Shown here: in pieces, positions 1-64,000 of the stretch
How positions within the stretch are numbered: position 1 is the first letter of the stretch
Layout of the letters: each line of letters opens with the position of its first letter
Source of the DNA: Mobula hypostoma
Lineage: Eukaryota
Direction of reading: 5' to 3'
DNA: 64,000 bases
Assembly (NCBI RefSeq): GCF_963921235.1
Contig: NC_086108.1
Location: 25,048,001-25,112,000 of the forward strand
Notes under the pieces: model-generated
What the model was told of the DNA's origin: nothing
What the model saw: only the letters and a program-made list of their open reading frames with translations
The model's database searches: none
Made by a program: the position numbers and the translations under genes

Positions 1-149
1 AACTTGAACATGTATCCACAATATCAGCTACACAAATTTCCTTTGACTTTAGGTAGTAAAATGAAACCAGGAAAATATAATCTCATTTCTGGAATTCAAA
101 ATCAAAAGTATGGATAAATCAAATTTGGAATAAAAATATTCATCAACAA

Positions 150-422
150 GATGTGGATAGCCAACTTTTGTTGTCCATTTTTAATTACACCTAAATTAGG
201 AGCTGTATTATGTTAGCCAGATTCACACAGATGACCACTTTTCTATCCTGAAGGGCAGTAGTGAAACAGGTGGAATTTTACAGCAGTCTAGCAGCATCAC
301 TGTCACCGTTACTTAAGTTTAAACTCTCAGCTTCCCAGAGTAGGATTTGAACTCAAGACTCTGGATCAATGGTCCAGAATATTGGCTGTCTGTCTGGTAG
401 TAATTTAACTAGTATGTCACCA
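150..422 (-). mobile_element. Degenerate tRNA-derived SINE
   Basis: The minus strand reads GGTGACATACTAGTT...GAGTTCAAATCC (A-box/B-box-like), followed by a body resembling chondrichthyan SINE2 elements. A similar remnant lies at about 38880-39260. Confidence 0.5.
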
Positions 423-989
423 GTGTATTTCCATTGAAGTTATGCTGATTTGATTCATCCATCTGTGAAGTGAAGGCCTCTCAATAAGTATTTTGAATAT
501 TGATGACCATCTCAAATTCCACTGTGCCTGACCATAGCTCAGAATGTGCCCATGCTTTACCTCACCATGATGCAAATATCTGTCATATTTACAAACTGTC
601 AGATATCAAGCAGTGGGCAGTGTTCCTGATGCAACGTCATTCCTTTTGAGATCAACTATATAGCTATATTTCAAATAAAGTTGATTTTATGGACCCAGTT
701 ATTCTGAAACTAAAAGACCATGTAATGGGTCATTAGAACGGCGGAAGCAAGCTCTATAATTTTTACAGAGGGAGCTGTGAAAATTTAATTCTGAGGTGTC
801 AGGTATCACGATAAATCCTCATATCTTTCAATAATATGCAATAAAAACACAAAACTTCTGTCTGCTCTCTTAACGATTCCATGAATGAGAGTATTATGAA
901 TAAAATCAGTAGTGGGAAATTAATCCTGTGCTTTAGTCAGAATCAACATTCAGAATAATCTGAAACATCACAGGCATAGGGAATATTCA

Positions 990-1046
990 CACTCACTGGC
1001 TGCTTTATTGGATACAGGAGGCACCTAATAAAGTAGCCACTGAGGG
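990..1046. mobile_element. TIR-only Tc1-like mini element
   Basis: CACTCACTGGCTGCTTTATTGGATAC...GCACCTAATAAAGTAGCCACTGAGGG: two imperfect inverted termini separated by only a few bases. Confidence 0.65.
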
Positions 1047-1064
1047 CAATTCTGAATGGTTGCT

Positions 1065-1897
1065 CTATCTATAAACTTGCTGATGACACAAATACTGTTG
1101 GTAGAATTTCAGATAGCAATGAGGAGATGTACAAGGGTGAGATAGATCAGCTGGTTGAGTGGTGTCACAACAACAACCTTGCACTCAATGCCAGTTAGAC
1201 CAAGGAACTGATTGTGGACTTCAGGAAGGGAAGTAGTGAGAACACACACCAGTCCAGCAGTGGAAAGTGTGAGCAATTTTAATTTCCTGGGTGTCAACAT
1301 CTCTGAAGATCTAACCTGGGTCCAACATATTGATGCAAGTAAAAAGAAGGCACAAAAGTGACTATATTTCACTAGAAGAGAATTGCAAGACTCTTGCAAA
1401 TTTCTACAGATGTACCATGGAGAGTATTCTAGCTGATTTCATCACCATCTGGTGTGGAAGGACCACTGTATACGATCAGAAAAAGCTGCAAAAAGTTGCA
1501 AACTCAGCCAGGTCCATCATGGACACTAGCCTCCCCAGCACTGAGGACATCTTCAGAAGTTAATACCTCGAAAAAGCAGCATCCATCATTAAGGATCCAT
1601 GACATGTCCTCTTCCCATTGTTGCCATTGAGGAGGAAGTATAGGAGCCTGAAGACAAAAAACTCAACAGCTTAAGAACAGCTTTTTCCCCTCCGCCATCA
1701 GATTTCTGAATGGACAATAAATCCATGTACACTACCTCACATTTTTTTTTTGCTATTTTTGCACTACTTATTTAATTTAATTTTCAATATATTTCTTAGT
1801 TAAATTAATAGTTATTATTGTTATGTACTGCTGGCACAAAACAACAAATTACACAACATACACCAATGATATTAAATCTGATTCTGCTTCTAATTCT
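1065..1897 (+). mobile_element. Rex/Babar-type LINE, 5'-truncated and degenerate
   Basis: Fragmented RT C-terminus (K.ADDT, KTKELIVDFRK, FYRCTMESIL), then a 3' UTR and an (ATTCTG)n-type tail at about 1877-1897. Confidence 0.8.
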
Positions 1898-2212
1898 GCT
1901 GCTGTAGCCCATCCACTTCAAAGTTCAACATGTTGGCGTTGAGAGTTACTCTTCTTTTTACTACCATTGTTACACATGGTTACTTGAGTTAGTGTCGCCT
2001 GCTTGTCAACTTGAACCAGTCAAGCAATTTTCCTCTGACTTCTCTCATTATAAATGTGTGTTTGCACACAGAACTGCCACTCACCAGATTTTTTTTGCAC
2101 CATCCAATATAAATTCTAGAGACTGCTGTGATGAAAATCCCAGGAGATCAGAAGTTTCTGATATACTCAAACCATCCCACCTAGCACCAACAGTCATTTC
2201 ACCGTTAAAGTA
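1898..2212 (-). mobile_element. Internal fragment of a Tc1-like element
   Basis: Resembles the 5' transposase region of a widespread fish Tc1-like family (GATACTCAAACC..., GAAAATCCCAGGAGATCAG). Probably the same family as the termini at 990-1046. Confidence 0.55.
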
Positions 2213-2483
2213 GATAGGAAAAATTGGACTTAATTTACACCTGCATTGTCATATGAGTAGATGTAACTATGGACAAACATTCTGGGACAGATTATGGCAA
2301 AATGTAACCAGATATAAAGAACTGTCTGCTGACAAATTATTTTGCCAATTATGTGAAGTAGTTAAATGTTGCTTCAGATGACAATGTAGCTAGAGCCTCT
2401 CCAAAATACAAGTGTATATATGTATGCAATTTTCATTTCATCGTCATCCTTGTGGTTTGCTCCGTTGTTGATTGTAGAATTGA

Positions 2484-2550
2484 GGGAGAGGGAGAGAGGG
2501 AGAGAGGGAGGGGGAGAGAGAGAGGGAGAGAGAGAGAGAGAGAGAGAGAG
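2484..2550. repeat. (GA)n/polypurine microsatellite
   Basis: Directly visible GAGGGAGA/GAGA run abutting the 5' end of a CR1 copy. Confidence 0.95.
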
Positions 2551-4064
2551 CAAGAATATTTGAAAAACATTAGGATAGATAAGTCCCTGAAGGTCAACAG
2601 GATATACTGCAAGGTGTAATGGGAAGTGGTAGAAGACACTGCTGATCTTTGCATCCTCACTGGCTAAAGGAGTAGTACCAGATGATTGAAGGGTAGCAAT
2701 TGTTATTCCTTTGTTCAAGTAATGCAGCAGGGATTAACTTGGGAATTATAGACCAGTGAGTTTTACTCCAGTGATCGGCCAGTTGTTGGAGTAAGTTCCT
2801 TGAATCAGGATTTATGAGTTTTTGGAGAAGCATAATCTTACTTAGGATAGTCAGCATGGATTTGTGAAGGCAGGTCATGCCTCACAAATCTGACTGAATT
2901 ATTTGAGGATGTGGCGAAGCATATTGATTAAGGTAGAGTTATGTACGTGGATTTTAGAAAGGCATTCAACAAGGTTCCCCATGGAAAGCCCAATAAGAAA
3001 GTCAGGAGGCATGGAATCCAGGAAACTTGGCTATGTAGATTCAGAATAGGCTTGTCCGTAGAAGAGAGAGGGTGGTTGTCGATGGTGTGTATTCCACCTG
3101 GAGGTTGATGACCAGGACGTTCTATAGGGTTCTGTCTAGGACACCTGTTCTTTGTGATTTTTGTAAATGACTTGGGTGAGGAATTGGAAGTGTGAGTTAG
3201 TGAGTTTACAGATGACACAAAGGTTGGTGGAGTTGAAGATGGTGTTGAAGGTTGTCATAAGTTACAATAGGACATTGACAGGATGCAGAGCAGGGCTGAG
3301 AAGTGGCAGATGGAATTCAATCGGGAAACATGTGGTAGATTAAAATTGAAGGCAGAATACAGTATTAATGGAAGGATTCTTAGTAATGAGGTGAAACAGA
3401 GGGATCTTGGATTCCACATCAAGAGAAAAGGGTTATTCAAAAGGTGCTTGATGTGTTGGCCTTTATTAGTTAGGGGATTAAATTCAAGAGCTGTGAGTTA
3501 ATGTTGCAGATCTGTAAAATTTTGGGCGGACCACACTTGAAATATTGTGTTCACTTCTGGTCGCCTCATTATGGGAAAGATGTGTAACCTATAGAGACGT
3601 GCAGATTTACCAGGATGCTCTCTGCATTAGAAAGCATATCTTATGAGGATAGGTTGAGTGAGCTAGGACTTTTCTCTTTGGAGTGAAGGAAGATTAAAGG
3701 TGGTTTGACAGAGGTGTAAAAGATGAAAAGAGACATAGATCAAGTTGATAGCCAGAACATTTTTCAAAGGATGGAAATAGATCATGCAAGGGGTCATAAT
3801 TTTAAGGTGATTGTAGGAAAGCAAAGGGGGATGTCAGAGATAAAAGTTTTTTACACAGATGGTGGAGGATATATGGCAGGGGTGGTGATGGAGGCAAATA
3901 CATTATGGACATTTGAGAAACTCTTGGATAGGTGCATGGATGATATAAAAATAGAGGTCTGTGAAGGGTTAGATTGATCTTAGAGCACAAAAGATTGGCA
4001 CAACATTGTGGGCTGAAGGATCTGCACTGGGATGTAAAATTCTATGTTCCATGTGCTATGTTCT
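2551..4064 (+). mobile_element. CR1-type LINE, degenerate ORF2 and tail
   Basis: Remnants of DKSP, NYRPVS, DFRKAFNKVPH, F.DDTK and AEKWQMEFN with many stops and frameshifts. TTCTATG-type tail at 4040-4064. Confidence 0.88.
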
Positions 4065-4147
4065 CATTCACGGTTTCACTGTGCCTTTATTCATTCTAGT
4101 GCACCTGGTCCTTTCCCCATGAATGCAGCTTGACTGAAAGACGGGTA

Positions 4148-4823
4148 TAGTCGGCCCTCTGTATCCGCGTGTTCCGCATCCGCAGATTCAACCAACCGCG
4201 GATCGAAAATATTCAGAAAAAAATTCCAGAAAGTTCCAAAAAGCAAAACTTGAATTTGCCACACGCCGAGCACCACACTGAATCCACGCGAATGAAGTGA
4301 CGTGTAGGCATACCCTGCTGTAGCCTCCTGCCATTTCATAGATCCTCAGTCTCTCTCCAGCACTCATTGTTTGAGCATTGTTCGCCTTGTGTCTCGTTCA
4401 TTCGCTACTTGTGTTGTGAGCGAGAGGAAGGAGTTTAAGGCTAGTAAGGGATGGCTGGCTAGCGATGTAAAGTGTTACTGCCTCAAGAACTTAAAGATCA
4501 TGGGAGAATCAGCATTGGCTGATGCCAAGGCAGCATCAGTGTTCCCAGAAGGGCTACGATGGTTGCGACTGTACTGAACATACACAGACTTCTTTTTCTT
4601 GTCATTATTCCCTAAACAATACAGTATAACAACTATTTACATAGTATTTACATTGTATTAGGTATTATAAGTAATCTAGAGATGATTTAAAGTATAAGGA
4701 AGGATGTGCGTAGGTTATATGCAAATACTATGCCATTTTATATAAGGGACTTGAGCATCTGTGGATTTTGGTATCAGCGGGGGGTCCTGGCACCAATCCT
4801 CCACAGATATCGAGGGACAACTG
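4148..4823 (+). mobile_element. Non-autonomous Tigger/pogo element, MER2/MER2B-like
   Basis: TA on both sides (4146-47 and 4824-25). TIRs (T/C)AGTCGGCCCTCTGTATC...GATATCGAGGGACAACTG. Internal CENP-B-type HTH remnant EFKASKGWL...LKNLKIMGESALAD (ORF 4371-4577). Confidence 0.88.
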
Positions 4824-5159
4824 TACTGTCTTCCGGATGAGGACACTGAGGGTGGCCTGGCTTTTTTGGGGATGATCTAGAGCAACTTGAGCTAGTTGGC
4901 TGCCGTCATCAGCAAGCTTGAGTGATAAGAATGGATGTAGACATGTGTCAGAAAGCATGCTGCATTGGATTCAAGATTACTTGTGAACGGATGTCATGAT
5001 CTAAGAAGTATATGTAGTTGAGAATGTTATGATACTGAAGCATCTTCCTATACTGCACAGAACATCTTACTATAACACTTTACTTTGGGCATTGACATTT
5101 GATCTTCTGTGTTTCCACTGCCTTCTGAATATATATCTAAGTAACATTCTGCTGCATAT

Positions 5160-5345
5160 TCAGAAAGTCTCAGCAGGTCAGGCAGCATTTTTGGAAAGGA
5201 ATAAAAAATCAATGTATCAGGATAAGACCCTTCCAGAATGTTGACTCTTGATTTCTCTCCATAGCTGCTGCCCGACGTGCTGAATCCCTCCAGCATTTTC
5301 TGTGTGTTGCTCAAGATCTCCAGCTTTTGCAGAATCTCTTCTGTT
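5160..5345. repeat. Degenerate inverted Penelope-type terminal repeat pair
   Basis: CAGCAGGTCAGGCAGCAT... is inverted against ...GCTGCCCGACGTGCTG...CAGCATTTTCTGTGTGTTGC. Same family as 52626-52862. Confidence 0.65.
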
Positions 5346-6619
5346 CAGAAGCTCCCCACATCTCTTCATCTTGCTAGTATGTATGCATGGTATCCCTGAG
5401 AATGTAGAGTATTTGGTGAGTCATAAGATTTGTTAAAACATTTGCATCTGGTTTATTCAATCAACTAACTGCATTTGCATGTGCATCAGTATCATACATA
5501 TACATTATACGTTAATGTATGACTCTGTTTTCTCCTTTTTGAAAAAGAAGACTGACTCATATGTGTAAATCAACTGCAGATTTAACCTCTTCACAGCTTC
5601 TTAGAGGATCTTTGAGCTTTTCAAGGGAGATATGTTGTGATATCTATTTCTTGAGTTGAGGAAGGCACTCCAATATCCCATGTCAGAACGTCAGACTTAC
5701 AAGATGATGTTAGCACATACAGTATACTCCTTCAAGTTATTTGAATTGGTTCTCTCTGGTTCTTGATTCATTACTTTGATTCTTTCTTAACTCTCTCTCT
5801 TCCGCTCTCTCCTCAAGGCTTGTCTAAATGAATATCAGTCGCACACGTCTTCGATGTATAACTAATTCAGTAGGAGTATTACTTGCTGTGGAATATGGCA
5901 TAGTTAAATAAGTTTTCTACCAAGCACCCTTATAATTTGTCTACCTTCAGAACCTCTTAGACAATTCTAACTCAACACTGTACCATTTAAGACGGGGGAG
6001 AAAGTGAAAAGTAAGGGTGTGCATGATATTATTTTGTTTCTTGAAGTGCTCAGGTAGAAATGATCAGATCTGAGAACTATTATCTAAGACTAGTTCTTTT
6101 GGTAAGCTCTCATATGAGAAAAGTGATTCTTCTTTTGACAGTACTACCTCGGTATGTTGGCAGGACCCAATATACATCATCTCAATCATTCTGAATAATT
6201 ACCTATCACTCAGTTTCTCATGTTAATCAACATATATTAATTGGACACCCTTCCATGGTCGTTTCAAACTGCTATTGCTGTCCTTACAGGGTTTGATCTG
6301 GATTCGCAGCAGACAGTTTTATCTAAGCCCAGCCACCGAACTTAATGCCTGGCAATTGCATTCATCTACACTGTATCAGAAAGTTCTGGCTGAAGGTCTA
6401 CCAAAATGTCTCTACTCAACACATAAGGTATCATAACTCTATTTTCATTCCTAATACAGACTTCTCCCATTGACTTCCATTGCTGCTTATGCTGCAGCCT
6501 TTTCAAATATTCTTGCATTAGCATAATATCTTAACCATATCTTCATTATTGAATTCAGAAAATCATCCTACTATTTTTGACGTGAAGGCAATGATGTCAC
6601 CATTCTGTCTGAATTTCTA

Positions 6620-7914
6620 TTGGAGATACATAATATAATAGGCCAAAGTCAGCATGCTTTCCTTAATGGGAAATCTTGCCTGACAAATCTGCAGGAATTC
6701 TTTGAGGAAATAACAGGCAGCATAGACATAAGAGTCAGTAGATGTTGTTTACTAGAACTTTCAGAATGCTTTTGACAAAGTGCTGACCATGAGGCTGATT
6801 AACAAGATAAGAGCCCATAGTATTACATAGAAGATACTAGCATGGATAGAAGATTGGCTGACTGGCAGAGGAAAAAGGGTGGGAATAAAGGCACCTATTC
6901 TGGTTGGCTGGCAGTGACTAGTGATGTTCCACAAGGGTCAATGTTGGGAGCCCTTCTTTTCACCTTATATGTCAGTGATTTGGATGATGGAATTGAAGGC
7001 TTTGTGGCCAAGTTTGCAGATGATATGAAAATAGGTGGAGGAGCAGGTAGTGTTGCAGAACGACTTAAATGGGTTAGGAGAATGGGCAAAGAAGTGGCAG
7101 GTGGAATATAGTGCAGTGAAGTGTATGGTCTTGCATTTTGGTAAAAGAAATAAATGTGTAGACTTCTCTATAAATGGGAGAAAATTTAAAAATCAGAGAT
7201 ACAAGAGACATGGGAGTCCCTATGCAGGATTCCATAAACGTTAGCTTGCAGGTTGAGTCAGTGATGAGTAAGGCAAATGCAACGTGAGCATTCATTTCCA
7301 GAGGACTAGAATATAAGAGCAAGAAAGTAATGCTGCAGCTTCAAAAGGCATTGGTCAGACTGCATTCGGAGTATTGTGTACAGTTTTGGGCCCCTTACCT
7401 AAGACAAGATTTGCTGGCTTTGGAGAACACACAGAGGAGGTTCACAAGAACGATTCTAGAAATAAAAGTGTTACCATATGAGGAGCTTTGGGCCTGTACT
7501 TGCTGGAATTTAGAAGCATGTGGGGGGGGGGGGCGGGGGAGGATCTCATTGAAACCAGTCGAATATTGAAATGTCTAGATAAGGTGGATGTGGAGAGGAT
7601 GTTTCCTGTAGTGGAAGTCTAGTACCAAAGGGCAAAGACTTGGAATATAGGGATGTCAATTTAGAACAGAAAGGAGGAGGAATTTCTTTAGACAGACGAT
7701 AGTGAATCTGTGGAATTCAATGCCATGGAGGCCAAGTCATTGGGTATACTTAAAGCGGAGGTTGATAGGTTTTTGATTAGTCAGGATTTTTAAGGTTACA
7801 GGGAGAAGGCAGGAGAATAGGGTTGAGAAGGATAATATATCAGCCATAATGGAATGGTGGAGCAGTCTTGATAGGCCTAACAGTCTAATTCTGCTCCTCT
7901 GTCTTATGGTCTTA
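6620..7914 (+). mobile_element. CR1-type LINE, 5'-truncated and degenerate
   Basis: VPQGSMLG, AKFADD, WAKKWQ and YCVQFWAP fragments in several frames. TCTTATGG tail. Confidence 0.92.
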
Positions 7915-10683
7915 GTGTAAACTCGATAACACATCTGCAACAGTATTTTATTTTGAACTTGTATTGCAATCATATTGAAATAAGTGTCCATTTTTGCACT
8001 TTTGATGCAGCTGTTGTTGGTATTGCTGGATTAGAACCAAGAACATCTAACAAGGTTTATTGTCTGTAATCGAATAGTGACATTTGCCAAATTATCAAAA
8101 CCTTATTAATTTATAACAATTTCTCAATTTGAGCATACATTTTGACAATGTATGCAATGCCAACACCTTGTTGGCCATCATTATTACATGACTTCCAACT
8201 GCTCAGTAATTCAATGCTTCATGTGCAAATATCTGTAACATTTATTCACTCCAGCACGAGTGATCATGTGCTGAGACTGATGCTTTCCACTGGCGATATT
8301 CAACCTCTGTTCATTGACTATGAACTGACACTGTATTTGTATGCTGCTTTGGACAAAATACATTTACGTTTCTCAATGCCATTTCCACATGTCACAATTT
8401 TGCAACTGAGCTCAAATGTGAGGTTCTAATGTTAATAACGTGACCAATTCTGCTGATTGATTGAAGCACAAATGAATTTATCATACAGTGCATCGGTTAC
8501 GATGCCAAGGTTGCAGCACAGAGATGGGTCTTTTAACTTGGCATCCCAGTCATTGTCAAGTCTTGCTGACTCCTGGCTCCTAATTCCAAACGAGTTCTAG
8601 TTCCTAGTTTCAAAACTCTCCCTGACAGTTTAGAATTTAAATTATCCTGCAACTTTTGTGTAACTTCGCTAATCAAATCAGCTGTTTCCCATGGCATTCA
8701 ATATATTCAATTGTGCAAGTCATTTCAGGTAAGAGAATATGTTTTTTTTTGCACTCCTCTGTGGCACCATTTTATGCAGATAATTTGCTGCAGAAGAAAA
8801 AACTTCTTTGATGGACTGAAAAACTCACATATGAAAGCCTCCAATGTAACCTGCTGTGTCTTACTGGTGACAAAGTGTCTCCACAATGACAATTACGCAT
8901 TCTGCTATTTCTTACAGTACCTTTTATCCAATTACTGTTGTTTCAGGCAGTGCAATGCTTACTATAGACTTTAACTAGTCCAGGTTATGGGCTTTCAGAT
9001 TCACTCACACTTGTCAATGGACATGGAGACTATGTTATTTTGTTGATTCTCTATGTTCATCATCAATTTGTTTTTGAGCGTACATACGTTCCTTCCTCCT
9101 GACCTGGACAATGCAGTGTTTATTGATAAACACAAGGAGACACAGAGAACAGGTGGAATCTGTGTTTTCAGTTAACCACGTGCAATGTGCAAATGATATA
9201 TTCAGCTAATTACCAAGAACATCCAAACAATCTGTATCATACATATTGCTGTAAGACAACTTCACCTACAAGATCTTACATATTGTATGAGGAGAAAACT
9301 GAAGCAATCTCAGATTGGCCTTTGCTCCAACTAACAGAGTCCAGATTGCCTTCCTGTAACCACAAAGTTACCTCCCCTTTAAGAAGTGCAAGGTGCCTTT
9401 AAGCAGCTGTTTGTGACATTGATGTCTTTGCTGGTGCACACTATCTGGGTAGTGTTGGCTGTACGCAGCAATGGTGTGAAACAGCAAGAAGCCCCAATTT
9501 AACATACTGCCGGCAGTGTAATGATCAGGCCAAGTTTGGCTGCACACTGCAATCCTTCACTTTGCTTATATTATACACAACCTTACAACAGGCAAAAGAA
9601 AAAAACAATCAAATTTTCAGTTGAAAACCCAGGTCATAGAAGCAAAATGATGAATGCTGTACCTTAGTCTCCTGATAATTCTGTGAATATTACTGTACTA
9701 ATGTTGTTGAAAAGATAACTGATGGTAATTCAGAACCTGTGTGACCCAGATACCTGACAACTTTCAGCTTTTTCTTGGCTCTTCACAGATTGATTACCTC
9801 TTTGCTATGCCTGTGTATGTACAGCAGTAAATCAAAAAATTCTCAAGTCACTTTTCTTTCTGGCAAGATAAATTTTTTGTCCTTGGCATGGGAAAGCATG
9901 TAAGATGGCTGGGAAAACATCAGGTGTTCAATTTAGATGATGCACAATCAAATCGGAAAAAAATCAGAGGGTTTTGAGCACGAAAGGGTTCAGATAACAA
10001 GAATGGGAAACTGACCAACAGCACATGAAGTTCCTGATCAGTTGACGTACAATGAGTTCTGCAAAACCGTAATTAAGTCTGAAAAAAAATGAAAACTGCA
10101 ACTGCAGTTCCCAAAGGATTTGCATCGTTAGTCTAAGAAGTTGTCGTCGATATAACCACAAGATAAATTATTTATTTCTCTGCATGTTTAATACACTGGT
10201 GCTGTCAACACATATTCCACTTAGGAATTTATAAAAAAAATACAAAGAAAATGCTACCATAAAGGTTTTCCTTGAGGACAGCCTGATCGCATGGCAAGTG
10301 GGTACTGTGCAGGATATCCCATATCAATTCCCATATTGAGGGATTCCTCTACATGGGGTGATGCTGAAAGGAGTGAAAATGCGCATGAAGTAACACCCAC
10401 TGTAACTGAAGCGAGGATTTCTGAGCACAGAAGGACTTCCATTCGTTATTATAGTACCCATGATAATGCAAATCACTACTGTATTTGGTGTAGTGCAGAT
10501 AAAGCAGAGTTAATTTGGGATTTACTTCATCCACAGATGTAGCCTACATGATTAACAGTGAAGGATAGTTGACATAAAAGAGAAATATATGTTGCCCCAG
10601 GCTAACATGACATTTCAGAATCTTTAGGAATTTTCTGTCTCCCAGACAAATTGGATAACTATATAGCTTTTCTTATTTATATA

Positions 10684-12244
10684 TAAGACCATAAGACCGT
10701 AGGACAGAGAAGCAGGAGTCGGCCATTCGGCCCATCAAGTCTGCTCCGCCATTTTATCATGAGCTGATCCATTCTCCCATTTAGTCCCACTCCCCCGCCT
10801 TCTCACCATAACCTTTGATGCCCTGGCTACTCAGATACCTATCAATCTCTGCCTTAAATACACCCAATGACTTGGCCTTCACTACTGCCCGTGACAACAA
10901 ATTCCATAGATTCACCACCCTCTGGCTAAAAAAACTTTCTTCGCATTTCTGTTCTGAATGGGTGCCCTTCAATCCTGAAGACATGCCCTTTCTTACTAGA
11001 CTCCCCCATTATGGGAAACAACTTTGCCACATCCACTCTGTCCATGCCTTTCAACATTCGAAATGTTTCTATGAGATTCTCCCCTCATTCTTCTAAACTC
11101 CAAGGAATACAGTCCAAGAGCGGTCAAACGTTCCTCATATGTTAACCCTCTCATTCCTGGAATATTTCTAGTGAATCTTCTCTATACCCTCTCCAATGTC
11201 AGCACATCGTTTCTTAAATAAGGAACCCAAAACTGCCCACAGTACTCCAAGTGAGGTCTTATCAGCGCCTTATAGAGCCTCAACATCACATGCTCCTATA
11301 CTCTATTCCTCTAGAAATGAATGCCAACATTGCATTCGCCTTCTTCACTACCGACTCAACCTGGAGGTTAACCTAAAGAGTATCCTGTACGAGGACTCCC
11401 AAGTCCCATTGCATCTCAGAACTTTGAATTCTCTTCCCATTTAAGTAATAGTCTGCCCGTTTATTTCTTCTGCCAAAGTGCATAACCATACACTTTCCAA
11501 CATTGTATTTCTTTTGCAACTTCTTTGCCCATTCTTCCAATCTATCCAAGTCTCTCTGCAGACTCTCTGTTTCCTTAGCACTACCGGCCCCTCCACCTAT
11601 CTTTGTATCATCAGCAAACTTAGCCACAAAGCCATCTATTCCATAATCCAAGTCATTGATGTACAACGTAAAAAGAAGCAGCCCCAACACGGACCCCTGT
11701 GGAATACCACTGGTAACCGGCAGCCAACCAGAATAGGTCCCATTGCATCTCAGAACTTTGAGTTCTCTCCCCATTTAAATAATAGTCTGCCCATTTATTT
11801 CTTCTGCCAAAGTGCATAACCATACACTTTCCAACATTGTATTTCATTTGCCACTTCTTTGCCCATTCTTCCAATCTATCCAAGTCTCTCTGCAGACTCT
11901 CCGTTTCCTCAGCACTACCGGCCCCTCCACCTATCTTTGTATCATCAGCAAACTTAGCCACAAAGCCATCTATTCCATAATCCAAATCGTTGATGTACAA
12001 TGTAAAAAGAAGCAGCCCCAACACGGACCCCTGTGGAACACCACTGGTAACCGGCAGCCAACCAGAATAAGATCCCTTTATTCCCGCTCTCTGTTTCCTG
12101 CCAATCAGCCAACACCCTATCCATGTATGTAACTTTCCCGTAATTCCATGGGCTCTTATCTTGTTAAGTAGCCTCATGTGTGGCACCTTGTCAAAGGCCT
12201 TCTGAAAATCCAAATATACATTTGAAAATCCAAATATATGCATC
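10684..12244 (-). mobile_element. CR1-type LINE with a 334-bp internal tandem duplication
   Basis: [22 protein letters not shown] and KFADDTK motifs. (ATAAGACC)n tail at the left end. Segment 11403-11736 is repeated at 11737-12070. Confidence 0.95.
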
Positions 12245-12848
12245 ATCATCAAATGGGGAAAGAGCAAAAGGGAAGCACTGCTCAACAGTAATCCTTCTGA
12301 CAAATCCACCAGAATTGATAATGTAAAACCTGGTTTTATATTATGAACAATAACATGTCTCTGTGAAATCTCAGGACAAAAGAAATGTTCAACATATTGA
12401 TCCTTAAACGTATCATTGTCCTTCACTTCAGAAGGAGTTAAGAGAAATCCTTCTCCTTTCCACAGTGCTAAATAAAAGCTACCAAACAGATTAAATACTA
12501 CATTTATAAAGAATTGATATAAAGCAAATGCTGGATAATCTATTTTCATCTGTGTACAATAGAAATAAGGTATCACAGCTAAACTGCAATGTAAACCACA
12601 TTATTCGTAGTGTCTCTGAGTATTACTCTTTAACAGGGATCATTTACTAACCATTCATCGGATCTCATTATTGTCTTCCTCATTTTTTGGAGGAGTGAGT
12701 AGAGTATGAGAAGTTATAAAGTTTATTTGAAAATTCTCCAATCAAAAGGAAGTTTAGCCATTTTTGGGTGAAGATACTTATGTCTGAATCACACAACTTG
12801 ATTATTTCCTCAGATGCCAAAACATTCAGATTGTTTTGATTATATGTC

Positions 12849-13061
12849 ATGAGTAACTCTCAAAATCCAACCCTACATCCTCGTTGTGCGAGATGGAAAT
12901 GGGCAAGTCTGGCCAACAGGGCTCTGGTGAAGCTGTGTAGGCCATTTCCGTGTACAGTGGATATAATAGACTACAGAAACATTGATGAACTCCAAAACAG
13001 GAGGTCATCGATGACCTATGCTCCACTGGGAGCTAAGGGCCCCAAGAAGAAGAAGAAGAAT
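12849..13061 (+). mobile_element. Short RTE-like 3' fragment or RTE-dependent SINE
   Basis: Ends ...CCTATGCTCCACTGGGAGCTAAGGGCCC(AAG)n, resembling RTE-clade 3' ends. Confidence 0.45.
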
Positions 13062-13235
13062 AGGTCTGAGTGCATGGTAATGTTTTCTTGGATTGCATCT
13101 AACTTATAAACCATTCAAGAGTAAGGAAGTTTTCATGTAGTTTTATTGGACTTTGGAGAGTCCATACGTTAGGTACCTTGTATAGTTTCCCTGTACGAGA
13201 AAGGATATATTTTGTTCGTAAAGGTTTTGTATTGA

Positions 13236-14145
13236 AGAATCAGAATCAGAATCAGGTTTATTATCACCGGCATGCGACGTGAAATTTGTTAACTTAGCAG
13301 CATTAGTTCAATGCAATACATAATCTAGCAGAGAGAGAAAAATATAATAACAATAATATATAAAATAAAACATAATAAATAAACAAGTAAATCAATTATG
13401 TATATTGAATAGATTTTTTTTTAAATGCAAAAACAAAAATACTGTATATATTAAAAAACGTGAGGTAGTGTCCATTCAATGTCCATTTAGGAATCGGATG
13501 GCAGAGGGGAAGAAGCTGTTCCTGAATCACTGAGTGTGTGCCTTCAGGATTCTGTATCTCCTACCTGATGGTAACAGTGAGAAAAGGGCATGCCCTGGGT
13601 TCCGGAGGTCCTTAATAATGGACGCAGCCTTTCTGAGACACTGCTCCCTAAAGATGTCCTAGGCACTTTATAAGCTAGTGCCCAAGTTGGAGCTGATTAG
13701 ATTTACAACCTTCTGCAGCTTCTTTCGGTCCTGTGCAGTAGCCCCTCCATACCAGACAGTGATGCAGCCTGTCAGAATGCTCTCCACGGTACAACTATAG
13801 AAGATTTTGAATGTATTTGTTGACATGCCAAATCTCTTCAAACTCCTCACAAAGTATAGCCACTCTCTTGCCTTCTTTATAACTGCATCGATATGTTGGG
13901 ACCGGGTTAGAGGTTCAGAGATCTTGACGCCCAGGAACTTGAAGCTGCTCACTCTCTCCACTTCTGATCCCTCTATGAGGATTGGTATGTATTCCTTCGT
14001 CTTACTCTTCTCGAAGTCCACAATCAGCTCTTTCGTCTTACTGATGTTGAATGCCAGGTTGTTGCTGCGGCACCACTCCACTAGTTGGCATATCTCACTC
14101 CTCTATGCCCTCTCGTCACCACCTGAGACTCTACCAACAATGGTT
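13236..14145 (-). mobile_element. Rex/Babar-type LINE, 5'-truncated and relatively young
   Basis: ORF 13668-14081 (WC..NNLA.N.SKTKELIVDF, SFKFLGV, FYSCTVESILTGCITVWYG). (GAATCA)n tail at 13236-13254. Confidence 0.92.
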
Positions 14146-14308
14146 GGTAGAAACACTGTATTAAATTATAGAATCAGGAACTGTTTTCTGAGGAAAGATT
14201 ATGCAGAAGGGATCCATATTTCTGAAGTTTAGAAGGACGAAAGAAATTGTGAGGGTTGATATATGAGGATGGTGTCACCTGGTGGGAATGTCTGGAATTA
14301 GGGATATA

Positions 14309-15643
14309 CACCCTATCCTCATTATATGCATCTTCAGACTATGCGGATTCACAGTTATGCAAGGAACCTATTTCTACCAACGTCTCATTATATGCGTCCA
14401 AAATTCACAGTTATGCGAGGAGCACTGCTTTCCCTCGAATACAAGTCACGTGTGCACGCTTCACAGTCTCACTTTTGAGATGAGGATCACCGCTTTCCCG
14501 CGAATACAAGTCAGGTGCGCGTGCCTCACAATTTCACTCTCGCCACTCTCGCATTGGTTTTGGCAGGGTGTGGATGCGTGATCTTAAACTTTTGTTGGTT
14601 TTACCTACAGTGCAGTGATTTTGTGCTTGAAATATTTAGCTATATCTCCTAAGCGTCCAATATCATGTCTTGGGCCGTCAGCCGAGCAGCAGAGAACCGC
14701 TTTAACACTTGAAAAAAAGTTGGAAATTATAAAACAGCGCGGCATCTGCTGAAGGTAACACATCTCTGGGACGCTACTGCCGGGAACAGAATGTTTCCTT
14801 TAGAGTTCTTTTGTTGCTTGACAATGCACCGGCCCATCCTAAACATTTGGACAGCATTCATCCTAACGTAACAGTGCGTTTCCTGCCGCCTAACACAACA
14901 GTGCTGATTCAACCACTCGACCAAGGTGTAATCCACATTCAAGGCGTACGTATTTTTTTTACAGTGAACTATCTCTCAGATGCTGCAAGCAACAGACGAT
15001 TTTGAAAATCCTTGGATTTTACCAATGGTGAGGGAATGGTGGAAGTCGAAAACTTGGCACAAATGACGATGGACATGGACCCAAGTTTAGAATGGAGTCA
15101 GCATTTCAGTCGTTCCCTGCTGTCAACCCTTCTTCCCTACAAGCAAATTTATGCTGAAAAACAAAATGCTGCCAAGCAAACAATCCTCACCATTTTATTC
15201 AAATCACTGTAATCTTCTGCTGCCGGCAGTTCTAAGAGTTCTGTGAGGCTTCCTTCACCCCTTGCTGTGCTTGATATTATCCTGATGACCACAACCTTAT
15301 TCGTGTAAAGCTGCCCAATACCACAACAACCACTCATCTCCCGGAGCGAACATACCTGCCACTGTTGGTGAGTACTGTACACCAGAGCATGTTAACTTTC
15401 TATGATTTATTACATTTAATATTACCTTAAATTGATTAAATGTAATACAAATGTTGTCTTGTAGTACTGCTTTTGTGTCGTATTGGTATGAAAATGTGAA
15501 TAAATTACAGATAAAACATATTTAGGAAGTCTTCTGGAATGCGTCCCTATTTTCTCCAATTAAATAATTATTCACATTATGCGATTTCACATTATGCATC
15601 AACTTTGAGGAACGTATCCCCCGCATATAATAAGGATAGGGTG
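14309..15643 (+). mobile_element. pogo/Tigger-type DNA transposon, internally deleted
   Basis: 21-bp TIRs CACCCTATCCTCATTATATGC / GCATATAATAAGGATAGGGTG, with TA on the left. Transposase remnants LTLEKKLEII and LLDNAPAHP...FLPPNTT.LIQPLDQGVI (DDE_1). Confidence 0.9.
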
Positions 15644-16479
15644 TGTCTCAAGATAAGATAGTGACTACTAAAATGAGTAATAGAGAAACTTTCTTCAAAT
15701 GGTTATGAATCTAACTAATTCTCCACTACAATTAAGACCGAAGTAGATTTTATACCTCAGCAGAATTAGAATTGGACAAGAAAGTGGAAGAGTGGTCAAG
15801 ATCAGATCAACCATGTCGTATTGAATAGTGGAGCAAATATCCAAGACTAGAGGGTCTGCTGCTTCATAATCCTTCAACTTCTATTTGTGGTTTCATGTTC
15901 TTTGCATTGACACAAAAAAAGCAATATGTTGATTCCATAAGGTATAAGCCAAATCTCATCAATGTTTGCAATTACTTTGATAATGAATAATTCCCTTTAG
16001 AATACATCTCAGTTTAGTTACATAACTAAAATGAAACAAATCATGTTAGGTATTCAAAATTAGTGTAGAAAATGCTTGATTGGACACTGAAATAGTTCAC
16101 AGTTCACTGAGAAAACTAGATCTCATGCTAAGTTATCCTTCACAACTTGCCCTCTGCCTGGATTATCAATGAAAATATTCACCTGTTTAGATGCTGATTG
16201 GTATATTATGCCTCCATTCTGTTCAGACACATTCTGGTCTTCTTATAATGCAAATATGTAAACAGTGTAATCCATTATACAGTGTCCATGTGACACCATA
16301 AGACCAAATTCTTTGGCTGTAGTATTATGGGTAGGACATCTGTTTATTTTGTGTTTTACATAGAGCATACAATATCACCTTATATTCCCTTATTCAAACA
16401 GATAATGTATAAGTATCTGTTTGATGCTGCCATTGTGTTAGTGGTAATACTTCCAATGAAAGTTATATTTTTCAACTTG

Positions 16480-16720
16480 ATCAAAGACAGGTTGGGGTAT
16501 GGAAGCAGGAAATTGATGCTTTATAAATTACTAGTTAGCTATTATCCATGTGGGGTACAGACCTAATAAAAGATGTCAAGACACCACAGAGGGCAGAGTG
16601 ATGACCCACAGTGATACCAGGGTTCCAGAAATTCAGATATATAGGGCAGTTCAAGAAACTGGGAATCATTCACTTCTTTGAACAAAGAAGTTTAAAGATG
16701 GATTTAACAAAGTTAATGGG
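16480..16720 (+). mobile_element. Old CR1-type fragment
   Basis: Degenerate 'YGSRKLMLYKLLV' region resembling the CR1 ORF2 C-terminus. Confidence 0.45.
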
Positions 16721-18731
16721 CTGAAAATGTATTCATACAATTTCAAAACATATGCTGTTGCATTGATCAACATGGGCTTAAATTAGACCAGGATAATTTT
16801 CTACATTTGGGCCATCTTTAAGAAATTTGATTCCATATTTTCACTCTCTGTGGTACTTTTTTCCAGCATAAAACTTCCACAAATAACAATATAACATATA
16901 AAACTCTCCTGCAGTGATCTTCTCAACCTCAATGAATTGAGAAGTTACCGCTTTAACTCACATGTGACCAAGTTTTACTGAGCACATTTCCCCTAAAACT
17001 GTGTTATATGAAGGGCCAATGCTGCCACTATGTTCTTTGCCTTTCCCGAGATCTGTAACCTCCTGCAACCTCAAACATAATCTCACATGCGTACCTGGAG
17101 TGCTTTGTCATTGGAGGTCAGAGTCACTGTTCTTTTCAACCTCTCAGTCTCAGGATCGTTCCAGCCGACTCCTTGCAATTTTCTGCTCACCCTGCATTAG
17201 GCTTCCAGATTCCACACAACAAGAGGTGACTTCAGTTCTTTTCTCTTCAAACACAAGCAACAGCAGGCTTCTCCAAATCACAAGCATTCATAGTCTTCAT
17301 GCATATCTTTACAGAGCCCCATGCACTTCCTCCCACAAGTGCCTGGCTATAAGCCTGGAAGGTCTCCATGGCATTCTTGCACAAAGAACATGCCCATTGT
17401 ATGATCTCTTCCCAATCAGCTGTGTCCAGGCCCCTCTGATATCTCTAACCCCAATCCCAACATTAGCAAGACCACTCACTTTTTAGCAGCACTCTCATGT
17501 AGTGCTACATGATGGGAAGTTCTTCCAGGGACTGCCTACAAAGATCAAGCCTGCTGTAGAACTGTGAAAACTGGCAATGGATTAACGGGAACATGATGCT
17601 GGACCAACAATGTCAGTTTTCAGAGCTCCATTACACAGGCAAACCCATTGATGCTTTTCTGTGTGAAACAATAATTGAAGATTTAACTCTTAATGGGAGT
17701 TTCACAACCAGTACTAGGTGTGCTTCAATGCCAAAGTAGCCTGCTGTTCAGATCCGAAGATACACATTGAAGTTAATTTGTGGAAAGAGTGGGAATAATC
17801 AAGAGACTTCTATCTAATCTGATGGTTGACTTGATCTAGAATCAGGTTTCAGCTGAACTTTTACAATAGATATACATTGAAAAAAGAAAAAAAAAGTGAA
17901 TGCAAGTCTGTGGAGAAAAAGTAGAGGAGTGAGATTAATTGGATGCTCCTTCGATGAGCTGTGCATACACAATAAGCCGAATAGCTTTTTTATAATGTAT
18001 TATTCTTTGATTCTATGTTGTGCATTGTAATTTAAATCGATGTGTAGACAGTGATGTTGTAATTGTACTTCACACATGATGTAAATTATAGAGAGCTGGT
18101 TTACTTTCCTTTGATGTGCTGTCACCCAACTTCAAGGTGTCAATAGGTCACTCATCTTTTGAGACACTGTAGCTGGCATCTTTAACTATCTCCTGGTGGA
18201 GCAGGGTACCACCTAAGGCTGTAAAATAAAACTTATATATTGTTTTTGATGGATATAGATGTTAAGAAGAAAGAAAAAAAAATGATTTTCTTTTACTGTT
18301 AAATAATGGAACAATTACATGAGTTATTGGAATCCCTTTGTAATAAGTTTTTCAGAAAGTAGATCAATAAAATACCAACTTATTCTCTTGTTTTTAATTA
18401 ATTGTTTTAATGAAACATACTTCATTACCGATCTGATAGCTATATTTTTAATAAATATTTTTAATATCTTAATATCCTTTTTAATATCCTGCAAGCCTCA
18501 AGTATAGTTAATAACACCATACCAATATATTGAGTGTCTTTAGGAATTTTTGTCTTATTTTCAAACCATTGAACTTCTTCCTACAAGGGATTCTTGTATT
18601 CAAGAATAATTTGGTAGTAGCATCTGAATTTAATACTGGGTGTAGGGAGAATAGGAATGCAGAGAAAATGTTTCTATTTACATTATCTGCTTTGGAATAA
18701 ATGTCATCATGATTACACTCCAGAAATTTCA

Positions 18732-18870
18732 GTACAAAATCTAGGCTGACACTTCAGAGCAGTGCTGAGAGATCAGCATCTTTAAGATAATTTTTTTAAA
18801 AATCTGAGGATCTATTTGTTTTCTCAAATGGATGTAAAAGACCAAACAGTGTTATTTTCAAGAGTAATTC
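18732..18870 (+). mobile_element. Deu-domain SINE remnant (SacSINE1/AmnSINE-like)
   Basis: AATCTAGGCTGACACTTCAG.GCAGT.CTGAG...GGATGTAAAAGA matches the recalled Deu-domain pattern. Confidence 0.65.
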
Positions 18871-19099
18871 CTACTATCATTTATATAGCTAAACTGTTTT
18901 CTGTATTTTAACTAATATTACTTTTTCAATGCCTTGTAAGAATGCCAAAGTTAATAGCCTTTCACACACAGGGTATTTGCAAACTTTTCATTTCTTCATT
19001 GCTGAAGTTTTAGCTTGGTTATCTGCTCATCTTCCACACTGTCCTTCTGAAGTGTCCCCTCCCCATGCTGTTCCCATTTGCCCACCCGACATTGTATGT

Positions 19100-19400
19100 T
19101 TGGTTCCATGCTCCATCTTCCTTTCCTGTCAAGTTCCATAATTTCAGCCTTCAATTATGACCTCCCAGCCTCTGTCACTATTTCCACTCTTCTCTCTTCT
19201 ATCTATCACCCCATCTTACCTAGATCCACCTCTCACTTGCTAACCCTTGTTCCACCCCCTTCCTCTCACCTCTTTATACTGGTTATTTCTCATCTGTCAG
19301 CCCAGATGAAAAGCCTCAACCTGAATCACCAACTATCTAATTCCTTCCACAGATGCTGTCTGAATCCTGAGTTCTTCCAGCAGTTTGCTGTTTTTTCTTT
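19100..19400 (+). mobile_element. Degenerate Penelope-type 3' end
   Basis: A pyrimidine-rich tract, a decayed hammerhead-like segment (CAGATGAAAAGCCTCAACCTGAA) and CACAGATGCTGTCTGA..CTGAGTTCTTCCAGCA. Confidence 0.55.
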
Positions 19401-19622
19401 TCCTCTTCAGGTACCAGAGTCCACTATTACTTTTATCTCAATCTTAATTGAAGGGTCAGTTTGAACAAATTAACCATGCCTGCTGGTTGAAGTAAGGGCA
19501 GATTAATGGTGACACACCTTACAATAACCATGGATTCTTTCACTGTACTGCGTCCAGTAGAGCTGCAAGTATTTGTTTAAGAGGTGTGGAAGAGGATTAA
19601 ACAAGACCTTTAAACTACCTTT

Positions 19623-20318
19623 AAAACCATAGAAACCATAGAAACTACAGCACAGAAACAGGCCTTTTGGCCCTTCTTGGCTGTACCGAACCATCTTCTG
19701 CCTAGTCCCACTGACCTGCACACGGACCATATCCCACCATACACCTCCCATCCATGTATCTGTCCAATTTATTCTTAAATGTTAAAAAAGAACTCGCATT
19801 TACCACCTCTTCTGGCAGCTCATTCCATACTCCCACCACTCTCTGTGTGAAGAAGCCCCCGCTATTGTTCCCTTTAAACTTTCCCCCCCTCACCCTAAAC
19901 CCATGTCCTCTGGTTTTTTTCTCCCCTTGCCTCAGTGGGAAAAGCCTGCTTGCATTCACTCTATCTATACCCATCATAATTTTATATACCTCTATCAAAT
20001 CTCCCCTCATTCTTCTAAGCTCCAGGGAATAAGGTCCCAACCTATTCAATCTTTCTCTGTAACTGAGTTTCTCAAGTCCCGGCAACATCCTTGTAAACCT
20101 TCTCTGCACTCTTTCAACCTTATTTATATCCTTCTTGTAATTTGGTGACCAAAACTGAACACAATACTCCAGATTCGGCCTCACCAATGCCTTATACAAC
20201 CTCATCATAACATTCCAGCTCTTATACTCAATACTTTGATTAATAAAGGCCAATGTACCAAAAGCTCTCTTTACGACCCTATCTACCCGTGACGCCGCTT
20301 TTAGGGAATTTTGTATCT
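19623..20318 (-). mobile_element. CR1-type LINE, 3' part (host of the Gypsy insertion)
   Basis: ORF 19702-20349 (LYKALVRPNLEYCVQFWSP, RGDLIEVYKI, FFTQRVV). (AAACCATAG)n tail. Confidence 0.95.
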
Positions 20319-21208
20319 TGTGACGAAAGAGGGTTACAAAAGTACACATAGACTAAGATGTTAACTGTCCTGTGCTAGCACCAGTGGGATCAACAGTTCA
20401 TCTGCCACCTGTCTTCAGGAGAGAGAGATAAGTAAGACAATGGAGCAGCATTTGGAAATGTTAATGAAGAGACGAGAGAGTTTAACGGAAGGAGACACCG
20501 GTCTGAGTATTGTCAAGACCGGCTCCTTTTGAACCCTGAACTGTTTGAAGTGTGATGGACAGGCGATACCCCAGCAGGGGGATAAAAAGGGGCAGGTTCA
20601 CTGAGACACCACACACGACACCATGAGGTAACGAGACCCTGGAAGCGGTGCGCCCCCACAAGTCGGTGGGAGTTTTGGAGGGCTGGCCGTGGTACCAGCC
20701 ATAGACGCACAGGGTGGAAAGATTCGGTCGGCGGGAACCTGGTGTGTGTGTCCACCCTCGCCTGGGTGCCGGGTTCACCGCAGAGGAACGATCGTATCTG
20801 AAAACGGAGGGGTCACAGTCGGTGACCTCAGAAGACATTACAAAGGGCTCGCCCGAAAGCTAACTGCGAGGAATATCAAAGGTCTGTTGAATCCGATTTG
20901 AATATCAGCATTCGCTCTCTCTCTCCCCCAACGGCACGACGGCTATTACTGCAAACTGAACTAAACTGAACTCTGTCACTTGTGATTGAACATTTTACCC
21001 CTAGACTGCGATAGAGCTGATTGACCCTATTATCCTAGTTCTGTGTACATGTGTTTATTCATTGCTAACCTGTTGCATTTATATCCTTACTATTAGAGTA
21101 CTGTGTTGCTTATTTCTTTAATAAAACTTTCTTAGTTCCAGTAATTCAGACTCCAACTGAGTGGTCCATTTCTGCTGGTTTGGCAACCCAGTTACGGGGT
21201 ACGTAACA
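20319..21208 (+). repeat. 5' LTR (890 bp)
   Basis: TGTGAC...GTAACA. Direct repeat of 24377-25272. AATAAA at about 21120. Confidence 0.97.
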
Positions 21209-21212
21209 TAAG

Positions 21213-21227
21213 TGGGGTTCTCGTCCG
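21213..21227 (+). promoter_or_regulatory. Primer binding site, tRNA-Pro-like (imperfect)
   Basis: TGGGGTTCTCGTCCG lies 4 nt after the 5' LTR, versus the canonical Pro PBS TGGGGGCTCGTCCG. Confidence 0.7.
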
Positions 21228-21307
21228 CAATTTTGAATGCTAAATTTGGGATGGGGTAGATTGATTGGGTTAAAATTCCCGAAAGAAAGAAAAGGCAAAC
21301 AGCAGAA

Positions 21308-23074
21308 ATGGAGATTGAGGAATTTCTAAAGGCGCCGACCTTGGAGGCATTAGAGGATGCCAGGAAAGCGGAATTGGCAGCTGTGGCCAAACGGTTGAAT
21401 CTTGTTAAGGGTAAGTTGACAATGAGGAGAGAGGAGATACACAGAGCTATCGTAGAGCACTATGTATCTAAAGGTGTGTTTCCCCAAGGGGAGCTGGAGG
21501 TGATATCTATTGGGAAACCTGCTGGAGATGCAGCACAGGTGCAGCTTGAAAAACTGAGACTCAAGCACGAGTTCCAGGTACGGCAGCTAGAACACAAAGA
21601 GAAGCAGTTAGAACGGCAGGAGAAAGAGAAACAGTTAGAATGGTAAGAGAGAGAGAGGGACAAACAGTTGGAGTGAGAAGAGAAACAGAGGGAAAGGGAA
21701 TTCGAGCTGGAGAGGTTAAAGTTGATGGCAGAGCAGGGGCCCATGCCGAACCAAGCTGGAGGGTTCAGGGCGACCCAGGAGGTTAGGCTGGTTCCCCCAT
21801 TTGACGATACCGATGTGGATCGGTACTTTCTCCATTTCGAAAAAGTTGCTGCAAGTCAGGACTGGCCGAGGGATAAGTGGGCTGTTTTGCTTCAGAGTGT
21901 ACTTAAAGGGAAAGCCCAACAAGCTTACTCGGCTTTGTCTGCGGAAGATGCCCAGAGGTATGAGGTGGTGAAAGAGGCCATCCTTAGGATTTATGAGTTG
22001 GTCCCGGAGGCATACCGGCGGAGGTTCCGGAATGCCAGGAAGCAGTGGGACCGCACGTATTTAGAGTTTGCCTGTGAGATGCAGACATATTGTGAGCGTT
22101 GGTGCGCCTCGAAAGGGGTAGATGGGGATTATGACAGACTGCTACAGCTGATCCTGATTGAGCAGTTTAAAGGTTGTGTCCCTGAAGGTATGAGACTCTA
22201 CCTAGATGAGAAAGAGGCAGCCACGTTAGCCGCAACTGCTAAGTTAGCGGATGAGTACGCGTTGACGCATAAAATGAAGTTTGCCCCGAGTAAAGGCTAC
22301 CAGAAGGGTAGTCAGGACGATGGGGAGAGTCCGCCGGAAAAGTCAGAAAGTAAGCTGGGGACTAGTGAGAAGAATAAGGTAGACCGGGAGCAGTCTGGTA
22401 GGAAGTCTCCTGGGGTCGTGTGTTATAATTGTGGGAAAGCTGGACACTTTGCATCCAGGTGCTTTGCCCCAAAGAAGGAGACGGGAAAAGGAAAAACGGC
22501 GATTTCGACTGGCTGTATTGAGCTGGTAAACAAACCGCTAGGAGAGGAAAGGTCTGCCAAAGTTCAGGAAGGGCGCGAGAGGTTTATCTCAGCCGGATTG
22601 GTGTCGGCAAAGGAGGGGTTAAACCCAGTTCCAGTGCGGATCTGGAGAGACACGGGAGCATGTCAGTCATTGATATTGAAGAGTGTGTTAGAGTTTAGTT
22701 CAGAGACCCAGACTGGGGAGGTCAGGGTCAAAGGTATTGGGGAAGGGACAGAAGCAGGCCCTTTACACCAGATACACCTACAAAGCAACTTGGTCTCTGG
22801 ACTAGTCACGATCGGGGTGAGGCCCGAATTACCGATGAAAGGCGTGGAAGTCTTGCTCGGTAATGACCTCGCCGGGGGAATTGTATTCTTGGCAGTGAGA
22901 TTGACAGGTCAGCCTGCCAGCATTGAGGCCCTGCCCATGGACTCACAGGTTCATCCTGTTTGCACAGTGACTCGCTGTATGTCCAGAGACACTGCTGAGA
23001 CGTTTCTACCAGCCTTGTACGAGGAGGGAGTAGAAAGCGTAATGAAACAGGAGGAAGTGGGGAAATTAAGGTAG
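21308..23074 (+). pseudogene. gag: Gypsy gag-protease (capsid/SCAN-like domain, CCHC knuckle, aspartic protease)
   Basis: One frame broken by two stops (TAA 21644, TGA 21674). Motifs: VPPFDD..VD.YF.HFEKVA, ILRIYELVPEAYRRRFR, LILIEQF, CYNCGKAGHFASRC, WRDTGACQS. Confidence 0.9.
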
Positions 23075-24259
23075 ATTTATCATTAGAAAAGAAGGACTTC
23101 ATACAGGCACAGGAGCGAGACGAGGAAACAGCTCTCTCTGAAGCAGGATTAAAAAGAGAGCCAGTAGGCTATTGTGTGGAGGAGGGTGTGCTAAGGAAGA
23201 AAGGGAGACCAAGTACCGTACCCGCAGATAAGGAATGGGGGATGGTGCCAAAAATTTATAGGGATGAGATTCTTAACCTGGCCCACAAGATACCCCTCGG
23301 TGGACATTTTGGGGGGAGGGAAACAGTCGGCGGAATCATGAAAGAGTTTTACTGGCTGCACAGGAGGAAGGATGTTATTGACTATTGCAGACATGAGTTA
23401 ACACAGTTAGAGGCTATTAACATGTTAAAAGCCCACCACGGTCAGAGAACAGATCTAGCTGGTGATATCATGAAAATTAATGAGGCTAAGGTGCCACCTG
23501 ATAAGGGGAGGACCCATTTTGAAAAGATAGGTGTGGTGCCGACCAGATGGGAGATGTCTATTGTGTTGACCCGTTTTGCTGATAAAGTCTCCCCCTTAAT
23601 CCCCGAACAAAGCGACCCTTTAGGAGAGCTAATTAAATGGCTCGCACACGTGTGTTTGATTGTCCCGAGGCGATGCAAAGAACTGGGACGTTGGATGGTG
23701 TTTGTCACGTTAGGTCAGCCTAGTGAGCAACACTCCTATAGAATGAGTAATTTTGTGACGAAAGGGCTAAAGAACACAGAAGTGTATATTGGCGATGTAA
23801 TACGGCTGTCTGAAGCCAGCTTGATAGTGAACCTTGAAAAAAATGAGTTCGGCCATGCGAAGGTCACTTATCTGGGAATTGTGGTAACACAGGGGCAGCT
23901 GGCAGCAATGCAAGCTAAGGTGCGGGCTATTTCTGACATCCCAACCCCGACAGACAAGAGGGCCCTCAGAAGGCTCTTGGAGGTGGTGGGGTACTGTAGG
24001 AAGTTTTGCAATAACTTTGCGGGTACTACCCCTCCCCCTCCTACTAAGCCCTTGCGAAAGAAAACTAAGTCGGGATGGGACGACCCTTGTTATCGTGGTC
24101 CGGGACGAAACCCAATGAGAGGTTACACTGATCACAATTCATCAGTGTTTTTGGCCACTATGAAGTTTGCTAAGTTGGAGCCTGGTTTAGAGGATTATTA
24201 AAATAACACGTAAAAAAGGGACAGAAAATGTGATTGCTGACTGTCTGTCAAGGTGTTGA
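23071..24259 (+). pseudogene. pol: Deleted pol mosaic (integrase H2C2, RT and RNase H remnants)
   Basis: LAHKIPLGGHFG...FYW..RKDVIDYCR, then VYIGDVI (decayed YIDD), VNLEKNEFGHAKVTYLG, YTDHN and, in another frame, GTENVIADCLSR. Confidence 0.85.
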
Positions 24260-24364
24260 CAACTTAAAATTCTCTGTATTAGCCAAATAGCTGATGAAGA
24301 TGTATATTTGTGTGTATCTAATAATATATTCATGCTTATAATTTTTACCCCGGTAAAAATCCTT

Positions 24365-24376
24365 AAAGGGGAGGGG
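24365..24376 (+). promoter_or_regulatory. Polypurine tract
   Basis: AAAGGGGAGGGG immediately before the 3' LTR. Confidence 0.92.
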
Positions 24377-25272
24377 TGTGACAAAAGTGGGTTACAAAAG
24401 TACACATAGACTAAGATGTTAACTGTCCTGTGCTAGCACCAGTGGGATCAACAGTTGATCTGCCACCTGTCTTCAGGAGAGAGAGAGATAAGTAAGACAA
24501 TGGAGCAGCATTTGGAAATGTTAATGAAGAGACGAGAGAGTTTAACGGAAGGAGACACCGGTCTGAGTATTGTCAAGACCGGCTCCTTTTGAACCCTGAA
24601 CTGTTTGAAGTGTGATGGACAGGCGATACCCCAGCAGGGGGCTAAAAAGGGGCAGGTTTGCTGAGACACCACACACGACACCACGAGGTAACGAGACCCT
24701 GGAAGCGGTGCGCCCCCACAAGTCGGTGGGAGTTTTGGAGGGCTGGTCGTGGGACCAGCCATAGACGCACAGGGTGGAAAGATACGGTTGGCGGGAACCT
24801 GGTGTGTGTGTCCACCCTTGCCTGGGTGCCAGGTTCACCGCAGAGGAATGATCATATCTGAAACGGAGGGGTCACAGTCGGTGACTTCAGAAGACATTAC
24901 AAAGGGCTCGCCCGAAAGCTAACTGCGAGGAATATCAAAGGTCTGTTGAATCTGATTTGAATATCAGCATTCGCTCTCTCTCTCTCTCCCCAATGGCACG
25001 ACGGCTATTACTGCGAACTGAACTAAACTGAACTCTGTCACTTGTGATTGAACATTTTACCCCTAGACTGCGATAGAGCTGATTGACCCTATTATCCTAG
25101 TTCTGTGTACATGTGTGTTTATTCATTGCTAACCTGTTGCATTTATATCCTTAGTATTAGAGTACTGTGTTGCTTATTTCTTTAATAAAACTTTCTTAGT
25201 TCCAGTAATCCAGACTCCAACTGAGTGGTCCATTTCTGCTGGTTTGGCAACCCAGTTACGGGGTACGTAACA
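24377..25272 (+). repeat. 3' LTR (896 bp)
   Basis: Direct repeat of the 5' LTR with about two dozen differences counted by eye. Confidence 0.97.
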
Positions 25273-25990
25273 ATCTGTATTCCCAGATCCCTCTGTTCCA
25301 CTGCACTCCTCAGTGCCTTACTATTAACCCTGTATGTTCTACGTTGGTTTGTCCTTCCAACGTGCAATACCTCACACTTGTCAGTATTAAACTCCATCTG
25401 CCATTTTTTAGCCCTTTTTTCCAGCTGGTCCAAGTCCCTCTGCAGGCTCAGAAAACCTTCCTCACTGTCTACTACACCTCCAATCTTTGTATCATCAGCG
25501 AACTTGCTGATCCAATTTACCACATTATCATCCAGATCATTGATACAGATGACAAATAACAATGGACCCAGCACTGATCCCTGTGGTACACCACTAGTCA
25601 CAGGCCTCCACTCAGAGAAGCAATTCTCTACCACCACTCTCTGGCTTCTTCCATCGAGCCAATGTCTAATCCAATTTACCACCTCTCCATGTATACCTAG
25701 CGACTGAATTTTCCTAACTAACCTCACCTGTAGACAGCGACATTTTAAATATTGCAGCCAGGGCCCCTGCAATTTCAACACTAGTCTCCTTCAAGGTCCG
25801 AGGGAACACCCTGTCAGGTCCCGGGGATTTATCCACTTTAATTTTCCTCAAGACAGCAAGCACCTCCTCCTTTTCGATCTGTACTGTTTCCATGATCTCA
25901 CTACTTGTTTCCCTTAATTCCATGGACTTCATGCCAGTTTCCTTAGTAAACACAGACGCAAGAAACCTATTTAACATCTCCCCCATTTCC
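25273..25990 (-). mobile_element. CR1-type LINE, 5' part (continuation of 19623-20318)
   Basis: [18 protein letters not shown] and DKSPGPD motifs. An internal deletion at about 25725 joins non-adjacent ORF2 regions. Confidence 0.93.
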
Positions 25991-26066
25991 TCAATTTCAT
26001 CCTCAATTGACAGTTGTTGCCTATTGGGTAGATATTTTACCGTTTTAAATTCTGAGTTAAAAAGGG

Positions 26067-26189
26067 TAACTCTTTTTGGGAATAACTGTTTGGTCTTTTA
26101 CAGCCACTTGAGAAAACAAATAGATCCTCAGATTAAAATTTTATCTGAAAGATGGTGATCCCTCAGCATTGATCTGAAGAGTCAGCCTA
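26067..26189 (-). mobile_element. Deu-domain SINE remnant, inverted partner of 18741-18866
   Basis: The reverse complement aligns to 18741-18866, including an identical 27-nt stretch. Confidence 0.7.
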
Positions 26190-27144
26190 CAGATACACTT
26201 TCAAGCATGTTGGAGGGCTAAAATTACTATAAAATACATATTTTGAAAGTAGTACTCAACGAATACAGGTAAGTGGTTAATAAATGAATACATTTGAGGA
26301 ATAGTAAATGGGGACAGGGGTAACCCTTGTAATAGTTATGGACAGGAGAGGCAGTGAGACCATAAATGATGGAAATGGAACAGACATGGTCAAGAGTCCT
26401 GTCATGTGTGGTAGGGAAGGTACTGAAGGAGTTTTAAAAGTTTATTTCTATTATCTATTGATATTTGCTTTAGACTGTATATTTAGGAACATTTTGGACA
26501 AATTACTTATCAATTTTTGAACTCATCAGTATGAGCAGCTGTCAAGAAATTCTTGTACAATCCAAAGGATGGGTCACGTAGATCTACCAACAGGGCAACA
26601 ATGACCTTGTTGCCTAATATCTACTGAAGATGCTTCAAAGGGAAGTGAATGGTATTGCATAATTTTGGCACTTTGGGGAAACGGTTGAGGTGAATTGATG
26701 TATTAGGTTCTATGTGCGTGTGTGAGTTTCTATATTTGCATGGGCAATATCGGTCTCATCCCTGGCACCAGAATTATAGTGTGAGAGAGGTAATCAGGAA
26801 TGGAACAACTAAATGCTTCTATTGGAAGAATGTGGGAGATGGTAGGTGGGACAGGTGACAGAGAAGGAGGGCCAGGGGCAGAGTGGTAGCACAGGTGCAG
26901 CTCTGAAACATCAGGCAAGGTCATTGGATTCCCAACAACTGGCTTATTGATGTCTCTCTGGTGCTTTCCACTCCTGCCCCTCCTTTCCCCCATTTCCCAA
27001 CCATGATTCCCCTCTCCCTATCCCCTTCCCACTCTCAATTTACAACACAGACCCATATCAGAATCAGCTTTATCATAACTCAGATATGTCATGGAATTTG
27101 CTTTTTTTTGTGGCAGCAGTATAGGGCAATATATAAAATTACCA

Positions 27145-27211
27145 CAGTACTGTGCAAAAGTCTTAAGTGCCCTAGCTATATCCATGTGTCAAAGACCTTT
27201 ACACAATATTG
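27145..27211. mobile_element. TIR-only Tc1-like mini element
   Basis: CAGTACTGTGCAAAAGTCTT...AAGACCTTTACACAATATTG-TA. Sister copies lie at 56196 and 56601. Confidence 0.7.
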
Positions 27212-27544
27212 TAACCTTACATTTAATGTCTCAGTCGATGAAGCCAAGAATGCACATACTCTCCTTGCCATCCTGTTCACTTTCAGGAATCTTTGTACTT
27301 GCACTCATAGGGTTCTGTTCTATAGCACTCTGCCATTCACTGTGTATGCGTTGCCCTAATTTAATTTCTCAAAAGGCAGCCTTTTGCACTTCTCCTTGTT
27401 AAATTCAATTTATTCTACCTTTGCCCTCTTTACCAGTTATATTCCCTTAAGCAACCTTCCCTGCTGCCCACGATACCAACAATTTTCATGTCATCGGCAA
27501 ACATACTAACTATGCCACTGAGATTCTCATCCAGATTGTGTTCA

Positions 27545-30050
27545 ATCAGAATCAGAATCAGGTTTAATATCATCAGCATATGCCGTTAACTTTGCTGTCT
27601 TTGCAGCAGCAATACAATGCAGTACATAATAATATCAAAAATGTGAATTATAGTAGGTATATATATGAAAGAGTTAAATTAAATAAGTAGTGCAAAAATA
27701 GAAATAAAACAGTAGTGAGATAGTGTTCATGGTTCCAATGTCCATTCAGAAATCAGATTGCAGAGGCGAAGAGGTTGTTCCTGGATCACTGATCATGTGT
27801 CTTCAGGCTTCTGTAGCTCCTTCCTGATGGCAGCAATGAGAACAAGGCATGACCTGGGTGATGGGGTCCGCAATGATGGGCGCTGCTTTTTTGAGGCATC
27901 ACTCCTTGAAGATGTCCTGGACAATACAGAGGCTAGTGCCCATGATGGAGGTGACTAATTTTATAACTCTCTGCAGCTTATTTTGACCCTGTGCAGTAGC
28001 ACCACCCTTCCCCCGCCCCTACCAGGCAGTGATGCAGTCAGTTGGAATGCTCACCACGGTACATCTGTAGAAATCTGCAAGTGTCTTTGGTGACATACCA
28101 AATCTCAAACTCCTAAAAAAAATAGCCACTGTTGTGCCTTCTTTGTAGCTGCATTGCCATGTTGGGTCCAGGATTGATCCTCAGAGATACTAACACCCAG
28201 GAACTTGAGATTGCTCACTCTTTCCACTTCTGATTGCTCTATTAGGACTGGTTTGTGTTCCCTTGTCTTACCCTTTCTGAAGTCCACAATAGTCCTTTGG
28301 TCTTAGTGACGTTGAGTGCAAGGTTGTTGCTGTGACATCACTAAACTATCTGGTATATCTTGCTCCTGTACGCCCTCTTTTTCCACTGAGGCAAGAGGAG
28401 AAAAAAAACAGAGGACATGGGTTAAGGGTGAGGGAGGAAAAGTTTAAAGGGAACATTAGGGGGGGCTTTTTCACACAGAGAGTGGTGGGAGTATGGAATG
28501 AGCTGCCAGATGAGGTGGTAAATGCGGGTTCTTTTTTAACATTTAAGAATAAATTGGACAGATACATGGATGGGAGGTGTATGGAGGAATATGGTCCGTG
28601 TGCAGGTCAGTGGGACTAGGCAGAAAATGGTTCGGCACAGCCAAGAAGGGCCAAAAGGCCTGTTTCTGTGCTGTAGTTTCTATGGTTTCTATGGTTTCTT
28701 ATCACCATCTGAAATTCTGTCTACAATAGTTGTATTGTCAGCAAATTTATAGATGGTATTTGAATTGTGCCTAGCCACATAGTCATGGGAGTGAGGAGAG
28801 CAGTGGGCTAAGAGCACATTCTGATGTGCACCAGTGTTGATTGTCAGTGAGGTGGAGATGTTATTTCCCATCCGCACAGATTGTTGTCTTTTGATTAGGA
28901 AGTCGAGGATCCAATTGCAAAGGGAAGTTCAAAGGCCCAAGTTCCGGAGCTTTTCAATCAGAACTATGAGAATGATTGTGTTAAACGCTGAACTGCAGTC
29001 AATAAACAGCATCCTAACATAGGTATTTATATTGTACAAGTGATCCAAGGCTGCATGAAGAGGCAAGGAATTCACATCTGCCGTAGAATTCACACACCTA
29101 TTGTGGTGATAGGCAAATTGCAGAAGGCCCAGCACCTAGCTGAGACAGCAATTAATTCTAGCCATAAACCACCTCTCAAAGCACTTCATCACTGTAGAAG
29201 TGAGCACCACAGGATGATCATCATTAAAGCAGATCACCCTGATCTTCTTGGGCACTGGTATAAAAGATCCCCTTTTGAAGAAGGTGGGAACTTCTGACTG
29301 TAGCATGAGAGATTGAAAACGTCTTTGAACGCCTCTGCCAGTTGGTTGGCAGAGGTTTCGGAGTCCCACCAGGTACTCCATCTGGGCCTGTCAACTTTCA
29401 ACCATTTGAAAGACAGCCTGACATTAGCCTCCCAGACAGATCATTGGGTCACCGAGCCATAGTTTTATTCTCCCTTACAAAGCGTGCATTAAAGGTGTTG
29501 AGTTCATCTGCAAGTGAGGCATCACTGTCATTCATGATGTTAGATTTCACATTTGGAGGAAGAAATGGCCTGCAAAACCTGCCAGAACTGATATGCAACT
29601 GATTCCACCTCCAACCTCATTGGAATTCTTTCTTTCTTCTTGAGCTAGCCCTCCATAGGGTGTACCTGGTTTTCTTGCACAGACTTGAATGCCACAGATT
29701 TGGCCCTCAGCAGACTACAAATCTTCTGGTTCATCCACGGCTTTTGATTTTGGCATGTACAGTATGTTCTCACAGGTACACACTCATCCACACAGGTTTG
29801 AATGAAGTCAGTGACAGCTGTGGCGTACTCACTCAGACTTGAAGTTGAATCCCTGAATACAGTCCAGTCCACCGATTCAAAACAGTGCTGTAAGCACTCC
29901 TGCATCTCCCTTGTTCATATCTTCTTGGTTCTCACTACTGGTGATGCAGTCTTCAGTCTTTGCCTACACACTGGAAGTAGAAGTACAGGCAGGTGATAAG
30001 ACTTTCCAAAGTGTGAGTGTGGGATAGCACGGTAAGTGCTCTTGATGGTA
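27545..30050 (-). mobile_element. Rex/Babar-type LINE (about 2.1 kb), interrupted by a CR1 3' end
   Basis: (ATCAGA)n tail. Fragments [43 protein letters not shown] and LQHCFESVDW. Confidence 0.9.
28377..28699 (+). mobile_element. Young CR1 3'-end insertion
   Basis: Nearly the reverse complement of 19623-19945. It splits the Rex sequence TACGCCCTCT|ATCACCATCTG. Confidence 0.93.
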
Positions 30051-30076
30051 GGTAAGTCATTTGGAGCAGCTAGTGT

Positions 30077-31545
30077 ACAGCCCACGGTTCTGAAAGAGGT
30101 AGCTGAAGAGATTGAAGATGCACTAGTAATGATCTTTCAAGAATCACTAGATTCTGGAATGGTTCTGGAGGACTGGAAAATTGCAAATGTCACTCCACTC
30201 ATCAAGAAGGGAGAGAGGCAGAAGAAAGGAAATTATAGGCCAGTTAGTCTGACCTCAGCGGTTGAGAAGATGTTGGAGTTAATTGTTAAGGATGTGGTTT
30301 TGGAGTACATGGTAAAACAGGTTGTAGTTAGCATAGTTTCCTCAGGGGAAAATCTTGCCGGACAAATCTGTTGGAATTATTTGAAGAAATAGCAAGCAGG
30401 ATAGACAGAGGAGAATCGGTCGATGTTGTGTGTTTGGAATTTCAGAGGGCCTTTGAGAAATTGCCTCACATGAGGCTGTTTAACAAGTTACACCCCATCA
30501 TATTACAAGAAAGATTCTAGCATGGATAAACCCATAGCTGACTGGTGGGAGGCAAGAGTGGAAATAAAGGGAGCACTTTTCTGGTTTGCTGCTAAGTTAT
30601 ATGTTAATGATTTGGATGATGGAATTGATGGCTTTGTTGCAAAGTTTGCATATGATAGGTGGAGAGGCAGGTAGTTTTGAGGAAGTAGGGGCTAGAGAAG
30701 GACAGACAGATTAGGAGAATGGGCAAAGAAGTGGCAGATGGAATACAGTGTCAGGAAGTGTATGGTCATGCACTTTGGTAAAAGAAATGGAAGGGTTAAC
30801 TATTTTCTAAATGGAGAGAAAATACATGAAACTGAGGCACAAAAGGACTTGGGAGTCCCTGTGCAAGATTCCCTAACGATTAATTTGCAGGTTGAGTCTG
30901 TGCTGAGGAAGGCAAATGCGATGTTAGTATTCATTTCAAGAGGATTATGAGAATATAAAAACAGTGATGTAATATTGAGACTTCATTAAGCACCAGTGAG
31001 GTCTCACTTATTGTGAGCAGTTTTGGACCCCTTATCTTAGAAGGGATGCGCTGAAACAAAGTTCAAAGGAGATTCACGAAAATTATTCCAGGTTTGAATG
31101 GCTTGTCATATGAAGAGCATTTGATGGTTTTGGGCTTGAATTCATTGGAATGAAAGGTGACCTAATTGAAACCTATTGAATGGTGAAAGGCCCTGACAGA
31201 GTAGATGTGGAGAGGATATTTTCTATGGTGAGAGAGTCTAAGACCAGAGGACACAGCCTCAGAATTGAGGAGTGTCCTTTTAGAATGGAGATAAGGAGTA
31301 ATTTCTTCAGTCAGAGGGTGGTGAATTTGTGGAATTCTCTGCCACAGGCAGTTGTGGTGGGCAAGTCTGTATGTATATTTAAGGCAGAGTTTGATAGTTT
31401 CTTGATTGGTTAGAGAATGAAGGGATATGGGGAGAAGGCAGGAGACTGAGGCTGAGAGGAAAATTGGATTAGCCATGATGAAATGCCAGAGCAGAACTAA
31501 TGGCCCAAATGGCTAATTCTGCTCCTATGTGTTATGGTCTTATGG
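30077..31545 (+). mobile_element. CR1-type LINE, degenerate
   Basis: [27 protein letters not shown] and FFSQRVVNLWNSLP motifs. TCTTATGG-type tail. Confidence 0.92.
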
Positions 31546-31746
31546 AGGCGTAACTGTGGTCCAGTGTTTTGGTTTCTTTTGTACTACAAATGATTTGTTG
31601 GTGATAGTTATTGAGAGACTTTTTAAAGTTGGCCTCGTTAAAATTCCAGGAGAGGAGCACAACTGGCCTCCCACCTATCACTGAGCTAGAAACACTCTCA
31701 AAATGCAATCATGACTGAAGACTATTAGCAGCCTATTTCTTTCATT

Positions 31747-32288
31747 TATACTTTATACTTTATACTTTATTGTCACCAAACAATTGATACTAGAACATAT
31801 AATCATCACAGCGATATTTGATTCTGCACTTCCCGCTCCCTGGATTTAAATATTAAAAATAGTAAAAATTAGTAAATATAAAAATTTAAATTATAAATCA
31901 TAAATAGAAAATAGAAAAATGGAAAGTAAGGTAGTGCAAAAAAACCGAGAGGCAGGTCCGGATATTTGGAGGGTACGGCCCAGATCCGGGTCAGGATCCG
32001 TTCAGCAGTCTTATCACAGTTGGAAAGAAGCTGTTCCCAAATCTGGCCGTATGAGTCTTCAAACTCCTGAGCCTTCTCCCGGAGGGAAGAGGGATGAGAA
32101 ATGTGTTGGCTTGGTGGGTCGTGTCCTTGATTATCCTGGCAGCAATGCTCCAACAGCATGCGGTGTAAAGTGAGTTCAAGGACGGAAGATTGATTTGTGT
32201 GATGTGCTGCGCCGTGTTCACGATCTTCAGCAGCTTCTTTCGGTCTTGGACAGGACAACTTCCATACCAGGTTGTGATGCATCCTAGA
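31747..32288 (-). mobile_element. Rex/Babar-type LINE 3' end (subfamily with a (TATACTT)n tail)
   Basis: IIKDTTH..LPSGRRLRS...RFGNSFFP..IRLLN. The heptamer tail is at the left end. Confidence 0.88.
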
Positions 32289-32395
32289 TTTAAAATCTAC
32301 AAAGCTGCTTTACTGAATATTTTCAACATCAATTAAACAACATTTAACTTAGAGAGGCAAATCAGAAACTCTGCTTATTCAGAACAATGCCAAAC

Positions 32396-33482
32396 AGCCC
32401 ATCAGGAAGAAGGTACAGGAGCCTCAGAACCCACATCACCAGGTTCTAGAACAGTTACCATCCCTCAACAATCAGGCTCTTGAACCAAAGGAAATAACTT
32501 CACTCAACTTCACTTACCCCATCATTGAAATATTCTCACAATCTATGGACTTACTTTCAAGGACTCTTCATCACATGTTCTTGATACTCACCTATTATTA
32601 TTAGTTCTGCTTTTATATACTTGCTCATTTTATTATTTTCTGTACTCTGGTTGAACGTCCCAGTAAGTAGTCTTTCTTTGATCCTGTGATATTTATCATT
32701 CTATAGATTTAGATTTAGATTATGAGGACACTCAGTCCTCGTTTATTGTCATTTAGAAATGCATGCATTGAAAAGTGCTACAATGTTCCTCCAGTATGAT
32801 ATCACAGAAACACAAGACAGACCAAGACTAAAAATGACAAAAACCACATAATTATAACATATAGTTAGAACAGTGCAAAGCAATATCGTAATTTGATAAG
32901 AGCAGACCATGGGCACGGTAAAAAAAAGTCTCAAAGTCCCGATAGCCCCAACATCTCACGCAGATGGTAGAAGGGAGAAACTCTCCCTGCCATGAGCTTC
33001 CAGCACCGCAAACTTGCCGAAGCAGCATCCTGGAAGCACCCGACCGCAGCCAACTCTGAGTCTGTCCGAAAACTTCGAGCCTCCGACCAGCCCTCCAACA
33101 CCAAGCACCGAGCACCATCTCTGCCGAGTACTTCGACCCCGACCCCGGCTGCCAAGCAACAGGCAAAGCCGAGGATTCGGGGCCTTCCCCTCCGGAGATT
33201 CTGGATCACACAGTAGCAGCGGCAGCGAAGCAGGCATTTCAGAAGTTTCTCCAGATGTTCCTCCGTGCTCTCACGTCCGTCTCCATCAAATCAGAATTGT
33301 GCATGGCCTCCTACTTGACAGATTACAGATATTCATCACCGGAGAGGCCGCGCACGCTGCATCGCGCCGCCATCTTCTTCTCCTCCCGATTTATTAAGTA
33401 TGCCCACAAGAAAATGAATTTCAAGGTTATACTGCATATGGTGACATATATATACTTCGATATTAATTTTACCTTGAACTTC
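32396..33482 (+). mobile_element. Rex-type 3' end, interrupted by a non-autonomous element
   Basis: PSGRRYRSLR..TRF.NSY remnant at 32396-32480. The 3' UTR resumes at 33388 after the insert. Confidence 0.7.
32712..33387 (-). mobile_element. Non-autonomous retroposon with a GC-rich head and (TCTAAA)n tail
   Basis: The 5' end reads GGAGGAGAAGAAGATGGCGGCG and the 3' end AATAAACGAGGACTGAGTGTCCTCATAATCTAAATC. Flanked by GATTTA on both sides. No credible ORF. Confidence 0.75.
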
Positions 33483-34196
33483 CTACTTTATTCTGGATAC
33501 CATCATAAGCACTTTATTCTCAGCAGATGGTACATTATGAAACATTTTAGACTCCATGTCATTGATACACATTACAAAGCCAATCCAATTTTATTCGGTG
33601 AAGAAAGCTCAGTACAATTAGCTAGTGAATATTTAAATCTCACTCTCTGGTAACATACAACATTAAAAAGGAAGGAAAACAGCTGATCTACAGAAAATCA
33701 ATCACACACTAACCATTGTTCCAAACTGTTTTTGTGAATGTGAAACCAGATATCAGTAGCCGGTATTTATTTTCCTCTTTGGTTCTTTGAACACATTTTT
33801 TCCTTGCAGCTATTAAGCTCCATCTGAATTTTGTTGTATGTTAGTCATGCACTTACATAATGATCCACTTGGGTATTAACACTTCAATATTAAGCATCTT
33901 GCAGTGATCAGTTCTTATTTCAATAATTCTCCATTGATAATTACACATGATAGAATATTGATGGTTTAATCATTCCAATATGTTTCTAATGATCATACCT
34001 AATTGTTCTATGCTGTGACAAAGAGCTTATTTATGCATGGGGAAAAGAAAATAGCTTTAACTGGCTTGCGATTCCCCAATCCTATGTAAAAGACAGCAGA
34101 GCATTAAAAAAGCCACAGACTGGAAAATTCCTCTTGCTTTTACTGACAAACAGGAATCATAATGAAATGATGTTGGATGACAGGGTTTAGACAATC

Positions 34197-34368
34197 AAGG
34201 AGACACAAGAGAGTGCAGCTAGGAAGTAGAAAACAGACTGTAAGAGAAAGTCTGTGAGTCGAGCACCATCTATGCAGGCAGAGGAATGGTCAACCATCCC
34301 TTTGTCTCCACAGCTCTTCCATGAACTGCTGAATTCCTCTAACAGCTTGCTTTTTTTTTGCTCCAGAC
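34197..34368. repeat. Degenerate inverted Penelope-type terminal repeat pair
   Basis: Decayed inverted arms of the 52626 family, with the centre lost. Confidence 0.5.
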
Positions 34369-34424
34369 AGATTTTGTTCCACCGCAGACTGGTAAACACG
34401 AGGAGCTAAAAAGAACTAGTATAA

Positions 34425-35480
34425 AGTTTAATATGTTGTGAAATTTGTTGTTTCGTGGCAGCAGTACATTGCAAGACATAATAATAAAAGCTATATAAAA
34501 AACTAAATATGTAGTGCAAAAAGAGAGGGAAAATATGGAGGAAGTGCTCATGGGTTCATTGTATATTCAGAAAATTGATGGTAGTGGGGAAGAAGTTGTT
34601 CCTGAAACATTGAGTGTGTGTCTTCAGGCCCCTGTACCTCCTCCTTGATGGCAGCAATGAAAAGATGGCGTGTCCTTCGTAATGGAGGTCCTTAATGATG
34701 GATGCTGCCTACTGTATTTGAGGCCACGATTTGAAGGTGTCCTGGATGCTGGGGAGGCTAGTGTCCATGATAGCTGGCTGAGTTTACAACTTCCTGCAGC
34801 TTTTTTCCAGTCCAGTGTAGTAGCCCCTCCAGAGCAGATGGTGATGCAACCAGTTAGAATGCTCCTCATGGTACATCTATAGAAATCTGCAAGTGTCTTT
34901 GGTGACATATCAATTCTCCACAAACACCTAATAAAGTAGAACTGCTGCCATCACTAATTTGTGATTGCATCAGTGTGTTGAGCCCACAATAGATCCTCTG
35001 AGATTTTGACACCCAGAAACTCGAAACTGGTCACTCTTTCCACTGCTGATCCCTTGATTAGGACTGGTGTGTGTTCCCTTGACTTCTCTTATCCTGAAGT
35101 TCACAATCAATTCCTTGTTCTTACTGACGATGAGTGCAAGGTTGCTGCTGCAACACCACTCAACCAGCTGATCTATCTCACCCCTGTATGCCTCCTCGTC
35201 ACCACCTGAAATTCTGCCAACAATAGCTGTGTCATTGGCAAATTTATAGAAGATGTTTGAGCTCTGCCTTGCCACACAGTTGTGGCTGTAGAGAGAGTAG
35301 AGCAGTGGCTAAACACGCATCATTGAGGTGCACCAGTGTTGATCATTAGCGAGGGGGAGATATTATCTCTGATCTGCACAGACTGTGGTCTCCCGGTAAG
35401 GAACTTGAGGATCCAGTTGTAGAGGGAGGTACAGAGGCTAAGGTTTTGGAATTTTTTGATTACAACCGAGAGCATGATCG
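34425..35480 (-). mobile_element. Rex/Babar-type LINE, degenerate
   Basis: YKFANDTAIVGRI, LVEWC..NLAL and FYRCTMRSILTGCIT fragments. Confidence 0.88.
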
Positions 35481-35959
35481 TTAAACATTTAATTCATTCT
35501 AAGTGGATGTCCCTGATTGAATATGACTATATTGTGCTAGCCAAGTGGGTGTAGAATGTTGGAAGGGTAGGGCAGTTTAAGTGACCACTGAAACATCTTT
35601 TTTTTTAGCAAATTTATGGTTAGGGTTTAGTCTGCCTCCCTGAGATGTTGGCTGTAAGAAGAGTTAGGGCTCCAGGACAGTATGTGGGTCAACGCTAAGT
35701 GCAGTCTGCTGGCCAGAATCATGAAAATCTGGACCAAATCCCTTGTTAACATGCACAATTAACACAAGAAAATAAACAAGTATTCCGCAGCATTAGCCAT
35801 GATTAATGGACTGCCCTAGTTAAGAGAACAGTGTGGAAATCAAGCAGGATGCAGCAAGTCCGCAGGAGGACTATAAAAGAAGATGAAGAGGAAGTAAGAG
35901 AATATACCAACGAACTAGACATCCAATATAAAAGGCAACAATAAAGTATTTTGAGAGAA

Positions 35960-36155
35960 TAAAAATAGAAAATTCTAGCTCCAGACAGCTGGTCAGGCAA
36001 CAACAGGTTTAATGTTTCAGGTTTAAAGATCTTTGTCAGATTTGTCTTAGACCTCCAACCTGAAATATCAAACCTGTTCTCCTTTCTTCAGATGAAGTTT
36101 GACCTATTGAGTATTTTCTTGATTTTTATTTTGTATTTCTAGCATCTTCGGTTTG
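35960..36155. repeat. Degenerate inverted Penelope-type terminal repeat pair
   Basis: CAGCTGGTCAGGCAA...TTTCAGG is inverted against CCTGAAA...GACCT...TTTCTAGCATCT. Confidence 0.5.
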
Positions 36156-36399
36156 TAGATTTTCAAATCTTGTGAAGGAGTGGATATGGGTGAAGCTAAT
36201 GAACCATCAGGAGCATTATGAAGTAGATTATGTAGATTTGAGATAAGTTGCCAAAGGAACCAGAGGGGTATTGAGGGGATATTCAATGCACAGTGAGTAC
36301 CTGTGACCTCTAATACACTGTTTGTATGGGAGGCAGCAGCTGCTTCAAGATCAGAGTTCAGAAGAAAATAATTGTGATTGAATATTTTTTTTAAAAAAA

Positions 36400-37345
36400 T
36401 GTCCGGCCACCTCAACCTGATCCACTTCTGCTTTTCTCCCTCTGCAACTGGATCCTTGATTTTCACATCGGCAGACCACAGTCAATAATGATTGGTAATA
36501 ACATCTCCTTGTTGACATTCACCACAAGTACACATGACAGACTGCTCTACTCGCTATACACGTTGTAAGGCCAGGTGTAGCTCAAACACCATAAATAAAT
36601 TTGTCAATGACATCATTATTATTGGCAAGATCTCAGATAGTGACATAGTGCAGCTGGTTGAGTGACATTGCAACAGCAACCTTGCTCTCAAAGCCAGTAA
36701 GACCAAAGAATTGATTGTGGACTTCAGGGAGGGGAAGTCAGGAGAACACACACCAGACTTCATTGAGGGGTCAGCGGTGGAAAGGGTAAGCAGCTTCAAG
36801 TTCCTGGGTGGCGACGTCACAGAGGATCTATGCTGAGCCCAATATAAGAAGGTACACCAGTGGCTATATTTCATTAGAAGTTTGAGGAGACTTGGTATTT
36901 CACAAAAGAGCCTGCAAATTTCTACAGATGTACCATGGAGAACATTTGAACTGGTTGCATCTCCACCAGGTATGGAGGCTGCAGATAGCTGTCGACTTAG
37001 CCACCTCCATTTCAGGCACAACCCCACCCACCATCAAGGGCTTCTTCAAAAGGCAGTGCCTCAAGCAGGTAGCATATATCATTAAGGGCACACACCATCT
37101 GGGACATGCTCTCTTCTCATTATTACCAGCAGGAAGGCACACACTCAATGTTTAAGGAACATTATTTTCTTCTCGACCATCAGATTACTGAACGGTCGAT
37201 GAACCCATGAACACTACCTCACTATTCCACTTTTGCACTACTTATCTATATATTTCTCACTCTAGCTTATAGGAATATTTTGCTGCTGCTACAAAAAAAA
37301 TTCATGACACATGTCCGTGATAATAAACTTGATTCTGATTCTGAT
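36400..37345 (+). mobile_element. Rex/Babar-type LINE, degenerate
   Basis: SKTKELIVDF, SFKFLG and IIKG.HH.GHALFSLLP fragments. (ATTCTG)n tail at 37331-37345. Confidence 0.88.
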
Positions 37346-37884
37346 TTTAATAGACAAAGGCATTGGAAGAGGCTGACAAATTCACTCTAAGATACAGATT
37401 TAATTCTTTTAGAGAAGCTACTGTATGTGACTAGGATTTAATCCATACTGTATGTTCCCAGAGTTTAACGTAATCTGGAAGGGGAAGGTCAAAGTGGCAG
37501 AGTTCATTATTTATAGAGCTCTTATTTGGCTAGAGGAGCAGGAGTGATTCCCCACCCTTTAACACACACAACCTGCCAACCTCCTCAACAACTGGACCAT
37601 TGCTTCCACTGTGTGATCACAAAGCCATCCTTTCTCAACAACTCTTTGCAAGCCCTCTGCTCTCTGAACTTTCTTAGCTCCCCATTCCATTAGTCTCCAT
37701 GTCATATCTCTCTCTTCCTAACATGTCTGATGTCTTCCCGACACTCCATTACACCCTCCAATCCCCCTCAGACCCACAGATCTGCATCCCAAACAGCAGA
37801 ATGTAATATGTTCCTGGGCCACAATGCCTTTTCCAATGATACTTGCTCGATAGTGAGGCAAGCCTATCATTTATACTGGTTTGT

Positions 37885-38315
37885 ATAGAACACAGAGCAG
37901 TACAGCATGGGCATAATATCTGTGCCAATCACAATGCCAATTTAAAATGCACATATGCTTTCTTTCTCTGCCTGTTCCTGAGTGTTGAAATGCCTCAAAT
38001 GTTACTATTGTATCTACTTCTGCCACCATCACTGGCAGCACATTTCAGCCACCTACCATTCTCTGTCAAAAAAAAGTCATGTACTTCTCCTTTAAGCTTT
38101 TCACTTTCGCTCTAAACCTCTGCTTTTCAGTATTTGTCATTTTTAACCTTCTAGCTGCCCTGTATATTTTAGTCATAATTTGATCTACTTCTATCAGGTC
38201 TCCTATCTGCTTCAATACTCTAGAGAAGACAATCCAAGTCTGTCCAAATTCTCCTTATAGCTCATACCCTCGAATCTCAGCAACATCCTGGACCTCTTCT
38301 GCACCATTTCCAAGG
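37885..38315 (-). mobile_element. Old CR1 3' fragment
   Basis: ATAGAACA-type tail and a decayed ORF2 C-terminus. Confidence 0.6.
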
Positions 38316-39589
38316 TGTAGAATCTGTTCTGAATAATTTATTGGAGTTGAAACCCAAAATGTCTTTTCCCAATGACATACTGTACAGGAATAACTTATGT
38401 TCACTGGTGGGTGCCACTATAAATGACAGCCTGGGTTCTATAGTTCAATCAGGTTAGACACCTCCCCAGGTGATCATTGTAAGACTGAACTCCAAGTGCA
38501 ATTGTATTTTATATAATATAGGAATTTAAAACATAATTTAATCTCTGTTTTGATAATTCAGTTTTATCCATCAGCAACAGCAAGAACTGTAATTCTTAGC
38601 ACTTCTTTATTGCATAAAAAGATCCATAGGCTTTCATAGAAATATTTTCAGTTCATCACTTTAACTGGGGATTAAGTATTTCTCATTCTAATCAATTAAT
38701 AATTTAATCAGAGATGTGTTTCTTTGTAAATTGATGATTTAATCAGATGTCTTTGCAGCTAGGAATTTTGTCAGGTTGAGGAGAAAATACACACTTATGC
38801 ACGTCACATTTTCTTAGTTATTCTTCATATGTATGGTAGCAGTTACCCTTCCTTGACGATCCCAAAAGGAGCAGACAGAAACATCATTGGCCAGTCCAGA
38901 GTCACATATTAACCAATCTTGGCGTCAATGACCGACAAACACTTCTGAATTAAATTTTGTTTTTAACAATCAAATAGACTTCAAAGATCAAAGTTCAAAG
39001 TACATTTATAATCAAATATATATACTTTATACAATTTTGAGATTCATCTCCTCACAGGTAGCCACAAAACAAATAAACCCAATAGAACCCATTAAAACAA
39101 AAGAAGGCCATTGTGCAGAGAAAAAGAATGACTTGTGGTTATTATTAGTAATACTATTTACTTAATCCCCTGATTTGAAACTTTTTAGTTGGAATTCAAA
39201 CTAATATCCTTGAATTAATGGTCCTTGCCTCTGGATACCAGCCAAGTAGAGTTATCATTATGTCACAGTACTTGGTATGCTTGGAAACCTATATTTCTAG
39301 CCTCAATCTTGATATAGGCCATAGGCTTGGATGACACATGACAGTACTTACACTGCATAACTACTAACATTTGGACAAGGACTTGTGTAAGGTTAAAACC
39401 CTTAAGGATGTAACTGGGGGTGGTGGGGGTTGGATTATTTAATGTCATAGGGTAATAGTCACACTTCCACACATTTGAGTTGTTAATTTCTGAACACAAC
39501 TATGATTTGGGGTTAAATTATCACTGTAATTAGATATATTTTTGCACAGCAGGGAAATTAAGGGTTATACGAATTCTATATCTTATAAA

Positions 39590-40249
39590 GGGAGATTTAG
39601 GACAAAGCTGCAGCCAGCAGCATGAGTATCAGCGCATTCGGGATGCAGAATCAAAAAGGGTGGCAAATCCAGTAGTCAAAGTGTTATATCTCAATGCACG
39701 GAGTATTAAAATAAGGTGGATGATCTTGTTGCATTATTACAGATTGTCAGGTATGACGTTGTGGCCATCACTGAATCGTGGCTGAAGGATGGTTGTAGCT
39801 GGGAGCTGAATGTCCAAGGTTACATGTTGCATCGGAGGAATAGGAAGGTAGGCACAGGGGGTGACATGACTCTGCTGGTAAAGAATGATATCAAATCAGT
39901 AGAAAGATGTTACAGAGGATCAGAAGATGTTAAATCCTTGTAGGTTGAGTTAAGAAACCGCACAGGTAAAAAGTCCCTGATGGCAGTTATATATAGGCCT
40001 CCTAACTGTAGCTGGGATGTGGACCATAGATTACAACGGGACATGGAAAAGGCGTGTCAAAAGGGTAATGTTATGATAGCCATGGGAGATTTTAACATGC
40101 AGGTTGATTGGGAAAATTAGGTTGGTAATGGATCTCAAGAGAGTGAGTTTGTTGAATGCCTATGAGATGGCTTTTTACAGTAGCTTGTTGGTGAGCCTAC
40201 GAGGGGATCAGCTAAACTAGATCAAGTGTTATGTTATAAACTGGAGGTG
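39590..40249 (+). mobile_element. CR1-type LINE, endonuclease region (outermost layer of the nest)
   Basis: LYLNARSI, DVVAITESWL, IYRPP and MGDFN (APE endonuclease motifs). Cut off abruptly at about 40250. Confidence 0.88.
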
Positions 40250-40508
40250 ATGGTCATTTCTTGTACTTTCAGACATATTGAACAATATATCAAAAGTTGG
40301 ACTGAAACAAGTGCATGAAAAAGTAAAAAAATCTGGCGTTAAAAAATGGCCGCCAATGAAAAGAATCGGACCCACATCTTTCTTATTTTGCTATATTTCA
40401 CTGTTTCTAACAATGGTAGTGCCATAATTGTGGTATAAAATGTGAATGGGAGTACCCGCAGGGTGTGTTTTATTGCCAGAACTATGAACTATTATTTCAT
40501 GATGTCAT

Positions 40509-42345
40509 GTGATGACACATGCATTGGAGGATGACAATCCTGAGGTTCATCAGAAATTCCAGTCTGGGTTCCATGTAATCAGACGCAGCAGCCAATACTG
40601 GGTTGGCCTTGGCTCTGATCTTGTGATAGAGCAGACACTAATGCGCTCACTAAAAAGCCAAGGGGCCCTAACGCGAGGAAGTGGGATGTCAGAGCACCAG
40701 ACAGCAGCTTGGACTATGTCTTCCACTGTGTCATTCTCTTACAACCTTGCCATGCAAGAACTGACTGCAAATAGTTACACAACAGGTGAACAACATAAGG
40801 AGTTGTCCACCTCTGGAGTGAGTAGAGATGAGACTGACCCTGAAAAAGTCACAGCAAAACTGGACTGTTTCACGTCATTTGCAGATGATAAATCATTGCG
40901 CAACATCATCACAGGGGTTTATGCAAATGAGGATGTCAATGTACATGACCTGTTCGCAATAGGAAATGACATAGTTGGGAAGATGGATGGACACTCTGTT
41001 TTCTCATATTCGCACAAAAGGAGTATGAAGGTCAAAACACTAGCATCCAGCAGGGCAGTCAAAATTGCTGAAGACCATACCATAGATCCAGCGTTATTAT
41101 TCCAGAGGTTCCTAGTTGTTTCACAGACAGGTGATCTCTGGCTAGACGAAGTGATGAACTATGAACTCTGTCCATATCCGATGTCTTTGTTTGAAGCAAA
41201 GAACATCTTGCACCAGCCGGATAAGCCACAACTGGCAAAAGCAATAAAGAACTATGTCACTTCCAGACAATGTTGTCACACAGAGAGTCCCAGTGACAGA
41301 TCACTATGTTCGAGATGTGGGGGGGGTGTCACTTCTGCTCCGCTTAAAATGGACAGAGGGGTGCACCTACAATTCAGTTGCAGATGACCACGTCTCATTC
41401 ATTGTCAAGCACTATGCCAGAGCTACTGTAGAGTTTGATGGTTATGGGGTTGGGCCAAGCATAAAGGACTGTACTCATCAGCATCGAAGTAGAAATTTGA
41501 ATGCAAACAAGGTGAACATTACAGGGGTGACAAAATTTGTTGGAAAAAGGAGGACTTCTTGTCGAATGAGGCAAACAAGCAGGTAATTATCCAGCTTATC
41601 ATGGAATGTTTGCGACAGAGAAGCTGCGAAGTGATTCAAGCTGAAGGAGTGCCGACATTGAGGTCACAATGTCTGCTTTCAAATCTACCACCCTCGTTGG
41701 AAAAGACACAGATCTTCTCGTACTCTTGCTGTACCATGCAGTGGTAACAAACTGCACTGAACTCTATTTCCGCTCGGACAAGGTGAAATCAAATGCCTAT
41801 AATATCAAGTCCTTAAGCAGATACTCAGAGAAGCAGCTTATAATGATCTATTGTTTCTCCATGCCTTAACCAGTTGCAACTCAATGTCCAGAGTATTTGG
41901 GATCAGAAAGAAGTCGGGGTTTCAAAGAATCATCAAGAAAGAAAAGGGAATCAGAGACTGTTTGAAAGCGTTCTGCTCACCAAAATAAAGTCAGGTTGTT
42001 GTGGAAACCAATGGCTGCAGGGCAATGGTGGTGTCATTCAATGGAAATCAGAACGACTCCCTGGCATCTATCAGATACAATATGCTCCGCAAGAAAGTTG
42101 CGAGATCTAAGACTCTCATCACGCCTGAAAGACTGCCACCAACCACCTCGGCCTGTAAATTTTACTCACTGTGGACTTACTACCAGGTAATGGAGTGGAT
42201 GGGCCGTAGTGATGAAATGGAGCCGGCTAAGTGGGGATGGAGGGTAGAAGGAGAAAAACTCATTCCAGTGATGACAGATAAAAGGCCTGCTCCAGAGGTA
42301 CGTATTCAGATGATTCACTGCAACTGTTCAGGAGGGTGCAATACG
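40509..42345 (+). pseudogene. Academ-type protein, frameshifted; N-terminus deleted; last codons at 49409-49537
   Basis: Chain of ORFs 40509-41387, 41254-41586, 41559-41747, 41669-41869 and 42001-42345. IHCNCSGGCNT joins to LKCT.RKHGLKCT.ECGQC across the Rex insertion. Confidence 0.8.
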
Positions 42346-42769
42346 CTGACTAACAGACCCCAATCAGTTAAGTTAGACAACCTCTCCTCCTCCACTCTCA
42401 CCCTGAACACCGGCGTGCCTCAAGGCTGTGTGCTGAGCCCTCTTCTGTACTCCCTTTTCACCTATGACTGCGTTCCTGTACATGGTTCTAGCTCCATAAT
42501 CAAGTTTGCAGACGACACCATGGTGGTTGGCCTGATCAGAGGGGATGATGAGACAGCCTACAGGGATGAGGTCCAGCACCTGGCCACGTGGTGTGCCAAC
42601 AACAATCTGGCCCTTAATACCCAGAAGACCAAGGAGATTATTGTGGACTTCGGGCATGCTAGGAGCAACACTCATGTCCCATCTACATCAATGAAGCTGT
42701 AGTGGAGCATGTATCAAGCTTCAAATTCCTTGGTGTCCACATTTCTTAGGATCTCACCTGGTCCCTGAA

Positions 42770-44783
42770 GACCATAAGACAAAGGAGCAGAAGTTGGCCA
42801 TTTGGCCCATTGAGTCTGCTCCACCATTTTATCATGAGCTGATCCATTCTCCCATTTAGTCCCACTCCCCCGCCTTCTCACCATAACCTTTGATGCCCTG
42901 ACTACTCAGATACCTATCAATCTCTGCCTTAAATACACCCAATGACTTGGCCTCCACTACCGCCCATGGCAACAAATTCCATAGATTCACCACCCTCTGG
43001 CTAAAAAAACTTCTTCACATCTCTGTTCTGAATGGGTGCCCTTCAATCCTGAAGACATGCCCTTTCTTACTAGACTCCCCCATTATGGGAAACAACTTTG
43101 CCACATCCACTCTGTCCAGGCCTTTCAACATTCGAAATGTTTCTATGAGATCCCCCCTCATTCTTCTAAACTCCAAGGAATACAGTCCAAGAGCGGATAA
43201 ACATTCCTCAAATGTTAACCCTCTCATTCCTGGAATCATTCTAGTGAATCTTCTCTGTACCCTCTCCAACGTCAGCACATCCTTTCTTAAGTAAGGAGCC
43301 CAAAACTGTCCACAGTACTCCAAGTGAGGACTTACCAGCACCCTATAGAGCCTCAACATCACATCCCTGCTCCTATACTCTACTCCTCTAGAAATGAATG
43401 CCAACATTACATTCGCCTTCTTCACCACCGACTCAACCTGGAGGTTAACCTGAAGGGTATCCTGCACGAGGACTCCCAAGTCCCATTGCGTCTCAGAACT
43501 TTGAATTCTCTCCCCATTTAAATAATACTCTGCCATTTATTTTTCCTGCCAAAGTGCGTAACCATACACTTTCCAACATTGTACTTCATTTGCCACTTCT
43601 CTGCCCATTCTTCCAATCTATCCAAGTCTCTCTGCAGACTCTCCGTTTCCTCAGCACTACCGGCCCCTCCACCTATCTTTGTATCATCAGCAAACTTAAC
43701 CATAAAGCCATCTATTCCATAATCCAAATCATTGATGTACAACATAAGAAGCGGCCCCAATACGGACCCCTGCGCAACACCGCTGGTGACCGGCAGCCAA
43801 ACAGAATGGGATCTCTTTATTCCCATTCTCTGTTTCCTGCCAATCAGCCAGCACTCTATTCCATGGGCTCCTATCTTGTTTAGCAGCCTCATGTGTGGCA
43901 CCTTGTCAAAGGCCTTCTAAAAATCCAAATATACAACATCCACTGCATCTCCCTTGTCTAGCCTACTTGTAATTTCCTCAAAAAATTGTAATAGGTTTGT
44001 CAGGCAGGATTTTCCTTTAAGGAAACCATGCTGAGTTCTGTCTATCTTGTCATATGCCTCCAGGTACTCCGTAACCTCATCCTTGACAATCGACTCCAAC
44101 AACTTCCCAACCACCGATGTCAAGCTAACAGGTCTATGATTTCCTTTTTCCTTTTCTTAAATAGCGGGTTGACATTTGAAATCTTCATTCCTTCGGAACC
44201 ATGCCAGAATCTATTGACTTTTGAAAGATCATTGTCAATGCCTCTGCAATCTTCACGGTTACTTCCTTCAGAAGACGAGGGTGCATTCCATCTGGTCCGA
44301 GAGATTTATCTACCCCTAGACTATTCAGCTTCCTGAGTACTTTCTCTGTCGTAATTGTGACTGCGCACACTTCTCTTCTCTGCCATCCTTGAGTGTCCAG
44401 TATACTGCTGATGCCTTCCTCAGTGAAGACTGATGCAAAATAATAGTTCAGTTCCTCCGCCATCTCCTTACCTCCCATTAAATTTTCTCCAGCATCATTT
44501 TCTATCGGTCCTGTATCTACTCTCACCTGTCTTTTAGTCTTTATATACTTGAAAAAGCTTTTAGTATCCTCTTTGATATTATTTGCTAGCTTCCTTTCGT
44601 AGTTCATCTTTTCCCTCTTAATGACCTTCTTAGTTTCCTTTCGTAAGCTTTTAAAAACTTCCCAATCCTCTGTCTTCCCAATAATTTTTGCTTCCTTGTA
44701 TGCCCTCTCCTTTGCTTTAACTTTGGCTTTGACTTCTCTCGTCAGCCACGGTTGCATCCTTTTTCCATTTGAAAATTTCTTGA
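42770..44783 (-). mobile_element. CR1-type LINE nested in Rex
   Basis: ORFs 43015-43536, 43518-43901, 43917-44123 and 44185-44796. TGAA occurs on both flanks. Same subfamily as 10684-12244. Confidence 0.95.
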
Positions 44784-45027
44784 TGAACTCTTCCATCCTG
44801 ATCGAAAAGGCACAAAAGTGTCTTTATTTCCTGCGGAGCATCAAGAAAGCTCACCTCTGAGAGACTTCCGGTGGTGCTCATGGAGTGAGATCTGTTTTAG
44901 ATCCGCTCCATTACCTCTGATCCTTATCCTATGATCAGCTACATTTAAGCTAACTTTTAAGGCACCGACCTTTACAATACCTTGCAGTTGATTGTCATTA
45001 TATATGTGGATGTTTTTAAGGTCCGGT

Positions 45028-45825
45028 ATGTCTAAGAAGGGGAAAAATGGCAAACCTCCTGTCAGACCGAAAGGTACTGACCTCCCTCCTGTTGAACCGG
45101 CGGTAACTATGCAAGCTATATCGGATTTGATCCATGCGGAGATTTCATCTAAACCGGAGAGAATCGTCGATGATAATGGTAAGATAAAACAACTATCACG
45201 GAACATCAGATTGCTATATCTAATCTCAAAGTTCATACGCAACAGAATGAACTCAAAATGGGAAAAATTGAAGAAACAATTAGAACAATGAAGAAAAAAC
45301 TTGAATTCCTTAACTTTAATAATTCCGATTCAAAATGTAGAACGCGTCGTCAGAATATAAGAATTATCGGACTCAAAGAAGGCGCCGAATCTGAAGACCC
45401 TATTAAGTTTTTCTCTCAACTTTTAGAAGATTCATTTCCCACCTTGTTTCCTGATCAACCACCACTATTGGACAGGGCTCACAGAGTCCCATCATATTCG
45501 TCTAACTCAGACAAGCCTTGGCATGATATTCTACCATTTCATTATTTTCAAGACAAGGAAAAGTTGCTTCGTTTTGCTCGACCTAAAGTCTACATTGATT
45601 TCTCGGATCTCCGCTTTCGATTGGTTGAGGATTTTAGCAAACAGGTTCGCGACCAACTGTTTGTTACAGATCTGTGATGGTGCAATTCTACAAGATGGAT
45701 TTAAAACCAGTTCTGCAATATCCCGCACGTTTGCGGATCCGATTGTCTGATAGGTCTTCCCGTTTTTTCGACTCTCCGTCGGAAGCCCAGAGTTACCTGG
45801 ATCAACTTTCGCCTTCAACATCCTA
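45028..45825 (+). pseudogene. L1 ORF1 (coiled coil + RRM), frameshifted
   Basis: MSKKGKNGK..., RRQNIRIIGLKEGAE and LDRAHR motifs. Confidence 0.85.
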
Positions 45826-46511
45826 ATCGCACTATTAAATCATCAGTGCCTGATTGGAGGGTGTTAATCTGTTGGGTTTTATTTTCTTTTTTCTTTTTAT
45901 GCTCTATCTAAGGCAGAAATGTTTTTTCATTTAATCAATATGGTTGCCAAACTCTTTTTTAACTGCGTCATTCCTTCTTCTTCCCTGGGGATTCTGGGTG
46001 GCCACTCCCACAGCATCATTTTTCGCACATACCTGGAGGCCTTAAACTTTGTAATTTTTTTTGCTAGTCTATGCAGATATTTCATCCCCTTTCCTAATTA
46101 TACGGTTTGGTATATGTCAACCGTTTTTTTTATATATCTATTTTTTCTTTGTATTACATCGTTTTCATCGTAATCGGTGTACTTTTTGATTTTTTTCACT
46201 ATTCTACTGTTTTACAATTTTAGTTGATGTTTTTCTATGTACACTTTTTTATTGAGTGTCTTTCGGAAGTCATGGGGCTAGATTTTGTGCTTGCTTCTAT
46301 CTGCCTAGTCTATTTTAGATTTAGCTTTGGGGTGATGGAGTGGGGGTGGGGGGCTTCACTTTTTAGTTTTTTCTTCCTGGGCTACTCATATATTATTGAA
46401 GTATTTTTCACGTCCTCTTTCTGGTTATCTCATGTTTACTCTGTTCCCTTTCCGGGTTCGTGGGTTGAACCTATTATCAGTCCTCCCTTTTGAGGGTTGA
46501 CTTTAGGGGTT

Positions 46512-48954
46512 ATGGATTCTACTATTAATTTTGTCTCTTGGAATACTAACGGTCTTAATCATCCAATGAAAAGGAAAAAAATCTTCAAAGTATTCTGGAG
46601 ACTTAATGCACATATTCTATTTGTACAAGAGACCCATGTGCGGAAGGGGAACAGATTACGTTTTTTTAAGTTCTGGAAGTAAAACAATATCACTCGAACT
46701 CCAATGCCAAAATTAGAGGAGTTTATATTTTCATAGATCCCTCAATTATATTTGTGCAACAGGATACTATCTCTGATCCGAATGGTAGAGTTTTACTGAT
46801 TAGTAGTTTACTCTTTAATAAAAAGGTAGTTCTGGTCAACATTTATGCTCCAAACTCGGACTGTCCAGAATTTTATAAATCGTTATTTAATATGTTCCTG
46901 AATTTGAATGAGTTTTCACTAATCTGGTGTGGAGATCTTAATACTTGTTTATCCCCATTATTGGGTCGTTCGGGCCCTATACGGACTGTACCCAATAAAT
47001 CCGCAACCTTGATTAATTCATTTCTCTCAGATTCGGGGTCGACGGACATTTGGCAGTTTGTACATCCCCAGGAAAAAGACTTCTCTTCTTTTTCACATGT
47101 TCATCACTCTTACTCAAGAATTTACTATTTTTTTACTGACTCTCGTCTTATTTCTTCAGTAGTTAAATGTGAATATGACTCCATAACCATTTTGGACCAT
47201 GCTCCGCTTAAGCTTTCTATTAAATTATTGGCCAATGCTCATAATAATAGACAATGGCATTTTAATCTGCTGTTGCTTCAGGACTTGGATTTTGTTAACT
47301 TCATGAATGAACAGATTGATCATTTTTTTACAATTAACAGTACAGAGGATATAACCATAAACACCCTTTGGGATACTTTTAAAGCTTATATTCATGGCCA
47401 GATCATTTAGTACTCTGTTGCTTTGAGGAAAAGGTTGAAGAAGGAAGAGCTTGCTCTTGCGGACAAGATTAAGGAAATAGATAAGAAATATGCTACAGCT
47501 CTGTCTGAGAAGCTGTATAAACAAAGAACTGAACTTCAAATGGAACACAGTTTATTACTTTCGTCCTCTATTGCAAATCAATTAATGAAGACAAGAAGGG
47601 AATTTTATATATATAGTGACAACTTGGTAAACTGTTGGCTAATCAGTTGAAGACTAACTCCATTAAATTTCAAATTAATCAGATTTATAATCAAAAAGAT
47701 CAACTGATGTTTGATCAAGCTGAGATTAATCAATCCTTCTTTGATTTTTATTCCTCTTTATATCAATCAGAATCTCCATGAGATTCTAAACATATGTGTG
47801 ACTTTTTAGATAACCTAGACTTCCCTAAGATTTCACACGATATATGTTCGATGTTAGAAACTTCCTTCACTACTGACGAGATTAAGAATGTTATTTTTTC
47901 TATGAACTCGGGGAAAGCTCCTGGCCCTGATGGATTTACCGTGGAATTTTTAAAATCTTTTGTACCCTCATTAGTCCCCTGGTTATCCAGGGTTCTGGAG
48001 GCCTCATTAAAACTTGATAAACTACCAGAATGCTTTTATAGAGCATTGATCTCTTTAATATTAGAGAAGGATAAAGATCCCGCTCAATGTGCATCGTATT
48101 GACCAATATCCTTGTTAAATGTTAGCTCAAAGATTTTTTTCTAAATTATTAGCAAATAGACCAGAAAAAGCACTTCCTTATATTATTTCGGAAGACCAAA
48201 CGGGTTTTATTAAAAATCGCTATTCTTTTTATAATATTTGTACACTTTTAAATATTGTCTATACCCCGTCACAAAACAATCCTGAATGTGTCATTTCCCT
48301 AGACGCTGAAAAAGCCTTTGACTAGGTCGAATGGCCCTACTTATTTAAGGTGCTTGAAATGTTTAACTTCAGCCTGAAATTTATATCCTGGATCAGATTG
48401 TTATATCATTCTCCTATGGTCTCAGTTCGTACTAACTCTTTAAATTCACCTTTTTTTCCTCTTTTTCGAGGTACCAGACAAGGTTGTCGTCTTAGCTCTT
48501 TATTATTTGATATAGCATTAGAACCACTTGCAATTGCTATTCGAGAATCTCCTAACATTATTGGTATAACTCGTGGGTTAAAGTCTCATAAAGTATCACT
48601 TTATGCTGATGACTTATTCTTATATATTTCCAATCCTCAAAAATCTATCCCAGCAGCTTTAGATTTATTAGCACTAAATTGTCTTTTTTCAGGATACAAA
48701 TTAAATCTTAATAAGAGTGAACTTTTCCCTATTAATACGCAAGTTCCCTTATATCAGAACCTGCTGTTTAGATTGGTTAATAATCATTTTTCATATCTTG
48801 GGATTAAAATTACATGTAAGCATAAAGATTTATTTAAGACTAATTACTTAGTCTTAATTGACAATATTACACAACTTTCCCTTAAATGGTCTCCACTTTA
48901 TTTAACTTTGACTGGTCGTATTAATGCTGTTAATATGTTTATTCTGCCAAAATT
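46512..48954 (+). pseudogene. L1 ORF2 (endonuclease + reverse transcriptase), disrupted and truncated
   Basis: SWNTNGLN, QETH, NIYAPN, GDLN, DH, KAPGPDGF, LDAEKAFD, GTRQGC and SLYADD motifs. Confidence 0.92.
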
Positions 48955-49923
48955 CTGTAGCGCCTACCGGATGGGAGGAGAGTAAAAATTGGGTGGGATA
49001 ATCCGATTATTCCACCCAATTGCTGACCATTGAGAACATCTACCATAAACACTGCCTGGGCAGGGTGAAAATTATTATCAAGGATGCATCTCACCCTAAC
49101 CATGCACTTCTTACTCTCCTCCCATCCTGTAGGCGCTACAGGAGCTTCCGCTCCAAAAACCAGCAGGCACAGGAAGAGCTTCTTCCCTGAGGCTGTGACC
49201 CTGCTGAACCTCACATCACAGCACTTAGTAGTATTGCACCCATATTGTACTGTCTCACTACTTTTATATTTGTGTGTTGTAACACTTACTTTTTATTCGC
49301 AGTTATTTTGTAAATAATACTATTCTTTGCATTTCTGGTTAGATGCTAACTGCATTTCATTGGCTTTGTATCTGTACTCGGTGCAATGACAATAAAGTTG
49401 AATCTAATCTAAAGTGTACCCGCAGAAAGCATGGGCTGAAATGCACCTGTGAATGTGGGCAATGCCAAGGTGGCAACTATGACAATATGGCAAATGAGCC
49501 AGTGATAAAAGAGGATGATGAGCAAGACTGCATCTGAGAAGCCATAAGGTCGCATATTATGTGTCATGATGTCAGTACTTAATACCAGAGTTGTCCCTTG
49601 ATTGCGTCATTGATGACGTCATGATGTCAGTACAAATGCAACTTTCATTCCAGGAAGTACTGTTATTTGAAAAACATTGGTGAAAAGAGCATACATTAAA
49701 ACATCAAGTTTAAAAAACTTGCAATTTAATGGTTATCAGTCGGAATTTTGACATTTTTCTGCTGGTGGCCATCTTGTTTGTTGATGTCATTTTTGGAGAT
49801 TTTCCTGTGTGTCAAAATTGTCCAACTTTTGCTATGTTATTCTTCACATCGAATAATACAATAAATGATCATAAAACTTTTTTTGCAATTTTTTTGAGGT
49901 TAGGTGGTATATTGACCCGCCTA

Positions 49924-50122
49924 GGCATCTGTGGAGGCCAGGTCATTGGTGTATTTAAGGTAGAGCTTGATAGGTTCTTGATTGGACATGACATCAAATG
50001 TTAGGGGGAGAAGGCTGGGGAGTGGGGCTGAGGAGAGGAAGAAAAGGGTCAGCCATAATTGAATGGCAGAGCAGACTTGATAGGCCATATGGCTTAATTC
50101 TGCTCCTATGTCTTATGGTCTT
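49924..50122 (+). mobile_element. CR1 3' end (probable continuation of 39590-40249)
   Basis: GVFKVELDRFL and a TCTTATGG tail, in the same orientation as the endonuclease piece. Confidence 0.8.
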
Positions 50123-52625
50123 AAGATAATCATATTATTTTATATTCTTATGTTTCCACATTGCATGTCTGAATGGTTCCAAAGCTTAATTGGCATTTAA
50201 GCACAGAATAACTTACATCTGCACCCTGACCTAATGGGTCTTAAAACTTCTCACTGTACATCCAGAGAGAATGTTTCATTATCATCGCCTGTTGCTTCCT
50301 TTCTTGGCCTACTCCATTTATTGTGGTTCTGCCTGCAACATGCCTAGATTGTATATTATGCAGAACAGTGTAGAGAACCCAGAGGCCTTCAGAAGCACGA
50401 CAAAGGCCTCCTGAGCAATGCAGCTTCAGAATCACACTCTCCACAATACTTATAGTAACCCTGTAGCATAGGCTGTATTTATGATCTTCAGTGAAATTAG
50501 TATTCTGAATGATGCCAAGAAGCAAAGGTGAAATGGATAGCCTTCATCAACTGGATGTCTCTGTGACCAGTGCATTGAGCAAAATAAAGTGACATGTTAA
50601 ACTGCCTCAGAATGAGCCATGTAAAATCCCAGATGCAAGACATTGACTGGTGGTGGTTACAGATTTAAAGGAATCATGCCTCAGCTACCTGTTGTTTTAA
50701 GCAAAAGCTTGACAAGGCTTCATCTCTGAAATGGAACAAAATGACCAAAGTTATGGTAGCTTTACACTCTATATCTGGGCTGCAGAGCTGTACTCCAATG
50801 GCCTCTTCAGCAAACCTACTAGTGATTGATGATCATACCAAGTGGAGGAATTGTAAGACTGGTCACTGCTATTCAGACTTGATATGTTAAACGTGGTCCA
50901 CAGTAAGTGGAAATTTCATATGTTTGAATACATTACGCAGAGGAACCACCAGCTATGCACAATGGTTGATATTCCTGTATGTTCTTTGTGCACAGTTTAC
51001 ACATGAGACAGTGTGTTTCAAAGGTATCATAATGCAGAAAACTAAGGTATTGATGTTACACTACAATGCAATCCTACAGCATTTACATGGTGTCTGTTTT
51101 CCAAAGGAATTTTCAGGCCTAATTTTCTGTCCACTTGCTTATGGAATTTGCAAGGTGGAAAATGCTGGCTCCTGCCCGAATTATAATGCAGTACATTTTC
51201 CTCCAGTGTCTGTTTCTTTTATTTTTCTGCTTGGTTGAATTCATGCTGCAATCTAATGAATATTTCCTTGTGATGTAACTTTCTTTAACTAGCCTGGCAT
51301 ATCAGGAAATGTAATTTCTGTGTTTTTATTATATACAAGAATATGTGCCACTAAATAAATTACAAGGAAACAGTTCAAACTAATGGCTAAATTGATAGAT
51401 ATTTAAGGTTTCACTTTCTGGTTTTACACTGTCCATAACACATTCATTTAATAAGGTTTAAAATGACTATTATAATCAAAAAATCTAGACTGCAAAGCCA
51501 TTTCTCCATTTATATTGAGGTCTCTAACCCACTTACATAACGCACATTGAAAAATATCAATTGCACTGGTGTATGTGTTTTTAAATGCTCAGGCATTGAT
51601 CTCATGTGAAATACTGATCAGCAGTAGCAGCTGGGAACTAATCGTGCTCATTGTATGATGCACTGTACAGTGGTACTGGAATGTTTGGGAATCCTTCAGG
51701 ATTTTCTCTATTCCTGCACAAGTATGACCTAATGTAATCAGATCTTCACAAAAGTCCTAAAACCAGATGAAAAGAAAAACATTATACTTGTTCATTTATT
51801 TATTGAGAAAAATGATCCAATGTATTTCCATGTACATCCATGTATTTGATGGAAAAATATGTGAACCTCTGGGGTAATGCCTTCTACAAAAGCTATTTGG
51901 AGTCAGGTGTTCCAATCAATGAGATGAGGTTGGAGGTGAGTGTTATAGAGGTACCCTGGCCTATAAAAAAGACGCACAAATTCAGGCGACTGACAGAGCC
52001 TGCACTTCTCAAGAAAGGTCTGTTTATGTGCACCATGTCTCAATCAAAACAACTTTCAGAGGACCTTAGAAGATGAATCGTAGAGATGCATGAAGCTGAA
52101 AAAGGCTACAACAGCATTTCTAAAGACCTGAGTGTTCATAAGTCCACCATAAGAGAAATTGTCTACAATTGTCTACAATTGTCTCAGTACTTTTGCTACT
52201 CTCCCTAGGAGTGGACATCTTGCAAAAATCACACTAAGAGCACAACATGCAATGCTGAAGCAGGTGAAAATGAACTCAAGAGTAACAGCAAAAGACATGC
52301 AGACATCTCTAGAACTTTCAAAAGTCTCTGTTATGTGTCCACTGTAAGATAAAAACTGAACAAGAATGGTGTTCATGGAAGGACACCATGGAGGAAACCA
52401 CTACTCTCCAAAACAAAAGATTGCTGCACGCGTCAAGTTTACAAAAGACCACCTGGATGTTCCACAATGCTTCTGGGACAATATTCTGTGGACAGATAAG
52501 AAAATGACTGAACATTTTTGGCAGAAATTCACATTGCTATATTTGCAGGAAAAAGGGCACTGCACACCAACACCAAAACCTCATCCCAACCGTGAAGCAT
52601 GGTGGAAGGAGCATCATGGTTTGGG

Positions 52626-52862
52626 CAACACACATCAAAGTTTCTGGTGAACGCAGCAGGCCAGGCAGCATCTCTAGGAAGAGGTACAGTCGACGTTTCA
52701 GGCCGAGACCCTTTGTCAGGACACAGAGAGTCCTGACGAGGGGGTCTCGGCCTGAAACGTCGACTGTACCTCTTCCTAGAGATGCTGCCTGGCCTGCTGC
52801 GTTCACCAGCAACTTTGATGTGTGTTGCTTGAATTTCCAGCATCTGCAGAATTCTTGTTGTT
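52626..52862. mobile_element. Palindromic Penelope-type terminal repeat insertion
   Basis: About 98-bp inverted arms (52625-52722 and 52730-52828). 10-bp TSD ATGGTTTGGG (52616-25 and 52863-72). Confidence 0.88.
52729..52765 (+). ncRNA. Minimal type I hammerhead ribozyme motif
   Basis: AGTC-CTGACGA-GGG(GGTCTCGG)CCT-GAAA-CGTC^GACT: core boxes CUGANGA and GAAA, stem I AGTC/GACT, palindromic stem III ACGT, predicted cleavage after 52761. Confidence 0.75.
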
Positions 52863-53199
52863 ATGGTTTGGGGCTGCTTTGCTGCCTCAGGGCCTGGACA
52901 GCTTGCAACCATTAAGGGAGCAATGAATTCAAAATTGTATCAAGACATTTTACAGAAGAATGTCAGGGTAGCAGTCAGTCTCCTGAAGCTTAATAGAAGT
53001 TGGATAATGCAACAGAACAATGATCCGAAAGGCAAGAGCAAATCAACAACAGAATGGTTTAAAAAGAAGAAAATTTGTGTTTTGGAATGGCCGAGTCTAA
53101 GTCCTGATTTTAATCCTATAGAAATCTTGTGGAAGGACCTGAACCAAGTAGTTCATGCAAGTAAGCTCCCCAACATCCCAAATTGAAGTAGTTTTGTGA

Positions 53200-53695
53200 G
53201 GCAGAGGGTGGAACCGGCTGGGCCTGATTGCAACATTTCAGAGAAATTCTGATAACTACATGGAGGGGGTTGAGTAATGAGGGCTATGGTCTAGGTAGAT
53301 AGGACTAGTTCTGCCAAAGGGCATTTCTCTCTGCTGTAGGAGTCCATGACTCTATGACACTTTCTCTGGCAGCTGGTTCCATGTACCCACCCCATTTTGA
53401 ACAGCCTGCATTCAGATTCCCTTTAAATCTTTCCCTGCTTATCTTAAAATGTTCACCCCTTGTTTTAGACTCTCCCATCCTTGGAAGAAGACTTAGATTT
53501 TCTACCCTATATATGCTTTAATAATTTTATAAACCTGTATTTGGTCAGCCCTCAGCCTCTTTCATTCGAGGGAAACCATCTCAGCTTACCCAGCCTCTCC
53601 TTATAACATTGGCCCTCTAGTCTAGGCATCATTTCTTTAAATGTTAACTGTACCCCACTCTAGCTTCACCACATTCTTCCTATACCATGGGTTGG
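53200..53695. mobile_element. Old CR1 3' fragments in opposite orientations
   Basis: A plus-strand tail (CATGACTCTATGAC) followed by a minus-strand decayed ORF2 end. Confidence 0.55.
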
Positions 53696-54261
53696 ACCAC
53701 CCGGAGACTGTGCATGATTGTGTTTGCAGAAGTGACTAGCACACAGATGCTATGGAGACTAAGTCCCCTCTAAACACTGAGGATACCTTTCATCATTCTG
53801 AGCAGAGCTCTGCAGACGTGGTCAGAACAGACCTGGAAATTCAAATCAGGACATCCATGAGGCACTGTGATCCATTAGCAGCAGCTGTAGAAATGTCCAT
53901 CAGCTCTCTCTTCACATTATCGTGATGTGACTGACATTTCCCATTGCCATAAATATAGGTAAACCAGTTGCTAGTAGATCAGGCACTGCTATCACAAAAG
54001 GTTTGTACAATATCTTACGTTGGCTCTGTGTCCATTTCCTGACTAAATGCAGATTCAAAAAGTCCATTTAAGATCTCCTCCATGTCTTCTGACTCCATGC
54101 ATGGATGACCACAATGATCTGCCAGTGGATCAATTTTGTCCTTTGCTGTAACTTAATATATCTGTAGAAGGCCTTGGGATTCCCTTTCACTTCATCTGCC
54201 TGAGTAACCACATACTACCTTTATCCCTCCTGATTTATTTCTGAAGTATTATCTTGCATTT

Positions 54262-54355
54262 CTGATGAAGGGTTTCGGCCCAAAACATCAACTGTACTTT
54301 TTTCCATAGATGCTGCCTGGCCTGCTGAGTTCCTTTAGCATTTTGTGTGTGTTAC
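54262..54355 (+). repeat. Penelope-type terminal repeat with a decayed hammerhead
   Basis: CTGATGAAGGGTTTCGGCCCAAAACATCAACTG...GATGCTGCCTGGCCTGCTGAGTTCC, inside a minus-strand CR1 remnant. CTTGCATTTCT occurs on both sides as a probable TSD. Confidence 0.75.
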
Positions 54356-54959
54356 TCTTGCATTTCTTATATTTCTCGAGCTCCTCATTTGTTCCTTGCT
54401 GCCTATACCTGCTATTCACCTTCTTCTTCTTCTAACCATGGCTTAACCCTCAAAAATTAAGGTTCAACCTTGGGAAACCCTAAACCAGTATTTTATTTTT
54501 AAATTTTTAAAAATTTTTTAAAAAAGAATGCATTATTTATTTATTTTTAAATCCGGTATCACACACTCTCGAGTTGGTATCTCTATATATTAAGGAAACT
54601 TTCCTGAACACAGTTGATAGACTCTCCCATCTAGTCCTTTTGCAGTTAGGAGATAAGTGATAACAAGTCTGGCTGAGCCTTGAGAGTCATGGCTGCCTGA
54701 CTGGGAATGCAGCAGGTAACATCAACCAAACCAAGGGATAAATATAGTTGTTAGCATCCTCACCAAACTATCTGTGAGACTCATGAAGTTATACTACATT
54801 GTAGCAGCCCAATAGTCCAACTTGTCCATGCTGACTGAGATGCCTGTCCACACTAATCCCTTTTGCTCAGGTTTGGCTAATATCTCACTAAACTTTTTCT
54901 ATTCAAGTACCTGTCCAGATATCTTTTAAATGTGGTTGTACCTCTCTGCCATAATGTGT

Positions 54960-55960
54960 AATGGGTGTTGGGTGCTAGGTTAAAGGAAAGGATCTCCAAG
55001 GTGGTGACCTCAGGATTACTACCTGTGCCTCATTCTATTGAGGTCAGAAATAGGAAAATGATCATTTTATCATGTAGATAAGGAGAAGGTGCAGGGGAGA
55101 GAGCTCCAGATTTTTGGATCACTGTGTTCTCTTCCAGAAAAGGTAGGACTTGTACAAATGGCATAGTTTACACCTGAATTGGAGTGGAAGCGTTACTCTT
55201 ACAAGAAAGTTTGCTGGTGCTGCTCCAGGGATTTTAAACTAGAGATGCAGGGTAATGGGAATTAGAATACCAGGCTAGCTATTAGAGCGTTTGTGGAGAA
55301 AGTTGAAATACAAAGACGGACACTGAAAGATTGAGCATGGCAAGACTAATGCTTTGAATTGAATCTGTTTCAATGCAAGGGGTATTGTTGGTAAGGCATG
55401 AGGAACTATGATATTGTAGCCATTAGTGAAACTTGGTTACCGGAGGGGCAGGACTGGCAGCTCATTGTTCCAGGGTTCTGTTGTTCACGACCTAATAGAG
55501 GGGATGGTATTAAATGGGGAGTGTGGCATTACTAGTCAGGGAAAATGTCAAGGCAGTGCTCAGGCAGGACAGACTGGAGGACTTGTCTACTGAAGCCATA
55601 TCAGGGGAACTGAGGAATAACTAACCACACTAATGGGATTATATTATAGACCACCAAAAATTCTGTGGAATTTAGAAAAGCAAATTTGTAGAGAGATCAT
55701 AGACTGCTGCAAGAAACATAAGGTTGTGATAGTGGGTGATTTTAACTCCACATATTGACTGGAAATCCTACACTATAAAAGGGCTAGATCAGACAGAGAT
55801 CGTCAAATGTGTCAGAAAAGTTTCTAATGTCCATGTTAATGGGATCATTATATAGACCTTCCATTAGTCAGCAAGATTTCGAGGAGCTAATTTGTAGTAA
55901 GATAGCAAACAGCTACAAGATAAACAAGCTTGTAATAGTAGGTAATTTTAACTTTCCACT
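54960..55960 (+). mobile_element. Old CR1 5'/endonuclease region
   Basis: FNARGI, DIVAISETWL, YYRPP and VGDFN remnants. The YYRP..GNFN block recurs at about 55835-55960. Confidence 0.75.
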
Positions 55961-56195
55961 GATTGGTTGCTTCAGTCATTAACTATTGTATACCCAGTCT
56001 GGTAGCCATGAACCTCAAAGCTCAGCCAGACTGGTCATCAGTGGGGACATCAAACTGATCTTGGTGATGGACATTAAAGACCCCAACTAGGGTATATTCT
56101 GTGTCCTTCCAACTGTCATTCAACATGGGGAAGCCTGGATCCATCAGCTAGGAGAGGTATAAAAGTGTTTTATGTGGTCTGGAGTCAACATTATA

Positions 56196-56268
56196 CGGTA
56201 CTGTGCAAAAATCTTCAGTCCATATATATGAATATAGCTAGGGTACCTTAGACTTTTGTATAGCACTG
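56196..56268. mobile_element. TIR-only Tc1-like mini element
   Basis: TA|CGGTACTGTGCAAAAATCTT...AGACTTTTGTATAGCACTG|TA. Confidence 0.7.
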
Positions 56269-56600
56269 TAGGCTGTGTTTTATATCATTTCTTGTGTGGG
56301 TTAATTTTGATTTGACTTGAATGAGAGGGCCGGGGATTGTTACGTGTAGAGGGTGGTTGATTGTTATCGTGGCTGTTTTTGCTGCTGGCGAGGGTGATAT
56401 TTTGGGGTCTACAAGTTTTGTTTCTTTTCTTTTTTAGACAAATATCAAAGTTGTATCATACAAATGTACTCTGACAACAAAACCCTTTTGAAGTACACGG
56501 TGGAAAGACATCCATCTGCATCCACTCTTTATTTGCCCTTGAAACAGCAATATCTATGAGACTTAAGTATTCGTTATTATTGGTAAACATTTTGTAAATA

Positions 56601-56663
56601 CAGTACTGTGCAAATGTTTAAGGCACCCTAGCTCTATACATATGCCTAAGCCTTTTAGTACTG
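56601..56663. mobile_element. TIR-only Tc1-like mini element
   Basis: TA|CAGTACTGTGCAAATGTTTAAGGCAC...TGCCTAAGCCTTTTAGTACTG|TA. Confidence 0.7.
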
Positions 56664-57699
56664 TAGATTCCCAGGACTGCTGCCTCTTGCCCATATACCA
56701 ATGTGCTGCCACCTCTGAATCATCAGTCCAGTCTGTGCAACAAAATATGGCCAAGATTGTGATGGCGCACCGTATTTCTTGTGAGGTGTTGTTCTTCAAA
56801 GACAACTATGACAGACCTACTTGATTAGTCTATGGGACAACTCTCCCAATTAAAAATCCAGTTCCCAAATATTTATAATGAGGATTTTTAAAGATTGACT
56901 GGACTGGGCTGTCATGTTTAAATTCAGGTCTTTGGTCAGCACAAGATTTCAATTCTCGCTGCTTTAACGTAGTAGTACTGATACATCTGAATGGCTTCAT
57001 AGACTACTTGGGATAAATTATAAATTGGGATGGTCTGGAGTCAAACTTATCAGTCAGACTAAGAGTGTTGGGTAAACTTAAAAAGAGTTTGACTGTGATA
57101 TCGTCATGAGACAACACAGACTGTTAACTTTGCATCTGAAAGCTAGACATTTGGTTAAAGTGGTATTTAGTTGCTGGTGTATGCACAATCAATTAACACT
57201 CTTGGGACACAAGAAGAGGGAATGAGTCTAGAATACTAATTTAGAAAGGCAAGAAAACAGTGTAAGTTGCTTGTTCCTCTAAATACCATGTATTAATCTT
57301 ATTACCTTAATCCATTGTTGGTGCTGTTATAAAATGAAAAGAACGAGTGCAAACTAGCAAGTAATTAATCTCAAAGACAGATGAATATTTGCTGAGGCTG
57401 AATCCTCTTTCAGCTGCAAATCTGAATAAATATAACCCTCAAAAGCTGTGAGTTTATGCTTTTGTATACTTCATTTCAGTGTGGAGAACTTTATTAACTG
57501 AATCCTTGAGAATATTATCACCAGCTTTAATAAAGCCACGGGATAAGCACAGAGCCTGATGGATCCTGACAACATGTGTCAGGTTTGGGTCAGGATAGAT
57601 GCATGTTCAGATCAACCATTCAGAGTCAGATAAGTTCTAGTTGGTTATAGCTGTTCTAGCTGGTTTATAGGTTCATCCAGGCCAGGATGATGTGGTTCT

Positions 57700-58270
57700 A
57701 GCACCATAAGGTATGTGGACTGATCTACCAGGCAAGGTGTTACAGTCAAGCACAAATACAACATTTAAAAGACATTAGGACAGGTACACGGATGGGAAAG
57801 GTTTCCAAGGATATGGGACAAGGGTAGGCAAATTCAATGCTTAGATAGGCATCTTGGTTGGGATAGATGAGTTGAATTCAATTGAATTGACCTTATTTTT
57901 TACATCCTTCATATACATGAGGAGTAAAAATCTTTACATTACATCTCCATCTAAATGTGCTATGTGCAATTTATAGTAATTTATAGTAAATCATATGTAC
58001 AACAGAACAGTAACAAGATGGTTAAATGTGAACAGTCAATATAACATAGAATTACAGTTGTGTTAGCAGTCAGGTGGCCTGGTGGAAGAAGCTGTCTTGG
58101 AGCCTGTTGGTCCTGGCTTATATGCTGCTGTACCGTTTCCCAGATAGTAGCAGCTGCAACAGTTTGTAGTTGGGGTGACTCTGGTCCTCGATGATCCTTC
58201 AGGCCCTTTTTACACACCTGTCTTTGTAAATGTTGGGCTGAATGGCCTGTTTCTGTGTTCCGTATAATTT
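57700..58270. mobile_element. CR1 3' end (+) interrupted by a Rex 3' end (-, about 57875-58225)
   Basis: The CR1 tail resumes at about 58232 (TTGGGCTGAATGGCCTGTTTCTGTG). The Rex piece encodes LPSGKRYSSI and DSFFHQA. Confidence 0.7.
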
Positions 58271-58699
58271 TATGAAATTGTGAATCAATGTGTCCTCAGT
58301 TCCATTGGTAACAACATATGGGAAGCAAAGCCAATATTTTCTGAAGATGTCTAAAGGCAGATCAGGCCAAGTATGGCAGAAGTTGTAAGTGCATGGGCTT
58401 TGTTTGCCTATTTTGAGTTTTAATTTTAAACCTAAGCAAACTTTGCAACACAATACTAATAAATATATAATCTGGAAACAAAGCAAATAATGGAGCTAAA
58501 CTGGATTTCCTCCAAAACAGCTGAGGGGATAGTAGGCATGTCTTTTTGATGTGCATCCCAACATGAATTCTGGTTGCAGTAAACAGTGCTGTTCATCACC
58601 CATACACTCCAAGAAGGGCTCCAAAATATGCCTTTAGCTAGCACTGCTTCAAATCAGCCTTCTCATAATCAAGTTTTCAACAAACTGATTTGCTTACTC

Positions 58700-59545
58700 A
58701 GCTCTGACATAAGATCTTCAATCTAAAACTGATTTTCTCTTGCCATAGATGCTGCCCGAACTGTTGAGTGTTTCTGCATTTTCTGTTTTAATTTCACCCT
58801 GCGATGCACTGTGCTTGGAGTAGACCCAGAAGTTCTCTGCTCAGTTTAGAACGGGACTGGGAAGATAAACAACTGCAGATGCAGGAAATGTAGAATTAAA
58901 CAAAAATAAATTGCTGAAGATGCTCAGCAGGTCAGGCAGTGCCTGTGAAGAGAGAAAAAGAGTTAACTTTTCAAACTGGTGACATTTCATCAGAGGAAGG
59001 ACTCATGGTTCATGAGAGCAGGCATTCAGATTTTCTGATGCAGGAGTGAAATGAGGAGTGATGCTCTTCATTCCATGCAGGCAGATAGAAAGTGGGGGAC
59101 AGTGGTGAAGGATGGGGGTCAGTGGTGTTGAGAGGCCCTTCAGTAAAAAGCCATGATCTCCAAGGACCAATAGGAATTCATTGACCTTATCCAAAATGCC
59201 AAGATTAAGGAATGCTTTTTTTTCAAATTCAATGCCCAGGATGATCTATGTAGCTCAGGGTCCACTCGATTCACCATACCCTAAAAATTCACCAATCACA
59301 ACTTGATTTCACACTCGCTGGTACTGCTGATGCAGATATCTTGGAGAATAATATAGCATCAAATTCTGTGAGTTTCCAGAAGTTGGAGCAAGGTGGCATG
59401 CTGGAAATCTGTATCAAAAGGCTGGAGGAACTGTGAAGGTCAGAACAGATGAATGGGTCTTGGCCTGAAATGATGATAGTTTTCCTCCACAGATGTTATC
59501 TGACTTGCTGAGTTCCTCCAACCTTCTGTGTGTGTGTTACTCAAG
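58700..59545. repeat. Cluster of decayed Penelope-type terminal repeats
   Basis: Copies at about 58700-58800 (+), 58870-59000 (-) and 59395-59545 (inverted pair). Confidence 0.55.
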
Positions 59546-60679
59546 GTAGCAATAAGAGTGGTTGTGCTGGCTCTACTGGGGAAGCTCGACTGCAGAGGAC
59601 AGAGGATCTGATTAGGTTAGACTTCATAAAAAGCTGAAAGGAATGCACAGAGAAATACTTGGTGCAACAGGAATAGACAAAAATAGGAATAGGCTATTCA
59701 TGCCTCTGCTACCATTCAATAACATCATGGCTGACCTCATACCTCATTTCCTAGGTTAATCCCATACCTGAAGCCTATAACACTACACTCCTTGGAAAGA
59801 GATAGGTTAATGTTACACCCAAAGGCCATCCATCAAGATCTGCAGTGCCACACATTTGCACTTGGTTCTATTCCAGCATTCAAATGCACATCTCATACTT
59901 CATACACCTCTCCAACTGTTCAGCTGGGGCTACCATATCAGACACACCTTCACTGACACTCACCTTCTGCCCCCACAGCAGAAAGTTGCTGACATTGGTA
60001 GACCATTTGACTATGCAGGAGACTGGAGTGCCCTAACTTGCCGATAGGCTCAAGTGTTTGGAAGAGAGGGTGCTGGCAATCACAGTGCAACTTACAAATA
60101 TTTTCTTAAGAGTCAGCTTTATTTTCTTAGAGCCAGAATTATTTTCTTACAGCCAGCTTTGAAAACAAAAAAAAATCTGTGATATATGTCTTCTACTAAC
60201 ATTCTATTCTCTGTTTCCCCTTATCAATTTCTCCCTCTTTGAAATGAATGACCCTGCCAGTTTTGCACAATACCCAATCAGTCACCTCATGAGCACAAGT
60301 GGTCATGGTCCCTCAAACGGCAATGCGTAAACTTCACCTGATACCTGGGACAATTCCGTGCCATGAAAATTGTAAATGATAAGTGTCACAGGCTGGGTTG
60401 TTGGAATCAAGAGGAATCCTTAAATTGGGGTCCAACATTGAATATTCTCTGTAATTACTTCCCCAGAGAGATCACTTCTTGTAAGAAGTGCACCTCTGGT
60501 AAAAACAATTACAGTCTTTCATTTAAGATACTTTCATGACAGGAAGGAAAGGGTGTATTTCTTGTTGCACTTTTTCTATCTGTCCATGTCTATTGTTCTT
60601 ACTTGACCTGAAACAGCAGTACCATTGCTGTGACTGGCAAAATTTGCAAATCATATAGTATCCTTAGCATAATATAGAC

Positions 60680-62907
60680 ACATAGAAACATAGAAAATAG
60701 GTGCAGGAGTAGGCCATTCGGCCCTTCGAGCCTGCACCGCCATTTATTATGATCATGGCTGATCATCCAACTCAGAACCCTGCCCCAGCCTTCCCTCCAT
60801 ACCCCCTGATCCCCGTAGCCACAAGGGCCATATCTAACTCCCTCTTAAATATAGCCAATGAACTGGCCTCAACTGTTTCCAGTGGCAGAGAATTCCACAG
60901 ATTCACCACTCTCTGTGTGAAGAAGTTTTTCCTAATCTCGGTCCTAAAAGGCTTCCCCTTTATCCTCAAACTGTGACCCTTCGTTCTGGACTTCCCCAAC
61001 ATCGGGAACAATCTTCCTGCATCTAGCCTGTCCAATCCCTTTAGGATTTTATACGTTTCAATCAGATCCCCCCTCAATCTTCTAAATTCCAATGAGTACA
61101 AGCCCAGTTCATCCAGTCTTTCTTCATATGAAAGTCCTGCCATCCCAGGAATCAATCTGGTGAACCTTCTTTGTACTCCCTCTATGGCAAGGATGTCTTT
61201 CCTCAGATTAGGGGACCAAAACTGCACACAATACTCCAGGTGCGGTCTCACCAAGGCCTTGTACAACTGCAGTAGTACCTCCCTGCTCCTGTACTCAAAT
61301 CCTCTCGCTATAAATGCCAGCATACCATTCGCCTTTTTCACCGACGGCTGTAACTGCATGCCCACTTTCAATGACTGGTGTATAATGACACCCAGGTCTC
61401 GTTGCACCTCCCCTTTTCCTAATCAGCCACCATTCAGATAATAATCTGTTTTCCTATTTTTGCCACCAAAGTGGATAACTTCACATTTATCCACATTAAA
61501 TTGCATCTGCCATGATTTTGCCCACTCATCCAACCTATCCAAGTCACTCTGCATCCTCTTAGCATCCTCCTCAGAGCTAACACTGCCACCCAGCTTCGTG
61601 TCATCTGCAAATTGGAGATGCTGCATTTAATTCCCTCATCCAAGTCATTAATATATATTGTAAACAACTGGGGTCCCAGCACTGAGCCTTGCGGTACCCC
61701 ACTAGTCACCGCCTGCCATTCTGAAAAGGTCCCGTTTATTCCCACTCTTTGCTTCCTGTCTGCTAACCAATTCTCTATCCGCATCAATACCTTACCCCCA
61801 ATACCGTGTGCTTTAAGTTTGCACATTAATCTCCTGTGTGGGACCTTGTCAAAAGCCTTTTGAAAATCCAAATATACCACATCCACTGGCTCTCCCCTAT
61901 CCACTCTACTAGTTACATCCTCAAAAAATTCTATGAGATTCGTCAGACATGATTTTCCTTTCACAAATCCATGCTGACTTTGTCCGATGATTTCACCACT
62001 TTCCAAATGTGCTGTTATCACATTTTTGATAACTGACTCCAGCAGTTTCCCCACCACCGACGTTAGGCTAACCGGTCTATAATTCCCCGGTTTCTCTCTC
62101 CCTCCTTTTTTAAAAAATGGGGTTACATTAGCCACCCTCCAATCCTCAGGAACTAGTCCAGAATCTAACGAGTTTTGAAAAATTATCACTAATGCATCCA
62201 CTATTTCTTGGGCTACTTCCTTAAGCACTCTGGGATGCAGACCATCTGGCCCTGGGGATTTATCTGCCTTCAATCCCTTCAATTTACCTAACACCACTTC
62301 CCTACTAACATGTATTTCGCTCAGTTCCTCCAACTCACTGGACCCTCTGTCCCCTACTATTTCTGGAAGATTATTTATGTCCTCCTTAGTGAAGACAGAA
62401 CCAAAGTAATTATTCAATTGGTCTGCCATGTCCTTGCTCCCCATAATCAATTCACCTCTTTCTGTCTGTAGGGGACCTACATTCGTCTTTACCAGTCTTT
62501 TCCTTTTTTTAACATATCTATAAAAGCTTTTACAGTCAGTTTTTATGTTCCCTGCCAGTTTTCTCTCATAATCTTCTTTCCCCTTCCTAATTAAGCCCTT
62601 TGTCCTCCTCTGCTGAACTCTGAATTTCTCCCAGTCCTCAGGTGAGCCACTTTCTCTGGCTAATTTGTATGCTTCTTCTTTGGAATTGATACTATCTCTA
62701 ATTTCCCTTGTCAGCCACGGGTGCACTACCTTCCTTGATTTATTCTTTTGCCAAACTGGGATGAACAATTGTTGTAGTTCATCCATGCAATCTTTAAATG
62801 CTTGCCATTGCATATCCACCGTCAATCCTTTAAGTGTCATTTGCCAGTCTATCTTAGCTAATTCACGTCTCATACCTTCAAAGTTACCCCTCTTTAAGTT
62901 CAGAACC
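60680..62907 (-). mobile_element. Young CR1-type LINE, 5'-truncated
   Basis: Long ORF2 segment in ORFs 61434-62999, 61423-61626 and 60772-61407, with only about two frameshifts. (ACATAGAA)n tail. Confidence 0.96.
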
Positions 62908-64000
62908 TGACAATACCTGTTACAAATGAGGTCCAAAGCTCTAGTAATGGGAATCCAAATACCAAAATATCCAGAATTTATCTGATTTGATGACTCCACT
63001 CTGAAATCTATTAAAATCTCAAAGAAAAAACTGACATCATTTGCTTTTCCATTTGAGTGACAGTTAATTATTTCTTTATTGAATTAGAAGTTAGCTTTAC
63101 AAGCTTCATGGCAATATCTACCTATCTCGCAGAGTAATGATAAAACACAAAAAGCACTGAGTCAAAAAGGCAGTAACTGACCAATTCCTGCTTTGGCCCC
63201 TTTCCTGTTTAGTGAGATTTCTCCTAATTTGTAATCCAACTCCACATTACAACGTTTTTCATAGAGCTTTCCTTCTTAAATATCTGTCAGCTTCAGGTTC
63301 AAGATTAACCCCTAACTGATATCAACTGAGGCACCTAAAGACATGGAGAAAATGAGGGGGAATCTGGAAAAAAAGTTCAGTGTAAATGTACAGCACCATC
63401 CACTGAACATGTGAATGAGGTAACAATTTTCACTCAGAGGCTTGTAGGTCTTTGAAGCTCTTCCCCAAAGGATGATGGACGAAGTACCTTTGAATATTCT
63501 TAAATCAAAATTAGATAGATTCTCATTAAGCATGGAGAGGTGATAGGTAACCTGTGATTAAAAAAAAAGGATGCAGAGTTGTGTCTACAGTCAGATCAGT
63601 CAAGATCTTATTGATTGAAAGAGTAGGCTTAAAGGGAAGAGTGAGCAACCTGCTTTTCACTCATATGCACCTGCTATTTGTGTTAAAGAATTTGAAACAC
63701 CCTTAACCCTGTACGTACAAGCATCTCTTAATTTCACTTCTAACTCTGAAATTATGATTCTTACCCTAAGACATCCAAATAGTAGAAATATTGGAAATTA
63801 AATTAGTAAACAAGCATTAGGCTGGAAACCTAAAATAAAAACATGAAAGACTAGAATGAAGTTCTGACAAAGCGTCTTCTACCTGCAACAGGAACACCGT
63901 CATTCCCTTTGATGTTCTCTGACTGCTAAGTATTTCTAGTATTATGGATAAATATATACAAAAGATTCTGCAGGTGCTGGAAATGAAGCCCAACATATAC

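Follow-up and report, generated by a model that had tools for sequence, protein, structure and literature searches.

DD32D Tigger transposases bind the terminal repeats of their element, excise it and insert it at a TA dinucleotide. One study is said to have found transfers of mariner elements between mammals and insects. The mammalian MER2 family, to our knowledge, is without coding sequence. The Tigger family of the pogo superfamily spans the range DD29-36D in the part of PMC7386202 available to us, and its terminal inverted repeats measure 8–33 bp (PMC9219625). When internal deletions leave both ends in place, the resulting derivatives depend on the parent (PMC1914374, section 9). According to the accessible portion of PMC7070016, DNA transposons are neutral within genomes and selected only upon transfer, and of the vertebrate transfers inferred there, which number at least 975, only 24 involved mammals or birds. 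For Tiggers, transfers between Eutheria and Chondrichthyes have already been claimed (PMC9219625, section 3.3).

MER2 and MER2B are listed as human non-autonomous Mariner/Tc1 families of Repbase in the available part of PMC5753468 (Table 5). In the accessible portion of PMC1914374 and its supplement, MER2 has a 345-bp model, 8,377 human fragments and a median divergence of 18.5%, while MER2B has 2,224 human fragments, a median divergence of 19.2% and a model of about 336–345 bp. The median divergence of MER2 ranges from 18.5% to 28% across primates, rodents and cow, the rows present cover human, chimpanzee, rhesus, cow, rat and mouse, with the dog row absent, and the authors place MER2 near the divergence of these mammal species. 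MER2 is not mentioned in the accessible main text of PMC9219625, nor are Tigger and MER2 in the available parts of PMC10162687 and PMC13320814. Our literature search, which left aside most subscription journals and the Repbase and Dfam entries, returned no paper in which MER2 is connected with sharks or rays.

The window, that is, the whole 64-kb stretch of DNA analysed here, contains a single copy of a Tigger-derived element of 676 bp (4148–4823), located between TA 4146–4147 and TA 4824–4825. Its features are as follows.

4146–4147, no strand: left TA target-site duplication, with TA found at both edges
4148–4170, plus strand: left terminal inverted repeat, 23 bp, imperfect (15/23 versus the right end)
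4148–4418, plus strand: left non-coding arm, 271 bp, with the terminus, a CpG-rich subterminal region and a probable 5' leader
4419–4559, plus strand: transposase remnant of 47 codons, corresponding to codons 131–177 of a DD32D Tigger transposase
4560–4823, plus strand: right non-coding arm of 264 bp, probably the 3' end of the parent
4801–4823, minus strand: right terminal inverted repeat, whose inward start is the four-base motif of most Tigger termini in PMC9219625 Table S1
4824–4825, no strand: right TA target-site duplication, with TA found at both edges

Two marks of a Tigger are present at the edges, the TA target-site duplication and the 23-bp terminal repeats, the latter weak on their own with 15/23 agreeing positions (ends scored by script). 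Five of the eight mismatches between the repeats are transitions, three of them at CpG on one arm. TA-flanked intervals with a terminal match of at least 15/23 occur at a rate of one per 2,170,623 sampled intervals of the window, and simple arithmetic extends this rate to some tens over all window intervals of 300–1500 bp. The terminal repeats are therefore not decisive by themselves. What makes the element convincing is that the ends and an internal piece of transposase, recognized in a database search with an E value of 8.4e-11, occur together. The repeat finder missed the true terminal pair; it picked up the right terminal repeat only in part, in a chance pairing with the flank. The local search with the flanks joined showed no older repeat interrupted by the 676-bp insertion. 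The observed to expected CpG ratio is 0.71 in the element versus 0.31 in the window, and the excess comes mainly from the first 163 bp (4148–4310), where the ratio reaches 1.43; since 10/188 tiles reach the same level, this excess is a minor point. The GC content of the right arm is 0.36 (4563–4823).

A comparison of six frames with 143 stored proteins identified the remnant as the sole coding piece of the element, on the plus strand; in this comparison the left arm gave no further transposase match and the right arm no significant one. The element is thus intact at its ends, carries two internal deletions, and is dead and non-autonomous. The first-pass annotation had described a complete TA-flanked element of 676 bp, and the length and both TAs agree with that description; the completeness applies to the ends only, the interior having been deleted twice. 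The helix-turn-helix remnant that it noticed is indeed a piece of transposase, although it comprises only the last 24 residues of HTH_Tnp_Tc5 (91–154 in the parent) followed by the linker. Its assignment of the element to Tigger (pogo) derivatives was borne out by the TA duplication, the terminal repeats of about 23 bp and a transposase remnant with Tigger relatives. The motifs that it quoted lie, as judged by eye, where it placed them, save for one letter and one spacer length.

Among the described Tiggers, none of the terminal motifs in PMC9219625 Table S1 (384 rows with the head row) equals either end of the element, as compared by eye. The table contains no stingray, and its five chondrichthyan Tiggers have other termini; the nearest terminus noticed, also by eye, belongs to Strongyloides papillosus, with about 17/23 matching positions. 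Three short peptide words gave no match in the supplement of that paper, the sequence files of which may be in DNA or gapped form. The transfers reported there share both the transposon family and the pair of host groups with the element described here, but the white shark, catshark and dwarf mongoose elements involved have termini unlike those of the window element. In the accessible mongoose–fish and mongoose–arthropod rows of PMC9219625 Table S2, the transposon distances are 0.62–0.75, which for these rows is a weak basis for recent transfer.

The element and the MER2/MER2B families share the TA-flanked, non-autonomous, Tigger-type organization. The first ~160 bp of the left arm may be MER2B-like and the 264-bp right arm (~260 bp) MER2-like, a presumed likeness of the arms that the first-pass annotation also proposed. 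The element differs from the 345-bp MER2 in being about twice as long, with a 271-bp left arm, 47 transposase codons and a cartilaginous fish as host. Set against a MER2 of ~340 bp without coding sequence, a sequence of 676 bp with 47 codons is at most a longer relative. The link of the element to the mammalian family is probable rather than proven; if the presumed match of the arms holds, vertical descent is very unlikely.

The search with the remnant returned six proteins among 129 candidates, and the best named matches were stingray proteins, while Pfam assigned no family to the remnant alone in two queries. A second search, with one of the remnant relatives, gave 223 matches of 8,000 scored, and among the best 120 of these 223 was P0029, a protein of 607 aa from a 2,416-bp JGI contig. 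P0144 (611 aa, from a 2,120-bp contig of Logan) belongs to the same cluster and is 96% identical to P0029. Both proteins possess the CENP-B_N, HTH_Tnp_Tc5 and DDE_1 domains and an intact D-D32-D triad. They thus show the domain set shared by the Tigger family, and their DD32D spacing lies inside the DD29-36D range; the element itself retains only codons 131–177. The first-pass annotation had expected that the coding remnant might help to identify the autonomous parent, and it did lead to these two intact DD32D transposases, which on the protein sequences are a good candidate parent of the element. We infer that the non-coding arms derive from the same P0144/P0029 parent. The DNA of such a parent was sought with the protein query in 433 metagenome stretches, where the 77 relatives found were all distant (best segments at most 72% identical) and none of the 77 loci showed DNA likeness beyond two 20-bp matches. 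None of 22 viral and 160 prokaryote-genome candidates proved to be a relative. The Tigger genes of elephant, manatee, horse or opossum were ruled out as parent, being 60–65% identical and members of another clade.

The decay of the remnant may be read from its residues. It is identical to P0144 at 36/47 positions and likewise to the stingray fusion protein P0001 at 36/47, whereas identity to the majority of four close relatives rises to 38/47. The nine residues that differ from this majority require 10 base changes in 111 non-synonymous sites; five of the nine differences are compatible with CpG decay. The decay looks neutral, as in a transposon fossil.

The stingray matches deserve attention in their own right. 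The GTF2I/GTF2IRD2-like proteins of Hypanus sabinus, Hemitrygon akajei and Mobula mostly start with a Tigger DNA-binding module of about 190 aa, followed by a GTF2I repeat (P0001, P0005, P0007–P0020 and P0022–P0026). Reportedly, transposons have been misannotated as GTF2IRD2 in one study, which calls for caution with such gene names; the true GTF2I repeat is present in the ray proteins in any case. The ray modules are 86–89% identical to P0144. The Hypanus and Hemitrygon modules are more than 99% identical to each other, and the Hemitrygon and Mobula modules 87% (164/189), so that P0144 is as close to each ray module as the Hemitrygon and Mobula modules are to each other. These proteins look like the product of a host–transposase fusion gene. 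Because the fusion is common to whiptail and devil rays, it sets a minimum age for the lineage in rays, and the module would have been captured not long before the two groups split. The pelagic stingray line dates back to the early Late Cretaceous in the available part of PMC7614867. Host genes with a captured transposase DNA-binding module, like the stingray GTF2I-like ones, were the subject of the fusion survey bioRxiv 10.1101/2020.05.07.082677, which in its accessible part covers tetrapods. No paper on a stingray Tigger–GTF2I fusion came up in our literature search, and the supplements of that survey may list related fusions. Unlike these fusions, the window element lies in no gene reading frame as far as could be seen.

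The wider relationships of the candidate parent were surveyed among 283 of the 291 proteins collected in the Tigger searches, namely those whose alignment covered 100 residues or more. Identity to P0144 of at least 85% was limited to P0144, P0029 and 15 stingray proteins. The gene of the skink Tiliqua is 74–75% identical, the trio that it forms with two look-alikes 72–75%, and the Tiggers of the whipworm Trichuris suis 69%, with several other sequences between the skink trio and the whipworm. In a search for shorter relatives (912 matches of 6,667), none among the best 120 of 912 exceeded 78%. The members of the trio (P0027 of Tiliqua scincoides, P0006 and P0028) are full-length proteins belonging to this Tigger lineage; in all three, glycine stands in place of the first and second catalytic aspartates, and two of them have a repetitive N-terminal extension. 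The skink gene of the P0027 type is probably a domesticated, catalytically dead lizard gene. The nearest mammalian Tigger proteins compared are 60–65% identical to P0144 and form a separate clade, headed by the elephant protein at 65%. In elephant (P0033), manatee (P0153) and opossum (P0032), genes of this related clade, 61–65% identical to P0144, were observed, and the elephant KRAB-type fusion has all three catalytic aspartates. With a non-coding MER2, one would expect what was seen, namely that no mammalian protein among those compared is more than 65% identical to the parent, yet this lends no support to a mammalian link.

Phylogenetic trees were built from chosen subsets of the stored proteins. 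In the tree of N-terminal modules (41 rows), the remnant, the ray fusions, P0144/P0029, the skink-type genes and the whipworm group come together with support of 91/89, and other lizard, turtle and mammal Tiggers fall outside this group; the exact place of the remnant, with 25% of columns filled, is unstarred. The full-length tree (33 rows) agrees, with a core of seven rows at 86 SH-aLRT and the whipworm elements as the nearest outside group. A single clade of the seven rows taken as tetrapod (six named and one assigned by its likeness to the skink gene) was rejected with a p-AU of 0.0075 (15 rows), the group having been picked after the trees were viewed; a similar tree pattern can also arise from Tigger families that are old paralogues. 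At the protein level, and among the matches listed, the host range of the parent lineage is patchy, including rays, skink and whipworms; such a distribution is compatible with horizontal spread.

Taken as a whole, the reading that we consider reasonably probable is that the element is a dead DD32D Tigger derivative, that its lineage entered stingrays horizontally, and that the same or a near-identical family was probably the source of MER2/MER2B through separate invasions. The transposase of the parent would have excised an element and pasted it at a TA, which became duplicated. Two internal deletions, probably by abortive gap repair, would have taken codons 1–130 and codons 178 onward, with both termini spared. 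A derivative that kept both termini could have moved in trans and then decayed neutrally. The P0144/P0029 lineage would have entered stingrays before the whiptail/devil ray split, presumably in the Cretaceous, and the ages of MER2 and of the stingray line fit together in time. The same or a near-identical family may then have been the source of eutherian MER2/MER2B, as the presumed likeness of the arms suggests, most likely in an invasion separate from that of the rays and starting from a shared invertebrate reservoir, not in a direct ray–mammal jump. Should the MER2 match hold, several Cretaceous invasions from this reservoir would be the simplest picture. P0144/P0029 could themselves derive from rays, in which case they would give no indication of transfer.

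A doubtful but serious alternative keeps the derivative and its mobile lineage as described and has MER2/MER2B come from a sister family, for instance a relative of Tigger2, the match being looser than presumed or mostly terminal and the mammalian link indirect. The separate clade of the mammalian Tigger proteins fits this proposal, as do the related terminal motifs of other Tiggers, such as that of Strongyloides papillosus. It agrees less well with a likeness that would run deep into both arms, over about 160 and 260 bp.

Vertical descent of a Tigger lineage from the jawed-vertebrate ancestor, kept separately in rays, lizards and mammals, appears improbable. Tiggers are widespread in vertebrates (PMC9219625 and the available part of PMC7386202), domesticated genes can be conserved, and the gaps in the host range may result from sampling, as they are seen among the best 120 of 223 and the best 120 of 912 matches. 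However, the copy and the parent differ at only about 9% of non-synonymous sites despite neutral decay, and DNA transposons are without purifying selection within genomes in the account given by the accessible portion of PMC7070016. Moreover, the ray and skink genes differ in architecture, unlike one old orthologue, and the nearest outside group consists of whipworm elements. Inheritance from such an ancestor does not easily account for the closeness of the rays, the lizard and the intact elements.

Even less credit can be given to a transfer that passed directly from a stingray ancestor to an early placental mammal, or the reverse, with no third host. The time windows proposed for the two groups overlap; against this, the lineage reaches the skink and the whipworms too, and mammals or birds figure in so few of the vertebrate transfers inferred in the part of PMC7070016 at hand. 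The data do not imply a direct jump, and they are equally compatible with separate invasions that started from a third host.

The sequences around the element point to the host. A LINE reverse transcriptase is encoded on the minus strand at 61437–63083 (searched against all representatives); of its eight matches that were looked up, five had an organism, including Callorhinchus milii with 69% and 63%, a frog with 52% and a brine shrimp with 32%. The left flank of the element matches the end of this LINE and another repeat copy at 68–69%, and the right flank matches a repeat at 54303–54357. The fish-like host proposed in the first-pass annotation can thus be specified as a cartilaginous fish, probably a relative of stingrays, from the matches of the reverse transcriptase, the flanking repeats and the best matches of the remnant in stingrays. 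Contamination or misassembly bringing mammalian DNA into a ray assembly, which that annotation had named as a danger and which the single copy in the window might suggest, is scarcely credible in view of the clean TA duplication, a coding piece closest to stingray proteins among named matches, a length about twice the 345-bp MER2 model (accessible supplement of PMC1914374) and native flanks, both of which recur elsewhere in the window, one in the repeat that ends the LINE with the Callorhinchus milii-like reverse transcriptase. A protein labelled Aeromonas cavernicola (P0427, from a 621-bp contig) is 90% identical to the LINE reverse transcriptase, and probably represents cartilaginous-fish DNA contaminating a bacterial assembly.

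The window contains further mobile sequences. At 14772–15200 lies a second, different Tigger remnant, from the DDE region, 56% identical to P0029 and 69% to P0245, for which no clear terminal repeats were found. The segment 20319–25272 has two 897-bp direct repeats, 96.8% identical, around long ORFs (21677–24201) that appear gag/pol-like by eye; it lies wholly within a LINE and is probably a fairly young LTR retrotransposon. A stretch of 204 bp (52625–52828) shows 93.7% identity to its own reverse complement and has partial copies at 54262–54366. At 40503–42702, two long frames free of stops and containing a cysteine cluster were seen by eye; they look like the remains of another DNA transposon, and a LINE piece follows them.

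A more far-reaching proposal, which we put forward tentatively and hold to be possible, joins these lines. P0144/P0029 would be an intact MER2/MER2B parent in a living non-mammal, and Cretaceous invasions of placentals, stingrays and lizards would have started from an invertebrate, possibly parasitic, reservoir. They would have left about ten thousand non-coding relics in the human genome and at least two host captures, the N-terminal DNA-binding module of the stingray GTF2I-like proteins and the dead skink gene. If the MER2 match fails, the element is an ordinary dead transposon. Transposon transfers involving mammals are rarely detected (accessible portion of PMC7070016), and a non-coding family like MER2 was probably missed by the screen in that study because, in the part available, it filters on coding regions. 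The advance offered here is a concrete candidate for the parent transposase, together with a dated capture by a host gene in stingrays. With arms presumed to be MER2-like joined to a piece of transposase, the ray copy can serve as a bridge between the common human repeat and a full-length enzyme, and through such a bridge the origin of the MER2 invasion would become directly testable.

Follow-up and report, generated by a model that had tools for sequence, protein, structure and literature searches.

Introduction

The closest described systems to the locus studied here are the insertions left by Penelope-like retrotransposons and the minimal hammerhead motifs found in their terminal repeats. 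For such insertions, Arkhipova et al. (2013; PMC3846280) describe an inverted pLTR, a target-site duplication (TSD) of 9-10 bp and a tail of 31 bp confined to one of the repeats; head-to-head junctions are explained there as the product of self-priming. Craig et al. (2021; PMC8557442) present an inverted 5'-truncated copy with a one-sided tail of 30-40 bp as typical and name the origin of this arrangement as unsolved. Biochemical work on the anole element PAc, carried out in vitro, reports that the protein cuts and extends both strands, that the tail corresponds to the interval between two internal start sites of reverse transcription, and that uncleaved RNA is the main template; the PAc hammerhead is reported to cleave only in the presence of the protein, and the substitution G8C kills cleavage (Frangieh et al., 2024; PMC11167929).

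The ribozyme motifs themselves are treated in PMC4209133, where the consensus of the minimal hammerhead (min-HHR) includes a highly conserved G10.1-C11.1 pair, metazoan members are described as lacking activity in monomeric form and cleaving weakly in dimeric form, and pairs of motifs on opposite strands, 100-700 bp apart, are noted. The position of the motif relative to the transcript is documented for the Penelope element of D. virilis, whose intron starts 46 bp after the transcription start (PMC2377424) and ends at helix I (PMC4209133).

We analysed a short inverted-repeat insert within 64,000 nucleotides of Mobula hypostoma DNA (contig NC_086108.1, positions 25,048,001 to 25,112,000), a stretch referred to below as the window. 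The insert is likely the remnant of one insertion, dead on arrival, by a Penelope-like retrotransposon that is very abundant in rays; in this stump, two short hammerhead-bearing ends stand head-to-head and one of them carries a tail.

Insertion site and anatomy of the insert

The insert measures 237 nt (52626-52862) and lies between two copies of a 10-bp TSD, ATGGTTTGGG, at 52616-52625 and 52863-52872. Repeat comparison finds the two copies identical at 10/10 positions, a level that none of 3000 randomly drawn pairs of ends reached when a shift of +/-6 nt was allowed for each. The host is a decayed Tc1/mariner transposase copy on the + strand (approximately 51900-53190), which is old, with numerous stops and frameshifts and many differences from the family majority. 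Its half downstream of the insert matches Pfam DDE_3 (E 4e-9), and excision in silico of the insert together with one TSD renders the transposase frame KHGGRSIMVWGCFAASGPG intact again. When contigs from four public sequencing runs were aligned to 52300-53200, the joint 52615>52863 (a skip of 247 with 10 shared letters) appeared in all four, in 26, 29, 20 and 13 contigs respectively; these probably derive from other Tc1 copies rather than from a proven empty allele at this locus. Among the contig pieces listed from the four runs, none spans the insert. The duplication, the restored frame and the empty-site joints together uphold the sequence-only reading of this DNA where it had seen a 237-bp insert with a clean TSD splitting a Tc1 gene.

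Arm alignment and core comparison place on the left an inverted arm of 97 nt (52626-52722, - strand), a 5'-truncated repeat end without a tail whose hammerhead motif carries G8A and has C3 at 52719. A spacer of 7 nt follows (52723-52729; arm alignment, fold and, at 52723, contig alignment), which forms the hairpin loop and whose right part may represent family sequence from just 5' of helix I that has diverged. The direct arm of 98 nt (52730-52827, + strand; arm alignment and nhmmer) is likewise a 5'-truncated repeat end, and it is continued by an extension of 34-35 nt (52828-52862, + strand, starting at 52828 or 52829). This extension has no counterpart on the left arm, and many family contigs stop at 52829; it matches the Penelope 'tail' as described in PMC8557442, PMC3846280 and PMC11167929.

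The two arms face each other head-to-head and differ by three substitutions and one indel, in agreement with the near-perfect inverted arms of about 98 bp reported earlier, and the predicted RNA fold of the insert reaches -204 kcal/mol (z -26). The insert is nevertheless not the pure palindrome it had been taken for, since it ends in a one-sided tail, which had been overlooked. MITEs and foldback DNA transposons are defined by inverted repeats at both termini; here the right end is an unpaired tail. The ends of the insert show neither poly(A) nor a simple repeat.

A T at position 11.1 is common to both arms, while of the nine remaining arm CpGs eight are preserved, which fits copying from one template; with a single template, the four arm differences would have arisen after insertion. 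The arms also contain sequence 5' of the predicted ribozyme cut site, which indicates that the template RNA was uncleaved.

The hammerhead motif

A minimal type I hammerhead motif is located at 52729-52765 on the + strand (relaxed scan, folding, core comparison and PMC4209133), with a helix I of 4 bp, the core CTGACGA/GAAA and a loopless palindromic helix III (ACGT). Its elements read AGTC-CTGACGA...GAAA-CG-TC^GACT, so that AGTC and GACT form helix I and the predicted cut falls after 52761. It is the sole full match in a relaxed minimal-hammerhead scan of both strands of the 64-kb window (128 kb in total). A hammerhead profile search, the check put forward with the sequence-only reading, gave it no support: Rfam returned no hammerhead family at E<=10 for 50000-56000, just generic hairpin matches below the gathering score.

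Compared with the min-HHR definition, the + arm has all the core residues (C3-A9, G12-A15.1, U16.1-H17), and the - arm reads CTGACAA, that is G8A, the one core change that had been claimed. The palindromic 15.2-16.2 step without loop 3 is present as ACGT, and helix I comprises 4 bp on the + arm and 3 bp on the - arm. The conserved G10.1-C11.1 pair is absent: in both arms the pair closing helix II is G·U, and the C is kept in only one of the seven window copies examined. The + arm further departs from its family by an additional G and an A>G change ahead of helix II, where aligned contigs show A at 52740 in about half of the depth, along with deletions of 1-2 bases, and where the PDEG frame of two predicted Mobula proteins (P0002 and P0003) also gives the family state. 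The earlier description of a complete + core thus stands for the core residues, but not for the approach to helix II, with its extra G and A>G, nor for the closing pair. The G·U in place of G10.1-C11.1 marks the motif as a decayed descendant of a min-HHR, not an intact member of the class. Comparison of helices I and II across the seven window copies involved five that are old and mostly broken in helix I, a set too small and too decayed for covariation.

Other copies in the window

A search of the window with nhmmer found five further pieces of the repeat at E<0.01; another old copy lies near 19300. An older fold-back of the same family occupies 59389-59551, with a TSD of 9/10, a different centre and its tail on the left arm (nhmmer, folding and a null comparison, the left arm being read by eye); the null for a TSD of at least 9/10 is 0.7%. 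Another fold-back, older and more decayed, lies at approximately 5159-5350 (nhmmer, repeat comparison and null), with a third centre and a doubtful 7-nt TSD. The three palindromes of the window therefore have three different centres, which suggests that the fold-back is probably made anew at each insertion, a claim that rests on two old copies, 70-76% identical, with one left arm read by eye. The older palindromic copies have decayed with no visible restraint.

Older single-arm copies, 70-85% identical, are present at 54262-54366 (+), 58873-58993 (-), 58737-58777 (+), 63963-63988 (-) and about 19150-19400 (+). The copy at 19 kb is preceded by a stretch of 76% pyrimidine, which is probably more of the parent element. 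Inverted repeats of other kinds also occur in the window: 45-nt repeats 328 nt apart at 56226-56643, one end reading TACAGT (possibly a MITE), and a 42-nt repeat, 88% complementary with 103 nt between its halves, at 48955-49141, bordering an L1-like reverse transcriptase (RT) frame.

Abundance of the family and search for a parent ORF

The parent repeat is a very large family. Runs from three organisms yielded 78,807 (X1), 62,225 (X5) and 20,508 (X9) aligned contigs, and summed contig depth rises to about 1e7 over the arm as against about 1e5 over the Tc1 flank, values that do not amount to a copy number. Many family contigs end at 52829 with unrelated continuations, at the point where the left arm ends, while others traverse the extension; in X1, 168 contigs end there with no common continuation (agreement 0.38). 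Contigs that leave at 52854 or 52862 share a short common continuation (agreement 0.44-0.57), so that 52862 may not be the exact start site of the family.

Protein searches with the arm translation returned just four host gene models containing exonised pieces of the repeat, all of them RefSeq-type predictions from Mobula (P0001-P0004: CoA synthase, STARD3NL isoform X3, RNF180 isoform X2 and one uncharacterised), which places the family in rays. In P0002 and P0003 the repeat ends at the 52829 point, P0001 continues into the tail, and two of the Mobula models join the repeat at one point just before the hammerhead core (V-S-P-D-E-G). Outside these models, exact-pattern scans of metagenome and viral contigs gave no match; a shorter pattern gave 32, 8 and 1 matches, and of these loci 40 were compared with the unit by nhmmer, with no match. 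We found no published description of the ray family in a search to which subscription journals, Repbase/Dfam and supplements were external, and it may well be catalogued in those places.

Pfam families of the GIY-YIG type matched none of the 146 window ORFs of at least 80 aa and none of 60 short ORFs beside the old copies. The RT matches of the window sit in other elements, far from any copy of the repeat, and are read as LINE-type. An ORF at 10276-10539 with a motif resembling GIY-YIG was dropped, as Pfam gave no match for it. Among the coding remnants of the window, an LTR element at 20319-25272 has repeats of about 890 bp, 97% identical, with SCAN, zinc-knuckle and integrase zinc-binding matches and no RT match among the scanned ORFs, and appears inserted into a LINE; a 294-aa open frame with neighbouring frames at 40503-41744, with no Pfam match, may be an unclassified transposon remnant.

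Origin of the insert

The insert combines a head-to-head inverted, 5'-truncated copy, a one-sided tail of 34-35 nt, a 10-bp TSD and a hammerhead in the terminal repeat, the set of features expected of a Penelope-like insertion. We had as a starting point the proposal that a Penelope element supplied the machinery for a non-coding insertion bearing a minimal type I hammerhead. This proposal fits every structural feature tested, although the searches of window ORFs and proteins tied no Penelope ORF to the family. What did not survive is the notion of a designed mini-element, as the inverted arm is a published by-product of Penelope insertion. The locus is likely to be an ordinary one, a Penelope stump in an old DNA transposon. 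Counted against this reading are the missing ORF link, some contig depth over the spacer that might point to shared centres, the uncertain position of the far start site and the dependence of the variable centres on two old copies.

By analogy with PAc, a GIY-YIG nuclease encoded by the element would cut the two strands about 10 nt apart. Of the resulting 3' ends, one would prime cDNA synthesis from the far start site, giving an arm with the tail, and the other would prime from the near start site, giving an arm without it. Both cDNAs would copy uncleaved RNA as far as the point where the hammerhead begins on its 5' side, and would be joined there; alternatively, fold-back of a single cDNA would yield an identical product. 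Since its insertion the copy has picked up private mutations.

The palindrome might instead be mobile in itself, as a non-autonomous mini-element copied whole by Penelope proteins, with many copies sharing this centre. Its clean TSD and young age (four arm differences) would suit such an element, putative non-autonomous derivatives of Penelope-like elements are mentioned in PMC8557442, and contigs do cover the spacer, with a summed depth of about 1400 in X1 (at 52727) and 1200 in X5, which could represent more copies with this centre. That depth is, however, about 1000-fold below the arm depth, family sequence can be aligned into the spacer with two mismatches, and the two older palindromes have other centres. 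A perfect duplex of 97 bp is, moreover, a poor template for reverse transcription. We regard independent mobility as improbable.

The sequence-only reading had proposed a conditional self-cleaving or dsRNA module, for which the intact + core residues could be cited, as could the right arm, which taken alone needs only about 8 kcal/mol to expose helices I and II. In the full insert, the ribozyme fold can be imposed only at a penalty of 60.5 (+) or 57.7 (-) kcal/mol, the pair probability of stem I in read-through RNA is about 1e-39, and prefix folds show that the hairpin has already formed by the time the whole core has been made. With the arms head-to-head, the antisense arm is made first on either strand and pairs with the ribozyme strand during its synthesis, so that the ribozyme is always the second, 3' half of the hairpin; given the small cost for the right arm alone, only a transcript starting within the 7-nt loop would be free. 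The hammerhead is thus predicted by folding models to be a passenger, locked in a hairpin of roughly -200 kcal/mol in read-through RNA. Long dsRNA, the remaining point in favour of a module, would by the same models form if the locus were transcribed, as with any inverted repeat. Further against it, the - core has G8A, where G8C abolishes cleavage of the PAc hammerhead (PMC11167929), the normally conserved 10.1-11.1 pair is G·U, and single min-HHRs of metazoans show no activity according to PMC4209133, their dimers only a weak one. The insert carries private mutations, the host Tc1 is dead and older copies decay freely, and we consequently see very little chance that the insert acts as such a module.

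A SINE-like origin of the repeat, or one as the end of a LINE-dependent element, with an incidental hammerhead look-alike, would agree with the lack of a Penelope ORF among window ORFs and protein matches, of an Rfam hammerhead in 50000-56000 and of demonstrable covariation in the seven window copies, yet we give it hardly any credence, as the four hallmarks of Penelope insertions are found jointly, no second full match to the motif turned up in the 128 kb scanned over both strands and neither a poly(A) nor a simple-repeat terminus is present.

Inner ends and wider meaning

The three palindromes of the window have six arms between them; not one extends past helix I, and four stop within about 6 nt of it. 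Two Mobula gene models enter the repeat at this point too, and helix I is also where the intron of the D. virilis Penelope ends. Family sequence just upstream of helix I, given by the loose-end consensus of X1 and X15 at 52722 on the other strand, consists of pyrimidines plus AG, a possible splice acceptor (52720-52730 in the window), with an agreement of only 0.38-0.45.

We tentatively raise the idea, in which our confidence is low, that stumps of this kind preserve, on the scale of the genome, traces of the process by which inverted repeats of Penelope elements arise: their outer ends would mark the two RT start sites, and their inner ends would show that the template RNA has a fixed 5' limit where helix I begins. 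The two start sites would be used one from each end of the staggered cut, and the fixed boundary would be either the transcript start or a splice acceptor. If this were true, it would address the origin of the inverted repeat, named as unsolved in PMC8557442. The single locus matters little, being one of very many stumps; as a class, stumps add long hairpins to ray genomes and become exonised in predicted genes, as in the four Mobula models. The one lead worth keeping is that inner ends cluster at helix I, and a genome-wide stump tally could put to the test how inverted repeats and tails come about in Penelope elements.

Comparison with known systems

Non-LTR retrozymes (Li et al., bioRxiv 10.64898/2026.07.22.740005) resemble the insert in being non-coding and in carrying a type I hammerhead; they are proposed in that preprint to derive from Penelope-like elements and are reported there in one chondrichthyan. 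They are described as head-to-tail tandems, whereas the insert is one head-to-head pair with a TSD; a search nearby for a direct unit repeat, as in a retrozyme of at least two head-to-tail hammerhead units, found none.

The metazoan min-HHRs of PMC4209133 share with the insert the type I topology, the short helix I, the palindromic 15.2-16.2 without loop 3 and an extra nucleotide after A9, and the occurrence of motif pairs on opposite strands close together is common to both. The insert differs from them in the G·U at 10.1-11.1 of both arms, in G8A on the - arm, in the extra G on the + arm and in its helix II of 3-4 bp.

The unit of EN+ Penelope elements such as Pen2a_Av, as described, has the same head-to-head truncated repeat, one-sided tail (31 bp, against 34-35 here), TSD of 8-10 bp and hammerhead in the repeat. 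Unlike in that unit, the direct part of the insert is the repeat end alone, with neither an ORF nor a second repeat, and the whole is a hairpin of 237 nt.

With regard to Poseidon PAc of Anolis carolinensis, the reported ORF starts inside helix II, whereas the ATG frame of the insert stops at 52829-31, and PAc is reported to prefer AT-rich ATT cuts, whereas the target of the insert is not AT-rich. As in PAc, a tail lies between two end points in the insert, the hammerhead is situated some 100-130 nt upstream of these points, and it was copied in the uncleaved state.
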